Virus record (IMG/VR): IMGVR_UViG_3300032285_002723
Span: 24,645 to 88,644 of that record
DNA length: 64,000 nucleotides
Reading direction: 5' to 3' (one strand)
Source: a virus
Shown here piece by piece: positions 1 through 64,000 of the stretch; within the stretch, counting starts at the first letter, position 1, and each line of letters opens with the position of its first letter. A program made the translations under genes and the position numbers. A model generated the notes under the pieces. The model worked only from the letters and a program-made list of their open reading frames with translations. It ran no database searches and was not told the DNA's origin.

Positions 1-951
1 ATTGGTCCTGGTATTATGCCAATTCCTCCTGATGGTTGGGGAGCAGTTGAAAGTTTAATTTGGGATTATGCTCTTGAACTTGATAAATTGGGACATACTG
101 GCACTATTATTAATACCCCAAATTGGAATGAGATTTTAAATTATCTGAAAGAAGATAATTATGATTTCGCGCATCTTCATTATGATGTATTTCATGAACT
201 TCTAGACCTTATTCCAGATGTTCCTAAAATTGCTTTAAGTAGTCATTATCCTTATATTGACCAATCTTATATGCATCGTAGGGATGGATATGATAAAACT
301 TTTGATTTTATTATTAAAAATAAAAAGTATTATATCTTTTGTATTTCTAAAAAAGATTATCAAACATTTAAAAATGCTGGTGCTGATGAAAGTAAACTTT
401 TGCTTTCTGAAAATGGAGCAAATCATGAGACCTTTACTTATTCTAAAGAACCAGTAAAGGCAAATCGTTCATTGTATCTTGGGCAAATTTATCATCGTAA
501 AAAGCAGTGGATATATCAATCTATTGATTGTATTGATTTTGTGGGAAAGGATAGTAATTCCACACCTTTTGATGCTTCAATCAATTATCTTGGTGAATGG
601 TCAGATGAACATAAAAAACAACATTTGACTGATTACGGAAATCTTGTTCTTCTTTCTGATGGAGAAAATGGAACACCATTGGTTGTAAAAGAAGCACTGA
701 TTAATGGTCTTGGTGTTGTGATTTCCAAGTATGCTGCTCATGATGTGGACACATCTCTTCCTTTTATCACCTTAATTGATGATGACAAATTGGAAGATAT
801 TGAATATGTGAAAAATAAGATTGAAGAAAATCGTCAAGCATCTTTGCCTATTCGTGATGAAATTCGTGACTATGCAATGGAAAACTTTTCTTGGGAAAAA
901 CTAGTAAAACTTTATATTCAAAATATTGAAAAAATGGAGCCTATTCAATGA
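1..951 (+). CDS. Glycosyltransferase (GT-B/GT4-like), 5'-truncated by the window edge
   Basis: The frame is open from base 1 (IGPGIMPIPPDGWGAVE), matching the N-terminus of the paralog at 948; C-terminal E..PLVVKEAL..GL.VV motif. Confidence 0.8.
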   Translation: MGPGIMPIPPDGWGAVESLIWDYALELDKLGHTGTIINTPNWNEILNYLKEDNYDFAHLHYDVFHELLDLIPDVPKIALSSHYPYIDQSYMHRRDGYDKTFDFIIKNKKYYIFCISKKDYQTFKNAGADESKLLLSENGANHETFTYSKEPVKANRSLYLGQIYHRKKQWIYQSIDCIDFVGKDSNSTPFDASINYLGEWSDEHKKQHLTDYGNLVLLSDGENGTPLVVKEALINGLGVVISKYAAHDVDTSLPFITLIDDDKLEDIEYVKNKIEENRQASLPIRDEIRDYAMENFSWEKLVKLYIQNIEKMEPIQ

Positions 952-1901
952 GAATTTGTATCATTGGTCCTGGATTTTCGCAGATTCCACCAGTTGGTTG
1001 GGGTGCAGTTGAAATTGTAATTTGGGATACAGCAAATACTTTGAAAGAATTGGGTCATCAGGTAGACATCATTAATACTACAAATCCACAAGAAATTATT
1101 GGAACAATTAATCAAATTAATCCTGATTTTGTTCACGTTCATTATGATGATTATGTGTTCTTATATCCATATATTCAGTTTCCAAAAGCAATTACAACAC
1201 ATTATGGTTATCTAGAAAGACCAGAAATGTATGGTGCTTATTCTTATAAAGCAAATCAATTTGCAAATATCAAACCAAATGTATTTGCTTTATCGGAAGG
1301 GATTAAAAATATCTATCAAAATCAAATGAGAATACCAGAGGATAACTTATATGTTGTTCCAAATGGTGTAACTAATGATAAATTTAGATTTACCGATTCT
1401 CCAAAATTTCCAAATAGAAGCATCTATCTTGCAAAAGTAGATTACAGAAAACGTCAGTGTTTATTTCAAAATATTCCATCAATTTATTATGCTGGAAATA
1501 TTGTAGATGAAAGATTTGATGTAAATGAAAATTATCTTGGCGAATGGTCAAAAGAAGATTTATATAATAATTTAACTGATTATGCAAATCTTATTTTGCT
1601 TTCTGATGGTGAAGCACATGCTCTTGTTTGTATGGAAGCACTTGCTGCTGGATTGGGTCTTGTTATTTCTGAATGGGCAACTGCTAATTTGGATTTGGAT
1701 AAAGATTTTATTACGGTAATACCAGAAAGTAAAATTATTGATTTAAATTATGTATCATCAAAAATTGAAGAAAATAGAACTATATCTTTACAAAAAAGAA
1801 ATGAAATAGTAGAATACTCAAAAGAATTTGCTTGGAAAAAGCAAATTGAAACTTACTATATTCCATCTGTAAAAAAAGTCATACAAAAATTTAATGGATA
1901 A
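948..1901 (+). CDS. Glycosyltransferase (GT-B/GT4-like), paralog of the upstream gene
   Basis: IPPVGWGAVE N-terminus; SDGEAHALVCMEALAAGLGLV nucleotide-sugar binding motif. Confidence 0.8.
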   Translation: MRICIIGPGFSQIPPVGWGAVEIVIWDTANTLKELGHQVDIINTTNPQEIIGTINQINPDFVHVHYDDYVFLYPYIQFPKAITTHYGYLERPEMYGAYSYKANQFANIKPNVFALSEGIKNIYQNQMRIPEDNLYVVPNGVTNDKFRFTDSPKFPNRSIYLAKVDYRKRQCLFQNIPSIYYAGNIVDERFDVNENYLGEWSKEDLYNNLTDYANLILLSDGEAHALVCMEALAAGLGLVISEWATANLDLDKDFITVIPESKIIDLNYVSSKIEENRTISLQKRNEIVEYSKEFAWKKQIETYYIPSVKKVIQKFNG

Positions 1902-2688
1902 AAATAAATCTGTATATAAACTTAAAAATATTCCTCCAATTTATTATTTGAATCTTGATGGGCAACCAGAAAGAAAACAATATATGGAAGAACAATTTAA
2001 ATATTGGGAAATTGAAAATTATACTAGAATTTCTGCATATGATGGCAGAACAGATGATTTGAGTGATATTATTTCTGGAAGATATCCAGATAATATGACC
2101 TCTGGTGAAATTGGATGCACTACTTCTCATTTAAAAGCAATTAAACATTGGATTGAAACATCAGATTCGCAATGTGCTATCTTTATGGAAGATGATGTTG
2201 ATTTGCAAATTGCAAAGTATTGGGATTTTACTTGGAAAGATTTTCAATCACTTGTTCCTTATGATTATGATGTAATTCAACTTGCAATTATTTGTACAGG
2301 TCCATTGCATGTCAAACTACATCGTAGATTTGTAAATGATTTTTCAACTGCAGCTTATATGATTACTCGTCATCACGCGGAAAAACTGCTTAAATTTCAT
2401 ATACGTAATGAAAAATATAAACTTGATAATGGATCTAAACCTAGAGCGGTTGCAGATGATTTGATTTATAATTCTGGAAATACTTTTTCTATTCCAATAT
2501 TCCTTTATAAAATTGCTTTAGGGTCTTCTATTCATCCTGAACACGTTGACATTTTTCACAAATCAAGTCATGATGGTCTAGTTGATTTTTGGTCTCAAAA
2601 TGGAGCAAAAATGAATATTCGTGAATTGATGGATTACGATCCTTATCTTGGAAGGATGACTGAAAATCCACCAGAACAAAATACTTGA
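1894..2688 (+). CDS. Glycosyltransferase family 25-like
   Basis: YYLNLD..PER, RISAYDG, GEIGCTTSHLKA and FMEDD motifs typical of GT25. Confidence 0.8.
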   Translation: MDKNKSVYKLKNIPPIYYLNLDGQPERKQYMEEQFKYWEIENYTRISAYDGRTDDLSDIISGRYPDNMTSGEIGCTTSHLKAIKHWIETSDSQCAIFMEDDVDLQIAKYWDFTWKDFQSLVPYDYDVIQLAIICTGPLHVKLHRRFVNDFSTAAYMITRHHAEKLLKFHIRNEKYKLDNGSKPRAVADDLIYNSGNTFSIPIFLYKIALGSSIHPEHVDIFHKSSHDGLVDFWSQNGAKMNIRELMDYDPYLGRMTENPPEQNT

Positions 2689-2810
2689 CAAATCACTAAA
2701 AGTACCTTAAAATACCATTGTCTTAAGATTTGATTAAGATACATAAATACCGAAGATTTACTTTGTTGTAAATCTTCATATTGTCGTTTAGTACAAAAAA
2801 ACAAATTTCT

Positions 2811-3713
2811 ATGAAAATCAAACAACTGATGCTTGCGCCTGTTGCTCTTGGACTGATTGCTCCTGCCGCACAAGCAGCAGACATTAATCTTTCCGCAGTC
2901 AACCAATATGCTTCGGCAGAACAGGTTACAAGTGTTTCTCAACTGCGTGATGTGCAACCTACTGACTGGTCTTATCAGGCAATTTCAAATCTGGTATCGC
3001 GTTATGGATGTGTTGCTGGTTTCCCTAACGGAACTTTTCAACCAGGACAGCCTGCCACTCGTGCTCAACTTGCTGCTCTGACTAGTGCTTGCTTGGATCG
3101 CATTAGTGAGTACCAAACTGCTGCTGATGCTGCTCTTGCTGCTGCTCTTCGTGCTCAATTCTCTAAAGAGATTGCTGCTACCAACACCCGTGTGAGTGCC
3201 CTTGAGGTCGCCGCTGCCCAGAAAGCACAAGGCGTCGGCAACTATCTTGGTCTTGGTGTTTTGCTAAACAACGTTGGCACTGGTGGGAATCCGAACAACA
3301 CTGTGTCTGGTGGCACACTACAAGCTCGTTATGCTGTGAAAAACTACAGCAATAATAATGCTGTTTCAGTCCGTCCTTACATCAATGCCGTTGCTGGTCC
3401 TAACAGTCAAATCGGTGCTGCTGGTGGTGCAACTGCTACTTATGACTTTGCAATCGCTCGTAAAGCAGGTGTGAGTGCTGCTAACATCTACACTGGTGTT
3501 GGTTATCAAGTTCCTTTTGTGAACAACACTCAATCTAACGCTCAAAATGCTGTTGGTCTTTCCAATGGTCAAGCAGTATTTGTGCTTGGTGCTGAAGGTC
3601 GTATCACCAACTCTCTGGTTGGATTTGCTGATCTGAAGTTCCCTACCAACACTTCTGCTAACAATGGTAGTTACAGTCCTGTGTTTACCACTGGTCTTGG
3701 ATTTAAGTTCTGA
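2811..3713 (+). CDS. SLH-domain outer-membrane beta-barrel (short cyanobacterial porin-like protein)
   Basis: Signal peptide; QVTSVSQLRDVQPTDWSYQA..LVSRYGCVAGFPNGTF SLH motif of cyanobacterial porins; coiled coil; amphipathic strands; terminal Phe (GLGFKF). ATG 2811 preferred over TTG 2781. Confidence 0.75.
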   Translation: MKIKQLMLAPVALGLIAPAAQAADINLSAVNQYASAEQVTSVSQLRDVQPTDWSYQAISNLVSRYGCVAGFPNGTFQPGQPATRAQLAALTSACLDRISEYQTAADAALAAALRAQFSKEIAATNTRVSALEVAAAQKAQGVGNYLGLGVLLNNVGTGGNPNNTVSGGTLQARYAVKNYSNNNAVSVRPYINAVAGPNSQIGAAGGATATYDFAIARKAGVSAANIYTGVGYQVPFVNNTQSNAQNAVGLSNGQAVFVLGAEGRITNSLVGFADLKFPTNTSANNGSYSPVFTTGLGFKF

Positions 3714-3723
3714 TAATTGATTT

Positions 3724-3749
3724 GGGGTGCTTGACACCCCTTTCTTTTT
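3724..3749 (+). terminator. Rho-independent terminator after the porin-like gene, overlapping the -35 of the hli promoter
   Basis: GGGGTG-cttga-CACCCC followed by a T-rich tract. Confidence 0.65.
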
Positions 3750-3759
3750 ACTATATAAT
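3731..3759 (+). promoter_or_regulatory. Sigma70-type (early) promoter for the hli genes
   Basis: TTGACA-17 nt-TATAAT, perfect consensus. Confidence 0.8.
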
Positions 3760-3788
3760 TGAGTAACAATTCGTAACAAAACGAAAAA

Positions 3789-3998
3789 ATGACGATAACG
3801 ACCAATGAGCACGGGCAACAAAATATGTTTGCGCGTGAACCAAAGATGTACATCTCTGATGAGGATGCCATCAAGTATGGCATGATGACCCACAATGAGA
3901 GAGCAGAACTTGCTAACGGACGCTGGGCTATGCTAGGATTTATTGCAGGCATCGTGTCTTACGTTGCTACTGGTAAACTATTCTTTGGTGTTTTCTGA
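3789..3998 (+). CDS. hli: High-light-inducible protein
   Basis: AELANGRWAMLGF chlorophyll-binding motif; N-terminal NMFAREP typical of cyanophage Hli. Confidence 0.92.
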   Translation: MTITTNEHGQQNMFAREPKMYISDEDAIKYGMMTHNERAELANGRWAMLGFIAGIVSYVATGKLFFGVF

Positions 3999-4084
3999 TG
4001 TCCGAAGTTATTTTTACAACCACAAGTGTTGCCTTCTTTGTATTATTGGCACACTCAATTAATCAACTTTCAGAAACTTATTAA
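3998..4084 (+). CDS. 28-aa hydrophobic hypothetical protein
   Basis: MSEVIFTTTSVAFFVLLAHSINQLSETY, translationally coupled (TGATG) to hli. Confidence 0.45.
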   Translation: MSEVIFTTTSVAFFVLLAHSINQLSETY

Positions 4085-4095
4085 GGAGAACTAAA

Positions 4096-4215
4096 ATGAA
4101 ATTTGGATTTACACCTGAAGGAGAGATTTTAAATGGTCGTCTCGCAATGCTTGGATTTGTAATCGCAGTTGGAACTTATCTCACCACTGGGCAACTAGTT
4201 CCAGGAGTGTTTTAA
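4096..4215 (+). CDS. hli: High-light-inducible protein, short 39-aa form (not in the ORF track)
   Basis: MKFGFTPEGEILNGRLAMLGFVIAVGTYLTTGQLVPGVF; AGGAG RBS upstream. Confidence 0.9.
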   Translation: MKFGFTPEGEILNGRLAMLGFVIAVGTYLTTGQLVPGVF

Positions 4216-4244
4216 AATCCCAACACAAATAGGTATTCATACTT

Positions 4245-4277
4245 ATCCTTGCTCTAAATATAGGGCAAGGATTTTTT
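4245..4277 (+). terminator. Terminator hairpin with a late-promoter-like TAAATA in its apex
   Basis: ATCCTTGCTCTA-aata-TAGGGCAAGGAT followed by a T tract. Confidence 0.7.
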
Positions 4278-4380
4278 ATTTTAATGGTATACTATTTCTT
4301 TTTAGTGTATTTTATTTTAATGATAGTCATAATTATAACAAAGGCATCAAAAACTAAATAGGATAGTTGTTAAAGATAAA

Positions 4381-5076
4381 ATGAAAATAGATCTTCATAA
4401 CTTTTTTCTACATTATGATGAAAAGAATCCAAAGCACGTTGCAGCAGTGGAGCAACTTGAAAAGGATTTGGAGCAAAAGCAACCAGATTTGATTGAGGAT
4501 GAATCAAACTGGGTAAGAATTTTCAGAGAGAAGGCACCAGTTCCTGCACAGGTAGGAGTATTGTCAGTTCCTTATTATCCACAAACAGATAATTATAGAG
4601 ATGCTAATCGTACTTGCAACAGTTCTTCTTGTGCTATGTGTCTTGAATATCTTAAACCAGGTACTCTAAAAGGAGCAAAGGGAGACGATGCCTACATTCA
4701 AAAGGTATTCGCAATTGGTGACTCAACAGATCACACAGTTCAAACCCGTGTTCTTGAGAGCTATGGTGTTAAGTCACAGTTTAGTTACAATCTTTCTTTT
4801 TCTGATCTTGATAAGAGTTTATCTGCTGGTAAACCTGTCGTTATTGGTATTCTGCATAGGGGTTCTCTTTCTGCACCTACTGGTGGGCACATGGTTGTAG
4901 TGATTGGTAAGAAAGGTCAAGACTATGTTGTGAATGATCCTTATGGTTCTCTCAATGACGGATATACTGGTTCTGTGACCAACGGTAAAGGTGCCGTATA
5001 TAAGAAATCAGATTTAACTCATAGATGGTTAGATCATAGTAAAGATAAGACTGGATGGGGAAGAATTTTCAAATGA
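4381..5076 (+). CDS. Peptidase C39-like protein (possible endolysin accessory)
   Basis: LSVPYYPQ, TCNSSSCAM (catalytic Cys), GGHMVVVIG (His), VNDPYG (Asp). Confidence 0.8.
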   Translation: MKIDLHNFFLHYDEKNPKHVAAVEQLEKDLEQKQPDLIEDESNWVRIFREKAPVPAQVGVLSVPYYPQTDNYRDANRTCNSSSCAMCLEYLKPGTLKGAKGDDAYIQKVFAIGDSTDHTVQTRVLESYGVKSQFSYNLSFSDLDKSLSAGKPVVIGILHRGSLSAPTGGHMVVVIGKKGQDYVVNDPYGSLNDGYTGSVTNGKGAVYKKSDLTHRWLDHSKDKTGWGRIFK

Positions 5077-5534
5077 CTTTAAAGGCAGGAATAGATTTAA
5101 TTAAAAAATTTGAAGGTTGTAGATTAAAATTTTATCCAGATCCTGCAACTGGTGGTAAACCTTATACAATTGGATGGGGTTCTACCAAAGATACTCACGG
5201 CAAACCATTTGGATTGGGAGCAACTATTACTCAAGAGCAGGCAGATACTTTATTGGAATATACAATAGAGCATGAATATCTACCAGCACTGAATAAAATC
5301 CCACACTGGAATGAAATGAATGAGAATCAAAAAGGAGCACTTTTATCTTTTGCTTATAATCTTGGTGCTAATTTCTATGGGTCTTCCAATTTTAATACCA
5401 TAACCAAAGTTCTTAAAAATAAAGAATGGAGCAAAGTTCCTGATGCTCTTTATCTTTATCGCAATCCTGGTTCTAATGTTGAAGCAGGTCTTGCTCGCAG
5501 AAGAAAAGCAGAAGGAGATTTGTGGAAAAAGTAA
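5073..5534 (+). CDS. GH24 phage lysozyme (endolysin)
   Basis: IKKFEGC..YPD..TIGWG, ALLSFAYNLG and GLARRRKAE motifs. Confidence 0.9.
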   Translation: MTLKAGIDLIKKFEGCRLKFYPDPATGGKPYTIGWGSTKDTHGKPFGLGATITQEQADTLLEYTIEHEYLPALNKIPHWNEMNENQKGALLSFAYNLGANFYGSSNFNTITKVLKNKEWSKVPDALYLYRNPGSNVEAGLARRRKAEGDLWKK

Positions 5535-5645
5535 TTATTCTTTTGTCTCCAAATATGCCAATCTTAATATGTAATAGATGCACCAAGCAGTAAAAACTAA
5601 ACCTGCTCCAAGAATGGTGCATACTCCCCAAGGAAACTCATTCAT
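5535..5645 (-). CDS. 36-aa single-TM hypothetical protein
   Basis: MNEFPWGVCTILGAGLVFTAWCIYYILRLAYLETKE, directly downstream of 5647..5838. Confidence 0.5.
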   Translation of the reverse strand: MNEFPWGVCTILGAGLVFTAWCIYYILRLAYLETKE

Positions 5646-5646
5646 T

Positions 5647-5838
5647 TCACCTTCCTTCCTGTTCGTGTATCCATACTTTTAAACCTTTAACGTATTTTCT
5701 TAATATCTGTGCCTGTTCTTCGTGCCATGGATCTCTTGTTTCCAATCCGATCCTTGTGTGATTATCTATTGCTTGTAGTATTTGGTGAATGGGTTTGTTC
5801 CAACATTCACGCTTGGGAGTGTTCCACTCTCGTGCCAT
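5647..5838 (-). CDS. Cyanophage-type hypothetical protein
   Basis: ORF track; MAREWNTPKRECWN..IH..L.AIDNH pattern. Confidence 0.6.
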   Translation of the reverse strand: MAREWNTPKRECWNKPIHQILQAIDNHTRIGLETRDPWHEEQAQILRKYVKGLKVWIHEQEGR

Positions 5839-5844
5839 AAGACC

Positions 5845-5958
5845 TCATTTTTTCTTTCCGCCGTTTTTAGCCTTATTCGCAGTCGCATTACCTTGATTTT
5901 GTTTGGATTGCTTTCCACCAGCAGATCCTTTCTTGCCTTTACTTGCTGATTTAGACAT
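5845..5958 (-). CDS. 37-aa Lys/Gly-rich basic protein
   Basis: MSKSASKGKKGSAGGKQSKQNQGNATANKAKNGGKKK, downstream of a minus-strand ATAAATA late-promoter motif; more plausible than the overlapping 5766..5975 ORF. Confidence 0.55.
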   Translation of the reverse strand: MSKSASKGKKGSAGGKQSKQNQGNATANKAKNGGKKK

Positions 5959-6047
5959 TTTTTGGTATTTGACATACCATTTATTTATGAGAAAATTGCC
6001 GAGTATAGGGTATAATAAATACTATTATAGAAAATTTTTTTATATTA

Positions 6048-8138
6048 ATGAGTATTTTTAAGAAGACTATCAAGTATTCTAAACCTTTGAGGGATTTGGA
6101 TAACAAGATAAAAAATCTTGATGAGGAACTTGGACAAACAGGAGTCATTGGTGAGCAAGATGACACTGAAGTTTTGTGTGTTCAAGAGTCTTCCGTAGAA
6201 AAATTACCAAAAATATATGATAGACTAGAAGTTCAAAAAGAAAAAGAAACTTTATATAATTGGAGAGAATCTTTTATTGTAGAAGAAACTAATGATAAAC
6301 CTGTAGTAATAGATGAGACTTATCATAAAACTGTAGGTAGAGTTGAAAGATATATTTCTGAAAGTAATAAAGAACTGATTGAAATAAGAAACCAAGTATT
6401 TCAAGAAATTTCCGAATCTACATTATTAAATCTTCCAGAAATCAAATGCAAGATTGAGAAAGTATTGGAAATTTATGATCAAATACAGGAAGGTTTGTTA
6501 AATGAACCACCCTCAACAAAAAATTCTGATCCTCTTACTCCATTAGATCAAAATTTTGTAACAATAGAAGATTTAAATAAGCACTACAACTTATTTGTAA
6601 ATCGTATTCAAGAACAGATTGCCACTATTGGTGGTGGTGGTGAATATCGTTTTCAATATCTTGATGGTATTGTAGGTATTCAAACAAATTCTGCTTCTTA
6701 TAATGGTAAGTATTTGCAGTGGAACTCTGCAACCAATAAAGCAGAGTTTGTGACAGTAAGTAGTGGTGGTAGTAATGGTATATCAACTTATGCATCCATA
6801 GCAGGTATAGCAACTTATGCTACATCAGCAGGTATAGCAACTTATGCAACCTCTAGTGGTATATCAACTTATGCTACATCAGCAGGTATAGCAACTTATG
6901 CAACCTCTAGTGGTATAGCAACTTATGCAACCTCTAGTGGTATATCAACTTATGCAACAAAAGCAGGAGTATCAACAAATGTAATAGGTGGTATTGCATC
7001 AGTAACTTCATTATCAGTTTCCGGTATTACAACTTTAGGTGTAGTTACTTCTGTAACTTCAATAAATTTTGCTAGTGGTGGATTATTGGGTGATCCATAC
7101 CAAGATGGAGGATTTGGATTAAAATCTGCCGGTGGTCAATATAAATATGCTACTATTGCTAGTAACAATCTACAGCAATATCTTCAAGTTGATGACAATA
7201 TAATTTATATTGGAACAGGTTATGCATCAACTACTGGTAATTACAATTGGGTATTTAAAAAAGATGGTAGTACAGAATTTCCTAATAGTTTAATTCTAGC
7301 TCCTGGCAGCCAAAGCATTACTTTACAGAGTGATCAATATTCCCAGTTGATGTGGATGAACGCGGATCAGACAGTAGGGCCTAATAAGTTTACCAACGTA
7401 GATTTTTTTGTCGCATCTGGATATGCTACTTTAGACATAGGTTATCGTGATGGTGCTAGTGATCAACAATTCAAATCTTGGCTTTGGAATATAGATGGAT
7501 TACAATTCCCAGATCTCACATTACAAACTACTGCATTTACTGGTTATGCAGATAATGCAGGCATAGCAACCTATGCTGCATCAAGTGGTATAGCAACTTA
7601 TGCTTCTTCTAGTGGGTTATCCACAAGTTCCACAACTGCTGGTTATGCAACTACCTCTGGAATTTCTACAACATCACAAGGTCTTACAGGAACTCCAAAT
7701 ATTTCTGTAGGTGTTATAACTGCAACAGACTATCGTATTCAATCTGTTGCAGAAAAAACTACTCTTGTTGGTCTGAATACTGCTAATTTAGTTTATAATA
7801 CTGGTGGTGGTAATATTGCAATCTGTACCAATCCAAGTGGTGATATTACACTGAATGTAACTGGTATTCCTACTGCTAGTTCCTTTGATAATTACTCACT
7901 TGCATTTAGTGTGATTGTAACAAATACGGGAACAGCAAGAAGTTGTACTGCAATTACATTAAATGGAGTATCAAGAACAATCAAATGGTTTGGTGGTTCT
8001 CTTGCATCGGCAATTTCTGGAGTTACCACATCAAATGGATATGATGTTTATAGTTTCACCGGAATTAATACCGTAGGTTCGGCAAGTACAACCGCAAATT
8101 ATATTGTGCTTGGTAGTGTGAATGGAAGTTATAGATAA
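6048..8138 (+). CDS. Virion fibre-like protein with coiled-coil N-terminus and GIATYATSS repeats
   Basis: Long ORF; LLNEPP..DPLTPLDQNFVT..GGGGE segment; Ser/Thr/Gly-rich repeats. Confidence 0.6.
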   Translation: MSIFKKTIKYSKPLRDLDNKIKNLDEELGQTGVIGEQDDTEVLCVQESSVEKLPKIYDRLEVQKEKETLYNWRESFIVEETNDKPVVIDETYHKTVGRVERYISESNKELIEIRNQVFQEISESTLLNLPEIKCKIEKVLEIYDQIQEGLLNEPPSTKNSDPLTPLDQNFVTIEDLNKHYNLFVNRIQEQIATIGGGGEYRFQYLDGIVGIQTNSASYNGKYLQWNSATNKAEFVTVSSGGSNGISTYASIAGIATYATSAGIATYATSSGISTYATSAGIATYATSSGIATYATSSGISTYATKAGVSTNVIGGIASVTSLSVSGITTLGVVTSVTSINFASGGLLGDPYQDGGFGLKSAGGQYKYATIASNNLQQYLQVDDNIIYIGTGYASTTGNYNWVFKKDGSTEFPNSLILAPGSQSITLQSDQYSQLMWMNADQTVGPNKFTNVDFFVASGYATLDIGYRDGASDQQFKSWLWNIDGLQFPDLTLQTTAFTGYADNAGIATYAASSGIATYASSSGLSTSSTTAGYATTSGISTTSQGLTGTPNISVGVITATDYRIQSVAEKTTLVGLNTANLVYNTGGGNIAICTNPSGDITLNVTGIPTASSFDNYSLAFSVIVTNTGTARSCTAITLNGVSRTIKWFGGSLASAISGVTTSNGYDVYSFTGINTVGSASTTANYIVLGSVNGSYR
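6777..6965 (+). repeat. Seven tandem 27-bp coding repeats (GI[A/S]TYA[T/S]xx)
   Basis: Units start at 6777, 6804, 6831, 6858, 6885, 6912 and 6939, all GGTATA(G/T)CAACTTATGC. Confidence 0.9.
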
Positions 8139-8887
8139 TGTCTCCATTTTTAACTAGAGTTTCATTTAATAAAGGAGTTGGTTCTAGGATTTCTGTAAGT
8201 GCTTCTGCTGCTGTTGTATCTCCAAATTTAGTTCTAGATTTAGATGCAGCAAACTATTCTGCTATGCCTGCGAATGGTAGCACAATTGCTGGTTCGGGTA
8301 GTTACGCTATTAGTGTAGTTAATCCTACTCCAAGAATTAGTTGGAACAGTGCGAATGGTGGAGTGTTTAGAGTGACCACAGCATCTACTAATAACTTCTT
8401 AACTTTTGGACCAAATTACAGTAGTGGCACACAAGCATTTACAGTAGGAATGGCATATAAGTGGAATGGAGTGACGGCAGGTAGATTGCTAAATGCGAAT
8501 ACGGCAAGTCCAGACTTTCTTATGGGATTATGGGATGCTCCTGCATCTCGTATGAATATTGCCTTTGCTGGTGCTTTTACTGGTTCAAGCACTGATGCCG
8601 CAGATACCGCTTGGCACTTTATATGGTTTAGTTCAACAGGAGCAACAGGTGCGAGTAAAGCAAAAAGTTATATAGCAACTAGTACAGCACCAACAGGAAC
8701 ATTTGGAACAAGTTCTACCAACGGTGGTTTCAATGGTTTGAGATTATTTGGTAGATACTCATCTGCAAGTGCTAGTATTGAACAAGTTGATGCTGATGTT
8801 GGTTTTGTTAAAGTTTGGAATAAAGAATTAACTTTAGCAGAAATACAAGCAGAACACGCAACATACAAAACAAGATTTGGGTATTGA
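8138..8887 (+). CDS. LamG/concanavalin-like lectin domain protein
   Basis: LVLDLDAAN N-terminal and VKVWNKELTLAEI..KTRFGY C-terminal motifs shared with three downstream paralogs. Confidence 0.65.
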   Translation: MSPFLTRVSFNKGVGSRISVSASAAVVSPNLVLDLDAANYSAMPANGSTIAGSGSYAISVVNPTPRISWNSANGGVFRVTTASTNNFLTFGPNYSSGTQAFTVGMAYKWNGVTAGRLLNANTASPDFLMGLWDAPASRMNIAFAGAFTGSSTDAADTAWHFIWFSSTGATGASKAKSYIATSTAPTGTFGTSSTNGGFNGLRLFGRYSSASASIEQVDADVGFVKVWNKELTLAEIQAEHATYKTRFGY

Positions 8888-8917
8888 CAGGATTTCCTGA
8901 CAGTGCTATAATAAATA
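8884..8917 (+). promoter_or_regulatory. Overlapping sigma70 early promoter and T4-type late promoter for psbA
   Basis: TTGACA(8884)-17-TATAAT(8907) with extended TG, overlapping AATAAATA (8910-8917). Confidence 0.8.
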
Positions 8918-8951
8918 GATGTTAAGGAATCAAGACATTTCTTAATCTTCT

Positions 8952-9055
8952 GTAACCGAGATCATCAGAAGTAAAGCATCTCTCATACCTGTACTGGAGG
9001 GTGGTACTGGAATATCTGTACTTGTTCAATTCCCCTTGGACTCATACTTACCCTT
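8952..9055 (+). ncRNA. Structured psbA 5' leader, probably a PhotoRC-II-like motif
   Basis: GAGAT..ATCTC and CC.GTAC-tggagggtg-GTAC.GG stems upstream of a cyanophage psbA; family assignment from memory, not from a covariance search. Confidence 0.45.
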
Positions 9056-9063
9056 TTACGAAA

Positions 9064-10345
9064 ATGACTGCTACTATTGCTTCACGCAATTCTACTAACC
9101 TCTGGAACGATTTCTGTTCCTGGGTTACTTCTACTAATAACCGTCTTTATGTCGGTTGGTTCGGCGTTCTGATGATCCCAACGTTGCTTGCCGCAACGAT
9201 TTGTTTCATCATCGCATTTGTCGGTGCTCCTCCTGTGGACATTGACGGCATTCGTGAACCTGTCTCTGGTTCATTAATGTACGGCAACAACATCATCTCT
9301 GGTGCTGTTGTGCCTTCTTCTAATGCTATTGGACTTCACTTCTATCCTATCTGGGAAGCAGCAAGTTTGGACGAATGGTTGTACAATGGTGGACCTTTCC
9401 AACTTGTTGTCTTTCACTTCCTGATTGGTATCTACTGCTATATGGGTCGTGAATGGGAACTCTCCTATCGTTTAGGTATGCGTCCTTGGATTATGGTTGC
9501 TTACAGCGCACCTGTTGCTGCTGCATCTGCTGTATTCCTGGTCTATCCTTTCGGTCAAGGTTCTTTCTCTGATGCTATGCCTTTGGGCATTTCTGGTACT
9601 TTTAACTATATGCTTGTCTTCCAGGCAGAACATAATATTCTGATGCACCCTTTTCATATGCTTGGAGTTGCTGGTGTCTTCGGTGGTTCATTGTTCTCTG
9701 CGATGCACGGAAGTTTAGTTACTTCTTCATTGGTTCGTGAAACTACTGAAACTGAATCACAGAATTATGGTTATAAGTTCGGACAAGAAGAAGAGACATA
9801 CAACATCGTTGCTGCTCACGGTTATTTCGGTCGCCTTATTTTCCAATATGCGTCATTTAATAACTCACGTTCACTGCACTTCTTTTTAGCAGCGTGGCCG
9901 GTAGTCGGTATTTGGTTTGCTGCTCTTGGTGTTTCTACCATGGCTTTTAATCTCAACGGACTGAATTTTAACCAGAGTATTCTGGATAATCAGAATCATG
10001 TTATCAAAACTTGGGCAGATATTTTAAATTCTGCTGGACTCGGATTTGAGGTAATGCACGAGCGTTTTGTATAAGCATGGCGCTCTTTAAATCGGATGAA
10101 TTGCTGGAACTCTCTCGTAGACAATCAGCAGCCAAGCCCCAGACGCTTCTGGGGAAGGTTCAGAGACTAGGTGGTTTCTCAAGCGTGAGATGTAATACAC
10201 CATTAGCGTCCGACACCAGAAATGGTGATGATATAGTCCTTGCCCCTGGCGACAGTGGGATTTCAAGAATGCACACAACTTTCCTTTGGATTTAGCATCA
10301 GTTGAAGCAACTCCTGTTGCCTTGACTGCTCCAACCATCGGTTGA
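9064..10345 (+). CDS. psbA: Photosystem II D1 protein; exons 9064-10065 and 10268-10345 give 359 aa after splicing
   Basis: Unambiguous D1 sequence; exon 1 ends ...EVMHER(334) and exon 2 resumes [25 protein letters not shown]. Confidence 0.97.
10066..10267 (+). mobile_element. Group I intron (202 nt, no ORF) in psbA
   Basis: 5' exon ends in U; IGS GGCGCTC (10079-85) pairs with exon GAGCGU through a U.G wobble; P AATTGCTGGAA, Q AATCAGCAGCC, R TTCAGAGACTAG, S GATATAGTCC; P3 TCGGATG/CGTCCGA; terminal G at 10267; removal restores the frame. Confidence 0.95.
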
Positions 10346-10354
10346 TATAATAAA

Positions 10355-10381
10355 GGAGAAACTCTTCGGAGTTTCTTTTTT
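10355..10381 (+). terminator. psbA terminator
   Basis: AGAAACTC-TTCG-GAGTTTCT followed by a T tract (cUUCGg tetraloop). Confidence 0.85.
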
Positions 10382-10389
10382 TATAAATA
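10382..10389 (+). promoter_or_regulatory. T4-type late promoter of the homing endonuclease
   Basis: TATAAATA exact. Confidence 0.75.
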
Positions 10390-10412
10390 ATTATGCACGA
10401 AAGAAAACACGA

Positions 10413-10841
10413 ATGACTAAACTCTACTCCGAACTGTATAGAACTTGTATGACTTGTAGTAAGGAAAAACTTGCTACGGATTTCTATGTGAGAAATAAAG
10501 TTACTATGGTTCGGCACTCCATATGTAAAGAATGTGATAAGCAAAGAGTGAGAAATAGGCACGAAGAAAATCCAGAACGCACAAAAAATAATGACTTAAA
10601 AAGACTTTATGGAATTACTCTTGACGAACATACTCAAATGTTTGATGACCAAAAAGGTGTTTGTGCAATTTGTAAAGGTGAAGGTGATGGTAAATGGAAG
10701 AAACTTTGTGTAGACCACGACCATAAGACAGGAAAAGTTCGTCAGTTGCTTTGTAGAAATTGTAATATGGTATTGGGTCAGGTAGGGGACAACACAAATC
10801 TTCTGGAAGAAATGATTAAATACCTACAAAAGCATCAATAA
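10413..10841 (+). CDS. Endonuclease VII-family free-standing homing endonuclease (F-CphI-like)
   Basis: CxxC zinc sites; YGIT....Q.G.CAIC...LCVDHDHKTGKVRQLLCRNCN EndoVII motif; lies directly after an intron-containing psbA as in cyanophage S-PM2. Confidence 0.85.
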   Translation: MTKLYSELYRTCMTCSKEKLATDFYVRNKVTMVRHSICKECDKQRVRNRHEENPERTKNNDLKRLYGITLDEHTQMFDDQKGVCAICKGEGDGKWKKLCVDHDHKTGKVRQLLCRNCNMVLGQVGDNTNLLEEMIKYLQKHQ

Positions 10842-10920
10842 AAAATGCTCCTCATCCTCCTGCTCTTCCAGTTATTCGGAGTGTTCCTCTTTCTAATGTC
10901 CTTACTATGATATCCTCAAA

Positions 10921-11112
10921 ATGAATCACAGAAAACATAAACAATCAGAGAATATCAAAAAGAAACTACTTTCACCAAGTAGAAGTATTCCAGACCCACT
11001 AGAAGTAGATGCAGTATGCCCTTATTGTGGAAAGTATGATAAGTCTTGTTCTTATGTAAATAGTGTAAGTCGTGCTTATGCAAGAGGTGCCTGTGCTAAA
11101 AAGAATGCTTGA
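10921..11112 (+). CDS. Small Cys-rich hypothetical protein
   Basis: CPYC..C..C pattern. Confidence 0.45.
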   Translation: MNHRKHKQSENIKKKLLSPSRSIPDPLEVDAVCPYCGKYDKSCSYVNSVSRAYARGACAKKNA

Positions 11113-11201
11113 TATTTTTGAGAGAGACCAGGACATTACAGTTTATGAGGAATTTCATTACATATACATAACATTAAGAGAAACGATAAGTATTTTAAGA
11201 A

Positions 11202-11903
11202 ATGGGAATCAGTTATAATCCTCGTATAGTTACTGATGGTCTTGTATTAGCACTGGATGCTGGGAATGTAAAAAGTTATCCTGGAAGTGGAACTACTTGG
11301 ACTGATTTGAGTGGTAGAGGTAATATAGGAACACTGACGAATGGACCTACTTATAATAGTGCGAATGGTGGGTCTATTGTTTTTGATGGTGTGGATGATT
11401 ATGTTTCTTTTGGTAGTTTAGGATCTCAATTTTCTAATTTTACTGTTGAAATTTGGTTTAAATCTGATTCGGTTGAAAATTATAGAAATCCAATTGATTG
11501 TAATTGGTTAGTAGAAAATGGATCCTATAGTAATCTTGGACCAAGACTGGAACAAACTTCTGCAGGAAATTTAAGTTGGATTGTAGGATCTGGTAGTGAT
11601 GTATATTCTTTTGTAACACTTGTGCCTTCTGGATTAAGTTCAATTCCATATCATCATGCTGTTATTACTAAGACAAGTTCTACAAATTTTAATGGATATT
11701 ACAATGGAAATTATACATCAAGTTTATCCTTTAGTGGGTGGGCAGGATCTATGTTAAATGTAAATATTGGTAAAGGATTTAGTCCTAGTGGTGAAAGGTG
11801 GTTTATTGGTAAAATACCTTCAGTAAAAATATACAACAGAGCACTCACAGCAGCAGAAATCTCACAAAACTTTAATGCTCTCCGTTCAAGGTTCTCAATA
11901 TAA
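11202..11903 (+). CDS. LamG-like lectin domain protein
   Basis: GLVLALDAGN.KSYPGSGTTWTDLSG ... IYNRALT.AEISQNFNALR. Confidence 0.75.
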   Translation: MGISYNPRIVTDGLVLALDAGNVKSYPGSGTTWTDLSGRGNIGTLTNGPTYNSANGGSIVFDGVDDYVSFGSLGSQFSNFTVEIWFKSDSVENYRNPIDCNWLVENGSYSNLGPRLEQTSAGNLSWIVGSGSDVYSFVTLVPSGLSSIPYHHAVITKTSSTNFNGYYNGNYTSSLSFSGWAGSMLNVNIGKGFSPSGERWFIGKIPSVKIYNRALTAAEISQNFNALRSRFSI

Positions 11904-11920
11904 ATACCTAAAAAACGATT

Positions 11921-12172
11921 ATGTACTCTGATAGAAACTTCCTTATTTTTCCAGTTGCTGAACTACCAAAAGTAGATTTCTCTCAAGTGTGTGAGACTTC
12001 TACTGAAACTGTGCGTAAGAGTGTGGATGAAACCAAGGCATTTGTGAAATGGGATGGTGAAGCACCTGCATTTGTTGCCGAGATTGAAGATGCAGAAGGA
12101 CCTTATACTTATGAGGAGATTTTGGTGATTTTAGCAACCGAAGAATGGTCTAAACCTATGGAGGAAATGTAA
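11921..12172 (+). CDS. Small acidic hypothetical protein embedded in the LamG cluster
   Basis: ORF after TATAAATA (11899-11906). Confidence 0.65.
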   Translation: MYSDRNFLIFPVAELPKVDFSQVCETSTETVRKSVDETKAFVKWDGEAPAFVAEIEDAEGPYTYEEILVILATEEWSKPMEEM

Positions 12173-12173
12173 G

Positions 12174-12878
12174 GTGGGATTATCTCATAGTCCTTCACTG
12201 GTTCTTTCAGGATTAACTTTATGTCTTGATGCTGGGAATACCAAAAGTTATCCTGGAAGTGGAACCACTTGGACTGATATAAGTGGTAAAGGTAAAAACT
12301 TTACTTGGGTCAGTGCTCCTACATTTACATCTAATGGACCATTATCATATTTTTCAACATTAGGAAATAGATGTACTGGTCCTGCATCAAATTCTTTTGG
12401 TATTGATAACACAAGTGGATATACAATATTTTTAATATGCAAACAAAATGCATTAGTTACTACGGCAGCATTTAAGTTTTATACTTCTGGTCTTTATGGT
12501 AGAGGAATTTTTGTACACTGCACTTGGTCTGATGATGTTGTTTATTTTGACCAGGGTGGTTGTTGTGGAGCAGATACTAGAACATCTGTTGCAAGTGGAG
12601 GTTCTCAGACTTGGAATATTTGGACATTTAGAAGATTTACTAATAGTTCAACAAGAAGCATTAGTAAAAATGGAACTACATTAATTACAAATACTGCTAC
12701 AGCAGCAGATATTAATTTAACTTCTACTGGAGTAGATTTGGGTAGTACTGATGAATATGGTGGTAATAGTTCTACTTGGGATGCACAGTTAAATTCCTTT
12801 ATTGTATATAATCGTGGATTATCTGATGTTGAAGTCTCACAAAACTTTAATGCCCTTCGTGGGAGGTATGGAATCTAA
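12174..12878 (+). CDS. LamG-like lectin domain protein (GTG start)
   Basis: Same terminal motifs as 11202..11903. Confidence 0.75.
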   Translation: MGLSHSPSLVLSGLTLCLDAGNTKSYPGSGTTWTDISGKGKNFTWVSAPTFTSNGPLSYFSTLGNRCTGPASNSFGIDNTSGYTIFLICKQNALVTTAAFKFYTSGLYGRGIFVHCTWSDDVVYFDQGGCCGADTRTSVASGGSQTWNIWTFRRFTNSSTRSISKNGTTLITNTATAADINLTSTGVDLGSTDEYGGNSSTWDAQLNSFIVYNRGLSDVEVSQNFNALRGRYGI

Positions 12879-13600
12879 TGGCAGTTTATGGTGGTCCAAA
12901 TTCAGTAGTATCTGGATTAGTTTTAGAACTTGATGCTGGAAATTTAAAGAGTTATCCTGGAAGTGGAACTACCTGGACTGATTTAAGTGGTAAAGGTAAT
13001 ACAGGAACTCTTACGAATGGACCTACTTATAGTAGTGCGAATGGTGGGTCTATTGTTTTTGATGGTACGAATGATTATATTGATTTATCCAACAGATCAC
13101 TTCCATTAATAAATGTCTCTCAATTCACATACTCAACGTTTATAAAAATAACAAGTTCTGCAACATTAGGAACGTTGTTTAGTTTTGGTGACAGTGTTAA
13201 TTATGCTAATGATGTAATGTTTTTTTATTATTCAGGTAATTCAACTTTAAACTTTCAAGTTAATAATGGTGGTGATGGTGCAGGATATTTTGCATATAGT
13301 ATAGGTTCTTGGAGTAATATATCTGTAGTTTATGATGGAACTCAATCAACAAATGCCACAAGACTTAAAGTTTATCTTAATGGAATTCAGCAAACTTTAA
13401 GTTTTGACTATACAGTTCCAGCAACAACATCATCTGCAAACTTTACTGGTGCTGCTATTGGCATATATTCTACTAGTGGTTTTACTAGTGATACGATTAT
13501 AGGTGGAAATGTTGGTACTGCATCACTATACAACAGAGCACTCTCCACAGCAGAAGTCTCACAAAACTTTAATGCTTTGAGAGGAAGGTTTGGCATCTAA
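12878..13600 (+). CDS. LamG-like lectin domain protein
   Basis: Same terminal motifs; WSNISVVYDG..LKVYLNG LamG core. Confidence 0.78.
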   Translation: MAVYGGPNSVVSGLVLELDAGNLKSYPGSGTTWTDLSGKGNTGTLTNGPTYSSANGGSIVFDGTNDYIDLSNRSLPLINVSQFTYSTFIKITSSATLGTLFSFGDSVNYANDVMFFYYSGNSTLNFQVNNGGDGAGYFAYSIGSWSNISVVYDGTQSTNATRLKVYLNGIQQTLSFDYTVPATTSSANFTGAAIGIYSTSGFTSDTIIGGNVGTASLYNRALSTAEVSQNFNALRGRFGI

Positions 13601-13623
13601 ATAATCATAAGTCGCAGGTACTT

Positions 13624-13995
13624 ATGGTTCCTCTACACTCGTTTAAGGACTATCTGTTTAATCTTGAAACGACGAGTAAATCAGAAGCAAAACGAATGTG
13701 GAGGAAGAATATAAAAGAACAATGGGAACACAAGTGTGCCTATTGTGAATCAGAAGAAAACATCACACTAGACCACATTACTCCCCAGTGTAAAGGTGGT
13801 TTAGACATTAAGACGAATGTAGTTGCTTGCTGCCATTCTTGTAATCAATCCAAGGGACATGATCATTGGAAGTTATGGTATGTTCAGCAAGACTTTTACA
13901 GTGAAGATAAACTTAATAAAATAGAGGAATGGATGAAACCAGAAGCACCAGCAGATCTTTATTCTTATCGCCCAAGAAAAAATATTGCATATTAA
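13624..13995 (+). CDS. HNH endonuclease
   Basis: CAYC..TLDHITP..GG...NVVACCHSCNQSK. Confidence 0.88.
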   Translation: MVPLHSFKDYLFNLETTSKSEAKRMWRKNIKEQWEHKCAYCESEENITLDHITPQCKGGLDIKTNVVACCHSCNQSKGHDHWKLWYVQQDFYSEDKLNKIEEWMKPEAPADLYSYRPRKNIAY

Positions 13996-14029
13996 AATAA
14001 AATAAATAACCAAGCGTAAATGAATTGAA

Positions 14030-14383
14030 ATGACAGCACAAGAAATATTAGGATCACACTACATACTGGACTTATGTTCTTGTGATAATTATCTTTTGAA
14101 TGATGTAGATCATATTATGGTGTCATTACGAGAAGCAATTGTTCAATCCAATGCAACTCTATTGGAAGAACTTAAGTATGAATTTACTCCTCAAGGAGTT
14201 ACTGCAATATGTTTGTTGTCAGAAAGTCATATAAGCATTCATACTTGGCCAGAGAAAGAATATGCAGCAGTAGATATTTTTACTTGTGGTGATCATACCA
14301 ATCCAGATAAAGCTTGTGATTTTATGATAGATGCATTAAAATCAAAGAAACCTACTATGACTATAATTAAAAGAGGAATATAA
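14030..14383 (+). CDS. speD: S-adenosylmethionine decarboxylase proenzyme
   Basis: GVTAICLLSESHISIHTWPE..AAVDIFTCG. Confidence 0.92.
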   Translation: MTAQEILGSHYILDLCSCDNYLLNDVDHIMVSLREAIVQSNATLLEELKYEFTPQGVTAICLLSESHISIHTWPEKEYAAVDIFTCGDHTNPDKACDFMIDALKSKKPTMTIIKRGI

Positions 14384-14427
14384 TTTCTTTTAATTGTGTG
14401 AGTAGTTTTAACTATTATTAAAAAATT

Positions 14428-14676
14428 ATGAATTTTACTGTTTATTCAAAACAAGGTTGTCCATATTGTGATAAAGTAGTTTCAATACTTAATCATATTT
14501 CAGGAACTAAAGGTTGTCCAATTAAAGTTTATTCTCTTGGATCTGATTTTACTAGAGAACAATTTTATAATGAATTTGGAGAAGGGTCTACTTTCCCTCA
14601 AGTCATAATGAATGAAATTAAGTTGGGAGGTTGTAGTGACACAGTTAAATATCTCACCGAAAACAAAATCATTTGA
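14428..14676 (+). CDS. nrdC: Glutaredoxin
   Basis: CPYC active site; TFPQV and GG motifs. Confidence 0.88.
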   Translation: MNFTVYSKQGCPYCDKVVSILNHISGTKGCPIKVYSLGSDFTREQFYNEFGEGSTFPQVIMNEIKLGGCSDTVKYLTENKII

Positions 14677-14847
14677 TATACCAATAAATAGAGGTGTAGA
14701 GTTAATATTGGGGGAGAAATCAAAACCCAAAAAGCCAAATCCTTTTTTATTAAAATTTGGTAAAATGTTCTCTCTATTTCAAAAAGAGATTCATTTTGAA
14801 TTTGAGTTTTCAGTTTATATAAAAAAAAGATCTCTCGGAGAATAAAT

Positions 14848-15087
14848 ATGGAACCCGCAATATTAGCTATCTTTTGTTTAGTAACTCTTTTATTTTTTGT
14901 TATTGGTGGAGTTATAGGTTGGTTCTTAAACGATATCATTCATGCTTTTTTAAACAAAGGAAAACATATAATCATGCATCCAGAAATGCTTGATGAGAAT
15001 GGTAATATTTTACCAGATGAAATACTTGCAATTAGATTTGAAAACGATTATGACGACAGCAACAACGACGAAGAAGACGACGACTAA
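14848..15087 (+). CDS. Single-TM hypothetical protein
   Basis: TM helix, HPEMLDENG motif, acidic tail. Confidence 0.6.
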   Translation: MEPAILAIFCLVTLLFFVIGGVIGWFLNDIIHAFLNKGKHIIMHPEMLDENGNILPDEILAIRFENDYDDSNNDEEDDD

Positions 15088-15640
15088 TTCTTCTGTAAAT
15101 ATAGAACTTCCTGCTAATCCTTTTGTATTTGAAATTTTTGATCTTGTAAATAAACAAAGATCAAATTCAAAGAAAGTAGAAATTCTTCAAAAATATGAAC
15201 ATCCATCATTGAAGGCATTGTTCATATGGAATTTTGATGAAACAGTAATTACTGTTCTTCCTCCTGGAGAAGTTCCATATTCTAATTTAAAATCAGAGCA
15301 AAAATTTAGTGGAACTTTAACTAATAAAGTTGACAATCTCATTGACACTATGAGTAATAATGAAACGACTTCTCTTGGAAATGCATCAGATTTAACTCAA
15401 GGTCACACTACCATTCGTAAAGAATATGTGAGATTTTATAATTTTATCAAAGGTGGAAATGATTCTCTAGCATCTCTTCGTAGAGAAACAATGTTTATTC
15501 AAATGTTGGAAGGTTTGCATCCACTTGAAGCACAAATTGTTTGCCTTGTGAAGAATAAAGAACTTCAGAAAAAATATAAAATCACAAAAGAGATTGTTTC
15601 TGAAGCATATCCAGATATTACTTGGGGAAACCGTAGTTGA
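15050..15640 (+). CDS. Conserved T4-like cyanophage hypothetical protein
   Basis: LKALFIWNFD..LPPGEVPY; RRETMFIQMLEGLHP.EA. Confidence 0.7.
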   Translation: MTTATTTKKTTTNSSVNIELPANPFVFEIFDLVNKQRSNSKKVEILQKYEHPSLKALFIWNFDETVITVLPPGEVPYSNLKSEQKFSGTLTNKVDNLIDTMSNNETTSLGNASDLTQGHTTIRKEYVRFYNFIKGGNDSLASLRRETMFIQMLEGLHPLEAQIVCLVKNKELQKKYKITKEIVSEAYPDITWGNRS

Positions 15641-15649
15641 GGAATTTAA

Positions 15650-15913
15650 ATGTCATTAAAAATTATTCATGAAAAATGTGATAAGACATTATCAAATAAT
15701 AAAAGTCTTCCAATAAATTCATATTTGATTACTTATATTGTAGAAGATAAAACTTATTATGATATTGTGCAATCAAATGGTAGGGTATCTATATTTGATT
15801 CATATTATGATCAATATGGGAAAGGTTCTCTTCAATCAATTGAATGGACTGATGGAAGAGTAAATCCAAAATTTTATGGAGTAACTAAACCAGAGAGGAA
15901 AAGTAAAAAATGA
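15650..15913 (+). CDS. Hypothetical protein
   Basis: ORF with GAGG RBS. Confidence 0.6.
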   Translation: MSLKIIHEKCDKTLSNNKSLPINSYLITYIVEDKTYYDIVQSNGRVSIFDSYYDQYGKGSLQSIEWTDGRVNPKFYGVTKPERKSKK

Positions 15914-16080
15914 ATGATAAATTAGTTGCAAATATTGATCCAGAAGAATTTACAAAAATTAAAAAGAAATATAAAAAACTAAAGAAGTATATGAAATCTC
16001 CACTTTATCAAGTTAAAGTGATGGATGGAACTGAAAAAATTGTAACAAATTTACTCAAAGAAAATCAACAAGAATTATAA
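15910..16080 (+). CDS. 56-aa hypothetical protein (not in the ORF track)
   Basis: ATGA overlap with the previous stop; open frame to TAA at 16080. Confidence 0.5.
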   Translation: MNDKLVANIDPEEFTKIKKKYKKLKKYMKSPLYQVKVMDGTEKIVTNLLKENQQEL

Positions 16081-16089
16081 GATAATTTA

Positions 16090-16127
16090 AAGGAGACCTT
16101 GACATGTCTTCTTTTTTTGTGTAAAAT
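16090..16127 (+). promoter_or_regulatory. Terminator hairpin enclosing the -35 of a sigma70 promoter
   Basis: AAGGAGAC-cTTGACAt-GTCTTCTT plus T tract; TTGACA(16099)-17-TAAAAT(16122). Confidence 0.65.
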
Positions 16128-16147
16128 AATAGAAATATTTCATAATT

Positions 16148-16300
16148 ATGGATAGAGAAAAAGTTAAACTTATCATACGAAATATGGAACTTCTTGTTGA
16201 TTCATTAAAAGCAGAGATCTACTTTGATGAATCAATTACTGGCATTGATAAGAATGTTTATCTTGAACCTAATGATTACGATGAAATTTTTGAAGAATAA
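16148..16300 (+). CDS. 50-aa hypothetical protein (not in the ORF track)
   Basis: MDREKVKLIIRNMELLVDSLKAEIY..., downstream of the promoter. Confidence 0.6.
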   Translation: MDREKVKLIIRNMELLVDSLKAEIYFDESITGIDKNVYLEPNDYDEIFEE

Positions 16301-16318
16301 TAAAATTGAGGACATTTA

Positions 16319-17008
16319 ATGGAACCAACAGTTAGACTTATTTCTGCAACACCAGACGCAGAGAAGCATATTGCATATTGTGCTCGTGTAAGTAATCCAA
16401 AAAATCAAGAGAACTCAAATTTTGAAGGATTGCTTAAATATTGTATTAAAAACCAGCATTGGAGCATTTTTGAACATGCTTTCCTTACAGTTGAGATTAA
16501 CACCTCGTTGGCGATTGCTACGCAGATCTTGCGTCATAGGTCTTTCACCTTTCAACAATTTAGTCAAAGGTATGCTGATAGTACGGAACTTCAACTTGAA
16601 CTTCCTACGCCTGATCTTCGCCGCCAAGACACAAAGAATCGTCAAAATAGCACAGACGATCTTGACTATAACGTAAAAGTAAATCTTCAAGAAAGAATTC
16701 AAAAGCATTTTGAACGTTCTCTTTCTTTGTATAACGAAATGCTTGAGAAGGGTGTAGCAAAGGAATGTGCTAGGTTTGTTCTCCCACAGGCAACACAGAC
16801 CCGTTTGTATATGTCTGGTAGTCTTCGTAGTTGGATGCATTATATTGACCTTCGTAGTGCTCACGGCACCCAGAAGGAGCATATGGAGGTCGCAGAAGCA
16901 ATCCGTTGTATCTTTACCTGTCAGTTCCCTACCATCTCTTCTGCTCTTGGTTGGGGTAGGGAAAATTGTCCCGAATGTCAAGATGCCCCTTCTATTTGCA
17001 TAGAATAA
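16319..17008 (+). CDS. thyX: Flavin-dependent thymidylate synthase
   Basis: HWSIFEH; QILRHRSFTFQQFSQRY ThyX motif; ARFVLP. Confidence 0.93.
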   Translation: MEPTVRLISATPDAEKHIAYCARVSNPKNQENSNFEGLLKYCIKNQHWSIFEHAFLTVEINTSLAIATQILRHRSFTFQQFSQRYADSTELQLELPTPDLRRQDTKNRQNSTDDLDYNVKVNLQERIQKHFERSLSLYNEMLEKGVAKECARFVLPQATQTRLYMSGSLRSWMHYIDLRSAHGTQKEHMEVAEAIRCIFTCQFPTISSALGWGRENCPECQDAPSICIE

Positions 17009-17037
17009 ATATTTTTATATAAAATGGAGATTTAATT

Positions 17038-17280
17038 TTGGCAATTTATCCGATTATTCATAAAGAAACTGGTGAAACGAAAGTGATTGAAATGAGTGTT
17101 CACGATATCACCCAGTGGTATCAGGACAATCCCCAGTGGTCCAGAGATTGGTCACAAGGATCCGCAAGTCCAGGAGAGGTTGGTGAGTGGAAAGACAAAC
17201 TCATCAGTCGTAATCCTTCGTGGAATTCTGTACTTGAAAAAGCAGGAAAAATGCCTGGTTCATCTGTAAAAAAAATCTAA
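17038..17280 (+). CDS. Hypothetical protein (FmdB-like, upstream of phoH)
   Basis: TTG start with GGAG RBS after AATAAATA; usual position before phoH. Confidence 0.55.
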   Translation: MAIYPIIHKETGETKVIEMSVHDITQWYQDNPQWSRDWSQGSASPGEVGEWKDKLISRNPSWNSVLEKAGKMPGSSVKKI

Positions 17281-17289
17281 CAAAACATA

Positions 17290-18048
17290 ATGGCAAGACA
17301 ACGAAAGAGAAGTGGCGATCAACCAATTGGGGTTGATATGACTGCAAAACAATCAAAAAGAAAAAAACCAATCAATGCCGATTTACTAATAGATATTGAA
17401 CCCCTTACTGATAATCAAAAGAAACTTTTTGAATCTTATAGTGAAGGAAAACATTTAGTTGCTTATGGTGCTGCAGGAACAGGAAAAACTTTCATTAGTC
17501 TTTATAATGCCTTAAAGGATGTTTTGAATCCTATTACTCCCTATGAACAAATTTATATTGTTCGTTCTCTTGTAGCAACTCGTGAAATTGGATTTCTTCC
17601 TGGAGATCACGAAGATAAATCATCACTTTATCAAATTCCTTATAAGAATATGGTAAAGTATATGTTCCAGATGCCAAGTGATGCAGACTTTGAAATGCTT
17701 TATGCTGGATTAAAAGCACAAGAAACTGTTAAATTCTGGAGTACTTCATTTATTCGTGGAACAACTCTTGATAATTCAATTATTATTATTGACGAATTTC
17801 AAAATCTTAATTTTCACGAATTGGATTCTATTATTACTCGTGTTGGTGAAAACAGTAGAATTGTTTTTTGTGGAGATGCAAGTCAATCAGATTTACAAAA
17901 GGCAAATGAAAGAAATGGAATTGTTGATTTTATGAGTATTTTGCGTAAAATGCCATCTTTTGATATTGTTGAATTTGGTATTGATGATATTGTTCGTTCT
18001 GGACTTGTCAAAGAATACATTGTTGCCAAACTTGAACTCGGGTTGTAA
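17290..18048 (+). CDS. phoH: PhoH-like ATPase
   Basis: GAAGTGKT, REIGFLPG, RGTTL, DEFQN, GD..QSDL, VRSGLV. Confidence 0.93.
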   Translation: MARQRKRSGDQPIGVDMTAKQSKRKKPINADLLIDIEPLTDNQKKLFESYSEGKHLVAYGAAGTGKTFISLYNALKDVLNPITPYEQIYIVRSLVATREIGFLPGDHEDKSSLYQIPYKNMVKYMFQMPSDADFEMLYAGLKAQETVKFWSTSFIRGTTLDNSIIIIDEFQNLNFHELDSIITRVGENSRIVFCGDASQSDLQKANERNGIVDFMSILRKMPSFDIVEFGIDDIVRSGLVKEYIVAKLELGL

Positions 18049-18725
18049 TGTTTAACTATGTAGATTTGGATCTACCCCAATTGGAGAGGGAGACCATTGA
18101 TGGTGTAAGATATTATAAGGTTCCTAATGAGGATGAGTTAATTAAACTTGTCTCTATCACTTCTGTAACCAGTCATAAGAACCGTCAGTTCTTTGCTGAC
18201 TGGAGAAAGAAAGTAGGAGAAGAAAAAGCAAATAAAATCACAAAGCAAGCAACCAGTCGTGGGACTGATATGCACACACTTGCTGAAATGTATTTGAAGA
18301 ATGAAGAGTTCTCTTCTCAAGTTCTTCCAATTTCGCAAATGTTATTTGGAATTGCCAAACCTTATTTAAATAAAATAAATAATATTCACGCACTTGAAAA
18401 CTCTTTGTATAGCAAAGTTTTAGGTATTGCGGGAACTGTTGATTGTATTGCAGAATACGATGGTGAATTAGCAGTTATTGACTTCAAGACTTCAAAGAAA
18501 CCAAAACCAAGAGATTGGATTGAGCATTATTTCGTACAGTGTGCTGCTTATGCTTGCATGTTATATGAGATGACTGGTATAATGGTAAAGAAGTTTGTAA
18601 TCATAATGGCTTGTGAAAACGGAGAATGTGAAATTTATGAAGAATACGACAAAGGCAAGTACATCAAGTTACTCACCGAATATATTAGAGAATTTGTTAG
18701 AGATAAACTTCAGCAATATGAATGA
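18048..18725 (+). CDS. PD-(D/E)XK exonuclease (Cas4-like exonuclease of T4-like cyanophages)
   Basis: RGTDMH, AGTVDC, IDFKTS, Q..AY motifs. Confidence 0.82.
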   Translation: MFNYVDLDLPQLERETIDGVRYYKVPNEDELIKLVSITSVTSHKNRQFFADWRKKVGEEKANKITKQATSRGTDMHTLAEMYLKNEEFSSQVLPISQMLFGIAKPYLNKINNIHALENSLYSKVLGIAGTVDCIAEYDGELAVIDFKTSKKPKPRDWIEHYFVQCAAYACMLYEMTGIMVKKFVIIMACENGECEIYEEYDKGKYIKLLTEYIREFVRDKLQQYE

Positions 18726-18972
18726 TAAAATAAAGGAAGAATTGGACAGTAAATTTATCTGTCCTCAAAAATTTGCACAAGAGATTGAACAAATTGTAAA
18801 AAATTGTAAGGTCAATTATATTGATGCGATCATTAGTTATTGTGAAGAAAATTCAATTGAAATTGAAAGTGTATCTAAATTAGTTTCTAAACCACTAAAG
18901 GAGAAACTTAAAAATAATGCAACTGAACTTAACTTTTTAAAGAAAACTACTAAAGCACGTTTGCCTCTGTAA
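18718..18972 (+). CDS. gp33: Late transcription coactivator gp33
   Basis: YIDAI..YCEEN.IEIESV.KL.SKPLKEKL...A..LNFLK. Confidence 0.85.
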   Translation: MNDKIKEELDSKFICPQKFAQEIEQIVKNCKVNYIDAIISYCEENSIEIESVSKLVSKPLKEKLKNNATELNFLKKTTKARLPL

Positions 18973-18990
18973 TACTAAACTATATAATAA

Positions 18991-19048
18991 TGCCTGCGTT
19001 GGGTGCAATCTTCACAGGTGGAGAGGAGGCAGTAATGCCTCTTTTCTT
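18991..19048 (+). ncRNA. Putative small RNA (stem-loop plus terminator hairpin) with a loop antisense to the downstream nuclease leader
   Basis: TGCCTG/CAGGTG stem enclosing GTTGGGTGCA; GAGAGGAGGCA-GTAA-TGCCTCTTTTC hairpin; exact complement TGCACCCAAC at 19062-19071. Confidence 0.5.
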
Positions 19049-19049
19049 A

Positions 19050-19057
19050 TATAAATA
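19050..19057 (+). promoter_or_regulatory. T4-type late promoter of the inserted nuclease gene
   Basis: TATAAATA exact. Confidence 0.75.
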
Positions 19058-19082
19058 ATAATGCACCCAACTCAAGAGCAGA

Positions 19083-19691
19083 ATGTATTATGTTTATCTC
19101 TGGGTAAGAGAAGATAGAACACCCTATTACGTTGGTAAGGGTAAAGAATATAGAGCGTATGTAAAGCATATTTGGGGGAAAAGATGGATTTCTCCTCCAC
19201 CAAAAGATAGAATAGTAATAGTTAAATATTTTGATAATGAAGAAGAAAGTTATTTATTTGAAGAATGGTTAATATCTACATATAGAAGAAAAACTGAAGG
19301 TGGTATTCTTATTAATAGAAGTATAGGAGGAAGAAATAAATCAAGTTTAATAAGAAGCCAAACAGAAAAACAAAAATTGAGAAATGAATCTTTAAAAAAA
19401 TACAAACAATCTGAAAAAGGAAGAGAAACTCATAAAAAATGGGTGCAAGAAAATAAAGAAAAGGTAAGAGAAATTAAGAAAAAATATAGAGATAATAATA
19501 GAGAAAAATTAAATGAAAAAAGTAGAAATAGTAAAACAAAAAAAGAATTTAATAAAAATTATAGAGAAAAAAATAAAGAAAAAATGAAAAAATATCATAA
19601 ACAATATAGTGAAAAAAATAAAGAAAAATTAAGAGATTATTATAGGCAGTATTACCAAAAGAAAAAACTTGACGCAGAGAAAATCTCTTGA
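19083..19691 (+). CDS. GIY-YIG-like free-standing (homing) endonuclease with Lys/Glu-rich helical C-terminus
   Basis: YYVYLW...PYYVGKG..R and E..LI..Y...G.L.N motifs; lies between gp33 and gp59. Confidence 0.7.
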   Translation: MYYVYLWVREDRTPYYVGKGKEYRAYVKHIWGKRWISPPPKDRIVIVKYFDNEEESYLFEEWLISTYRRKTEGGILINRSIGGRNKSSLIRSQTEKQKLRNESLKKYKQSEKGRETHKKWVQENKEKVREIKKKYRDNNREKLNEKSRNSKTKKEFNKNYREKNKEKMKKYHKQYSEKNKEKLRDYYRQYYQKKKLDAEKIS

Positions 19692-19697
19692 TATAAT
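19669..19697 (+). promoter_or_regulatory. Sigma70 promoter in the 3' end of the nuclease gene, driving gp59
   Basis: TTGACG-17-TATAAT with extended TG. Confidence 0.7.
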
Positions 19698-19721
19698 ATA
19701 TTGATAAATGGAGATTGGTAA

Positions 19722-20312
19722 ATGTCCCCTTTTGAAGTTTATAAATTATATATTTCCATTAAAAATCATTTTTCTAACCCAAAATATGATTATTTTAAAT
19801 ACGGAGGAAAATCAAGAGTAACCGAAACTTCCTTCAAAAAAAGAAAAGATATTTACTGGTTTCAAAAAATATCTCGTCAGAAGAATGATGAAGAAATCAA
19901 AGCATATTTTGTAGCAAATTTTGCAGAATGTAATGACACACAATCTTTATGGATTGGTGAGATCATTCAAAATGGTGAAGAGATTTATAACAATTGGTTG
20001 AAGAAATCTCAAAGTCTTTTTTACTTATTCAAAACAGAAGCAGAAATTTTTATAAACAAAGATAGTTTTGTAGAATTATTTGAAATCAAAAACAATCAGC
20101 ATCCAGAAATTCTTAAAAAGTATTTTCAAGGAGCAATTAGTTTAGAGACTATGGTAATTCTTGATATGATATTGGGTTATGTAAAACAGTTTGATAAGAA
20201 ACTAACAGATCCAGTGTGGGAAACCGTCAGTTTAAGAATTCAAAAATATATGCCTTTCATAAATATTGATGTAGCAAAGTATAAGGAAGTTCTCAAGGAG
20301 ATTGTTTTATGA
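19722..20312 (+). CDS. gp59: Helicase loader gp59
   Basis: Y.SIKNHF...YDYFKY.GK...F.KRKD.YWF.K; ISLET. Confidence 0.85.
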   Translation: MSPFEVYKLYISIKNHFSNPKYDYFKYGGKSRVTETSFKKRKDIYWFQKISRQKNDEEIKAYFVANFAECNDTQSLWIGEIIQNGEEIYNNWLKKSQSLFYLFKTEAEIFINKDSFVELFEIKNNQHPEILKKYFQGAISLETMVILDMILGYVKQFDKKLTDPVWETVSLRIQKYMPFINIDVAKYKEVLKEIVL

Positions 20313-20641
20313 GTGGATTTTTTGATTCGGAAGTGGTTAGAGAATCAATGTCCGAACTGGATTCACTTCAAGAACAACTTTTTGTTGATATGCTTCGTCT
20401 TCCTATTTTGGATGTTGAAGAAAAGAGAGAACATCTTGAAATGATGACTGATTTCTTGGAAAAGCAAAAATTGTTTATCTTTAGACTTTCTTTGTCTGAT
20501 GATCCAAAAGCAATTGAAATGAAAGAGAAAGTTCTTGATTCTGCTAAAATGCTTGGTCTTAAGAAGGGTCAAACAATTAATGATTTTTACGATATAATGC
20601 AAAAAACCATTGATGGTCTTAAAGAAACACTTGACGACTGA
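20309..20641 (+). CDS. Conserved cyanobacterial/cyanophage protein (DUF1825-like)
   Basis: FFDSEVV...KQK.F.FRLSLSDDP.A. Confidence 0.7.
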   Translation: MSGFFDSEVVRESMSELDSLQEQLFVDMLRLPILDVEEKREHLEMMTDFLEKQKLFIFRLSLSDDPKAIEMKEKVLDSAKMLGLKKGQTINDFYDIMQKTIDGLKETLDD

Positions 20642-20659
20642 CCTCATACCTGCTACAAT
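20631..20659 (+). promoter_or_regulatory. Sigma70 promoter for gene 32
   Basis: TTGACG-17-TACAAT with extended TG. Confidence 0.7.
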
Positions 20660-20703
20660 TAATACGAAGAATACTTCAAATACTACTAATACGGAGAATA
20701 CGA

Positions 20704-21603
20704 ATGTCTTTTGCTGATCTTAAAAAGCAATCCAGTATGGGTTCTTTGACCGAGAAACTCATCAAACAAGTTGAAAAACTCAACGATTCTGGTTCTAAAG
20801 ATGATGATCGTTTTTGGAAACCAGTAATGGGTAAAGGTGATACAGGTTCTGCTGTTATTCGCTTCTTGCCTGCTCCAGAAGGATGTGAACTTCCTTGGGC
20901 ACAAGTGTGGTCTCACGCATTCCAAGGCACTGGTGGTTGGTTGATTGATGAATGCCTAACTACTCTTGGTCAAAATTGTCCTGTGTGTGAAAAGAATCGT
21001 GTTCTGTGGAACTCTGGTTCTGATCGTGATAAAGAAGAAGCACGTAAACAGAAGCGTAAACTGTCTTATTACAGCAACATCTATGTTGTAAAAGATCCTG
21101 CAAATCCTGCTAATGAAGGACGAGTGTTCCTTTATAAGTTTGGTAAGAAAATCTTTGATAAGATTATGGCTGCTATGCAACCAGAATTTGATGATGAAGA
21201 ACCAATCAATCCTTTTGATTTCTGGAAAGGTGCGAACTTCAAACTGAAATTGGTGAAGAAGGATGGTTATTGGAATTATGACAAGTCAGAGTTTGCAAGT
21301 CCAGAACCTCTTATGTCTGATGATGACGACCTGGAATCAATCTATAAGTCGCTGAATAATCTTGGTGATTTCACTGATCCTTCTAAATTCAAATCTTATG
21401 AAGATCTGAAGAAGCGTCTTGATTATGTTCTTGGTCTTCGTGGAACTCCAAAGTTGCAAGATCCAGAGACAGTTGATGAAGAGGAAGAAGTTGAAGTTTC
21501 ACGTCCTGTGCGGGAATCTGTTTCAGTTCGTCCTTCTGCTTCTAATGATGATGAGGACGAGGATGACGCAATGTCATACTTCCAGAAGTTGGCAGAGTCC
21601 TGA
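20704..21603 (+). CDS. gp32: Single-stranded DNA-binding protein gp32
   Basis: DDRFWKP, AVIRFLPAP, C..TLG..CPVC, KFGKKIFDKI, acidic tail. Confidence 0.95.
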   Translation: MSFADLKKQSSMGSLTEKLIKQVEKLNDSGSKDDDRFWKPVMGKGDTGSAVIRFLPAPEGCELPWAQVWSHAFQGTGGWLIDECLTTLGQNCPVCEKNRVLWNSGSDRDKEEARKQKRKLSYYSNIYVVKDPANPANEGRVFLYKFGKKIFDKIMAAMQPEFDDEEPINPFDFWKGANFKLKLVKKDGYWNYDKSEFASPEPLMSDDDDLESIYKSLNNLGDFTDPSKFKSYEDLKKRLDYVLGLRGTPKLQDPETVDEEEEVEVSRPVRESVSVRPSASNDDEDEDDAMSYFQKLAES

Positions 21604-21631
21604 TTTCAAAATCACTTTTTAATTACACTTA

Positions 21632-21662
21632 CCCCCCGAAAAAAATCGGGGGGATTTTTTTG
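21632..21662. terminator. Terminator between convergent gp32 and gp53
   Basis: CCCCCCGA-aaaaaa-TCGGGGGG followed by a T tract. Confidence 0.8.
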
Positions 21663-21674
21663 TCAAAAAGGTTT

Positions 21675-22334
21675 TTATACTCCAGTAAATTGTGGATTAT
21701 AAGTTTTCTTGTTTAGTTGATTGATGTATTGAGACGATTGATCGTATTTCATAATATTTCTCATATCTGTAATTACTACGGATAGGAATTGTGGTTTTAA
21801 CACTCTAATTTGTCTCTTATCTTCATTGATACCAACTTCATACTCATAGTTTGTAACTGCTTTTACTGGATTTGCAGTGATTGCTACATTATCAAAGGTT
21901 GTATATGAAACAGTAAAATCTTCATCTACTTCAAATCCAGAACCAATTACAAGACGATCATATTGATCTTTGATTTCTGTAGTTTCATAATGATGAACAT
22001 CTGTTAATGCTGCATCAGATCCATACTTATCAATCATATAGTTATATAAGTCATTATTGTTCAATGGCCATTGATCTCTTACGTTTGTAATGTTATTCGT
22101 GATTAAAATCACCCAATCAAGTTCTGGATCACCATAAAGTTTTGAAGCAACTACTTCTGGTCTTTGATCATCAGTAATTTGATAATAATCAAAGGCAGTA
22201 ATAGCATTAATGACATCAGATCTTATCTTTGCTCTTTTAAAAAGATTTTTGACGGTAATATAATCTTCATTTGTGCTTGCATTAGGCAAACGAGAAAGAT
22301 AAGAAATATTTGGAAATTCGTTAAAATATGCCAT
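21675..22334 (-). CDS. gp53: Baseplate wedge subunit gp53
   Basis: YF..FPN, RPE.VA.KLYGD..LDWVIL..NNI....WP, HHYET. Confidence 0.88.
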   Translation of the reverse strand: MAYFNEFPNISYLSRLPNASTNEDYITVKNLFKRAKIRSDVINAITAFDYYQITDDQRPEVVASKLYGDPELDWVILITNNITNVRDQWPLNNNDLYNYMIDKYGSDAALTDVHHYETTEIKDQYDRLVIGSGFEVDEDFTVSYTTFDNVAITANPVKAVTNYEYEVGINEDKRQIRVLKPQFLSVVITDMRNIMKYDQSSQYINQLNKKTYNPQFTGV

Positions 22335-22335
22335 T

Positions 22336-23868
22336 TTAGTATCCTACATCGTTTGGTGAAATTGGATAAAGATCGCCAAGAAGATTTTTATCTGCATTTC
22401 TTCCATCAAAAATAACACTTTGATAATCAGTATCATAAATTGGTTCAAGTTCTTTGAATGACATATTCATAATCACAGATACTGGTTGACCATCATCATA
22501 TGCTGCCCAAGTTCCATCAGCAGTATAATTCATAGAAAAACCAACCAATGCACAAGTTTTAATTCTATTTACACCTTGGATTGGATTTCCATTAGAAGTT
22601 TTGTATTGCAGTTGAAATACATTTGGTGTTCCCAAGAAATATGATGATGCTCCTGCAGCCGAACCATATACATTAGTTCCTGATTTTTTATCTTGTTTTT
22701 TTGCTGCCATTCCTTGTTTAAAGAATCTTATAATTTTATTAATATCTGTTGCTTCTTCTTTGCTTCTTGGACTCATTCTATACTGGAATGTAAATTCTCT
22801 TAATGTTGGTGAATTGAAGAGAAGTTCAAGATTACTATTTGGAACAACTCCAAATCCTCTTGCTAAAATACTTTCTGGTGATACTGAAAATCCTGCCATT
22901 GAAAGAACTTGTGATCCAACTCCAGTTTTGAATAATGCATTTGCTGATTTTGAATTTATTAATCCATCTGTTAGTGCCGATAATATTGCCGCTTTTACTA
23001 CTAATCCTCCACCTCCAGAAACTCCCGTTACTCCTCCAATTGCAGTACCACCTAAAGCCGCTCCTGCATACTTGCCGAGATCACCAATAACTTCTGCAGT
23101 AGCAGCAGCAGAAAGATTATTCATATTATCATCACCCCAAGAAACATTATTAGAATCAGTCACATTATTTGGCATAGGTAATTTAACAATTCCCAAATAT
23201 TTTTTTAATGCAGAAGTTTTTTGTAGTCCATTTTTTAATATTTTTACTGCTCCGTCAGTTCTTCCAAATAATTCGTCTGATTTTGGTGGTTGGTAATGAA
23301 ATTGTCCTATTTGTAAATAATCTTGTGTTTTATTATATAAAGCATCTTTTGGATATTGTAAATTTATTTTTAAATTTTCATCTATAGATCCAAATTGCAA
23401 ATCGGATTTCAAATCTTTTATATTTAAATCAAATAAAGCTCCTGATAATATTGAACCAACAATTGGTATTGCTGTTGCTATTCCTGGATTTGTTCCTGGA
23501 AAATAGTTTTGAACCCCTGCTGTTGTAGTTGGATTTTGTGCTGTTGGGTCTATCTTTAAACCTTTATTTTGTCCTCCACCACGTAAATATGCGGCATTTG
23601 TTGCTCTACGTATATCTTCACTTAATTGATTTGCACGTGCAGTTGGTTTAGATGGGTCGTTATTTGTAAATAATTGTGGATCTTGTATCGCGTCATTTGT
23701 CCAATTTCCGTTTTGATAAAATACTGCTGCCCCAAGAGCACCTCTTAATAAATTTTGTTCCCTTAAACGATAATCTCCAGTGGTTGGATCATATTCAACT
23801 CCCAATTGAAGGCCTGTAGGACCTACTGAAGATCTATAAAAATCGTTATTTAAGATTTTATATCCCAT
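22336..23868 (-). CDS. gp48: Baseplate tail-tube cap gp48
   Basis: N.NLELLFNSPTLREFTF..PRS..EA; F.ELEPIY; start placed at ATG 23868. Confidence 0.8.
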   Translation of the reverse strand: MGYKILNNDFYRSSVGPTGLQLGVEYDPTTGDYRLREQNLLRGALGAAVFYQNGNWTNDAIQDPQLFTNNDPSKPTARANQLSEDIRRATNAAYLRGGGQNKGLKIDPTAQNPTTTAGVQNYFPGTNPGIATAIPIVGSILSGALFDLNIKDLKSDLQFGSIDENLKINLQYPKDALYNKTQDYLQIGQFHYQPPKSDELFGRTDGAVKILKNGLQKTSALKKYLGIVKLPMPNNVTDSNNVSWGDDNMNNLSAAATAEVIGDLGKYAGAALGGTAIGGVTGVSGGGGLVVKAAILSALTDGLINSKSANALFKTGVGSQVLSMAGFSVSPESILARGFGVVPNSNLELLFNSPTLREFTFQYRMSPRSKEEATDINKIIRFFKQGMAAKKQDKKSGTNVYGSAAGASSYFLGTPNVFQLQYKTSNGNPIQGVNRIKTCALVGFSMNYTADGTWAAYDDGQPVSVIMNMSFKELEPIYDTDYQSVIFDGRNADKNLLGDLYPISPNDVGY

Positions 23869-23870
23869 AT

Positions 23871-24386
23871 TTAAGGAGAAGATAAGTTGTCTGAATAATC
23901 CCAAACTTTTGATTTAAATATTGGTTGTCCTCTTCCATCTACAAATTTTTCAGTAGGAAGTAAAGAAACTTCTCTCCATTCCTTTTCTGGAACTACAAAT
24001 AAATCAGACATCACACCAGAGAAAAGATATTTATGTAAGGTTTTCTTTGGAGCATTTACGAATCCAAATTTATTTATGTAGGAATCTGCAACTCCACCAC
24101 GATACTGGGGATTTAGATAATGAAGATTTGAACCAAAGAACCAACCCTCTCTTTTGTTGATTTCTATAATATAAGATAGTGGTTGTCTATCCCAGAATTT
24201 ATATTTTTGTGGATATTTTGCATTATATAAAAAGAAAACTAAATTACCAGGTCTAATAAATCCAGTATCTTCTTCACTTATGTCTTGATCTTGAACATTC
24301 ATAAGTTCATTCATTAAAGAATTAGTCCACCAATCAGTGCTTCTATATTTTTTTCCTGCTTCTTTGATTATTTTTTCGGCAATCAT
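23871..24386 (-). CDS. gp2: DNA end protector gp2-like
   Basis: FFLY.AKY....WDR.PL, G.NLHYL, LH.YL, LP.E.F; synteny. Confidence 0.72.
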   Translation of the reverse strand: MIAEKIIKEAGKKYRSTDWWTNSLMNELMNVQDQDISEEDTGFIRPGNLVFFLYNAKYPQKYKFWDRQPLSYIIEINKREGWFFGSNLHYLNPQYRGGVADSYINKFGFVNAPKKTLHKYLFSGVMSDLFVVPEKEWREVSLLPTEKFVDGRGQPIFKSKVWDYSDNLSSP

Positions 24387-24850
24387 CTTGTTTGTATTCC
24401 TAATTCTTTTTCTGTAAAGATGCGAAATTCATAATTATGATCAGCACACCATTCTTTTGCAGCACTCCATTTTGCTTGATTGATTGCCCACATTTTCACA
24501 GAATATGCCCAAGATTTTGTTCTTCTTTTGGGATTTGTGTCTGGCATTTTTAATTCTTTTGCTGGTTTGATTTCAACGACAAGTGTTCTGGTATTCCCAT
24601 CTTTATCTTTATACTTAACAAAAAAGTCAGGAAAGTATCTATGAACCTTATTGTCTATTGGTGAGCGATATGGAATCCAAAATTCTTCACTTTTCCAAGT
24701 ATTAACACTTTCAGTTAAATCACAATATTGCATAAATTTTAATTCATATGAAGATCTATAAACTATATTGGTTGGATCTCCACCATACTTTTTTGGATTT
24801 TGAGGTCTAAATCTTCCTTGCCGATATTTGGAATCGTCTGGATGCGGCAT
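24383..24850 (-). CDS. gp4: Head completion nuclease gp4
   Basis: P.NP.KY.GD..NIVYRSS.E, HRYFPDF, EIKP, N.AKW.AA. Confidence 0.9.
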   Translation of the reverse strand: MPHPDDSKYRQGRFRPQNPKKYGGDPTNIVYRSSYELKFMQYCDLTESVNTWKSEEFWIPYRSPIDNKVHRYFPDFFVKYKDKDGNTRTLVVEIKPAKELKMPDTNPKRRTKSWAYSVKMWAINQAKWSAAKEWCADHNYEFRIFTEKELGIQTR

Positions 24851-24881
24851 ACATAGTATAGAATCTTATACGCATATTTAG

Positions 24882-25703
24882 ATGGCCAGAGCAAATCCAT
24901 ATAGAGTGGATCCTCTTTATGTAAAGATGACTACCCCGAGAGATATGGGGGGATCATCTTTGCCTTCAGTTCAACAAATGTTTGGCAATTTGTCTCTTAC
25001 GAGTCAATTTAAAGTCAATATGTTTTTGGGAGGTGCAACTGGTGAGCAAGATAATAAATTGTTAAAATATTTAAATGATTGTGGAATAACTAATAATTCG
25101 TCAAAAACATTTACTTATGATTTTATGTGTGCGGAAGCAGTTCTTCCTGGAGCAACCTTTGATGTTGGAGAAGAAAGTGGAAGTCGTCAGGGTATAATTG
25201 AAAGATTTCCAAATCGTAGAGTGTTTTCTGATTTTAATTTAACTTTTTATGTGGACAATGAATATAATATTATTCGTTTGTTTGAAGAATGGATGAATTT
25301 CATCAATCCAATTTATAGAACTTCTACTAATGGAAGTTCTGAACAACAACCTGCAAGTCCTAAAGGTCAAGTTGGATTTGAAGATAATGCTAATTATTTC
25401 AGATTTAGATATCCAAATCAATACAAAAGAATCATTGAAATTACCAAATTTGAAAGAGACTTTTTGTTAAACCCAAATGATCCTTATAGTCCCACAAATA
25501 ATCAAAATCTTTTAACATATCAATTTATTGATGCATTTCCAACTAATATTACTGCTCTTCCATTATCTTATGAAGGAAGCACAATAACTAAAACAACAAT
25601 TAATTTTAGTTATACTAGATATACTACATTAAAACATATTGGGGTTGAAATAAGTCCAAATATACCAAGACCAACAAGTCCAGATCAACCAGTATACCGA
25701 TAA
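24882..25703 (+). CDS. Tail-tube-like baseplate protein (gp54-like)
   Basis: LTFYVD..Y.....FEEW..FI; Y.F.DAFP.....LSY tube-fold motifs; synteny. Confidence 0.65.
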   Translation: MARANPYRVDPLYVKMTTPRDMGGSSLPSVQQMFGNLSLTSQFKVNMFLGGATGEQDNKLLKYLNDCGITNNSSKTFTYDFMCAEAVLPGATFDVGEESGSRQGIIERFPNRRVFSDFNLTFYVDNEYNIIRLFEEWMNFINPIYRTSTNGSSEQQPASPKGQVGFEDNANYFRFRYPNQYKRIIEITKFERDFLLNPNDPYSPTNNQNLLTYQFIDAFPTNITALPLSYEGSTITKTTINFSYTRYTTLKHIGVEISPNIPRPTSPDQPVYR

Positions 25704-25733
25704 ATAATTATAACTGAATTACTATAGGTCATT

Positions 25734-26459
25734 ATGCCTTTACCAAAAATTGCTACACCAACATATGAGTTGGAATTGCCATCAACTGGAAAAATAATCA
25801 AATATCGTCCATTTTTAGTCAAAGAAGAAAAGATTTTAATTCTTGCATTAGAAAGTGAAGACGTTAAACAAATCACTAGTGCAATCAAAAATACTTTAAA
25901 AGATTGTATTCTTACAAGAGGAATTAAAGTAGAAGAACTTCCTACTTTTGATATTGAATATATCTTTTTGAATGTTCGTGCAAAATCAGTTGGAGAAGCA
26001 ATTGAACTGATTATAACTTGTAGTGATGACGGAGAAACACAAGTTCCAGTTAAAGTTTATATTGATGAAATTGAAGTTCAAAAAGATCCAAAACACACAC
26101 AAGAAATTAAATTGGATGCCAATTTAGTTCTTAAAATGAAGTATCCATCTTTGAATGAATTTATTAAGAATAATTTTGATTTTAGTAGCAATGAAATTTC
26201 TTCTATTGATAGATCATTTGATGTAATTTCTTCTTGTATTGATATGGTTTATAATAATGAAGATGTTTGGTCAGCATCAGACTGCACCAAAAAAGAATTG
26301 ACTGATTGGATTGAGACATTAACATCAAATCAATTTAAAATGATTGAAGAATTCTTTAATACAATGCCAAAACTTGCACACACTTTTAAAGTGATGAATC
26401 CAAATACAAAAGTAGAAAGCGAGGTGACGCTGGAGGGATTAACAAGTTTTTTCGGTTAA
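25734..26459 (+). CDS. gp26: Baseplate hub assembly protein gp26
   Basis: MPLPKI.TPTYEL.LPS.G..I.YRPFLVKEEK.L; FDIEY.FL..RAKSVGE. Confidence 0.9.
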   Translation: MPLPKIATPTYELELPSTGKIIKYRPFLVKEEKILILALESEDVKQITSAIKNTLKDCILTRGIKVEELPTFDIEYIFLNVRAKSVGEAIELIITCSDDGETQVPVKVYIDEIEVQKDPKHTQEIKLDANLVLKMKYPSLNEFIKNNFDFSSNEISSIDRSFDVISSCIDMVYNNEDVWSASDCTKKELTDWIETLTSNQFKMIEEFFNTMPKLAHTFKVMNPNTKVESEVTLEGLTSFFG

Positions 26460-26461
26460 TT

Positions 26462-26638
26462 ATGGCTCATATGGATCTTGAGTCATATTTTAGAATCAAT
26501 TTTTCACTAATACAGTTCCATAAATATTCTTTGACCGAGATTGAGAATCTTATGCCCTGGGAACGGGACGTTTATTTGGCACTTCTACAGCAGCATATTG
26601 AAGAAGAAAATCTAAAGGCACAGCAAAATAATGCGTAA
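26462..26638 (+). CDS. gp51: Baseplate hub assembly catalyst gp51 (58 aa, not in the ORF track)
   Basis: NFSL.QFHKYSLTEIENLMPWERDVY..LL. Confidence 0.85.
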   Translation: MAHMDLESYFRINFSLIQFHKYSLTEIENLMPWERDVYLALLQQHIEEENLKAQQNNA

Positions 26639-28268
26639 TTCTTTATTTGCACCAGAAAAAATAATAGGTTCCCAGAAAGGAAGTAAAGAATCAGCACTGA
26701 ATTTTATTTCTGGTGGATCTCCTATTGGATTATCTATGCTTTCTGGTGCGAAGAATAATATTGTTGGATTTAATAGAGCAAAGATTTCACCAAAAAAGAA
26801 TAATTTGGGATCTTTGATTAGCACTTTAACTACTAATATTTTTAATAATACAAATTCAGTTTCAAATATTTTTGGAGATAAAAAAGAAAAATCAGAAAAA
26901 GGATTTAAACCATTTAATGGATTTTTTGATAAAGTAAAAGAAGCAATTGGATTTATTAGTTTCTTTGGTTCAAAGAAAAATTTAGATAAAATCAAAGAAA
27001 ATATAGAAAATTTAAAAACTACATTTACAGAAACATTTGATGTAGCAAAAGCATTAAGAAAAGCAATACTTAAAATCATAGAACAACTATCAGGGTTTTC
27101 TGGTGGTGGAGGTGGTGGAGGAATAATTGGTGCTATAATGTCAGCACTTGGTGGATTGGTTGGTGGATTGATTCCTGGAATGGGAGGAAAACGACCACCA
27201 AATGTTGCTGGTCCTGCAATGAAACAAGAAGGAAATTTACTATCAAAAATGCCAAAAGGATTAAAAGGTGGCGGTGGTGGAATTGGTAAATTGCTTTTGG
27301 GTGGTGCTGCTGCTGTTGGAACAGGTGCTGCTATAAGTGGTCTTTCGCAACCTGGCGGTGAAGATGTTCAACCTGGAGATACCGCACCAGAAGTTCCTGG
27401 AAATGTTCTTGATAAATTTAATTCAATTTTGGATAGATTTGATAAAATACTTGATGGATTGAAGGGAGGAAAGGGAACAAAAGGTTCAGGATCTGGAACA
27501 GGATCAAAGTCTTCTGGTTCTGGCACTACTCCTCCTGGTCCTAATCCGACAATAACACCAATTGATACTTCTGGGAAATTATCTGGTTCAACTGCAGCAC
27601 AGCAAGCATTTACATATTTTAAAAGTAAAGGGTTGTCTGATGAAGATTCTGCAGCAATTGTGGGAAATCTGTTGCAAGAAAACAGAGCAATGGATCCAAC
27701 ATTGACTAATAGTATTGGTATGAAGGGAATAGCACAATGGGATGCAAATAGATGGTCTGGTCTTCAAGCATTTGCAGAAAGTAAAGGATTAGATCCAAAT
27801 AAACGTGAAACTCAATTGCAATATGTTTATTATGAATTTGCTACTGGAAAAGGAGGACTTGGATTAAACAGATTGAAGGGAACTCCCGGAATTGAAGCAA
27901 AGACAAAACTTGTAAGAACAGATTATGAGAGACCAGGAGAAGCAGAAGCTAATGATGCACAGCGTCTTCAATATGCTAAAGATGTGATGAAATATTCTGG
28001 GAAAATACCTACAGCGCCAATAGCACCATCAGTAGAACAGTTGAGAAGAGCACCAGCAGCAAAAGCATCTGGAGCAGAAGCACCGCAAGTAAGTTTGGTT
28101 AATGTTGGTAGTGGAACACCACAAGCATCACCATCACGACCATCAAGCACAACTACACCACCATCACCAACTGGTGGAAATGGACCAACTACTCCATTTT
28201 TGCCTTCATATAATCCAGATAACTTCTTAACATTATATTCAAGAATGGTTTATAATATTGTCGGATAA
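26631..28268 (+). CDS. Tape-measure-like protein with a phage tail lysozyme domain
   Basis: Gly/Ala-rich helical region; AAIVGNL.QE...GIAQW..RW....QL.Y...E....YERP motif. Confidence 0.65.
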   Translation: MRNSLFAPEKIIGSQKGSKESALNFISGGSPIGLSMLSGAKNNIVGFNRAKISPKKNNLGSLISTLTTNIFNNTNSVSNIFGDKKEKSEKGFKPFNGFFDKVKEAIGFISFFGSKKNLDKIKENIENLKTTFTETFDVAKALRKAILKIIEQLSGFSGGGGGGGIIGAIMSALGGLVGGLIPGMGGKRPPNVAGPAMKQEGNLLSKMPKGLKGGGGGIGKLLLGGAAAVGTGAAISGLSQPGGEDVQPGDTAPEVPGNVLDKFNSILDRFDKILDGLKGGKGTKGSGSGTGSKSSGSGTTPPGPNPTITPIDTSGKLSGSTAAQQAFTYFKSKGLSDEDSAAIVGNLLQENRAMDPTLTNSIGMKGIAQWDANRWSGLQAFAESKGLDPNKRETQLQYVYYEFATGKGGLGLNRLKGTPGIEAKTKLVRTDYERPGEAEANDAQRLQYAKDVMKYSGKIPTAPIAPSVEQLRRAPAAKASGAEAPQVSLVNVGSGTPQASPSRPSSTTTPPSPTGGNGPTTPFLPSYNPDNFLTLYSRMVYNIVG

Positions 28269-30028
28269 TGGAAACTAAACTTTTTTCTCCACTACTGTCA
28301 TCTGCAAATAATATTGTAAAAATGAAGCGTTCTTTACCAAAAAGAGCAAGGGATTATGATGATTTTATTAATTGGTTGGACACAAGCAATAAAGATATTA
28401 AAAAAATAAAATTACCAAAAAAGAAGAAAGTAGAAGATCTTCAATTTTCTGTTGGATCCTCTCTTGGTGGAGGAGGTGGTGGGAATTTGATTGGTAATTT
28501 ACTTGGTGGATTAGGTGCTCTTGGTGCAGGATTGGGATTGAGAACTTTATTTAAAGGAAAAAAGGTTAATAAATTACCAAAAGAAAAGGTTGGCAAAATT
28601 AAAGGAATTCCAAATGAAAGATTGAATAATATTAAAGAAGCACCAAAAGGAAGATTTGGAAGAATTGCTGGACCATTGAATGTTGCTTTTGCTGGTCTTG
28701 ACTTTATGGGAAGGAAGGGTGAAGGGCAATCAAATCTTCAAGCAGGAGTTGGTGCTGCTGGTGGAGCGTTGGGTGGATGGGCAGGTGCCGAAGCAGGCGC
28801 AGCAGCAGGCGCAGCAATTGGAGCATTGTTTGGTGGAGTTGGTGCAGTTCCAGGTGCAATAATTGGTGGATTGATTGGTGGAATTGGTGGAGGGCAACTT
28901 GGTGGAAATTTAGCAGATAAATTAACTGGTGCTGATAAAATAGATCAGAGACTAAAATCACAAGAAAAGAAACAAAAAGAAGCAGCATCTTCAGATATAA
29001 CTTTTCCAGATATAGTTAATAAATTTGATAAAATCATTAGCAAGTTTGAGAAATTTGCTACTGGTATGGGTGCTGCAATATCTGGAAAGCAACCATCAAA
29101 AGCAGGTAATGGTGAATATGAACCATCAGATCAACCACTTGCTCCAAACGATCCAACAGAACCACCACCTCCTCCACTTCCTCCTGGTATCTTTGCAAAA
29201 GCACCAGATGAAGTATTATCTGATGCAGCATCATTCCGACAAGCATTTCCATTAGCAAAAGCAACTCCAAAATCTTCTTTGGAACCTTATGAATTGCAGA
29301 TGAGAGAAAATGATTCTCTTGGATCTTTGGGAAATGATCCACAAGTAGATCCTGTACATACAACAGGATCAGCGCATTATGAAAATAGAGCAATTGATAT
29401 TCCTGTAAATAATATGGATCTTGGTGATAAAGTTGCTAATTGGTGGAGAGGTAAAGGATATAAAGTTTTATGGAGAGTTGCGGGGCATTATAACCACGTT
29501 CACGTTCAATGGGCAAAAGGACAGAAGAAAGATAAACCAAATTCTCCTCAAAATAATAAAGTTAATACAATAACAAAGCAACAATCAATTGAAGATTTTA
29601 TTAAAGGAACTAAAAGTGGCGATAGAATACTTAATGATCCCAAATTAAAAGCACAATTAACAGGAGAAAAATATCAGTTTAAAAATACAATGGTAAAAAC
29701 ACCAGTATCTGATCCTGAAGTGAAACAAGCACAGCAAATGTATAATGCTTATGTTCGTGATATAAGATCAAGACAACAAGATCAAGTAAAAGCACAAACA
29801 GGGGATCAAATACCAACACAAATTTTGACACCACCACCAACTGCAGCACAACAATCTGCAATATTTTTAATGGGAGATCAAAGTCAACAAGTTGCATCAC
29901 AACCACAAGTTGTTCCAATTCCAATTGGAAATGGAGGTGGAGGTGTTGCAGTTATAATGCCATCCGAAGGTCAGATATTAAATAGTCTATGGACTACAAT
30001 GCTCCTCACTAATCTTTCTTCAGCATAA
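28268..30028 (+). CDS. Tape-measure-like protein with a LAS/M15-type metallopeptidase domain
   Basis: Glycine-zipper segments; SAHYENRAID...HYNHVHV zinc motif. Confidence 0.6.
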   Translation: METKLFSPLLSSANNIVKMKRSLPKRARDYDDFINWLDTSNKDIKKIKLPKKKKVEDLQFSVGSSLGGGGGGNLIGNLLGGLGALGAGLGLRTLFKGKKVNKLPKEKVGKIKGIPNERLNNIKEAPKGRFGRIAGPLNVAFAGLDFMGRKGEGQSNLQAGVGAAGGALGGWAGAEAGAAAGAAIGALFGGVGAVPGAIIGGLIGGIGGGQLGGNLADKLTGADKIDQRLKSQEKKQKEAASSDITFPDIVNKFDKIISKFEKFATGMGAAISGKQPSKAGNGEYEPSDQPLAPNDPTEPPPPPLPPGIFAKAPDEVLSDAASFRQAFPLAKATPKSSLEPYELQMRENDSLGSLGNDPQVDPVHTTGSAHYENRAIDIPVNNMDLGDKVANWWRGKGYKVLWRVAGHYNHVHVQWAKGQKKDKPNSPQNNKVNTITKQQSIEDFIKGTKSGDRILNDPKLKAQLTGEKYQFKNTMVKTPVSDPEVKQAQQMYNAYVRDIRSRQQDQVKAQTGDQIPTQILTPPPTAAQQSAIFLMGDQSQQVASQPQVVPIPIGNGGGGVAVIMPSEGQILNSLWTTMLLTNLSSA

Positions 30029-31350
30029 TGGCAGTCGCAGTATCGGGTTTAAGATATCAATCAGTTACCATTCAATCATTAGATGGTAAGAATAAAATTG
30101 ATTTAACCAATTCAATTACATCAGTGGATTATTATGAGGATATTTTATCTCCTTGTATAACAATGACAATGGATGTTATTAACTCATATTCTATTTTCAA
30201 TAGACTTCCAATTCGTGGTGGTGAAAGTGTTTCAATGGAAATTGAAACTGCTTCTGGAACATTCTTATTGGATGGCGACAATGCAATGTATGTGTATAAA
30301 GTAAGTAATCTTGATGCACAAAATACAAATGAATCATTCACTTTACATCTTGTTTCAAGAGAAGGATTGACAAATGAAACTGCAAGATGTCAAACTGTGT
30401 ATAGAGGAAATTTACAAAATACTGTAACTAAAATTCTCAAAGATGATTTGAAGACAAAAAAATTCAAATCTGAAAATATAGAACCAACATCAAATTCGTA
30501 TTCTTTTATTGGAAATAACAAAAAACCATTTCATACTTTACAATGGTTGGGACCAAAAGCAGTTCCTACAACTTTTGGTGGACCAACAGGAACTTCTGGT
30601 GGTGATCAAAGTGGAATAGCAAAAGGAACTGCTGGATTTTTCTTTTATGAAAATAAAGATGGATTTAATTTTAGAAGCATTGATAGTTTGGTATCAAATA
30701 CAAGAATAGCAGTATCAAGTGCAAATAAGAAAAAAGTTTATAATTATAGTTACGATCAATTTGTAATTGAACATAATAGTTTAAACAATAACTTCAAAAT
30801 TATTAATTATAATTTTGAAAAAAATATTGATTTAATGAAATCTTTAAGAGTTGGTATGTATTCCAACAAAACTTATTTTTATGATCTTTTTAGTAATTCA
30901 TTGGATGTGTATAAGTATACGCTAAAAGATCAAGTCAAAAATAAACTTGGTGCTGCTGAAAGTATTGCTGTATCTGATGAATTTGGTGATAGTATTTCTC
31001 GTATTATGGTAAAGGTTGCAGATCGTGGAGTATTAAATTCTAATGGTTCTGTGAATGATAAGTTAAGAAGTGGTGCTGATATGGCGATGGCATATTCAAG
31101 ATACAATTTATTATTCAGCCAAGCACTAAATATGAATGTGCCGTTGAATATCAATCTTAAATGTGGTGATATAATTTATGCACAGTTTCCAAAAATGGAA
31201 CCTGCAAATACTGGAGAAGTAGATCCAGAACAAAGTGGATTTTATCTAATTAAAGAATTAAGACATCATTTTGACCCTACTAATAAAATGCTTACATCTA
31301 TGAGACTAGTTCGTGATAGTTACGGATTATACGGACCTAAAAACGTTTAA
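30028..31350 (+). CDS. Baseplate hub protein (gp27-like)
   Basis: YYEDILSP, LPIRGGE, FFYE..DGF.F.SID.L, SG.YLIKEL.H; lies upstream of gp5. Confidence 0.65.
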   Translation: MAVAVSGLRYQSVTIQSLDGKNKIDLTNSITSVDYYEDILSPCITMTMDVINSYSIFNRLPIRGGESVSMEIETASGTFLLDGDNAMYVYKVSNLDAQNTNESFTLHLVSREGLTNETARCQTVYRGNLQNTVTKILKDDLKTKKFKSENIEPTSNSYSFIGNNKKPFHTLQWLGPKAVPTTFGGPTGTSGGDQSGIAKGTAGFFFYENKDGFNFRSIDSLVSNTRIAVSSANKKKVYNYSYDQFVIEHNSLNNNFKIINYNFEKNIDLMKSLRVGMYSNKTYFYDLFSNSLDVYKYTLKDQVKNKLGAAESIAVSDEFGDSISRIMVKVADRGVLNSNGSVNDKLRSGADMAMAYSRYNLLFSQALNMNVPLNINLKCGDIIYAQFPKMEPANTGEVDPEQSGFYLIKELRHHFDPTNKMLTSMRLVRDSYGLYGPKNV

Positions 31351-31352
31351 AT

Positions 31353-31562
31353 ATGGAACTACAAGAATTAATTAACGACATATGTGAAGAATTAGAAAAT
31401 TCTTCAATGAATAGTCAGAGAAGAAGATACTTACAAAATTATTTGCAAGAAATTTTAGAATATCAAAAAAATAATCCACATAATAAAGAAGTTCCAACTT
31501 CATTGGAATTGTTTTGCGATTTAAACCCAAACGCATTGGAGTGTAGAATTTACGATGATTGA
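31353..31562 (+). CDS. cp12: CP12 Calvin-cycle inhibitor (phage type)
   Basis: C-terminal PTSLELFCDLNPNALECRIYDD with the CP12 Cys pair. Confidence 0.85.
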   Translation: MELQELINDICEELENSSMNSQRRRYLQNYLQEILEYQKNNPHNKEVPTSLELFCDLNPNALECRIYDD

Positions 31563-33798
31563 AGAGTCTTTATTAAAATCCAATTATATCGGTAAAGATG
31601 GATTTAATTGGTGGATTGGTCAAGTTGCACATTCAAATTATTGGAAAAAGGCAGCAGATTATTTCAATGGCGATTGGAATTATCGTTGCAAAGTAAGAAT
31701 TATTGGATATCATCCTTTTTCTGGATCAGTTTTAAGTGATAATGATTTGCCTTGGGCACAGGTGATGATAGATCCTGCTTTTGGTAGTGGACAAGGTGGA
31801 ACAGGAAAAACATTAGATCTAAAAGGTGGAGAAACTTGTTTTGGTTTTTTTATGGATGGTGATGACGCACAACAACCAGTAGTTATTGGTCTTCTTCATA
31901 GAAGTGATGGAGTTAAGAATTTAATTAGTGAGGAGAATGTACAAGCAGATTTAAGTTCAGGATTTAAACCATTTACTGGACATCCTGGAAATAAAGTTAA
32001 GGCAACACAATTAGAAGCAAGGAAAAGTAAAGAAATAGATCAAACAAATCCAACAGCATCCACAACACAAGAAACACCTCCAATACCTCTTTCTTTTTCT
32101 AATGCGGCAAATCTTAATTTGGGTGTAGGTGCTGGAATTACAAATGCTAATGTTTCTTGGGATAGTGCAAAAGGATATACATCAGGGATAAAAGGATTTA
32201 ATCTTAACTTAAATTTGGCAGGAGATAGATTAGTTTGTCAAGCACAATCAACTTATGGTATAGAAAAAAAATGTGATAGAACTTATATTAGTGCAAATGG
32301 TTGTCAAAATAATTTAATCGGACAAATCACACAAGGACTTCAAGATTTTATTGCATTTACAAATGGATTAGATAAGTATTTGAGCACTTATATTGATCCA
32401 GTATTAAATGAAATTGTAGATATTGGTCAATCAATTGCGAATTGTGCTAGACAAATTGGTGGAATTATAAAATTAATTATTAATAATTTAAGAAATACAA
32501 TTTTTAAATGTATTGTTTGGGCATTTAGAAAACTTGTAGGATTGGTTGTTCCTCCTCCACAACAGACAATTGTTTTGGAAGCGATGAAAAAAATATTGGA
32601 TAGTATTTTTTGTATTTTAGAAAAACTTCCTGCGGGAATTATTGATTATACCAAAGGTCTTCTTGGTGATTTAGCAGCAAATAATATCAATTCACCAGTT
32701 TGTGCTGTGGAGCAATGGACTGCTGGAATTTTAGCAAAAGTAATGGATAGTATGGAAAGCTCACTTTCTACTATTATGTCTGGAATTGGTTGGTTGACTG
32801 GTGGACTTTCAACTGTTTCTGGAATTTTAAATCAAGCAAGTTCATTGGCGTCACAAATTTTTAGTTTTCTTGAATGCACTGGTCTTGCTTGTAAAACTCC
32901 AAGTGTATGGGCATCTAAATTTGGTCCAAGTGAAAAAGAAGCAGACGATTGGCAAAAAATGGTTGGTAGTGTGAATGTATTTAAAGGTGTAAGTGATGGG
33001 TTAGGTTCATTGGAAGAAGCAATGTATCAAACACCACTTTATGGTGGAATAACTGGAGAATTTAATAGTATATTTGATCAATGTAATCAAAAAGTTCAAA
33101 ATCCAACAAATCAAGAAGACATCGTTCCATTACCAGTAGGATCAAAATATTCAACTTGTGTTCCACCAATTGTTAGAATTTTTGGAGATGGTATGGGTGC
33201 GAGAGCAATACCAATTGTAGATTCTACTGGATCTATTTTTTCAGTAGAAATTATTGACGGTGGATTTGGATATACAAGTCCCCCAACAATTTCCATTGTT
33301 GATAACAGTGGTTGTGGTTCTGGAGCACAAGCACAAAGTATTATTGATCAAGATGCTGGTAATATTACATCAATTTATATGACTAGTGTTGGGTTTGGAT
33401 ATGCACCTGGAAATTATACAAATATTGGTATTGACACCGCAGGAATTGGAACCAATAGAAATATTTCAAATACTGGAAAAGTTTCTGGTTGTATTCAAAA
33501 TATAATTGTGACTGCACCTGGATATGGTTATACAACAGGAGACCGAATAACTGATGGGACAAATACTTATGTTCCTATAGTAACTCCTGGTTCTGGTGCA
33601 ATTATAGGAATTGAACCATTAAGAACTCCAGTTTGCGGATTTGATAAGGCACCAACATTAACTATAAATACCAGATCAGGAGTTGCTGCAGATCTTGTTC
33701 CAATTATGAAATTTACTCCAACATATACTACAGTTGATCAAAATAAAGTAAATCAAGCAGCAATTTCAGGTATTACATCAGTGGTGGATTGTATATGA
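31555..33798 (+). CDS. gp5: Baseplate central spike gp5-like protein (OB-fold N-terminus)
   Basis: G.DGF.WWIGQV, R.KVRIIGYH, LPWA, GFFMDG.DAQQPVV.G. Confidence 0.8.
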   Translation: MIEESLLKSNYIGKDGFNWWIGQVAHSNYWKKAADYFNGDWNYRCKVRIIGYHPFSGSVLSDNDLPWAQVMIDPAFGSGQGGTGKTLDLKGGETCFGFFMDGDDAQQPVVIGLLHRSDGVKNLISEENVQADLSSGFKPFTGHPGNKVKATQLEARKSKEIDQTNPTASTTQETPPIPLSFSNAANLNLGVGAGITNANVSWDSAKGYTSGIKGFNLNLNLAGDRLVCQAQSTYGIEKKCDRTYISANGCQNNLIGQITQGLQDFIAFTNGLDKYLSTYIDPVLNEIVDIGQSIANCARQIGGIIKLIINNLRNTIFKCIVWAFRKLVGLVVPPPQQTIVLEAMKKILDSIFCILEKLPAGIIDYTKGLLGDLAANNINSPVCAVEQWTAGILAKVMDSMESSLSTIMSGIGWLTGGLSTVSGILNQASSLASQIFSFLECTGLACKTPSVWASKFGPSEKEADDWQKMVGSVNVFKGVSDGLGSLEEAMYQTPLYGGITGEFNSIFDQCNQKVQNPTNQEDIVPLPVGSKYSTCVPPIVRIFGDGMGARAIPIVDSTGSIFSVEIIDGGFGYTSPPTISIVDNSGCGSGAQAQSIIDQDAGNITSIYMTSVGFGYAPGNYTNIGIDTAGIGTNRNISNTGKVSGCIQNIIVTAPGYGYTTGDRITDGTNTYVPIVTPGSGAIIGIEPLRTPVCGFDKAPTLTINTRSGVAADLVPIMKFTPTYTTVDQNKVNQAAISGITSVVDCI

Positions 33799-34364
33799 GT
33801 AATTGTAACGAAAATCAACAAGTAACACAAACCGATTGGTATAGGTTTGAAGCTGGAACTAAAAGTTTTCAAAACGGTGATATAGAGTTGGGATTGTCAA
33901 CCCCAACCAAACAAGGAATTAATATGTATAAAAATGGAAATTGTGATTTTGCCATTAATGGAACACTAAAGGAAGTATCTGGATTTAATGTTAAGTCAGG
34001 TGTTCACGCAAGAATCATTGAAGCAGTAAATGGAGATATTCACATTAAAGCAAAGAATGGAACTATAACTCTTGAAGCGGCAAATATTCGTCTTGTTGGT
34101 GTTGATGGAACGGGTGGTGAAGTAACAATACAAGCATCAAAAACAGTTCATATGGATGCTCCTACAGTATCAACACAAGGAACAAATGTAACAATAGCAG
34201 GAGCTCAAAGTGCTAGTTTTGCTGGAAGCACTGCAGAAGTTACGGGTAGCGCACAAACCACCATAAGTTCTGGGGCAGAATCGGATAGTTCTTCTTTAAT
34301 GGGACAAATCCTAACTGCAATCAAAAAATTTAAGAAATTCTTTAGTTCTATTTGTTCTGATTAA
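33795..34364 (+). CDS. Spike beta-helix-like structural protein
   Basis: GDIHIKAKNGTITLEA.NI repeats; follows gp5. Confidence 0.55.
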   Translation: MSNCNENQQVTQTDWYRFEAGTKSFQNGDIELGLSTPTKQGINMYKNGNCDFAINGTLKEVSGFNVKSGVHARIIEAVNGDIHIKAKNGTITLEAANIRLVGVDGTGGEVTIQASKTVHMDAPTVSTQGTNVTIAGAQSASFAGSTAEVTGSAQTTISSGAESDSSSLMGQILTAIKKFKKFFSSICSD

Positions 34365-34366
34365 TT

Positions 34367-35173
34367 ATGGCAGATCTCACTATTGCGAATGTTGGTGAAA
34401 AACTTATAGTCGGGCAACTTGACACATCATTTATAACGGCTGGAGCAAAACTACTTCCAGGAACTGCTGTTTTAAATGGACCAGTTTTTATTGGACTTAC
34501 TCCACAAGCAGGTATTGCTCGTGCAACTTGTATGATTGCTCCCGCAATTCCTGTTCCTGGACTTACTATTCCAGCATCACTTGAAGTTGATGGCATTTCT
34601 AATTTTCTTGGTGCTACAAATCAATCAGGGGCATATACTTGCACTGGTGCATCGGTATTCAATGGAGCAAATGTTGCAAATGGAACTGTTGTTGTAAACT
34701 CACCTACAACAATTAACGGGGCATTTGTAGTCAATGGAGCAACACAGATTAATGGATTTTTGAGTTTTACAAGTTCAATTGTTGGAGTAACAAAATCATT
34801 TGACATCAAACATCCAACTAAAGAAGGGTATAGATTAAAATACGGTTGTATTGAAGGTCCAGAATATGGAGTATATTATAGAGGAAGATTAAAGAAATCA
34901 AATGTCATTGAACTTCCAAGTTATTGGATTGGATTAATAAATCCAGAAACTATTACAGTAAATTTAACTTCACATACTGTTTATCAAGAACTTTTTATTA
35001 AAGACATCAATTCCAACAAAATTTTTATAACTAATAATTCTGGAGGAACAATTGATTGTAGTTACGTTGTTTATGCAGAAAGATCTGATGTAAATAAATT
35101 AATAGTAGAATATGAAAGTGATGCAATGAAAGAAAATGATACAGTAAAACAACAACTTGAAGAAGACCTATAA
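34367..35173 (+). CDS. Structural protein with beta-helix and fibre-type C-terminal domain
   Basis: KSFDIKHP...L.YGCIEGPE.GVYYRG motif. Confidence 0.55.
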   Translation: MADLTIANVGEKLIVGQLDTSFITAGAKLLPGTAVLNGPVFIGLTPQAGIARATCMIAPAIPVPGLTIPASLEVDGISNFLGATNQSGAYTCTGASVFNGANVANGTVVVNSPTTINGAFVVNGATQINGFLSFTSSIVGVTKSFDIKHPTKEGYRLKYGCIEGPEYGVYYRGRLKKSNVIELPSYWIGLINPETITVNLTSHTVYQELFIKDINSNKIFITNNSGGTIDCSYVVYAERSDVNKLIVEYESDAMKENDTVKQQLEEDL

Positions 35174-36195
35174 TGACAAAACAAAATATTATAAACAATT
35201 ATAATTCAAAAATAAATTTATCAAAAAACCAATTACCCTCATTGGATAGTTATATAATTTCTTCGCAGTCTACAATTAATGAACTCAAATCTCCAGTTTC
35301 GCAAATAGATGAAAAAATTGCGGAATTGACAGTAGATTTAAATAAAGAAATTTACAATCTTTCTATAATTTCAAATGAAGCATTTGATTGTGGATGTGGA
35401 ACTACAACATTTATTATAGATTATTTGGGAGTTGGATATACTGCAATTTTGGGGGATATGTATTATTATGAACACGCAAAAGCACATCGTATAAATGCTG
35501 AAAATCCTTCATATTCGGACATATATCCATATGAACCTTTGAATGGAACTGATGGATCAACATCATTCAATTCTGGAATAGGTAATAGTACTATTGTTGT
35601 AGGTGCAGATTCTAATTCTATTTTGGAATTAATTGTAAACAATCCAGGTTCTGGTTTTCTGTCTTCCATATATTATGCACAACCTTTAACAGGGGGATCT
35701 GGTTCTGGTGCAAAAGCAGATATTGTAGTTTCTACTGGTGGAAGTATCACAAATGTAATTGTCAATAACGGTGGTAATGGATATTCTGTCAATGATACTT
35801 TAACTTCCTCCAATTTTGTTGGTGCATCATTTAAAGTTACTGATATTGGTTCTCCAATTCTTGGAATAGGTGAAGACACTTATATTGTAGCAAGTTCTGG
35901 TATTGGTAGTGTCTTTATACCTGATATAATCCCAGAAAATTCTAGTTCCTGTCCAACTTCTTGTTCTACATATAAAAATCAAGCAGATGTTATTATATCA
36001 AAGATTGAAAGAATTAGAAATCAAAGAGATGAAATACTTTCTGGATCCAATGCAATTAAAGTTGAAATGAAGCATTTGTATACGGAAAGGTATAGTTATG
36101 TTTTTGGAAAAAATAAAGTATTAGAAAGAAACGCAGAATTAAATAATCTCATAAATGTTTTAAATACTCCAGAATACAATCAATATTTTGTATGA
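35173..36195 (+). CDS. Putative structural protein
   Basis: GGSGSGAKA....GG.GY repeat module also present in gp5. Confidence 0.5.
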   Translation: MTKQNIINNYNSKINLSKNQLPSLDSYIISSQSTINELKSPVSQIDEKIAELTVDLNKEIYNLSIISNEAFDCGCGTTTFIIDYLGVGYTAILGDMYYYEHAKAHRINAENPSYSDIYPYEPLNGTDGSTSFNSGIGNSTIVVGADSNSILELIVNNPGSGFLSSIYYAQPLTGGSGSGAKADIVVSTGGSITNVIVNNGGNGYSVNDTLTSSNFVGASFKVTDIGSPILGIGEDTYIVASSGIGSVFIPDIIPENSSSCPTSCSTYKNQADVIISKIERIRNQRDEILSGSNAIKVEMKHLYTERYSYVFGKNKVLERNAELNNLINVLNTPEYNQYFV

Positions 36196-36641
36196 GCACT
36201 CTTTTAATAGACAATAGAACTGGAATAACTACAACGACTGAATTGTTTGGAGATTTTTTAAATTTATATTTGAGAGAAAATCCAGAAATAACAGTGATAG
36301 GAATTTCTTCTGCATCTTCTACTCAATATTATCAATCAAATACACAAGTTATTCTTTCTACTACCAATTTAACTACTATTGAAAGATCTCCTATTGATTT
36401 GTATCGTTCTATAAAATCACAAGTTCAAATATCTCAAGGATCATTATATCAAGCATCAGATATAATGATTATTCACAATGACATTAATTCAAGTATTATA
36501 GAACAGGCATCCACAGCAACTAGTAATTATCTTGCAGATTTTTCAACTACAATTCAAGAAAATAATGCGGTTCTTCAAGTGAAATTGGTAAATCCAGGGA
36601 ATGCTTCAATTAAAATTTTTAGTCTCAAGTATCCAGTTTAA
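36192..36641 (+). CDS. Hypothetical (probably structural) protein
   Basis: Coupled ORF in the structural operon. Confidence 0.5.
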   Translation: MSTLLIDNRTGITTTTELFGDFLNLYLRENPEITVIGISSASSTQYYQSNTQVILSTTNLTTIERSPIDLYRSIKSQVQISQGSLYQASDIMIIHNDINSSIIEQASTATSNYLADFSTTIQENNAVLQVKLVNPGNASIKIFSLKYPV

Positions 36642-36712
36642 AAAGTGGCACAAGACCTTGAATTCTGCCGTCTTTCTGTGGTAGAATAAAGAGGTCTCAA
36701 ACCATACATACA

Positions 36713-36886
36713 ATGCAAATCACCCGAGAAAAACTGACAGATCTCCGACAACTTCAAGAAGATATGGCATCACATTTTGTCAATGAGAACTTTCCTGTTA
36801 GTGGTGAAACATATTGGACTTGTGTGGAATGCCTTGCAACTGCGAAACTTGCTGAACTTCGTGGTGAATTGGTTTATGGAGATTGA
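36713..36886 (+). CDS. 57-aa hypothetical protein (not in the ORF track)
   Basis: MQITREKLTDLRQLQEDMASHF...VSGETYWTCVECLATAKLAEL; GAGG RBS. Confidence 0.6.
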   Translation: MQITREKLTDLRQLQEDMASHFVNENFPVSGETYWTCVECLATAKLAELRGELVYGD

Positions 36887-36911
36887 CAGGGTGGTTGGGA
36901 TCTGATATACT
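36883..36911 (+). promoter_or_regulatory. Sigma70 promoter for the tRNA
   Basis: TTGACA-17-TATACT with extended TG. Confidence 0.75.
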
Positions 36912-36961
36912 ATTAAGGTGTGAAGGAAGATGCGCTGGAAAGGAGAAATCCTTTCCGCCTT

Positions 36962-37045
36962 GGGCGTGTGGTGAAATTGGTATCCACAACAAACTTAAAA
37001 TTTGTCGGCCGTAAGGCCATGCGAGTTCAAGTCTCGCCATGCCCA
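36962..37045 (+). tRNA. trnL: tRNA-Leu(UAA), long variable arm, CCA not encoded
   Basis: Acceptor stem GGGCGTG/CATGCCC; anticodon arm ACAAA-CTTAAAA-TTTGT; variable arm GGCC-GTAA-GGCC; T arm GCGAG-TTCAAGT-CTCGC. Confidence 0.93.
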
Positions 37046-37077
37046 TTAAAATAAATATAAGTTATTAAAATAATCAA

Positions 37078-37362
37078 ATGCCTTATAAAATCAGTCAAGC
37101 GTTCTGCTGGTATAATAAAGGCAGTATGATTGTCAAAATGTACTTTATAAATGAAATTCCATTTACATTTGATGAGTTGCCCGATGGGCATTTATATGAT
37201 AAAGAGTTAGTAGCAAAAGCAGATCAATATTTAAGATATGAACCAGAAGATTTGTATAGAAATTCTTTTTATTTGATAGATGAGGAGTGTCATCCTTGCC
37301 TATTTGAGGTTGATTTAGAGAACCCAGAGGATATGCCACAAGATGATGGGTCAGTAGATTAA
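37078..37362 (+). CDS. Hypothetical protein
   Basis: ORF after AATAAATA. Confidence 0.6.
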   Translation: MPYKISQAFCWYNKGSMIVKMYFINEIPFTFDELPDGHLYDKELVAKADQYLRYEPEDLYRNSFYLIDEECHPCLFEVDLENPEDMPQDDGSVD

Positions 37363-37401
37363 CTGTCTAAATAAGACAGAAGAAATTATTGTGCGGATAA
37401 A

Positions 37402-40400
37402 ATGCCTCTATCTAGGTTAGAAAATTTTCTCGTAAATACTGATGGTAATATCTTATATGTCAATCCATCCGATTTAGATGCTACTGATAGTTTTGATAAT
37501 AAAGGAAATTCACTTACTCGTCCATTTGTAACCATTCAAAGGGCATTAATAGAGGCTGCTAGATTTGCTTATCAGAGTGGTCCAAACAATGATAGATTTG
37601 ACAAAACAACTATTCTTTTATATCCAGGAACCCACTATATTGATAATAGACCTGGATACTATGTGAAATCTAGTGCTGGAACTGCACAATACTATGATGC
37701 AAATCAAACAGTAGTTTCAGTTCCAGACATTGAACTAACTAATTCTTCTAATTTTGATCTTACAAGTTCTAGTAATGTTCTTTATAAGTTTAATTCGGTA
37801 GAAGGTGGTGTAATAATTCCAAAAGGAACTTCTATTGTTGGTTTAGATTTAAGAAAGACAAAAGTAAAACCATTATATGTTCCCGATCCAGAAAATAATT
37901 TGGTAGAAAGATCTGCTATTTTTAGAGTTACTGGTGGTTGTTATTTCTGGCAATTTAGCGTTTTTGATGCAGATAGAGTAGTATATTATAATTACAATTC
38001 ACAACAGGCATCGCCAACTTATTCACACCATAAACTGACAGTATTTGAATATGCAGATGGTGTAAATCTAAAGAATTTAACTGGAACATCTGATCTTCAG
38101 ATGTATTATTATAAGTTGATGAATGCTTATGGTGCTAATACTGGAAATAGAGAAATTATTGATTATCCAGGATCTACTGATTTTGAACCAAATAGTCCAG
38201 AATTTAAAATTGTTGGTGATCTAACTTCTGGTGATACTAGAATCCGAGAGTTAAATTCAAGTTCAACAGTAGCATCCGTAACAACTGTCTCTGTTCACGG
38301 ATTGAGTGTTGATGATTCTATTCGTATTGCTGGTGTTAGTTCATCACTTTATAATGGTAGTTTCAAAGTAGTTGGTGTTACCAGTGAAACAAAATTCACA
38401 TATCAATTACCATCAGCAGCAATTGACACTGTAGTTACAATTTCAAGTAATGAAAGAGTTATCATTGAACCAGATAATGTAAATGGAGCATCTCCATATA
38501 TCTTTAACTGTTCATTAAGATCTGCATATGGAATGTGTGGTCTTCACGCAGACGGATCAAAGGCAACTGGATTTAAATCTATGGTTGTTGCACAATTTAC
38601 TGGAATTGGATTACAAAAAGATGATAATGCTTTTGTAATCTATAATGAGTCTACAGGTCTTTATGATACAAATGCAACCACTCTTTTGGCAAATAGACCT
38701 TTACACGTCAATCAGGAAGCAATTTACAAACCAACATACGAAAATTATCACATCAAAGCATCAAATGATGCATTTATTCAGGATGTTTCTGTTTTTGCAA
38801 TTGGATTTGCTCAACACTTTTTAGCAGAAGATGGTGCTGATCAATCAATTACCAACTCAAACTCCAACTTTGGTTCTAAATCATTAATTTCAAAAGGATT
38901 TAGAAAAGAATCTTTTGATCGTGATGATACTGGATATGTAACTCATATTGTTCCACCAAAAGATCTTCAAGAAGATTCATTCAATGCTCTTTGGAGATCG
39001 CTTGATGTTGGACTTACCACATCATATACTGGTGTTGGACAAACATCTAGACTTTATATTTTAGGTGAAACGGATATTAATAATCCACCATCAAATATCA
39101 CTAATGGATATAGAGTTGGTTCTAATATTGATGAAAAACTTTATGTTACTGTAAATATTAATGGAGTAGATTATACTTATTCTTCTCCAATTTTAATGCA
39201 AGTTCCTACTGGAGAAGGTCCAGTATCACAAAAAACATTTACTGTAACTCAAACATTAGGTGTCAATAATATTACCAATTCTATATTAACTTTAAATGCA
39301 ACTCATAATTTTTACAATGGCGAAACAGTAAGAGTATTCAGTGATAATGCAATTGTTCCTGATGGATTAGAAAATGGAGCATTATATTATGTTATTACGG
39401 ATACTGCAAATACTATTAAACTTGCAAAAACTATTAATAATGCAAATGGCGGTATTTTTGTTACTATTAAAAATACAAATGGTGGCATTTTAAGTATTGT
39501 AAGTAGAGTTTCTGATAAACTTTCTGGAGATCCAGGACATCCAATTCAATTTGATTCGGTTAATAAAAATTGGTATATTATTGGTAGTGGAACTACAGCA
39601 ACAAATCAAATCTATCAAGGATTTAAGAATAATCCAACTGCAATTGCAGCAAATAATTCTTCAACTTTCATTCAAAGAAAATCTGAAAATCGTGATCTAA
39701 CGGATAGAATTTATAAATTGAGATATGTAATTCCAAAAGATTATACAAATGCAAAAATTCCTGCACAAAATTATGTTCTTCAAGAATCAAAGACTGTAAG
39801 TGAAGAATCTACAATTGCAACTGTAAATTCTAACCGCAACTCTCACGTAATTGCTGGAATTTCAACTGTTGGATCAACTGTTACTGTTACATCAGAAAGA
39901 CCACATAGATTGAGCGTCAGTGATAGAGTAAGAATTAGAAAAGTTGTAAGTAGCACAAATTTAACTGCAGCAGATAATGCTGGATTTAATGGTTATTTTA
40001 CTATAACTTCTGTTCCATCATCAAAAACATTTACATTTACCAACACATATACTGGTGGAACATTTGTAAACAATGTTTCAACTAGAGGAGACAATCTTCC
40101 AGTATTCTCTAGAAATGAATATGATACCACTTATACAATTGAAAATGTAGAAACAATTCAAGAATATTCTTCTGGATTGCAAGATGGTATTTACTATTTG
40201 ACTTGTTTGATTGGAAATATTTCTCCTACTGCTTCAGAATTTGCAACTCAAAAGTTTAAACAAAATATAACTGATTTGTATCCAGTTGTAGATAAAGATA
40301 ATTTAGTTACTGATCCATTACAAACTTTGACTGGAGCATCAAATAAATTAATCGGAAAAGTTATTGTAAATGATCCACAGAATAGCACCACAAAAGAAAG

Positions 40401-43400
40401 TATTATCAATTATTTGAAAGATAATAGAGTTGGATTAGCAGTAACTAATGCAATATCAATATCTTCTGGACTTTCCACTGTATTCACTTCAACGGATCAT
40501 AATTTAAATACTATTACTGGTTTAACTATCTTATTACCTGGATCTGGATATGGTTCTGGTATTGTCACAACATTATATAATGTTTCTCTTGTTGGTGCAG
40601 GAATTACTGGAAAAGGTGCTACTGCAAATGTGACTGTAAGTGCTGCAGGAACAATTACTGCGGTATCTATTGTAGATGGTGGATCTGCATATGGTGTTGG
40701 AAATACAATGAGTGTTGGTTCTGGTGGAGGTTCTGTAACTGTTTCATCCATCAATAATAATGTTGGAGATGTAGTCCAAATCATTGGTGTTGGAACTACC
40801 GGAAATCGCAACAATGGAGGATATAATGGACTTTATAAAATTTCTGCAATTAATAATTCAAATTCCGTTACTTATAATGTAGGTTCAAATCCTGGAATTT
40901 ATACAACATCAAGTGGTATTCTTTATGTTGTAGATAAGTCTCTTACAGTTTCAGCAATTGCTGGTGTTCAAACTGCAACTACAGCAGGAATAGTGACAGT
41001 AACAACATCTCGTGCTCACGGTTTGTCTGTTGGTAATAAGATTAAAATTACGGGAGTTATTGGAACTTCATCAACTATTTTCAATTCGGATTTTGTTGTT
41101 AAAGAAAAAGTTAGTTTAACTGCATTTACAATATTATCACCAATTGGAGTTGGAACTGCGTCTGGATCTGCAGAAGTTTATAAGTATGGTATTGCTTCAT
41201 ATGGTGAAGATACATCACTTCAAAGTGAAAAGATTTCTGGAAGTTTGATAAGTATGAATGTTGGTTACACAACTACAACATCTGCAGGTATTACAACTAT
41301 ATCTCCAACATTAAATCTTACACTTACGAATGGATTGACGAAAGGAAACTTTATTCAATTAGATAATGAAATTTTAAGAATCACTTCAGTAGACAGCTCT
41401 ACTCAAGTTACTGTTTTAAGGGGTGTTCTTGGAACTAAATCTGCTCCACACGATTCGGGATCTATTGTTAGAAGAATTTCTGTAATCCCATCAGAAACTC
41501 GTAGATTTACAAGTATTCGTGCTTCTGGGCACACCTTTGAATATCTTGGTTATGGTCCAGGAAACTATTCAACTGCTCTTCCACAAAGACAAAATAGAGT
41601 TATCACAGATGAAGAAGAGCGTTTGGCAATTTCAAAAGAAGAAAAGGGAGGAGTTGTATTCTTCTCTGGTATGAATGATCGTGGTAATTTCTTTACTGGT
41701 GATAGATTAACTGCAAAAGAAACATTTATTGGTGAAACACCGTCCGATTTGACTGCAACTTATGATGATGTTTATATTCGTAATACTCTTCGTGTTGGTG
41801 GTGGATCAAATCGTTTACTTCCTAGTGAATTTAGAGGTCCAGTAAACTTTACTAATAAGATTACTTCAACTGCATCGCAAGGTATTGAAGCACTCAAGCT
41901 TCAACTCAAAGGAAATAGTATTCAAGATCCATCATTCCAAATTGGACCAGATTCAAATCCATCATTAATTGTAAATGAATTAAGTCAGTATGTTGGTATT
42001 AAAACTGCAATTCCTAATTTTGAACTTGATGTAAATGGTAGAATTAGAGCAAATGGATTTGAAAATTTCCAATTAACAGATTTACCAACAACTGATGAAG
42101 GAACTTTTGCAGCAAATAGAATTCTTAAAGTTAAGGATGATGGATCTGGATATGAACTTGTTGATTATGATTCAATATTAAAATATAAACTTCGTAGTTT
42201 TAAAATTAGCAATGATGGAACGGTTTATGCTGGTATTGGATCAACTGTAAGCAATGCTATTCAAATTAGTGGAATTTCCACTTCAAATTTTTATGTTGGA
42301 GAAAAAGTAAAAGTATTTGGTATCAGTAGCATTACCGATTCTGCAACTGTTGCTCCTCCTATTGTCGGGTCAATGAGTGCAGTTAAAGTTGGATCATCTA
42401 CAACAATTAGCACATATCGCTATTGGGTGGCACAATATCATTTAAGAAATGGAAAGGTTGGCGTTTCTTCTCAAATTTCTCCATTGTCTGGAATTGGAAT
42501 GACAACAATTGATAATTTCAATGATACTGATAACATTTCTCTAACTCTTGCTAGAACTGATGTAAATCATGGCCTGCTTGTTTATCGTCAAATTGGAGTT
42601 TCAACTAATATCAATGATGCTAAACTGATTGGTATTCTTGGTCCAAAAGAATTTGGATCCAATACATCAGGAATTAGTTGGATTGATTATGGAACATTTG
42701 ATCAAACGGAATGGTCCACAAGAGGAACAGTAAATGAATATGATTCTGATCAAATTCATTTCCCAAATATTGCTTCAACTGTTCAAAAAAAGGGATGGGC
42801 ACTTGATACAATCGTTTCAATAGGAACAAGTTCAATTAGGTTGTCTGGACAATATACTACAAATTCTGATAACGCAGTTAAAGTTGTTCACGATAATACT
42901 GCTGGATTGTCTTCAGCAATAGATCAAGCAGTTGCAAGTAAACAATATTCTTTAGAATTATCAAGTGGAACATATTTAACAAATAAACTTATTATTCCAT
43001 CAGGATTTACATTAAAAGGTAATGGCAAAAATACTATAATCAAAACACAATATTTTGCAACTGATGCAACTGATGGTGGAGGAAATCCATTATCTTTTGA
43101 TGGTAATATCGTTGGTGTTGGAACAAATACAATTGCTTCTGATATTTCAATCTACGATTTAACAATTGATGGAAATAGTGGAAATAATATTCTATTTGAT
43201 GGTGAATTGGATAATTATATTATGTATTTTGAAAATACAACATCTTCTGTATTTAAGGATATTGAAGTTCGTAATTCTCCAGGACACGGATTGTATCTTT
43301 ATAATTCTTCAAGAGTATCTGTAGATAATTGTTCATTTGTTGATGGAGCAATTACTGATAGATATTCATTTACTCCATTACATACTCAAGAATCTGATAC

Positions 43401-44268
43401 TTTAAGAGTTAATGATTGCCTTTTTGAAAATTATCCTGGTCCTGTTGATTTATCAGTAAGTTCTGTTGTTGTTACTAATGGAAATATTATTCGTAATTGT
43501 GGAGCAGGTTTGAGAACCTATGCTTCTAGTAAAATCACAACAACAAGCAATATTATTCTTGGTCCATCAGATGAGTGGATTCCTTCAGTAGACATTTATG
43601 ATAGTGATTTTAATTCAATCAATCTTACAATTGATAGAGGTGTTACTTTCAATGGTCCAGTTCTTCAATATCTAGAGAATGGATTACCAAAAGATATCAG
43701 TAGCACTAAAGTTTCTATTGTTTCTGCTGGTATTGGAACAGTTGTTGGACAAGGAACCACAAATGAGACTCTTGGAACTAGATTCTTGAATTTCAATATT
43801 ATTACGCCAAATAGTGGAGAATATGGTAGAGCAAATGGTTATATTCAATTGAGTCTAACATCAACACAAACTGCTACATTAGGTCTTTCATCTTCTCTTG
43901 GATACAATATTATTGCACAAGAATATATTACAGTTCCAGCAGGATTTACAACTTATATTGGAATTGGAACTGGAACATTCAATACTATTGGTGCTGGTGC
44001 AACTCAATATACAGTTACATTATCAGATGCAAATCAATTCTCTGGAATCTCTACTGGTGATGTCATTAAACTTGTAGATCACTCTGTATCTCCAGATTTA
44101 TCATTCTATGAATTGACGATTGAAGCAAAAATTAATGCAGGTGCGGCAGACAAACGTTTGAGATTGACAGGATTTACAACAACTTCAATAACTAATGGGT
44201 CGCCAACTGGATATATAAGTATAAGGAATACATTCACAATCGCAAAAGGAAGAGTCGGAGTTATTTAA
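37402..44268 (+). CDS. Giant virion structural/fibre protein with a C-terminal right-handed beta-helix (pectate-lyase-like)
   Basis: 2288 aa; MPLSRLENFL N-terminus; repeated HGLSV.D.I.I.GV modules; DNT.....AID...GTY......L.G.G..T.I beta-helix start. Confidence 0.7.
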   Translation: MPLSRLENFLVNTDGNILYVNPSDLDATDSFDNKGNSLTRPFVTIQRALIEAARFAYQSGPNNDRFDKTTILLYPGTHYIDNRPGYYVKSSAGTAQYYDANQTVVSVPDIELTNSSNFDLTSSSNVLYKFNSVEGGVIIPKGTSIVGLDLRKTKVKPLYVPDPENNLVERSAIFRVTGGCYFWQFSVFDADRVVYYNYNSQQASPTYSHHKLTVFEYADGVNLKNLTGTSDLQMYYYKLMNAYGANTGNREIIDYPGSTDFEPNSPEFKIVGDLTSGDTRIRELNSSSTVASVTTVSVHGLSVDDSIRIAGVSSSLYNGSFKVVGVTSETKFTYQLPSAAIDTVVTISSNERVIIEPDNVNGASPYIFNCSLRSAYGMCGLHADGSKATGFKSMVVAQFTGIGLQKDDNAFVIYNESTGLYDTNATTLLANRPLHVNQEAIYKPTYENYHIKASNDAFIQDVSVFAIGFAQHFLAEDGADQSITNSNSNFGSKSLISKGFRKESFDRDDTGYVTHIVPPKDLQEDSFNALWRSLDVGLTTSYTGVGQTSRLYILGETDINNPPSNITNGYRVGSNIDEKLYVTVNINGVDYTYSSPILMQVPTGEGPVSQKTFTVTQTLGVNNITNSILTLNATHNFYNGETVRVFSDNAIVPDGLENGALYYVITDTANTIKLAKTINNANGGIFVTIKNTNGGILSIVSRVSDKLSGDPGHPIQFDSVNKNWYIIGSGTTATNQIYQGFKNNPTAIAANNSSTFIQRKSENRDLTDRIYKLRYVIPKDYTNAKIPAQNYVLQESKTVSEESTIATVNSNRNSHVIAGISTVGSTVTVTSERPHRLSVSDRVRIRKVVSSTNLTAADNAGFNGYFTITSVPSSKTFTFTNTYTGGTFVNNVSTRGDNLPVFSRNEYDTTYTIENVETIQEYSSGLQDGIYYLTCLIGNISPTASEFATQKFKQNITDLYPVVDKDNLVTDPLQTLTGASNKLIGKVIVNDPQNSTTKESIINYLKDNRVGLAVTNAISISSGLSTVFTSTDHNLNTITGLTILLPGSGYGSGIVTTLYNVSLVGAGITGKGATANVTVSAAGTITAVSIVDGGSAYGVGNTMSVGSGGGSVTVSSINNNVGDVVQIIGVGTTGNRNNGGYNGLYKISAINNSNSVTYNVGSNPGIYTTSSGILYVVDKSLTVSAIAGVQTATTAGIVTVTTSRAHGLSVGNKIKITGVIGTSSTIFNSDFVVKEKVSLTAFTILSPIGVGTASGSAEVYKYGIASYGEDTSLQSEKISGSLISMNVGYTTTTSAGITTISPTLNLTLTNGLTKGNFIQLDNEILRITSVDSSTQVTVLRGVLGTKSAPHDSGSIVRRISVIPSETRRFTSIRASGHTFEYLGYGPGNYSTALPQRQNRVITDEEERLAISKEEKGGVVFFSGMNDRGNFFTGDRLTAKETFIGETPSDLTATYDDVYIRNTLRVGGGSNRLLPSEFRGPVNFTNKITSTASQGIEALKLQLKGNSIQDPSFQIGPDSNPSLIVNELSQYVGIKTAIPNFELDVNGRIRANGFENFQLTDLPTTDEGTFAANRILKVKDDGSGYELVDYDSILKYKLRSFKISNDGTVYAGIGSTVSNAIQISGISTSNFYVGEKVKVFGISSITDSATVAPPIVGSMSAVKVGSSTTISTYRYWVAQYHLRNGKVGVSSQISPLSGIGMTTIDNFNDTDNISLTLARTDVNHGLLVYRQIGVSTNINDAKLIGILGPKEFGSNTSGISWIDYGTFDQTEWSTRGTVNEYDSDQIHFPNIASTVQKKGWALDTIVSIGTSSIRLSGQYTTNSDNAVKVVHDNTAGLSSAIDQAVASKQYSLELSSGTYLTNKLIIPSGFTLKGNGKNTIIKTQYFATDATDGGGNPLSFDGNIVGVGTNTIASDISIYDLTIDGNSGNNILFDGELDNYIMYFENTTSSVFKDIEVRNSPGHGLYLYNSSRVSVDNCSFVDGAITDRYSFTPLHTQESDTLRVNDCLFENYPGPVDLSVSSVVVTNGNIIRNCGAGLRTYASSKITTTSNIILGPSDEWIPSVDIYDSDFNSINLTIDRGVTFNGPVLQYLENGLPKDISSTKVSIVSAGIGTVVGQGTTNETLGTRFLNFNIITPNSGEYGRANGYIQLSLTSTQTATLGLSSSLGYNIIAQEYITVPAGFTTYIGIGTGTFNTIGAGATQYTVTLSDANQFSGISTGDVIKLVDHSVSPDLSFYELTIEAKINAGAADKRLRLTGFTTTSITNGSPTGYISIRNTFTIAKGRVGVI

Positions 44269-44270
44269 AA

Positions 44271-47200
44271 ATGCCAGATAACACAAACGTTAATAATAAT
44301 GCAGCAGTTGTCGTTGTAGGTAGAACTGCTCCTGTTCCTCCCGGTCAACAGAAATCAGAAAAATCTATTCCTGTTGTTATTGCAAGTGATCAAACAACAA
44401 TTCCTGTTGCAGAACAAAATAAAGTCCAATCAGAAGTTGCTCTTTCTCTTCTTGGAATTCCTAGATCAGAAGTTGCTCTTGGTATTTTTGCTGACGTTAA
44501 TACCTATGATGTAAACCCATCAGAATGGTCAGCGAATCCAGAACAGTTCAGTTCGGTCTCTAATACTGGTGCTTATGTTGGTATTGCTCAAACTATGGGT
44601 TGGGGTCTTACGCACGTTCCAGAAGAATCTGGAGCACTTGTAGAGGGTCCTGCAGATAGAGTTGCAGTTCTTACATCAAAAAGATTTTTTAGATATCAAC
44701 CTGGTCGTGTTTCCGCTGCAACTTTTGGTGTAAAAACAACTTTACTTGGTGATGACGGAGTTGATGTTTTTAATCCAGCAGTTAGAAAATATGGAATTTT
44801 TGATAATTATGATGGATATTATTGGGAATCTAGAAACGATGGAACTGAAGATAATTTCTCGGTAGTAAGAAGAACACAAGCAGTAATTTATAGCAATCCA
44901 TTAACTTTTGGATCTGGTGCTGGCCAACAATCACAAGATTATGGTAACACAAATCCATTAGATCAATTTACACCAAGATCATCAGAAAGTGTTGGAATTG
45001 CAACAGTAACTGCCAAAAAATTTGGTGATTTAGTTATCTTAAGAGATAATTTGGTAATGACCCACGCAGGAGTTTATGATCCTTCATTACTTCAAAATGA
45101 ATCACAAGTTGCAATTACTTCAATTACATCTGGAAATGTAGTTTCACTTGCAGGATTGGCAAAAAGCGTAAGTAATGCTGTTTACGATAACACTACTGGT
45201 ATAATGGTAGTGACGACTTACCAAGCACACGGATTTGAAGAAGGTAAGTTTATTAAGATTAGTGGCATTGGTATGACGTGTTACTATGGAAATAATACAT
45301 ATCCAGAACCAGGTAGAAATTCTGGGTATAATGTGATCTCTGTTGGAGGGACAAATACATTTACATTAAATATTGGCATTACGACAGTTCCAACATATTA
45401 TAAATCTGGTGGTTATATTGTTGGATTATCAACAGGACAATATGTTTCTTACTCAAAAGGAACAAATGCAAGTGCTCTTACTGGATTTACTGACACAAAG
45501 GTTTATAAAGTAGCAACAGTTGGTGTTAGTACTTTAACTGGAATTAGCACAGTAACATTAATTAATTTAGATGGAAGTTCACCTACATTTACTGCAGTAT
45601 CAGGAATTTCATCTCACGTATTGGTTACTCCAGTTCCCTTCATTCAACCAACAAATGGATCATTGATTGGTTCATATAACAAATATAATACAGTAAAACC
45701 AACGGGTATGTTCCCGTATATGTATCAAGATGGGGATGGAAATAAAGAAGGATATATTGATAGTTCTCTTCCAAGTGCATCAGCATCTACATTAAAAACT
45801 CAAATTGATGATATTAATAATTATTATAGCAAATGGGTCAATCAAAATGTTAAGAAAGATTATTGGAATGTTTATGAATATAGAATTCCAAGATCCAGAT
45901 TTAGTGGTGATAATTTAAATGCAGAGTTAGAAAATCCACTTCTTTATAGTGATGCCGTAGGAGATAAGAGAGCTGGACAACCAGTAGTTGATGTTGATAC
46001 AAATGAAGAACTTACTGATGCTAGTATTTGGGATATTGACCTTACAAAGGTCACGATGTATAAGATTGAATTCTCTTGGTATGGTGCTGTTGGTGCTTTA
46101 TTCCTTGCATATGTTCCTGTAAGCAATGGTGAAGCACGTTGGGTACGTGTTCATCACTTAAGAGCATCAAACCAACTGAAAGTTTCTTCTTTGGGTAATG
46201 CAACTCTTCCAATTACATATCTTGTATATGGTGGAGGAAATCCAAATCGTTATGGATATGCAAATGATTTAAGAAAAGAATCAACTTTCTCTTATGGAAG
46301 TTCATCTGAACATATCATTAAATATGGAGCATCATACTACATTGATGGTGGAGATAGAGGAACCGTAAAACTGTTTAGCTATTCTACTCCAGTATCACAA
46401 GAAGTCTATGGATCAAAAAGATCATATACAGTAAATAATGGTGGTGGAGTTGGAATTGCATCCACACAAGTAGATTTAACGAATGCTACATCAGCAACTG
46501 ATCCTTATATTATTGGATCAGTTGGAATGTCTACTTCATATTTTATTGGTTCAAAAGTTGTGACTTCAAATCCATTAGATCAAAATATAGAGATTAATTT
46601 TGTCAATGTGGGAAGTCAAAGACTTTATTTGAATGCACCATTAAATTCAACGAGTTTGAGCACAATCACAGTCATTCCAAATCGTCCAACACCATTAATT
46701 GGTATTAAATGTAGAGAAACAATTCAAAGTAGTACTGGTAAATCAGTAAGAAATAGAACTCAAGTATATCCATCTCGTCTATCTAGTGGATCAACTGGTG
46801 TTTTAAAATTGGATTTAGTAAAATCACCTATATTCCAGACCACTTATTCTACTACTGGCACGTTAGCACTTTCTTCTTCTGCTAATATAGGAAAAAGAGG
46901 AAAACCAACATTAATTTCTGTTACAAACACAAGTTATCTTTCTGCAAGTACTGGAGTTTATGGGTATATGAGAGGGTATTTTGAAAATGATGCTTCATTA
47001 AAACCAGTATCGGTTTTAGGATACTTGGAAAATAGAGGAACAACCGATGGATATTATTTTTATGCACTCAAATCTACTTCCGATAATCTAATTCTTACAA
47101 CTGCAAATAATTTCTTGAAAGAAGAAAATCACAATCCTGTGGGAACTATTATTTCTCCAACAAATACAGAGTTTACACTTGCTGCACTTTCTTCAGTTAA

Positions 47201-47444
47201 AGTCAATCCACAATCAAGAAGTCCTATTCCAAATACTGGAACTGTACTTACTAGTATTTTTATTCCTGCATCTGGACAAGAATTTGATTTATCATCATAT
47301 TTTGATTACAATAAAGAATATCTATCATATCCATTAACAAATAAAGTAGAAAGTTTATATCTTTGTGCTTCTTCCCAAACTACTTATAATAGCGGAACTC
47401 CTGCTGCTGATGTTTCAGCAAGTCTTACTTGGGAGGAACAGTGA
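44271..47444 (+). CDS. Large virion structural protein
   Basis: FRYQPGR.S..TFG, VTMYKIEF.WYGA.GA and YGASYYIDGGD motifs shared with the next gene. Confidence 0.6.
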   Translation: MPDNTNVNNNAAVVVVGRTAPVPPGQQKSEKSIPVVIASDQTTIPVAEQNKVQSEVALSLLGIPRSEVALGIFADVNTYDVNPSEWSANPEQFSSVSNTGAYVGIAQTMGWGLTHVPEESGALVEGPADRVAVLTSKRFFRYQPGRVSAATFGVKTTLLGDDGVDVFNPAVRKYGIFDNYDGYYWESRNDGTEDNFSVVRRTQAVIYSNPLTFGSGAGQQSQDYGNTNPLDQFTPRSSESVGIATVTAKKFGDLVILRDNLVMTHAGVYDPSLLQNESQVAITSITSGNVVSLAGLAKSVSNAVYDNTTGIMVVTTYQAHGFEEGKFIKISGIGMTCYYGNNTYPEPGRNSGYNVISVGGTNTFTLNIGITTVPTYYKSGGYIVGLSTGQYVSYSKGTNASALTGFTDTKVYKVATVGVSTLTGISTVTLINLDGSSPTFTAVSGISSHVLVTPVPFIQPTNGSLIGSYNKYNTVKPTGMFPYMYQDGDGNKEGYIDSSLPSASASTLKTQIDDINNYYSKWVNQNVKKDYWNVYEYRIPRSRFSGDNLNAELENPLLYSDAVGDKRAGQPVVDVDTNEELTDASIWDIDLTKVTMYKIEFSWYGAVGALFLAYVPVSNGEARWVRVHHLRASNQLKVSSLGNATLPITYLVYGGGNPNRYGYANDLRKESTFSYGSSSEHIIKYGASYYIDGGDRGTVKLFSYSTPVSQEVYGSKRSYTVNNGGGVGIASTQVDLTNATSATDPYIIGSVGMSTSYFIGSKVVTSNPLDQNIEINFVNVGSQRLYLNAPLNSTSLSTITVIPNRPTPLIGIKCRETIQSSTGKSVRNRTQVYPSRLSSGSTGVLKLDLVKSPIFQTTYSTTGTLALSSSANIGKRGKPTLISVTNTSYLSASTGVYGYMRGYFENDASLKPVSVLGYLENRGTTDGYYFYALKSTSDNLILTTANNFLKEENHNPVGTIISPTNTEFTLAALSSVKVNPQSRSPIPNTGTVLTSIFIPASGQEFDLSSYFDYNKEYLSYPLTNKVESLYLCASSQTTYNSGTPAADVSASLTWEEQ

Positions 47445-47447
47445 TCT

Positions 47448-50400
47448 ATGAATGGAGGAAAGGATATAAAATTTGGGCACGATAAACGCCAAGTTTCTAT
47501 TGTACCAAAATCAGAACAAAATCTTTATAATATTACAAATGGTGAATTATTAACAGATGAGTTTGGAACTCCTCTAATTACAGAAGTTGATACGTATTAT
47601 CTTCCCGACGCAACAGCAAATAGATCTTCTTCTGTTGTATTTGATGGAGTAAAGAGTCCATATTTAAAACAAAGTTATCAAACAATTGGTATATGTTCTG
47701 CTGTTTATGGGGATTATGATGTATATCTAACTCAACCATTTACAGTATTACAATCTGGTGGTGGAACTGTTAGTATTTCTAGCACAGTATTAACATCATC
47801 TGGATATGTAATATTGGGAAATTATCCGTACCAAGAAGTCGGAACATTAATAGATCAAGGATCGGAAAAAAATAAATTATATTTTGATACTTCAGTTGGA
47901 ATTTCCACAATACTTGGCGTTTCTGTTGGAGATTTTGTATCTGGACCAGATATTCCAGACGGAACTTATGTTACAAAAGTTTCATATAATAATAGATTAT
48001 CATTATCCAATAATACAACAAATACTTCATCTCAAATTAAAAATATTTTAATTCAAAGAAAAAGTATTATTAAAGCAAAATCAGATCCAGTTTGGAAAAT
48101 TGCAGAGCAATTTAAAGAAACAAGCGAAGTTAGCACAACATTACTTGGTGTCAGTAGGGCAGAAACTCAACTTGCATTATTTGCAAACGTATCTAGTTAT
48201 GGTTTAGATCCAGATGATTTTGAAACATATTCATTTAATGATGGATCAAGTTTTGGAAGTTGGGAAACAAGAAAAAATGCATTATATGGAAATAGATATA
48301 CTGCAACAACTACAGAAGAAACACAAGAATCAGCTGTTAGATTAACTGCATTTCCTACACCATATTCATATCCATTTGGACCAAACTTTAATAAATTGGG
48401 TCTTTATAATCAAGATTTATTCAATCGTTATCTTTTATTCATACAACTTGGAAATGATTTATATACGTATTTTAATACTGGTGCTGGATCATATTATCCA
48501 AGTGGATGGAAAGAAAAGTTTTTATCTTCTGCATTTGCTTATGTGACTGGTGGTGATGTTGATTATATTGCTGGTTATGATTCTGCATTTGCTCAAATTG
48601 ATACTTGGACTGAAACTTGGAGAGATATTAAAGATGGAATTTTAAAAGATCCTACCGATGGATCTGTTTTTAATTTTTCTACAATTAGCACCATTTTGAA
48701 TGGTTCTTATGATTCAACATCAACTCGCCCTGGATATTCTAATAGTAATAGAAGATATTCATATCTTCAATCAAGAAAAGTATTTAGATATCAACCTGGT
48801 AGAATTAGTGGATTTACTTTTGGTTTAAGATCTTCTGTAGAACCAATAACTGGAATTACTTTAGAATGGGGAATTGCAAATAATAGTGATCAATATATAT
48901 TTCAAATTAATGCTGGTCAGTTATCTATTATTCGCAGAAGTACAATTCCATTAGAATCTAGTGTATTGATAAGAAATGGATTAACACTTTCGGATCAAAC
49001 AAGAATTCCAAGTGGAGATCCATTTGATAGTGAATTATATTGGACAATAAAAATACCAAAAGATAAGTTTAACGGCGATCCATTAAACTCTAATGGACCT
49101 TCTGGATATTTGTTGCAACCACAAAATGTTACAATGTATAAAATTGAATTTGGTTGGTATGGTGCAATTGGTGCAAGATTCTATGCATATATTCCAACAG
49201 ATAATGGGAATGCAAGATGGGTAGTTATTCATACACTTGTAATTGAAAACTCTCTTGGTTCTCCTTGTTTGAGAGATTCTTATTTTAGATTTAAATATTC
49301 TTTGAATATTGCCAACACTGGAGATGTTAGAACTCCACAATACATCTATAAGTATGGTGCTTCATATTATATTGATGGTGGGGATGAAGGAACATCTCAA
49401 ATATATTCAGCATCATCTAAACAAAAAACAATTAAAAAAACTAGCAGCAAGTCTTTGATTGGAATTCGTCCAAAAGAATATTTGTTAAATCGTGAAGGAA
49501 TTGAAGTAAAAAATAAAAAACTGATTATTCCAGAAACATTGAACATTTCTTCTGATTCATTGACAGAGGTAAAAGTTGTAACTTGTAGTGCTTGTCCTGG
49601 TTTTGGTCACGTATATACACCAGGAGTAGCAACAACAGAAAATGGCAGATATATTAATGCACAATTTGATACGACAAGTAGCATTGTTACGGTTGGTTCT
49701 GGTGTTTATTTCACTAAAAATGATATTGGTGCAAAGATAATTGCACCTTCAATTTACAACGCATATATTACAAATGTGACAAATCCAATTGGTATTGGAA
49801 TTTCTTATGAAAAAGCAGAGATAAAAAGATTTGATGGATTGTCTTCATTTAATTTAGCAACAAAACCAATAGCAGGGGAATTAGTTTTAGATAGAATTTT
49901 GGGAATTACAACCACAATTGGTATTGGAACTACATATCCATATCAAATTCGTTTAAGTAATTATGATGCCACTGCTGCTTCTGAATTTGCATTTACTGGA
50001 TCTTCAATTGAAATTCAATTTATAAATCCAAATAATCAAGATAACTATGGACATTGGGCAGATTTCTTAATTGGAGTTACTGACAAAAAACCAGATGTAT
50101 CTCTTCCTGATACTTTGAATGGATTTATTCTTCCTGGAGCAGGAACAACAAGTGTTCTTTCAAATTCTCAAATTTTATATGGAGAGCATACACATTCTTA
50201 TGCTGCTTCTGATGAAGATGGAGTTGAAACTGCAGAATCTTGGGCACCAGTACAACCACCATTGAGAATGGGAATTGATTACAGAATTCCAGGTATATCT
50301 GCACCAGCAGGTGGAACTTGTTCCAAGGTTACTGTGGATGTTTTGGATCCACTAGAAATAAAAAATGTCAATGAAAGAAACTATCTTCCAAATCCTAATG

Positions 50401-51146
50401 GAAATACAACTGTAGATCCTTTAGGAAGGTATTGGATTGAAATTGCAGGAACATTTCCAGCAATTGATTTTGATGGAGGACAAATTGCAATTAAAAATAC
50501 TACTACGGAAATCATAACTATTACAAATTCTAAATTTGTTGGAGTTACAAGTAGTTACACTAATGATCAAGGAAACATATTTTCTTATATTCAAATTTCA
50601 CAATCTTTAGGATCTGTTGGATCTAATTTTACTGTTCTTATTCGTCCAGTATCTATTACTGGAAATACAATTAGTAAACAAAAACTTTATAATTATAATC
50701 CTTGGCCTTTGTATGTGGTTGCAAAATTAAAAGACAATGCAGCAATCAATAATATTACTGTGAAAGAAACTATTGGTGATTTCCAAAGAACGATTAGTCC
50801 AAAATGGTATATTTCTAGTAATTGTACAGTTACTACTGCTGGTGGAAATGCAGATATAACTGGTGCGGCACCAACTAACTTCCAAGAAATTAATAGATCT
50901 TCTTCTGCATTAATTGATATTCAAAATGATCAAAAATTAAGACCTTATATAGAAAGAGATACATTATATGTTGGTGCAAATTCTACGGAAACTATTAATA
51001 TGAGAAAAATATTTGGTCCTGATAGATCTGTCATAACACCTGATAATAATAATACTGAAGCAACCTTTATTCTTGCTAAAAAAATTGATGGAGCACTTGG
51101 TTCCACTGGAACTATTGAAGCAAGTATAAACTTCAAAGAACAATAA
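47448..51146 (+). CDS. Large virion structural protein, paralog of the previous gene
   Basis: Same three motif blocks. Confidence 0.6.
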   Translation: MNGGKDIKFGHDKRQVSIVPKSEQNLYNITNGELLTDEFGTPLITEVDTYYLPDATANRSSSVVFDGVKSPYLKQSYQTIGICSAVYGDYDVYLTQPFTVLQSGGGTVSISSTVLTSSGYVILGNYPYQEVGTLIDQGSEKNKLYFDTSVGISTILGVSVGDFVSGPDIPDGTYVTKVSYNNRLSLSNNTTNTSSQIKNILIQRKSIIKAKSDPVWKIAEQFKETSEVSTTLLGVSRAETQLALFANVSSYGLDPDDFETYSFNDGSSFGSWETRKNALYGNRYTATTTEETQESAVRLTAFPTPYSYPFGPNFNKLGLYNQDLFNRYLLFIQLGNDLYTYFNTGAGSYYPSGWKEKFLSSAFAYVTGGDVDYIAGYDSAFAQIDTWTETWRDIKDGILKDPTDGSVFNFSTISTILNGSYDSTSTRPGYSNSNRRYSYLQSRKVFRYQPGRISGFTFGLRSSVEPITGITLEWGIANNSDQYIFQINAGQLSIIRRSTIPLESSVLIRNGLTLSDQTRIPSGDPFDSELYWTIKIPKDKFNGDPLNSNGPSGYLLQPQNVTMYKIEFGWYGAIGARFYAYIPTDNGNARWVVIHTLVIENSLGSPCLRDSYFRFKYSLNIANTGDVRTPQYIYKYGASYYIDGGDEGTSQIYSASSKQKTIKKTSSKSLIGIRPKEYLLNREGIEVKNKKLIIPETLNISSDSLTEVKVVTCSACPGFGHVYTPGVATTENGRYINAQFDTTSSIVTVGSGVYFTKNDIGAKIIAPSIYNAYITNVTNPIGIGISYEKAEIKRFDGLSSFNLATKPIAGELVLDRILGITTTIGIGTTYPYQIRLSNYDATAASEFAFTGSSIEIQFINPNNQDNYGHWADFLIGVTDKKPDVSLPDTLNGFILPGAGTTSVLSNSQILYGEHTHSYAASDEDGVETAESWAPVQPPLRMGIDYRIPGISAPAGGTCSKVTVDVLDPLEIKNVNERNYLPNPNGNTTVDPLGRYWIEIAGTFPAIDFDGGQIAIKNTTTEIITITNSKFVGVTSSYTNDQGNIFSYIQISQSLGSVGSNFTVLIRPVSITGNTISKQKLYNYNPWPLYVVAKLKDNAAINNITVKETIGDFQRTISPKWYISSNCTVTTAGGNADITGAAPTNFQEINRSSSALIDIQNDQKLRPYIERDTLYVGANSTETINMRKIFGPDRSVITPDNNNTEATFILAKKIDGALGSTGTIEASINFKEQ

Positions 51147-51170
51147 TAAATAAAGAAAAAAGAAATCATA

Positions 51171-51689
51171 ATGGCAACTTATAGACCCTTAATTGTAAAT
51201 TCAACTGCTAATCAAATACAGGAGATTGGCACTTCTGATAGTTTGACGGGTAATGGAATAATTCCAGTTGGTGGAATTATTATGTGGTCTGGAACTATTG
51301 CAAATATCCCAACAGGTTGGGCATTGTGTAATGGATCTAATAGTACTCCAGATTTAAGAAATAAATTTATTGTTGGTGCTCATAGTGGTGCTGGAATTGG
51401 AACTGTTGCAACTGCTGGACCAGGAATTTCTACCAACACCGCAACAAATCCAAATTATACTCCAGGAAATTTTGGAGGAGAAACTTCTCATCAATTAACC
51501 ATTGCAGAACTTGCATCTCATACTCATACATATCAAAGACCCAATAACACTGAAAAAACTGGCACTGGTGGTAGCACTGCATCTAATTTTACGCAAGGCG
51601 ACTATACTACTACATCTACAGGTGGAGACAACTACCACGAAAACAGACCACCATATTATGCACTTGCCTTTATTATGAGAACTCTTTGA
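51171..51689 (+). CDS. Tail collar domain protein
   Basis: PVGGIIMWSG..IPTGWALCNG..TPDLR..F; GGE..H.LT..E..SH.H; HENRPPYYALAFIM. Confidence 0.8.
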   Translation: MATYRPLIVNSTANQIQEIGTSDSLTGNGIIPVGGIIMWSGTIANIPTGWALCNGSNSTPDLRNKFIVGAHSGAGIGTVATAGPGISTNTATNPNYTPGNFGGETSHQLTIAELASHTHTYQRPNNTEKTGTGGSTASNFTQGDYTTTSTGGDNYHENRPPYYALAFIMRTL

Positions 51690-51690
51690 T

Positions 51691-54123
51691 ATGGCATTAA
51701 AGAATCCTAAACTATTTGGTCTTAATGTATTAAATTATTTTTCTGATATAGAAAATAAAAACCAAGCACTTACTGCTTTGAATTTGCCTCCATTGGATTT
51801 GGATGTTATTCGTGGAACTTCAAATGCTGGTGCCACAAGAAATGATTTTATAAGTTTTTCAAGATTAACTCAACCAATATATAAAGTTCTTGATCGTTAT
51901 CAATCCGATTCTGCAACTTATACTGATATTCTTTTTAATAAAGCAGGAACAAATTCAACTCTTTTTGGTAATTTAAATATTAATGGTGGGTTAAGTGGTA
52001 ATGCAATTCGTTATCGTTATGTGGACGGAACAGGATCTTCTGCAGTAGTAAAAATTGCTGATATATCAACATCAAGAGTAAGTGCTTGGAGTTCAAGTGC
52101 TAATCCAGTAGTTGACACATCACCAATTTCTTATGGCGCAAGAGTTGGTATTATTACTGGAGGTTCTTTGCAGTTTGGAACACAATCACCTTCAGTATCT
52201 GGTCCTAGACTTCAAACAACTATTACTCCACAAGCAAAAGAGTTTGCTTCAGAATTTCCAACTCATAAAATTAATTGCACAATAGGTGGACAGACAGTAA
52301 GTCTATATGCAATGAAAGGTATTCCTCTTGTATTTACTGGATTCTTTAGAAATTTAGATGCAAATATAACCTTAACAGGTTTAATTGGTGGAACTTCCGC
52401 AAGTTGGAAAATTGTTAATACATCAAACGCAAACGATTTTACAACATATTCAAATCAAGGCGGAACTAGTTCTACAATTAATTACATATCTTCTATATCA
52501 AGAGAAAGATATATTCAATTTTATTATAATCCAGATAACATTTCCTCTATTACAATCAACTCTGCAAATATTTCTACTCTTCCAGTTACAAAATTAGCAA
52601 ATGCTACATTATTAAATTTTTCATATAATAATATAACAAATTTTCCAGATTTAACCACATTTTCTCCTAATGTTCAATCCATATATTTTGTTAAAAATCC
52701 ATTTTATTTAAGTGATACTGTAGCAGAAAGAAAGTTAAATTCAAATATTATAAACAAAATTCCTACAACGGTTAGAAATTTTGTTATGGGTGGAACATTT
52801 TATGGTTCTATTACGCAAAATATTATTGCAAATCGTTTTACAACTTTAACAACATTAAATTTATCTACAGGTGGTGGAGCATATTTCTATCCAGATGATA
52901 GCGATAATACTTGTGCTTTGCCTAATGTTCCAAATAGTTGCGAGACTTATTTGGTAGATAACAATGACTTTCGTGCTTTTGGTACAACAAATACTGGTGC
53001 AGGTCAGTATAATGTAAGAGATTTAACAAACTTAATTACATTAAGTTTAAGTGGTAATTATTATCTTGAGTATAATCAAGAGAATTTAATATCATCCAGC
53101 AATAATAAAATACAATTTATAAATTTATACAACACTGCAATAAGATGTCCAGACTTAAACGGAAAGCAATCACTTACTACATTTTACGGTCATTATTGTA
53201 GAAATATTGGAAGTATTTTTACTTCTGGTAATACTTATAAGTTTGATGGTTGTGGATCATTGAGCACTTTATATTTTTATAATTCACCATTGACTGGTGC
53301 AATGCCAAAATTTACAAATGCAAGTTTGAGTTATTTGGAACTTCGTTATACTTCTTTAACTGGAGGAAATCCAAATGGTGATAATACTTATGTAATTCCA
53401 GAAAGAACCTTTGAGCAGTCTCCAAATCTTCAATATATGTTACTGCAGTCTGGAAATCTTCTTACCAGTCCAATACATCCAAATGCATTTACATATACTC
53501 CAAATCTTTATTATCTTTGGTATATTTCTTATGGAAGAACTGGAGGATCAATACCAACTTTGGCATCTTGTTCCAACTTAACGTGGATTATTTTTCATTA
53601 TAATAATTTTACTGGAAATTTTCCAAATCTTGCGTCAAATAGAAATATTTACTATGTGGATTCTAGTTATAATTCTTTATCTGGAAATATTCCGGGATTT
53701 AAGAATCTTTCTTCTTTAAGTTATTTGTTTTTATACAACAATCAATTTACTGGTATAACCAAATTCACAAACTTACCAAGTTTGGCATATTTTTATGCAC
53801 ACAATAATCAATTATCTGGAGAAATTCCAGATTTTACTGATTGTCCAAATATGTATTATTTGATTTTATTTAATAATAAATTTACAACTTACAAATCTGG
53901 TGCATTCTCTTCCTTATATCGTTTGAGGTATTTGGATTTGGCAAATAATTTGTTAAGTCAACAAGCAATTAATTCTATAATTTCTGATTTGTATACAAAT
54001 TATAATTCAATTAATCGTAGTGGAGTTACAATTAATCTTCGCGGAAATGCAGCTCCAAGTGGAACATCACTTGATTACATAGATATTTTAAGATCCAAAG
54101 GTTGGTCAATAGCACTAGATTAA
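51691..54123 (+). CDS. Leucine-rich-repeat protein in the virion module
   Basis: Tandem LxxLxLxxNxL(S/T)GxIP-like repeats in the C-terminal half. Confidence 0.75.
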   Translation: MALKNPKLFGLNVLNYFSDIENKNQALTALNLPPLDLDVIRGTSNAGATRNDFISFSRLTQPIYKVLDRYQSDSATYTDILFNKAGTNSTLFGNLNINGGLSGNAIRYRYVDGTGSSAVVKIADISTSRVSAWSSSANPVVDTSPISYGARVGIITGGSLQFGTQSPSVSGPRLQTTITPQAKEFASEFPTHKINCTIGGQTVSLYAMKGIPLVFTGFFRNLDANITLTGLIGGTSASWKIVNTSNANDFTTYSNQGGTSSTINYISSISRERYIQFYYNPDNISSITINSANISTLPVTKLANATLLNFSYNNITNFPDLTTFSPNVQSIYFVKNPFYLSDTVAERKLNSNIINKIPTTVRNFVMGGTFYGSITQNIIANRFTTLTTLNLSTGGGAYFYPDDSDNTCALPNVPNSCETYLVDNNDFRAFGTTNTGAGQYNVRDLTNLITLSLSGNYYLEYNQENLISSSNNKIQFINLYNTAIRCPDLNGKQSLTTFYGHYCRNIGSIFTSGNTYKFDGCGSLSTLYFYNSPLTGAMPKFTNASLSYLELRYTSLTGGNPNGDNTYVIPERTFEQSPNLQYMLLQSGNLLTSPIHPNAFTYTPNLYYLWYISYGRTGGSIPTLASCSNLTWIIFHYNNFTGNFPNLASNRNIYYVDSSYNSLSGNIPGFKNLSSLSYLFLYNNQFTGITKFTNLPSLAYFYAHNNQLSGEIPDFTDCPNMYYLILFNNKFTTYKSGAFSSLYRLRYLDLANNLLSQQAINSIISDLYTNYNSINRSGVTINLRGNAAPSGTSLDYIDILRSKGWSIALD

Positions 54124-54124
54124 A

Positions 54125-55048
54125 ATGGTAAAACAAAATCAAGGGTTTAGAAAAGATTTAAATCTACAAGAAACTACTAATGAAACACAGGCTTTAAATA
54201 ATCTTGGTGGTGCTGGAATTTCAGAAGATTTGCGTATTTTACAAAATAATTTAAGAAATACTTCAACTCTATCATTCAATACTACTGTTGGTGCAGCAAT
54301 ATCAAGTGGATACTTTTATTTTGGTTCAATTAGTGAATTTGTATTTACAAATGATGATGTTGTTGGCGTAAAAACTGACATTACAGTTGGTGTTGGTGTT
54401 ACGTTGTATAAAAATAATACTTATTATATTTGTAATTCAAATACTGAAGATAAATTTAAACTATCAACAAGTCCATCTTCTGTTGGTGTAAATACAATTA
54501 CTGTCTCTTCTGTATCATCAAGTTTTGATTTTATTCGCAAAAATCCAGTATATAAAGAAAATATTTTAAATCTGATAAAACCAAATATTCAAGATGATGG
54601 ATTTAATTATCTTGGACAATCAATCAATAGTGCTTTTGGTGGTGTAGCAGCAACAAATGAAACTGCCAAATACCTAATAACAAAAAAATATAAATCAAAC
54701 GAAAATACAGTATCACCAAATGATATAAATGTTGAAGGATCTATTAAAATAAATGATCCAGAAAACTTTAATTCTGGGTTTTCACAATTATCTGATACAA
54801 GATCTCCTGGTATTTTTATTGGTGATACTCGTGCATTTTCAAGTGATAATAATCCTTGGACACAAGTTGGAACTGCCTTATCAACTTTAAGTGATTCAGT
54901 TTCAATTGGAGAACTTTATTTTGCAGATAATATATCAATCACTGGAATTAGCACAGAGTCTGCATCTAGTGTTGCAGTTACGACATACACTCACAAATTA
55001 CCAGTTGTAATTAATGGTGAAACTTATTATATTTTATTAGGCGCATAG
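54125..55048 (+). CDS. Putative fibre protein
   Basis: N-terminus resembles those of its neighbours; C-terminal HKLPVVINGETYYILL. Confidence 0.5.
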   Translation: MVKQNQGFRKDLNLQETTNETQALNNLGGAGISEDLRILQNNLRNTSTLSFNTTVGAAISSGYFYFGSISEFVFTNDDVVGVKTDITVGVGVTLYKNNTYYICNSNTEDKFKLSTSPSSVGVNTITVSSVSSSFDFIRKNPVYKENILNLIKPNIQDDGFNYLGQSINSAFGGVAATNETAKYLITKKYKSNENTVSPNDINVEGSIKINDPENFNSGFSQLSDTRSPGIFIGDTRAFSSDNNPWTQVGTALSTLSDSVSIGELYFADNISITGISTESASSVAVTTYTHKLPVVINGETYYILLGA

Positions 55049-57184
55049 AATTTTATAAGTTCCAATTGGCGTTTTAATTGATAATCTACTTGTAGATGTA
55101 TCTGATGAAGAATAAGTTGTAATATTTGAAGGCGAAACAACTGCTTTTAATGAATCAAATATTACATTTCCAGATTCAATTCGTAGACTTGGTGAGGCGG
55201 ATACTGTTTCTAATCCATCCAAAGTTGCAGTAAATGGAGGAGAGGTGTCTGTTGGTGGGCAGCAAAGTTGTCTATCACCAGAATCCCCAGTGACTGTAAA
55301 GTTTGCTCCTGCAACTAAAGCACGAATTAATGGTTGGTTAATTGTAATACTTCCTGCTGGTGGAGAACCATTAACAGTTGTTGAACTAGCAAAATACGTT
55401 CCTTGTACAGACCACCCATTAGAAACTCCAGTGGTATCTACTACAGGAATAGTAGTTGCACCTATTGGAGTATTAGCAGAAACAGTTAGACATTTTGTAA
55501 TTGTTCTATTGCAGAATGCATTTAAACTTTCATTAACAAGACCACGAGATTGATAGAGATAATAAGTTGATGCTCCCAATGATTGAGATGGAGAAATTGT
55601 AAAGGTTGTTGGACTACTAGTAGTTGTAATTCCAGTATATGATTGTGTAGTTGCACCAATCAAAATCATTCCAGATTTAAGATCAGTAGTATCACCACTA
55701 GATAAAGTAAAAGTTGTTGCAGATGCAGAACCTTCTATTTTTTTTACAAATCCACGATGATCAATAAATGTTAAACTTATAGAACCAGAAGCAGTTGCTA
55801 AAGTATCAATTATAATAGCAGTATTGACTAAAATTTGATTAATTCTTGCGTTTTCTGGAATCCCCGTACCAAAAACATAATTACCAACTTCCAAATTTGT
55901 TGTATTTGATAAAGTTATAACATTTGAATTTGATGTTGTCGTTCCAGTAAGTGTATTTTTTGTAATATCAACCAAAGATGTTTTTGGTTGATATTTAATA
56001 TCAACTTTTTTTAAAGATTTGACTTTTACATAATTGTTTGATAATACTCCACCAAGAGTTCCACCGCCAGATCTTATAGAATTGTCTACAAAAGTTGGAA
56101 ACTCTCCCTTTACATTATCACTAAAATCATAATCCAAAGAATATAAATTAGTATACCTCAAATCATTAGTACCACCAGTTGGAGCAATATAATTAAACTG
56201 AATATTTCTTTGTGCTGATATTGCATCAACGCTACTTGGAATATAATATCTTGCTCTAATTCTATATCTTTGTTGTGCATTTAAGATGTATGTAGAATAA
56301 GATATTGCAGTATCTTGTCCAATAGTTTTAAAGAAAGTTTTATTTTGATTGATAAAAGTTGCAGTTACTGCATTTCCTGATGGTGGAGTAAGACCAACAA
56401 CACCAGTAGTTCTATCAATTGAGGCAACTATAGTACCAGGATTAATTCCAACACCAGAAATACTTTGACCAACACCAACATATTTTGCATTACTTGCTGA
56501 TGATAAAATAATGTAATTTGAATCTAATGTTCCAGATGCAGATAATGAAGTAGTTAATCCAATTCTATTGATTTCTGTGTATGTTCCAACACCGCTTGTG
56601 TATCCTTGAGTTTCAAAATCAAATGTAAAACAAGCACTACTATTAATATTAAAAGAATAAGATCCAGTTTGTGTTGGAATAAAATATCCTTCCCATTGAA
56701 CACCACCATTTACATCAACACTTTCTGGTGTAAGTTTTCCACTATATGAAAAGTTTCCTAATTCCCAAAAATTATCAGTTTTAAATGGTATTCCAGAAAA
56801 AATTCCTACACTATTTTCAAATACTTGATTTGGATTAAAATAACTTGCGGATAATCCATTTCCTCCATTAAATCTTGGTTCACCAGAAAATGCTTTAAAT
56901 CTATCTAACCGATTTTGATATGTTATTCTTGGAGAAAACGCAACATTAATACCAGAACTATTTGTAACTTTAATTGCACTTCCTGAAATTTGTGAATAAC
57001 CAGCATTATCTAAACCAGCAGAATATATTCCTCTAATGCAATCTAAATCTTCGCTAATAAAAGTACTTGTACTATCATCAACTAATGTATCTATAAGATT
57101 ATTTAATGCTTCATTTGAATTTGACAAATCTCCAAGATTATTATCTCTTCTCAATCCAACTTTTTTGAATATCTTTCTAGCCAT
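55037..57184 (-). CDS. PA14-domain fibre/adhesin-like protein
   Basis: GNGLSASYF...QWEGYFIPTQTGSYSF PA14 motifs; repeated L.VG..V.GTGI modules. Confidence 0.6.
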   Translation of the reverse strand: MARKIFKKVGLRRDNNLGDLSNSNEALNNLIDTLVDDSTSTFISEDLDCIRGIYSAGLDNAGYSQISGSAIKVTNSSGINVAFSPRITYQNRLDRFKAFSGEPRFNGGNGLSASYFNPNQVFENSVGIFSGIPFKTDNFWELGNFSYSGKLTPESVDVNGGVQWEGYFIPTQTGSYSFNINSSACFTFDFETQGYTSGVGTYTEINRIGLTTSLSASGTLDSNYIILSSASNAKYVGVGQSISGVGINPGTIVASIDRTTGVVGLTPPSGNAVTATFINQNKTFFKTIGQDTAISYSTYILNAQQRYRIRARYYIPSSVDAISAQRNIQFNYIAPTGGTNDLRYTNLYSLDYDFSDNVKGEFPTFVDNSIRSGGGTLGGVLSNNYVKVKSLKKVDIKYQPKTSLVDITKNTLTGTTTSNSNVITLSNTTNLEVGNYVFGTGIPENARINQILVNTAIIIDTLATASGSISLTFIDHRGFVKKIEGSASATTFTLSSGDTTDLKSGMILIGATTQSYTGITTTSSPTTFTISPSQSLGASTYYLYQSRGLVNESLNAFCNRTITKCLTVSANTPIGATTIPVVDTTGVSNGWSVQGTYFASSTTVNGSPPAGSITINQPLIRALVAGANFTVTGDSGDRQLCCPPTDTSPPFTATLDGLETVSASPSLRIESGNVIFDSLKAVVSPSNITTYSSSDTSTSRLSIKTPIGTYKILCA

Positions 57185-57238
57185 TTTTGACTTTTTTTAT
57201 TATTTAGTTTAGAATATATAGTGTGTATACAATTTTAA

Positions 57239-57418
57239 ATGACACCTATGGATTCGCAAAAAATGTTTGAGGACTTGAGCAAGCAAGCAGAGGTTCTTAA
57301 AAAAGATTTGGTTGATTTGGAACAACAATTTAATATGAAAAAGGAACAATTTATTCGTATTCAAGGAGCACTTGAAGCATTGAGTTTAGTTAATCAAAAG
57401 GAGACAGAAGAAGAGTAA
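57239..57418 (+). CDS. 59-aa coiled-coil hypothetical protein (not in the ORF track)
   Basis: ...KKEQFIRIQGALEAL... Confidence 0.55.
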   Translation: MTPMDSQKMFEDLSKQAEVLKKDLVDLEQQFNMKKEQFIRIQGALEALSLVNQKETEEE

Positions 57419-57423
57419 TAAAT

Positions 57424-57453
57424 AAAAGGAGACTTATATAAGTCTCCTTTTTT
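57424..57453 (+). terminator. Perfect 28-bp palindrome/terminator
   Basis: AAAAGGAGACTTAT|ATAAGTCTCCTTTT followed by TT. Confidence 0.7.
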
Positions 57454-57474
57454 GGTACATACCGAATGTTATAA

Positions 57475-60294
57475 ATGGCAACTCCACTCAAGATTAAAAG
57501 GTCTGCTGTATCAAATAAAAGACCTACAATTTCAGATTTACAATTAGGGGAGTTAGCCCTAAACACATACGACGGTTATCTATTTGCAAAAAGAGACACT
57601 GGTGGTGTCGGAATAGGTACAACTGTTACACTTCTCACTCCTTGGAGAGAGAATTTTGGCGCACAGTCAATTTATTATATTAATTCAGTAGGAATTGGAA
57701 CCACCAATCCACAAACAAAACTAGAGATTGATGGAGTATTGGGATTTACTCCAAATTCTAATGGATATTCAAACATAAGAATTGGAACCACAGTAACTGG
57801 TTATTCAATAACTAATACTAGTTCTGCAAATAAAAATATTTTTATTGGTGATTTAGCTGGCGGAGCATTATCTACTGGATTGGAAAATGTATTCATAGGA
57901 ATGGGTGCTGGTGCTGGAAATATTAATGGGTCTTATAATGTCTATTTGGGATCTGGTGCTGGTGTATATGCAGATTATCAAGGAAGTAAAAATGTTTATA
58001 TTGGTTACAGTGTAGTATCAAGTGGTATTGGTTCTGAAAATATTGTAATTGGTTACAATAGAAGTCTTCCAACATCAGGTAATAATCAACTTGTAATTGG
58101 TTCTGGAAGTTCTGATTGGATTGTCGGTAATAGTTCTTATAATGTTGGTATTGGAACCATAAATCCAACATCAAAACTTACAGTAACTGGTGATGTATTA
58201 GTTTCTGGTGTTGTTACTGCAACTACATTTATTGGAAATTTAACTGGAACTGCAACAACAGCATCAAGTGTTATAGTAGATTCTGTAGGACTTGGAACTC
58301 ACACATATGGTGATTATGTAAAAAATATTACCGGAACTTCAAATCAAATTAGCGTAAGTGCAACTTCTGGAGAAGGTTCTACACCAACATTAAGTATTCC
58401 AAATCAATTTACTATTCCACAAGATGCAACAGTTACTAGAGATCTTCAAGTTAATCGTAACTTAAATGTAACTGGAAATATTACAATTGGTGGAACATCA
58501 GCATTTATTAATGCCCAAGAACTAAAAATTGCTGACCCAGACATTGTTCTTGGATTTAGAACAGATGGAAGTAATAATGATGTTTCTAATGATACTACAG
58601 CAAATCACGGTGGTATTGCTATTGCATCTACGGAAGGAAATCCGTTAGTTACAATTTACAATCCTGGTATTGGCGAATCTACACTTCCCACATATAAGAA
58701 AATTATGTGGTTTAGGGCAGGCACTTTTACTGGACTTGGAACTGATGCTTGGATAATTAACTATGCTGTTGGTATTGGATCTACTCAATTCCCATCAGGA
58801 ACTCGTCTTGCAGCAGGTAATGTTCAATTCACTCAAAGTGATTTAGCAGTTGTAAGAAATATTAATGCTTCTGGTATTGTAACTGCTGCAGGACAATTCC
58901 AATCCACACAAGCAAACAACACCGCAAATGGTGGAGGACAAATTTACCTGAATGGAGCAACAGGAAATAGAATTGATTTTAACCAAAATGGTGTTGCTGC
59001 CCCTACAACTACAACAAGAAGTGTAGGAACCAAGATCGTCTTATATCCTAATGTTGGTGCTTCTGGTGTTGATTTTGCATTTGGTATTGACGCTAATACT
59101 TTATGGTCTTCTGTTTATGATTATGGAAACCAATTCAAATGGTATGCAGGAACCACAAACATTGCAACTCTCTTTGGAACTGGAGAACTTGTATTAGGAA
59201 CCACATCAAAAACAGGTACTGCATCACAACCACTTCAAGTTACTGGTAGTGCTTATGTTTCTGGTACTCTTGGTTTAGGTGTTGTAAGTCCGACATCAAA
59301 ATTAGTCATCGGTGGATTTGGTGTTAATAATACATTGAGATTTGCTGATGGTGCGTTTATAGGTGATATTGGATATGTTGACAGTTCTGGAAACTTAACA
59401 ATTCAAAATTGGTCTGATATTATATTTAAAACTGGAGATCCAACTAGAACAGAAAAATTAAGAGTTAATAGTTCTGGCAACCTTCTTATAAACACTACAA
59501 CAGAAACAGGAACAGCATCCCAACCACTTCAAGTTAATGGTGGTGCTTATGTTTCTGGCAATCTTGGTTTAGGTGTTGTAAGTCCATCTTATGTTATAGA
59601 TGCTGGTAATGCACTCGCCAATAAATCAATTCGTATTGGTGGTATTATTGGAGGAAATGGTGGCAATTCTTATGGTATCATTGGATATAATGCAAAACCA
59701 AGTGGAGGAAATACTTGGTCTTATGATTATAGTGATAGTGCTTCTTGGATACAATTTTTAGATGGTACTCACATATTCTATCGTGGTGTATCTGGTACTG
59801 CTGGTAATGTCATTACTCCATTAGAATCTGGTAGATTTGATGGTTCTGGAAATCTCCTTATAGGAACCTCATCAGCAACAGGAACAGCAATACAACCACT
59901 ACAAGTATCTGGTGGTGCTTATATAAGTAGAAATACTGGTATAGGAATCACAAATCCAACATCAAAATTACACGTTGTTGGTAATGCTTATATTACTGGT
60001 GTAACAACGTCTACTGATTTTGATTCACTTTCTGATATAAATCTCAAAACAAATATCAATAAAATTCCTGATCCACTTGAGAAGGTAAAGCAAATTCGTG
60101 GAGTTACATTTGATTGGAAAGAAACTCAAAGATCTTCTGCTGGTGTAATTGCACAAGAAATTGAAAAGGTATTACCAGAACTAGTTCACGGTGATGAAAC
60201 AAAGACCGTTAATTATAATGGTCTTATAGGTCTTCTCATTGAGTGCGTCAAGAAACAGCAAGAAGAGATTGATGAATTGAAAAAGAGGTTATAA
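57475..60294 (+). CDS. Tail fibre with a C-terminal intramolecular chaperone (S74-like)
   Basis: IKRS....P..L..GELA.N.YDG N-terminus; GIGTTNP repeats; SD..LK.NI....RGV.F.W...GVIAQE.E..LPE.V...VNY..LI.LL. Confidence 0.82.
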   Translation: MATPLKIKRSAVSNKRPTISDLQLGELALNTYDGYLFAKRDTGGVGIGTTVTLLTPWRENFGAQSIYYINSVGIGTTNPQTKLEIDGVLGFTPNSNGYSNIRIGTTVTGYSITNTSSANKNIFIGDLAGGALSTGLENVFIGMGAGAGNINGSYNVYLGSGAGVYADYQGSKNVYIGYSVVSSGIGSENIVIGYNRSLPTSGNNQLVIGSGSSDWIVGNSSYNVGIGTINPTSKLTVTGDVLVSGVVTATTFIGNLTGTATTASSVIVDSVGLGTHTYGDYVKNITGTSNQISVSATSGEGSTPTLSIPNQFTIPQDATVTRDLQVNRNLNVTGNITIGGTSAFINAQELKIADPDIVLGFRTDGSNNDVSNDTTANHGGIAIASTEGNPLVTIYNPGIGESTLPTYKKIMWFRAGTFTGLGTDAWIINYAVGIGSTQFPSGTRLAAGNVQFTQSDLAVVRNINASGIVTAAGQFQSTQANNTANGGGQIYLNGATGNRIDFNQNGVAAPTTTTRSVGTKIVLYPNVGASGVDFAFGIDANTLWSSVYDYGNQFKWYAGTTNIATLFGTGELVLGTTSKTGTASQPLQVTGSAYVSGTLGLGVVSPTSKLVIGGFGVNNTLRFADGAFIGDIGYVDSSGNLTIQNWSDIIFKTGDPTRTEKLRVNSSGNLLINTTTETGTASQPLQVNGGAYVSGNLGLGVVSPSYVIDAGNALANKSIRIGGIIGGNGGNSYGIIGYNAKPSGGNTWSYDYSDSASWIQFLDGTHIFYRGVSGTAGNVITPLESGRFDGSGNLLIGTSSATGTAIQPLQVSGGAYISRNTGIGITNPTSKLHVVGNAYITGVTTSTDFDSLSDINLKTNINKIPDPLEKVKQIRGVTFDWKETQRSSAGVIAQEIEKVLPELVHGDETKTVNYNGLIGLLIECVKKQQEEIDELKKRL

Positions 60295-60345
60295 TTTTCT
60301 TCGCTAAATAATACAAAATACCCAGTGGAAACACGAAGACGGTAA

Positions 60346-63300
60346 ATGGCAATTAAAATCATAGGATCTACTATTATAGATGATAGTAGAAATATAGTTA
60401 ATGCTGGTATAGCAACTGTAACTTCCGTAAGCATCGGTAATACGGAAGTTGTTAGTTCTTCTAGGCAACTTAAAAACATTGCGTCCCTTGATGCCACAAC
60501 TACTGCAACAATTGAAGCAGCAATTGTAAATGCACCTAATACTTTTACTGATCTTCAGATTACTGGTGTCTCTACATTCACCAACGGACCAGTATTAATT
60601 GGAACTGGAACCTCAACAGGAACTGCAGCACAAAGACTTCAGGTATCTGGTGGTGCTTATGTAAGTGGAAATACTGGTATAGGAACCACAAATCCATTAC
60701 AAAATCTTCACGTTCTTGGAAATCTTTTAGTTGCCGCTGGATCTTCCACAGGACAGCATATTACTCAAAAAGCATATGAACTGAATAGTGGAACATTAAG
60801 TTGGGAAGGTAGCGCAGGTCAGTTATTCTCCATTACTAATAATTTAACATCTGGAAGTATTTTTAGTGTTAATGATGTTTCTGGTATTCCAAGTATTGAT
60901 GTAAATGCTAATGGAACCGTTAGTGTAGTTGCTTATGGTGGTTCTTTGGGTATTGGAACTACAAATCCAACAGCACAATTACAAACCACTGCTGATGTTA
61001 AAATCAATGGACTCACAGTTGGCAAAGGAACTGGAAGTGTAATTAACAACACTACACTTGGTTATCAGGCACTTTTCAGTAATACTACTGGTGCTAACAA
61101 CACTGCTAATGGATATTATGCACTCTTCTCCAACACCACTGGATCTAACAATACTGCTACTGGACGAAGTGCTCTTCAATCCAACACCACTGGAACACAA
61201 AACACTGCTAATGGTTATAAAGCACTAACAGCAAACACTACTGGAAACTATAATACTGCTAATGGATACAAAGCACTCCAAAGCAACACCACTGCATTCT
61301 ACAATACTGCTACTGGAGTAAATTCACTCTTCTCCAACACCACTGGAACTCAAAACACTGCTAATGGATTAAATTCACTCTACTACAACACCACTGGATA
61401 TCAAAATACTGCTATTGGAGTTGCTGCACTTCAATCCAATACCACTGGAAGTGCAAACACTGCTAATGGTTATTATGCACTCTTTTCAAACACCACTGGA
61501 GGATATAATACTGCTAATGGATATAAAGCACTAGTATCCAACACCACTGGAAACGCAAATACCGCTAATGGAAACAGTTCTCTCCGTTTTAATACCACTG
61601 GATCCAGCAATACTGCCAATGGACAAGCTGCCCTCTTATCTAACACCACTGGAGTCTATAACACTGCTACTGGAGTAAATGCACTCTACTCCAACACCAC
61701 TGGAAATGCCAACACTGCTACTGGGCAACAAGCACTTGAATCCAACACCACTGGAAACTACAACACTGCTAATGGATATAAAGCACTAGTATCCAACACC
61801 ACTGGATACAACAATACTGCTACTGGAAGTTATGCACTTCAATATAATACTATTGGATATCAAAATGTTGCTAATGGAACTTATGCACTTTTCGCTAACA
61901 CCACTGGAACCAACAATACTGCTACTGGATACGGGGCACTCAATACCAACACCACTGGAGTAAACAACACTGCTACTGGATACCAAGCACTCCTCTACAA
62001 CACCACTGGAATCAGCAACACTGCTACTGGATTCCAAGCACTCTATTCCAACACCACTGGAAACTACAACACTGCTACTGGATATGGAGCACTTGTCTCC
62101 AACACCACTGGATCTAGCAATACTGCTACTGGATATCAAGCACTCACCTCCAACACCACTGGATCCAACAACACTGCTACTGGATATGGAGCACTTGTCT
62201 CCAACACCACTGGATTCTACAACACTGCTAATGGATACAGAGCACTCTACACCAACACCACTGGATATTATAACACTGCTAATGGGCAAAGTGCCCTCCA
62301 ATCTAACACTACTGGAATCAGCAACACTGCTACTGGACTAAATTCCCTTTACAATAACACCACTGGATCCAACAACACTGCTACTGGATATGCAGCACTC
62401 CAAGCAAACACCACTGGACAAAACAACACTGCTACTGGAAGTGGAGCACTCTTCTTCAACACCACTGGATCTAGCAACACTGCTAATGGAATAAATGCAC
62501 TCTTCTCCAACACCACTGGAGTCAACAATACTGCTAATGGTTATCAATCACTCTATTCCAACACTACTGGATCTAGCAACACTGCTAATGGTTATAAGGC
62601 ATTATACGCTAACACCACTGGAGCACAAAACGTTGCTATAGGACGTGAAGCACTTGCAAATAATACAATAGGAACTAATAATACTTCTACTGGTTATCAA
62701 TCACTTCAAGCAAATACTACTGGAGCATATAATACTGCTACAGGAATGTATGCACTTAAATCAAATACTACTGGATCCAACAATACTGCTGCTGGTTATT
62801 GTGCTCTTCAAACCAACACCACTGGAGTTCAAAACACTGCTAATGGAACAGGTGCTCTTCAATATAATATCACTGGAACCAACAACACTGCTACTGGATA
62901 TAATGCACTCAATTCCAACACTACTGCAAACAACAACACTGCTACTGGATATTCAGCACTTTTATCCAACACCACTGGATCTAGCAACACTGCTAATGGA
63001 TATCAAGCACTCTATTCCAATACCACTGGATCCAGTAACACTGCTACTGGATATGAAGCACTCCGCTCAAATACAACTGGATTCAACAATACTGCTACTG
63101 GGTGGAGAGCACTCCGCTCAAATACCACTGGATACAACAACACTGCTAATGGATATCAAGTACTTCGTTCCAACACCACTGGAAACTACAACACTGCTAA
63201 TGGATTCCAAGCACTTTATTCTAACACCACTGGAACCTCCAACACTGCTAATGGTTATAAAGCACTCTACTCCAACACCACTGGATACAATAACACTGCT

Positions 63301-64000
63301 ACTGGAGTAAATGCACTTATATACAACACCATTGGATATAATAATACTGCTACTGGATTAAATGCACTTCAAGCAAACACTTCTGGCAATTTTAATACTG
63401 CTAATGGATTAAATGCACTCTACGCCAACACCACTGGATCCAACAACACTGCTAATGGATACAGAGCACTTGTCTTTAATGTCACTGGATACAACAACAT
63501 TGCTACTGGAGCAAGCGCACTTGAATCTAACACCATTGGAATCCAAAACACTGCTACTGGATCAGAAGCACTCTACTCCAACACTACTGGATCTAGCAAC
63601 ACCGCCAATGGATTCAGATCACTCGGTGCTAACACCATCGGAAGCAACAACACTGCTACTGGTTATTACGCACTTCTCTACAACACCACTGGAATCTACA
63701 ACACTGCTACTGGAGCAAGTGCCCTTCAAAACAACACCACTGCAAGTGGAAACACTGCTATTGGTCAGCAAGCACTCACATCCAACACCACTGGATACAG
63801 TAATACTGCTAATGGTTATAGAGCACTCCAAGCAAACACTACTGGATCCTTCAATACTGCTACTGGAGTAAAATCACTCTTCTCCAACACTACTGGAATC
63901 CACAACACTGCTAATGGATATCTAGCACTTTTCTCCAATACCACTGGAATCAACAACATTGCTAATGGTTATAAAGCACTCTACTCCAACACCACTGGAA
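60346..64000 (+). CDS. Tail fibre/adhesin with at least 57 tandem 17-aa repeats, 3'-truncated by the window edge (absent from the ORF track)
   Basis: MAIKIIGSTIIDDSRN...; the frame stays in register through NTTGxxNTA(N/T)GxxALxx repeats to the end of the window. Confidence 0.85.
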   Translation, partial: MAIKIIGSTIIDDSRNIVNAGIATVTSVSIGNTEVVSSSRQLKNIASLDATTTATIEAAIVNAPNTFTDLQITGVSTFTNGPVLIGTGTSTGTAAQRLQVSGGAYVSGNTGIGTTNPLQNLHVLGNLLVAAGSSTGQHITQKAYELNSGTLSWEGSAGQLFSITNNLTSGSIFSVNDVSGIPSIDVNANGTVSVVAYGGSLGIGTTNPTAQLQTTADVKINGLTVGKGTGSVINNTTLGYQALFSNTTGANNTANGYYALFSNTTGSNNTATGRSALQSNTTGTQNTANGYKALTANTTGNYNTANGYKALQSNTTAFYNTATGVNSLFSNTTGTQNTANGLNSLYYNTTGYQNTAIGVAALQSNTTGSANTANGYYALFSNTTGGYNTANGYKALVSNTTGNANTANGNSSLRFNTTGSSNTANGQAALLSNTTGVYNTATGVNALYSNTTGNANTATGQQALESNTTGNYNTANGYKALVSNTTGYNNTATGSYALQYNTIGYQNVANGTYALFANTTGTNNTATGYGALNTNTTGVNNTATGYQALLYNTTGISNTATGFQALYSNTTGNYNTATGYGALVSNTTGSSNTATGYQALTSNTTGSNNTATGYGALVSNTTGFYNTANGYRALYTNTTGYYNTANGQSALQSNTTGISNTATGLNSLYNNTTGSNNTATGYAALQANTTGQNNTATGSGALFFNTTGSSNTANGINALFSNTTGVNNTANGYQSLYSNTTGSSNTANGYKALYANTTGAQNVAIGREALANNTIGTNNTSTGYQSLQANTTGAYNTATGMYALKSNTTGSNNTAAGYCALQTNTTGVQNTANGTGALQYNITGTNNTATGYNALNSNTTANNNTATGYSALLSNTTGSSNTANGYQALYSNTTGSSNTATGYEALRSNTTGFNNTATGWRALRSNTTGYNNTANGYQVLRSNTTGNYNTANGFQALYSNTTGTSNTANGYKALYSNTTGYNNTATGVNALIYNTIGYNNTATGLNALQANTSGNFNTANGLNALYANTTGSNNTANGYRALVFNVTGYNNIATGASALESNTIGIQNTATGSEALYSNTTGSSNTANGFRSLGANTIGSNNTATGYYALLYNTTGIYNTATGASALQNNTTASGNTAIGQQALTSNTTGYSNTANGYRALQANTTGSFNTATGVKSLFSNTTGIHNTANGYLALFSNTTGINNIANGYKALYSNTTG
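61081..64000 (+). repeat. 51-bp tandem coding repeat array
   Basis: First NTTG unit at 61081 and last at 63988: 2907 nt = exactly 57 x 51. Confidence 0.92.

What the first reader, a model, noticed from the sequence alone, without database searches (positions are those of the whole stretch)
18975..19085. Small RNA antisense to its neighbouring nuclease mRNA: candidate RNA-controlled mobile nuclease module
Seen in order: AT-rich promoter-like CTATATAATA (18980-89); a stem TGCCTG/CAGGTG displaying GTTGGGTGCA (18998-19007) in its loop; an 11-bp GNRA-capped terminator-like hairpin (19021-19046); late promoter TATAAATA (19050); the exact complement TGCACCCAAC (19062-19071), with pairing extendable imperfectly through TCAAGAGCA to just before the ATG (19083) of a GIY-YIG-like nuclease. 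The GC-rich 10-mer complement in this AT-rich context is unlikely to be chance. Known: T4 nuclease genes use simple cis hairpins for late-only translation. The difference here is that the antisense arm has its own stem and terminator. Inference: it is a discrete ~58-nt RNA acting in trans on the late mRNA (antitoxin or immunity-like), or a cis switch on read-through RNA, or, more speculatively, a guide bound by the protein. This is my best candidate for an undescribed system.
Basis: partly seen in the sequence, partly recalled or inferred. Interest (0 to 1): 0.8.

Follow-up and report, generated by a model that had tools for sequence, protein, structure and literature searches.

The report
Portable RNA mask before phage nuclease
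The region is the conserved, movable ~110-base control module of a selfish DNA-cutting (homing endonuclease) gene inserted into a T4-like cyanophage. Its upstream strand base-pairs with the nuclease mRNA's leader, an elaboration of a known phage T4 trick. It may also be released as a ~55-base regulatory RNA, which has not been shown.

Summary
The 10-nt complement alone is not rare: the window holds 103 inverted repeats of that size. Comparison makes it real. In 101 distinct copies from viral contigs all 10 pairs of the loop/leader helix change on both sides and stay 99% paired.

The module belongs to a ~750-bp GIY-YIG homing-endonuclease cassette inserted exactly at the overlapping gp33 stop/gp59 start. 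A relative with 99% identical gp33 lacks it. The same leader precedes other GIY-YIG and NUMOD3 nucleases and one TnpB. Six copies lie in the cultured freshwater phage S-SRM01.

Best reading: a T4-type translational mask (as at I-TevI, segB, Aeh1 mobE) with a late promoter TATAAATA inside it, plus a nested intrinsic terminator.

Beyond the known kind:
- a late-type box lies 4 nt before the mask strand; in this window it is a TATAAT-like variant;
- a 5' hairpin (P1) covaries but is incompatible with the mask.

Together these argue that a ~55-nt two-hairpin RNA is made. Action in trans is plausible but untested; no RNA data were available.

Dassa et al. 2009 already saw hairpins with TATAAATA before such genes. 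This scan has found the same cassette before on other DNA, in at least 39 genomes. Verdict: new variant of a known kind.

The parts
18721..18972 (+). gp33, late-transcription coactivator; left flank of the insertion
   Evidence: Pfam PF16805, E = 4.5e-29. In most relatives its stop overlaps the gp59 start.
18971..19721 (+). Inserted homing-endonuclease cassette: leader, nuclease ORF and outward promoter. It is absent from L009.
   Evidence: L009 has 99% identical gp33 and the junction ...CTCTGT|GACACC with overlapping GTGA. The window diverges from base 18971, and similarity resumes at the gp59 start.
18979..18986 (+). Upstream box ACTATATA, a variant of the family's N[A/C]TAAATA late-type box. 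Together with 18983-18988 it reads as a sigma-70 -10 element, TATAAT.
   Evidence: Among 142 copies the box is NATAAATA in 98, NCTAAATA in 36 and the TATATA type in 6. It lies 4 nt before X in 88 of 91. The sigma-70-like match TTGCCT-16-TATAAT is not above chance.
18991..18996 (+). X, UGCCUG: the 5' strand of hairpin P1, and alternatively the partner of the purine tract Z
   Evidence: X:Y is 95% paired, with compensatory variants. In X:Z, pair 23/190 reads GC 79, GU 9, AU 8.
18998..19007 (+). 5' arm (anti-leader), displayed in the loop of P1
   Evidence: Perfect complement of 19062-19071. All 10 pairs show changes on both sides, and 99.1% of cells are paired in 101 distinct copies.
19015..19019 (+). 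Y, CAGGU: the 3' strand of P1
   Evidence: Variant pairings are CCUU/AAGG, CCUA/UAGG, GCUU/AAGC and CUCUA/UAGAG.
19020..19049 (+). Intrinsic terminator: a 12-bp hairpin with GUAA loop whose U-rich 3' side runs on as UUUUCUUAU
   Evidence: Fold. The stem sequence differs between copies with compensatory change, and CTTTTC is invariant in A1. The last 9 nt carry 5-7 U in 72 of 94 copies.
19050..19057 (+). Late promoter box TATAAATA, lying between the two arms
   Evidence: Present in 138 of 142 copies. It is one of only 5 in the window, all on the + strand. NATAAATA boxes precede ORFs throughout the window. It is the cyanomyovirus late promoter motif (PMC2984593).
19062..19071 (+). 3' arm (leader), predicted to be the 5' end of the late mRNA
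   Evidence: The arm starts 4-5 nt after the box in 80 of 91 copies. For covariation see the 5' arm.
19074..19081 (+). Z, AAGAGCAG: a Shine-Dalgarno-like purine tract partly covered by the helix extension
   Evidence: The minimum-energy fold pairs UGC with GCA and CU with AG. UAC copies have GUA in 8 of 9, never GCA.
19083..19691 (+). GIY-YIG homing endonuclease, 202 aa, with a Lys-rich repeated C-terminal part
   Evidence: PHROG 10829. The profile of relatives matches PDB GIY-YIG chain 9u75 at E = 1.4e-4. Y, Y, G, R, E and N are invariant. Distant relatives carry NUMOD3.
19669..19697 (+). Sigma-70-type promoter TTGACG-17-TATAAT inside the nuclease 3' end, re-driving gp59
   Evidence: Matches 11 of 12 positions, with a TG extension. 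A TTGACN-17-TA(T/A)AAT is present at the right end of five related cassettes, even where the surrounding sequence differs.
19722..20312 (+). gp59, helicase loader; right flank of the insertion
   Evidence: Pfam PF08993 and PF08994.

Best explanation
Bases 18975-19082 are the 5' control module of a free-standing GIY-YIG homing-endonuclease cassette that inserted at the gp33/gp59 junction of a T4-like cyanomyovirus.

The module encodes an RNA mask. The upstream strand (UGCCUG plus the 10-nt arm) pairs with the mRNA leader (the complementary arm plus the purine tract AAGAGCA just before the AUG).

Transcripts that enter from upstream are mostly stopped at the intrinsic terminator nested between the arms. 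Those that read through fold into the long helix and are poorly translated.

The late promoter TATAAATA lies inside the structure. Late mRNA therefore starts at the leader arm, lacks the mask strand and can be translated. This is the T4 I-TevI / Aeh1 mobE logic. The cassette also carries an outward sigma-70-type promoter at its right end that restores gp59 expression.

Shown here:
- the insertion;
- the pairing, by covariation;
- the conserved boxes and their spacing;
- the terminator-like hairpin.

Inferred: promoter use, termination, the effect on translation.

The mask strand is also packaged as its own unit: a promoter box, then the 5' hairpin P1, then the terminator. A two-hairpin RNA of about 55-60 nt is therefore probably made, and it may mask the late mRNA in trans as well.
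For: - **Insertion.** Relative L009 has 99% identical gp33 and overlapping gp33/gp59 (GTGA), with no cassette.
- **Pairing.** Four different perfectly complementary arm pairs were seen already among close relatives. In 75 pattern-found copies, 73 have a perfect complement of 9-13 nt, with 23 distinct arm sequences. Formal count: all 10 pairs change on both sides and 99.1% of cells pair, against 40-50% when partners are slid.
- **Extension into the purine tract.** Pair 23/190 reads GC 79, GU 9, AU 8, and one copy has C-G in place of U-A.
- **Late promoter inside.** TATAAATA is present in 138 of 142 copies. NATAAATA boxes precede ORFs in this window. The motif is the cyanomyovirus late promoter (PMC2984593).
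- **Terminator.** The stem is compensatory and U-rich 3' ends are conserved.
- **Known precedent.** PMC2988022 (I-TevI, I-TevII, I-TevIII, segB, Aeh1 mobE) and PMC2677866.
- **Outward promoter.** Conserved across related cassettes.
- **Short RNA.** The upstream box lies 4 nt before X in 88 of 91 copies. P1 is kept by compensatory change. All 94 distinct copies fold as a 5'-terminal hairpin plus terminator. The intermolecular duplex is favoured by about 11 kcal/mol.
Against: - There are no transcript data, so promoter use, termination efficiency and translation effects are all inferred.
- The perfect helix ends 12 nt before the AUG, and the Shine-Dalgarno-like tract is covered only by imperfect pairs. 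In the consensus type only 3 contiguous pairs plus wobbles cover it. This is weaker occlusion than in the T4 examples.
- A conserved promoter box directly before the mask strand, and a covarying hairpin P1 that is incompatible with the mask, are not needed in a pure cis model.
- In this window the upstream box is the TATATA variant, whose promoter class is unknown.
Confidence: 0.62

Rival explanations
1. The main function is in trans. The upstream box, P1 and the terminator form a small-RNA gene. Its ~55-60-nt product carries the anti-leader in the P1 loop and pairs with the first 10-20 nt of the late nuclease mRNA. This keeps translation of a potentially harmful nuclease low, in the manner of a type I toxin-antitoxin pair. 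Cis masking of read-through RNA would then be a by-product.
For: - The upstream box N[A/C]TAAATA is conserved in 134 of 142 copies at fixed spacing and was not part of the search pattern. Both box types precede ORFs in this window.
- P1 is maintained by compensatory changes although it cannot coexist with the mask helix. The loop-crossing linker is only 0-2 nt for a 10-11-bp helix. This implies selection on the unpaired, terminated form.
- Both complementary strands begin 4-5 nt after a late-type box, that is, at the predicted 5' ends of two separate RNAs.
- The two-hairpin fold is universal, and the trans duplex is favoured.
Against: - No RNA has been observed.
- Copies within one contig are not more orthogonal than chance: 2 cross-matching pairs observed against 3.5 expected, P = 0.29.
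- Upstream halves without a nuclease are rare, 2 of 143, so there is no sign of an independently kept 'immunity' RNA.
- In this window the upstream box is not a canonical late box.
- Cis masking explains the arm covariation equally well.
Confidence: 0.3
2. Transcriptional insulation only. The module would be a terminator plus promoters that isolate the cassette from the host operon, possibly with occlusion of the inner promoter by polymerases stopping at the abutting U tract. The complementarity would have no regulatory role.
For: The terminator abuts TATAAATA. A native terminator-TATAAATA module exists elsewhere in the window, at 10351-10394. The cassette carries a replacement promoter for gp59.
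Against: This does not explain why 10-13 nt on either side of the terminator stay perfectly complementary through at least 23 different sequences. It also does not explain the X:Z and X:Y covariation.
Confidence: 0.04
3. The short RNA is a guide or cofactor bound by the nuclease protein.
For: Only adjacency. One copy precedes a TnpB gene.
Against: The same leader, even the same arm sequence, precedes unrelated proteins: several GIY-YIG lineages, NUMOD3 proteins and TnpB. The closest cultured homologue of the window's nuclease (ACG-2014f, 47% identity) has no such leader. The complementarity is to the gene's own leader, not to a target site.
Confidence: 0.01

Closest known systems
Late-promoter-in-hairpin translational masks of T-even homing endonuclease genes: T4 I-TevI, I-TevII, I-TevIII and segB; mobE of Aeromonas phage Aeh1 (reviewed in PMC2988022)
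   Same: An RNA helix involves the translation start region of a homing endonuclease gene. A late promoter TATAAATA is placed so that late transcripts lack the 5' strand. The module travels with the selfish gene. Promoters for the downstream host gene are embedded at the end of the nuclease gene.
   Different: - An intrinsic terminator is nested between the arms.
- A conserved late-type box lies directly before the mask strand.
- A second, covarying hairpin (P1) competes with the mask.
- The perfect helix lies next to the ribosome site rather than over it.
- One homologous leader is shared by many nuclease families, with many stem sequences.
Hairpins with TATAAATA and two complementary motifs in the 5' UTRs of free-standing endonucleases of metagenomic 'fractured gene' loci (Dassa et al. 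2009, PMC2677866)
   Same: The setting is cyanophage-like environmental loci with free-standing homing endonucleases. There is a hairpin before the start codon containing TATAAATA, with complementary conserved motifs on the stem, interpreted as a translational regulatory hairpin brought in by the endonuclease.
   Different: I could not check sequence identity with those hairpins, because the figures and supplement are not held. That paper does not mention an upstream promoter box, a nested terminator, P1, or a possible separate RNA.
CfrI antisense RNA of cyanophage S-PM2 (PMC2984593, PMC12197685)
   Same: It is an RNA regulator associated with a homing endonuclease gene in a T4-like cyanophage.
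   Different: CfrI is about 225 nt and is transcribed from the opposite strand across the endonuclease gene and psbA. The candidate RNA here lies on the same strand, upstream, is about 55 nt, and is complementary through an inverted repeat.
Type I toxin-antitoxin pairs with a limited-complementarity small-RNA antitoxin (reviewed in PMC4147584; the example of RalR/RalA, a DNase toxin with a small-RNA antitoxin, is from my own knowledge and was not checked)
   Same: A short structured RNA with its own promoter and terminator could pair with the translation start region of a neighbouring, potentially harmful protein gene.
   Different: Toxicity has not been tested. The RNA has not been observed. 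RNA and target are in tandem on one strand. A cis form of the same pairing exists.

Membership tests
T4-type homing-endonuclease translational mask with internal late promoter | RNA helix that includes or abuts the ribosome binding site or start codon of a homing endonuclease gene | tested here: met
   The 10-bp helix ends 12 nt before the AUG. Its extension into AAGAGCA appears in the fold. Covariation supports the helix and the UGC:GCA extension. Occlusion of the purine tract is only partial.
T4-type homing-endonuclease translational mask with internal late promoter | Late promoter placed so that late transcripts lack the 5' strand of the helix | tested here: met
   TATAAATA at 19050-19057 lies between the arms. 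The 3' arm starts 4-5 nt after the box in 80 of 91 copies. This is sequence evidence only.
T4-type homing-endonuclease translational mask with internal late promoter | Longer early or middle transcripts carry the mask and are translationally silent | not testable with these tools
   No RNA data. The nested terminator suggests that read-through is limited.
Free-standing GIY-YIG homing endonuclease | GIY-YIG catalytic domain | tested here: met
   There is no Pfam hit for the single sequence. The family profile matches PDB GIY-YIG chain 9u75 at E = 1.4e-4. The Tyr, Tyr, Gly, Arg, Glu and Asn positions are invariant.
Free-standing GIY-YIG homing endonuclease | Presence/absence polymorphism at a precise site between conserved host genes | tested here: met
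   L009 and about 60 other relatives have gp33 and gp59 overlapping. The window and seven loci carry the cassette at that exact point, and L030 carries a different GIY-YIG gene there.
Free-standing GIY-YIG homing endonuclease | Cleavage of the empty site and homing | not testable with these tools
   Needs an enzyme assay or a co-infection cross.
Trans-acting small regulatory RNA (type I antitoxin-like) | Own promoter | tested here: inconclusive
   At family level a late-type box lies at fixed spacing. The window has the variant ACTATATA, which reads as TATAAT with a chance-level -35 element. There are no start-site data.
Trans-acting small regulatory RNA (type I antitoxin-like) | Own intrinsic terminator giving a discrete RNA | tested here: inconclusive
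   The hairpin and U tract are conserved. A discrete RNA has not been observed.
Trans-acting small regulatory RNA (type I antitoxin-like) | Complementarity to the target's translation start region | tested here: met
   A perfect complement of 9-14 nt is present in 129 of 142 copies. Cofolding favours the duplex.
Any Rfam family | Covariance-model match | tested here: not met
   No match overlaps 18975-19085 even at E up to 10.

The most novel reading that the evidence does not exclude
Each cassette encodes a dedicated trans-acting small RNA, made from its own promoter, that is cognate to its own homing-endonuclease mRNA through a variable 10-12-nt 'address'. This would be a family of phage-borne, type-I-antitoxin-like RNA leashes that let many selfish nucleases coexist in one genome, up to six per phage.
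Probability: 0.3. Interest if true: 0.75.

Novelty: new variant of a known kind. Interest (0 to 1): 0.58.

Why it matters
Homing endonucleases must be expressed at the right time and at a low dose to spread without harming their phage. This module shows a compact solution that travels with the gene and has been re-used by many nuclease families in freshwater T4-like cyanophages.

It has three helices supported by covariation, two of them mutually exclusive, and two tandem late-type promoters. That makes it a well-defined candidate for a phage-encoded small RNA that controls a selfish gene.

The module is not in Rfam. The small-RNA reading did not turn up in the papers I searched and read. Six copies lie in the cultured phage S-SRM01, so the question can be tested directly at the bench. 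If only the cis mask operates, this is a well-documented extension of textbook T4 regulation to cyanophages.

Tried and rejected
- **Rfam.** A scan of 17000-21000 at E up to 10 found nothing at the site.
- **BLAST of the leader against cultured phages.** No match. The covariance model later found six copies in S-SRM01. It found none in ACG-2014f, DSL-LC02, AG-345-L05 or P-SSM2.
- **Is the leader a property of this nuclease family?** No. The 47%-identical ACG-2014f homologue has only a TATAAT-type promoter.
- **Within-contig orthogonality of arm sequences**, as a test for trans action: not significant, P = 0.16-0.30.
- **Orphan mask halves**, as a test for an 'immunity' RNA: only 2 of 143, and both look like decay products.
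- **Strand of the upstream neighbour**, as a test for read-through: too noisy to use.
- **Antiterminator idea** (X pairing with the terminator's 5' strand): it fits this allele only and is not conserved across terminator sequences (read), so rejected.
- **Leader peptide.** The ATG at 18990 is not conserved; the base before TGCCTG varies A/G/T/C. Rejected.
- **Pattern scan of cellular genomes.** 120 hits, all chance.
- **Inverted repeat at 26643/26735.** It lies inside a coding region and is unrelated.
- **Structure for the upstream-half alignment.** RNAalifold gave no consensus pairs on the MAFFT alignment, so model R2 is sequence-only.

Full report
**What is in the sequence.** The window is part of an 88.6-kb viral record from a T4-like cyanomyovirus. 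The local gene order is:
- thyX;
- phoH;
- a PD-(D/E)XK exonuclease;
- gp33 (18721-18972);
- a 202-aa ORF (19083-19691);
- gp59 (19722-20312);
- a DUF1825 protein;
- gp32.

The minimum-energy fold of 18973-19100 puts a 12-bp hairpin with a GUAA loop (19020-19047) inside the 10-bp helix 18998-19007/19062-19071. It extends that helix imperfectly over AAGAGCA, just before the AUG. The energy is -43.8 kcal/mol, z = -5.28. Rfam has nothing here.

Taken alone, the 10-nt complement is not rare. The window has 103 inverted repeats with seeds of 10 nt or more within 120 nt. The sigma-70-like match at 18961-18988 is at chance level.

**It is a mobile cassette.** Eighty relatives of gp33 were fetched. 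In about sixty of them the gp33 stop overlaps the gp59 start. L009 has 99% identical gp33 and reads ...CTCTGT|GACACC with overlapping GTGA. The window diverges from base 18971 and resumes at the gp59 start.

So about 750 bp are an insertion: leader, ORF and a strong sigma-70-type promoter (TTGACG-17-TATAAT, 19669-19697) followed by GGAG for gp59. A TTGACN-17-TA(T/A)AAT element lies at the right end of five related cassettes, even where the surrounding sequence differs. This matches the 'embedded promoter' theme for T4 seg and mob genes (PMC2988022).

The ORF is a GIY-YIG nuclease. A profile of 20 relatives matches PDB GIY-YIG chain 9u75 at E = 1.4e-4. Tyr, Tyr, Gly, Arg, Glu and Asn positions are invariant, and distant relatives carry NUMOD3.

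**The leader is a widespread, portable module.** Seven loci with a close homologue of the nuclease share the leader. Two of them have different but again perfectly complementary arms. A different GIY-YIG gene at the same site (L030) has the same leader with yet another arm pair.

Of 83 distinct matches, 75 are genuine. A covariance model then found 142 copies, 101 of them distinct, in 0.9 Mb of those loci. Up to six copies lie in 14 kb. A complete 234-kb record holds four. The cultured freshwater phage S-SRM01 holds six.

Proteins found behind the leader include PF01541 GIY-YIG nucleases, NUMOD3 proteins and one TnpB. The closest cultured homologue of the window's nuclease (ACG-2014f, 47% identity) lacks the leader. 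The same pattern in 596 Gb of cellular genomes gave 120 hits. None has the arms or the upstream box, which serves as a negative control.

**Three helices are supported by covariation.**
- *Arm:arm.* All 10 pairs change on both sides. 99.1% of cells pair, against 40-50% when partners are slid by 1-3 columns. On an independent MAFFT alignment the figure is 95%. There are 23 distinct arm sequences.
- *Terminator stem.* The stem sequence varies and keeps pairing, followed by a U-rich tail.
- *Two alternative partners for X (UGCCUG).* With Y (CAGGU) it forms the 5' hairpin P1. P1 is 95% paired, with variants CCUU/AAGG, CCUA/UAGG, GCUU/AAGC and CUCUA/UAGAG. With Z it extends the mask into the purine tract. 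UGC pairs with GCA, and pair 23/190 reads GC 79, GU 9, AU 8. UAC copies have GUA in 8 of 9 and never GCA, and one CGC copy has GCG.

P1 and the mask cannot coexist. The arm sits in the P1 loop, and the linker that would have to cross a 10-11-bp helix is 0-2 nt long. This last point is my inference from the geometry.

**Promoter boxes.** TATAAATA lies between the arms in 138 of 142 copies. A second box, N[A/C]TAAATA, lies 4 nt before X in 88 of 91 copies. It was not part of my search pattern. NATAAATA is the reported cyanomyovirus late promoter (PMC2984593).

In this window NATAAATA occurs 19 times on the + strand, and 12 of those are 14-50 nt before an ORF. CTAAATA boxes also precede ORFs. T4 late promoters lie about one helical turn before the start site (PMC2988020). 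Both complementary strands therefore begin at about the predicted 5' ends of two RNAs.

The window belongs to the minority with ACTATATA. All 5 ACTATATA copies in the 142-copy set, and all pattern-found ones I could place, sit at the gp33/gp59 site. This variant reads as a sigma-70 -10 element, TATAAT, and its promoter class is unknown.

**Mechanism.** The safest reading is the known T4-family logic (PMC2988022). RNA coming from upstream is terminated or, if it reads through, masked. RNA started at the inner late promoter lacks the mask strand.

The upstream box and the covarying P1 are not needed for that. They indicate selection on the terminated RNA. That RNA folds as a 5'-terminal hairpin plus terminator in all 94 distinct copies tested. 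Its duplex with the late mRNA is about 11 kcal/mol more stable than the two RNAs apart. I therefore think a ~55-60-nt RNA is probably made. Whether it acts in trans is open.

Two tests that could have favoured trans action gave nothing:
- Arm sequences within one contig are not more different than chance.
- Mask halves without a nuclease are rare, 2 of 143.

RNA data could not be obtained.

**Prior knowledge.** Dassa et al. 2009 (PMC2677866) reported hairpins before the start codons of free-standing endonucleases in cyanophage-like metagenomic loci. Ten of these contained TATAAATA, and two conserved motifs complemented each other on the stem. They read them as Aeh1-mobE-like translational hairpins. 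I could not compare sequences, because the figures are not held.

A 2025 review of phage small RNAs lists only CfrI for cyanophage homing endonucleases (PMC12197685). This scan has noted the same cassette before, in at least 39 other genomes, with the same reading. I reached mine before looking and tested the claims independently here.

**Verdict.** This is a new variant of a known kind: a T4-type homing-endonuclease mask elaborated by a nested terminator, an upstream late-type box and a competing 5' hairpin. The candidate small RNA awaits RNA evidence.

Noticed in passing
L128:5144-6461 (- strand), viral record G004: The same leader, with arm GTTTGTTCGCA, stands directly before a 399-aa TnpB-like gene. 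That gene carries OrfB_IS605, Cas12f1-like TNB and HTH_OrfB_IS605 domains. The module is therefore not restricted to classical homing endonucleases.
   Followed up: partly
L221-L226 (Synechococcus phage S-SRM01, MW015081.1: 17945, 48425, 51239, 55951, 62398, 192413): A cultured freshwater cyanophage carries six copies of the cassette. Each has a different arm sequence and its own nuclease ORF. The genome paper (PMC8557907) does not mention them.
   Followed up: partly
window 19669-19713: A strong sigma-70-type promoter and a GGAG lie inside and just after the nuclease 3' end and serve gp59. gp59 was translationally coupled to gp33 before the insertion. The promoter is conserved in related cassettes whose right ends otherwise differ.
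   Followed up: yes
window 10351-10394: A native module consisting of a terminator hairpin, a U tract and TATAAATA, without flanking complementary arms. It matches only the middle of the covariance model (18 bits).
   Followed up: no
window, whole: TATAAATA occurs only 5 times, against 9.5 expected from shuffles, and always on the + strand. NATAAATA occurs 19 times on the + strand and 4 times on the - strand, mostly 14-50 nt before ORF starts.
   Followed up: partly
L189:1610-1674 (-) and L145:11205-11317 (-): These are two decayed copies. The first keeps the box, P1, the arm and the terminator but has lost the leader arm and the nuclease ORF. The second keeps the upstream half and now precedes a D12-class adenine methyltransferase gene.
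   Followed up: partly
L091 (14.4 kb) and L178 (7.8 kb): Dense arrays of six and four cassettes on one strand, each with a different arm sequence.
   Followed up: partly
window 19380-19691: The C-terminal half of the nuclease is Lys-rich, with a repeated ...NKEK...KKY... motif. It has no Pfam match. More distant relatives have NUMOD3 repeats at this position.
   Followed up: no
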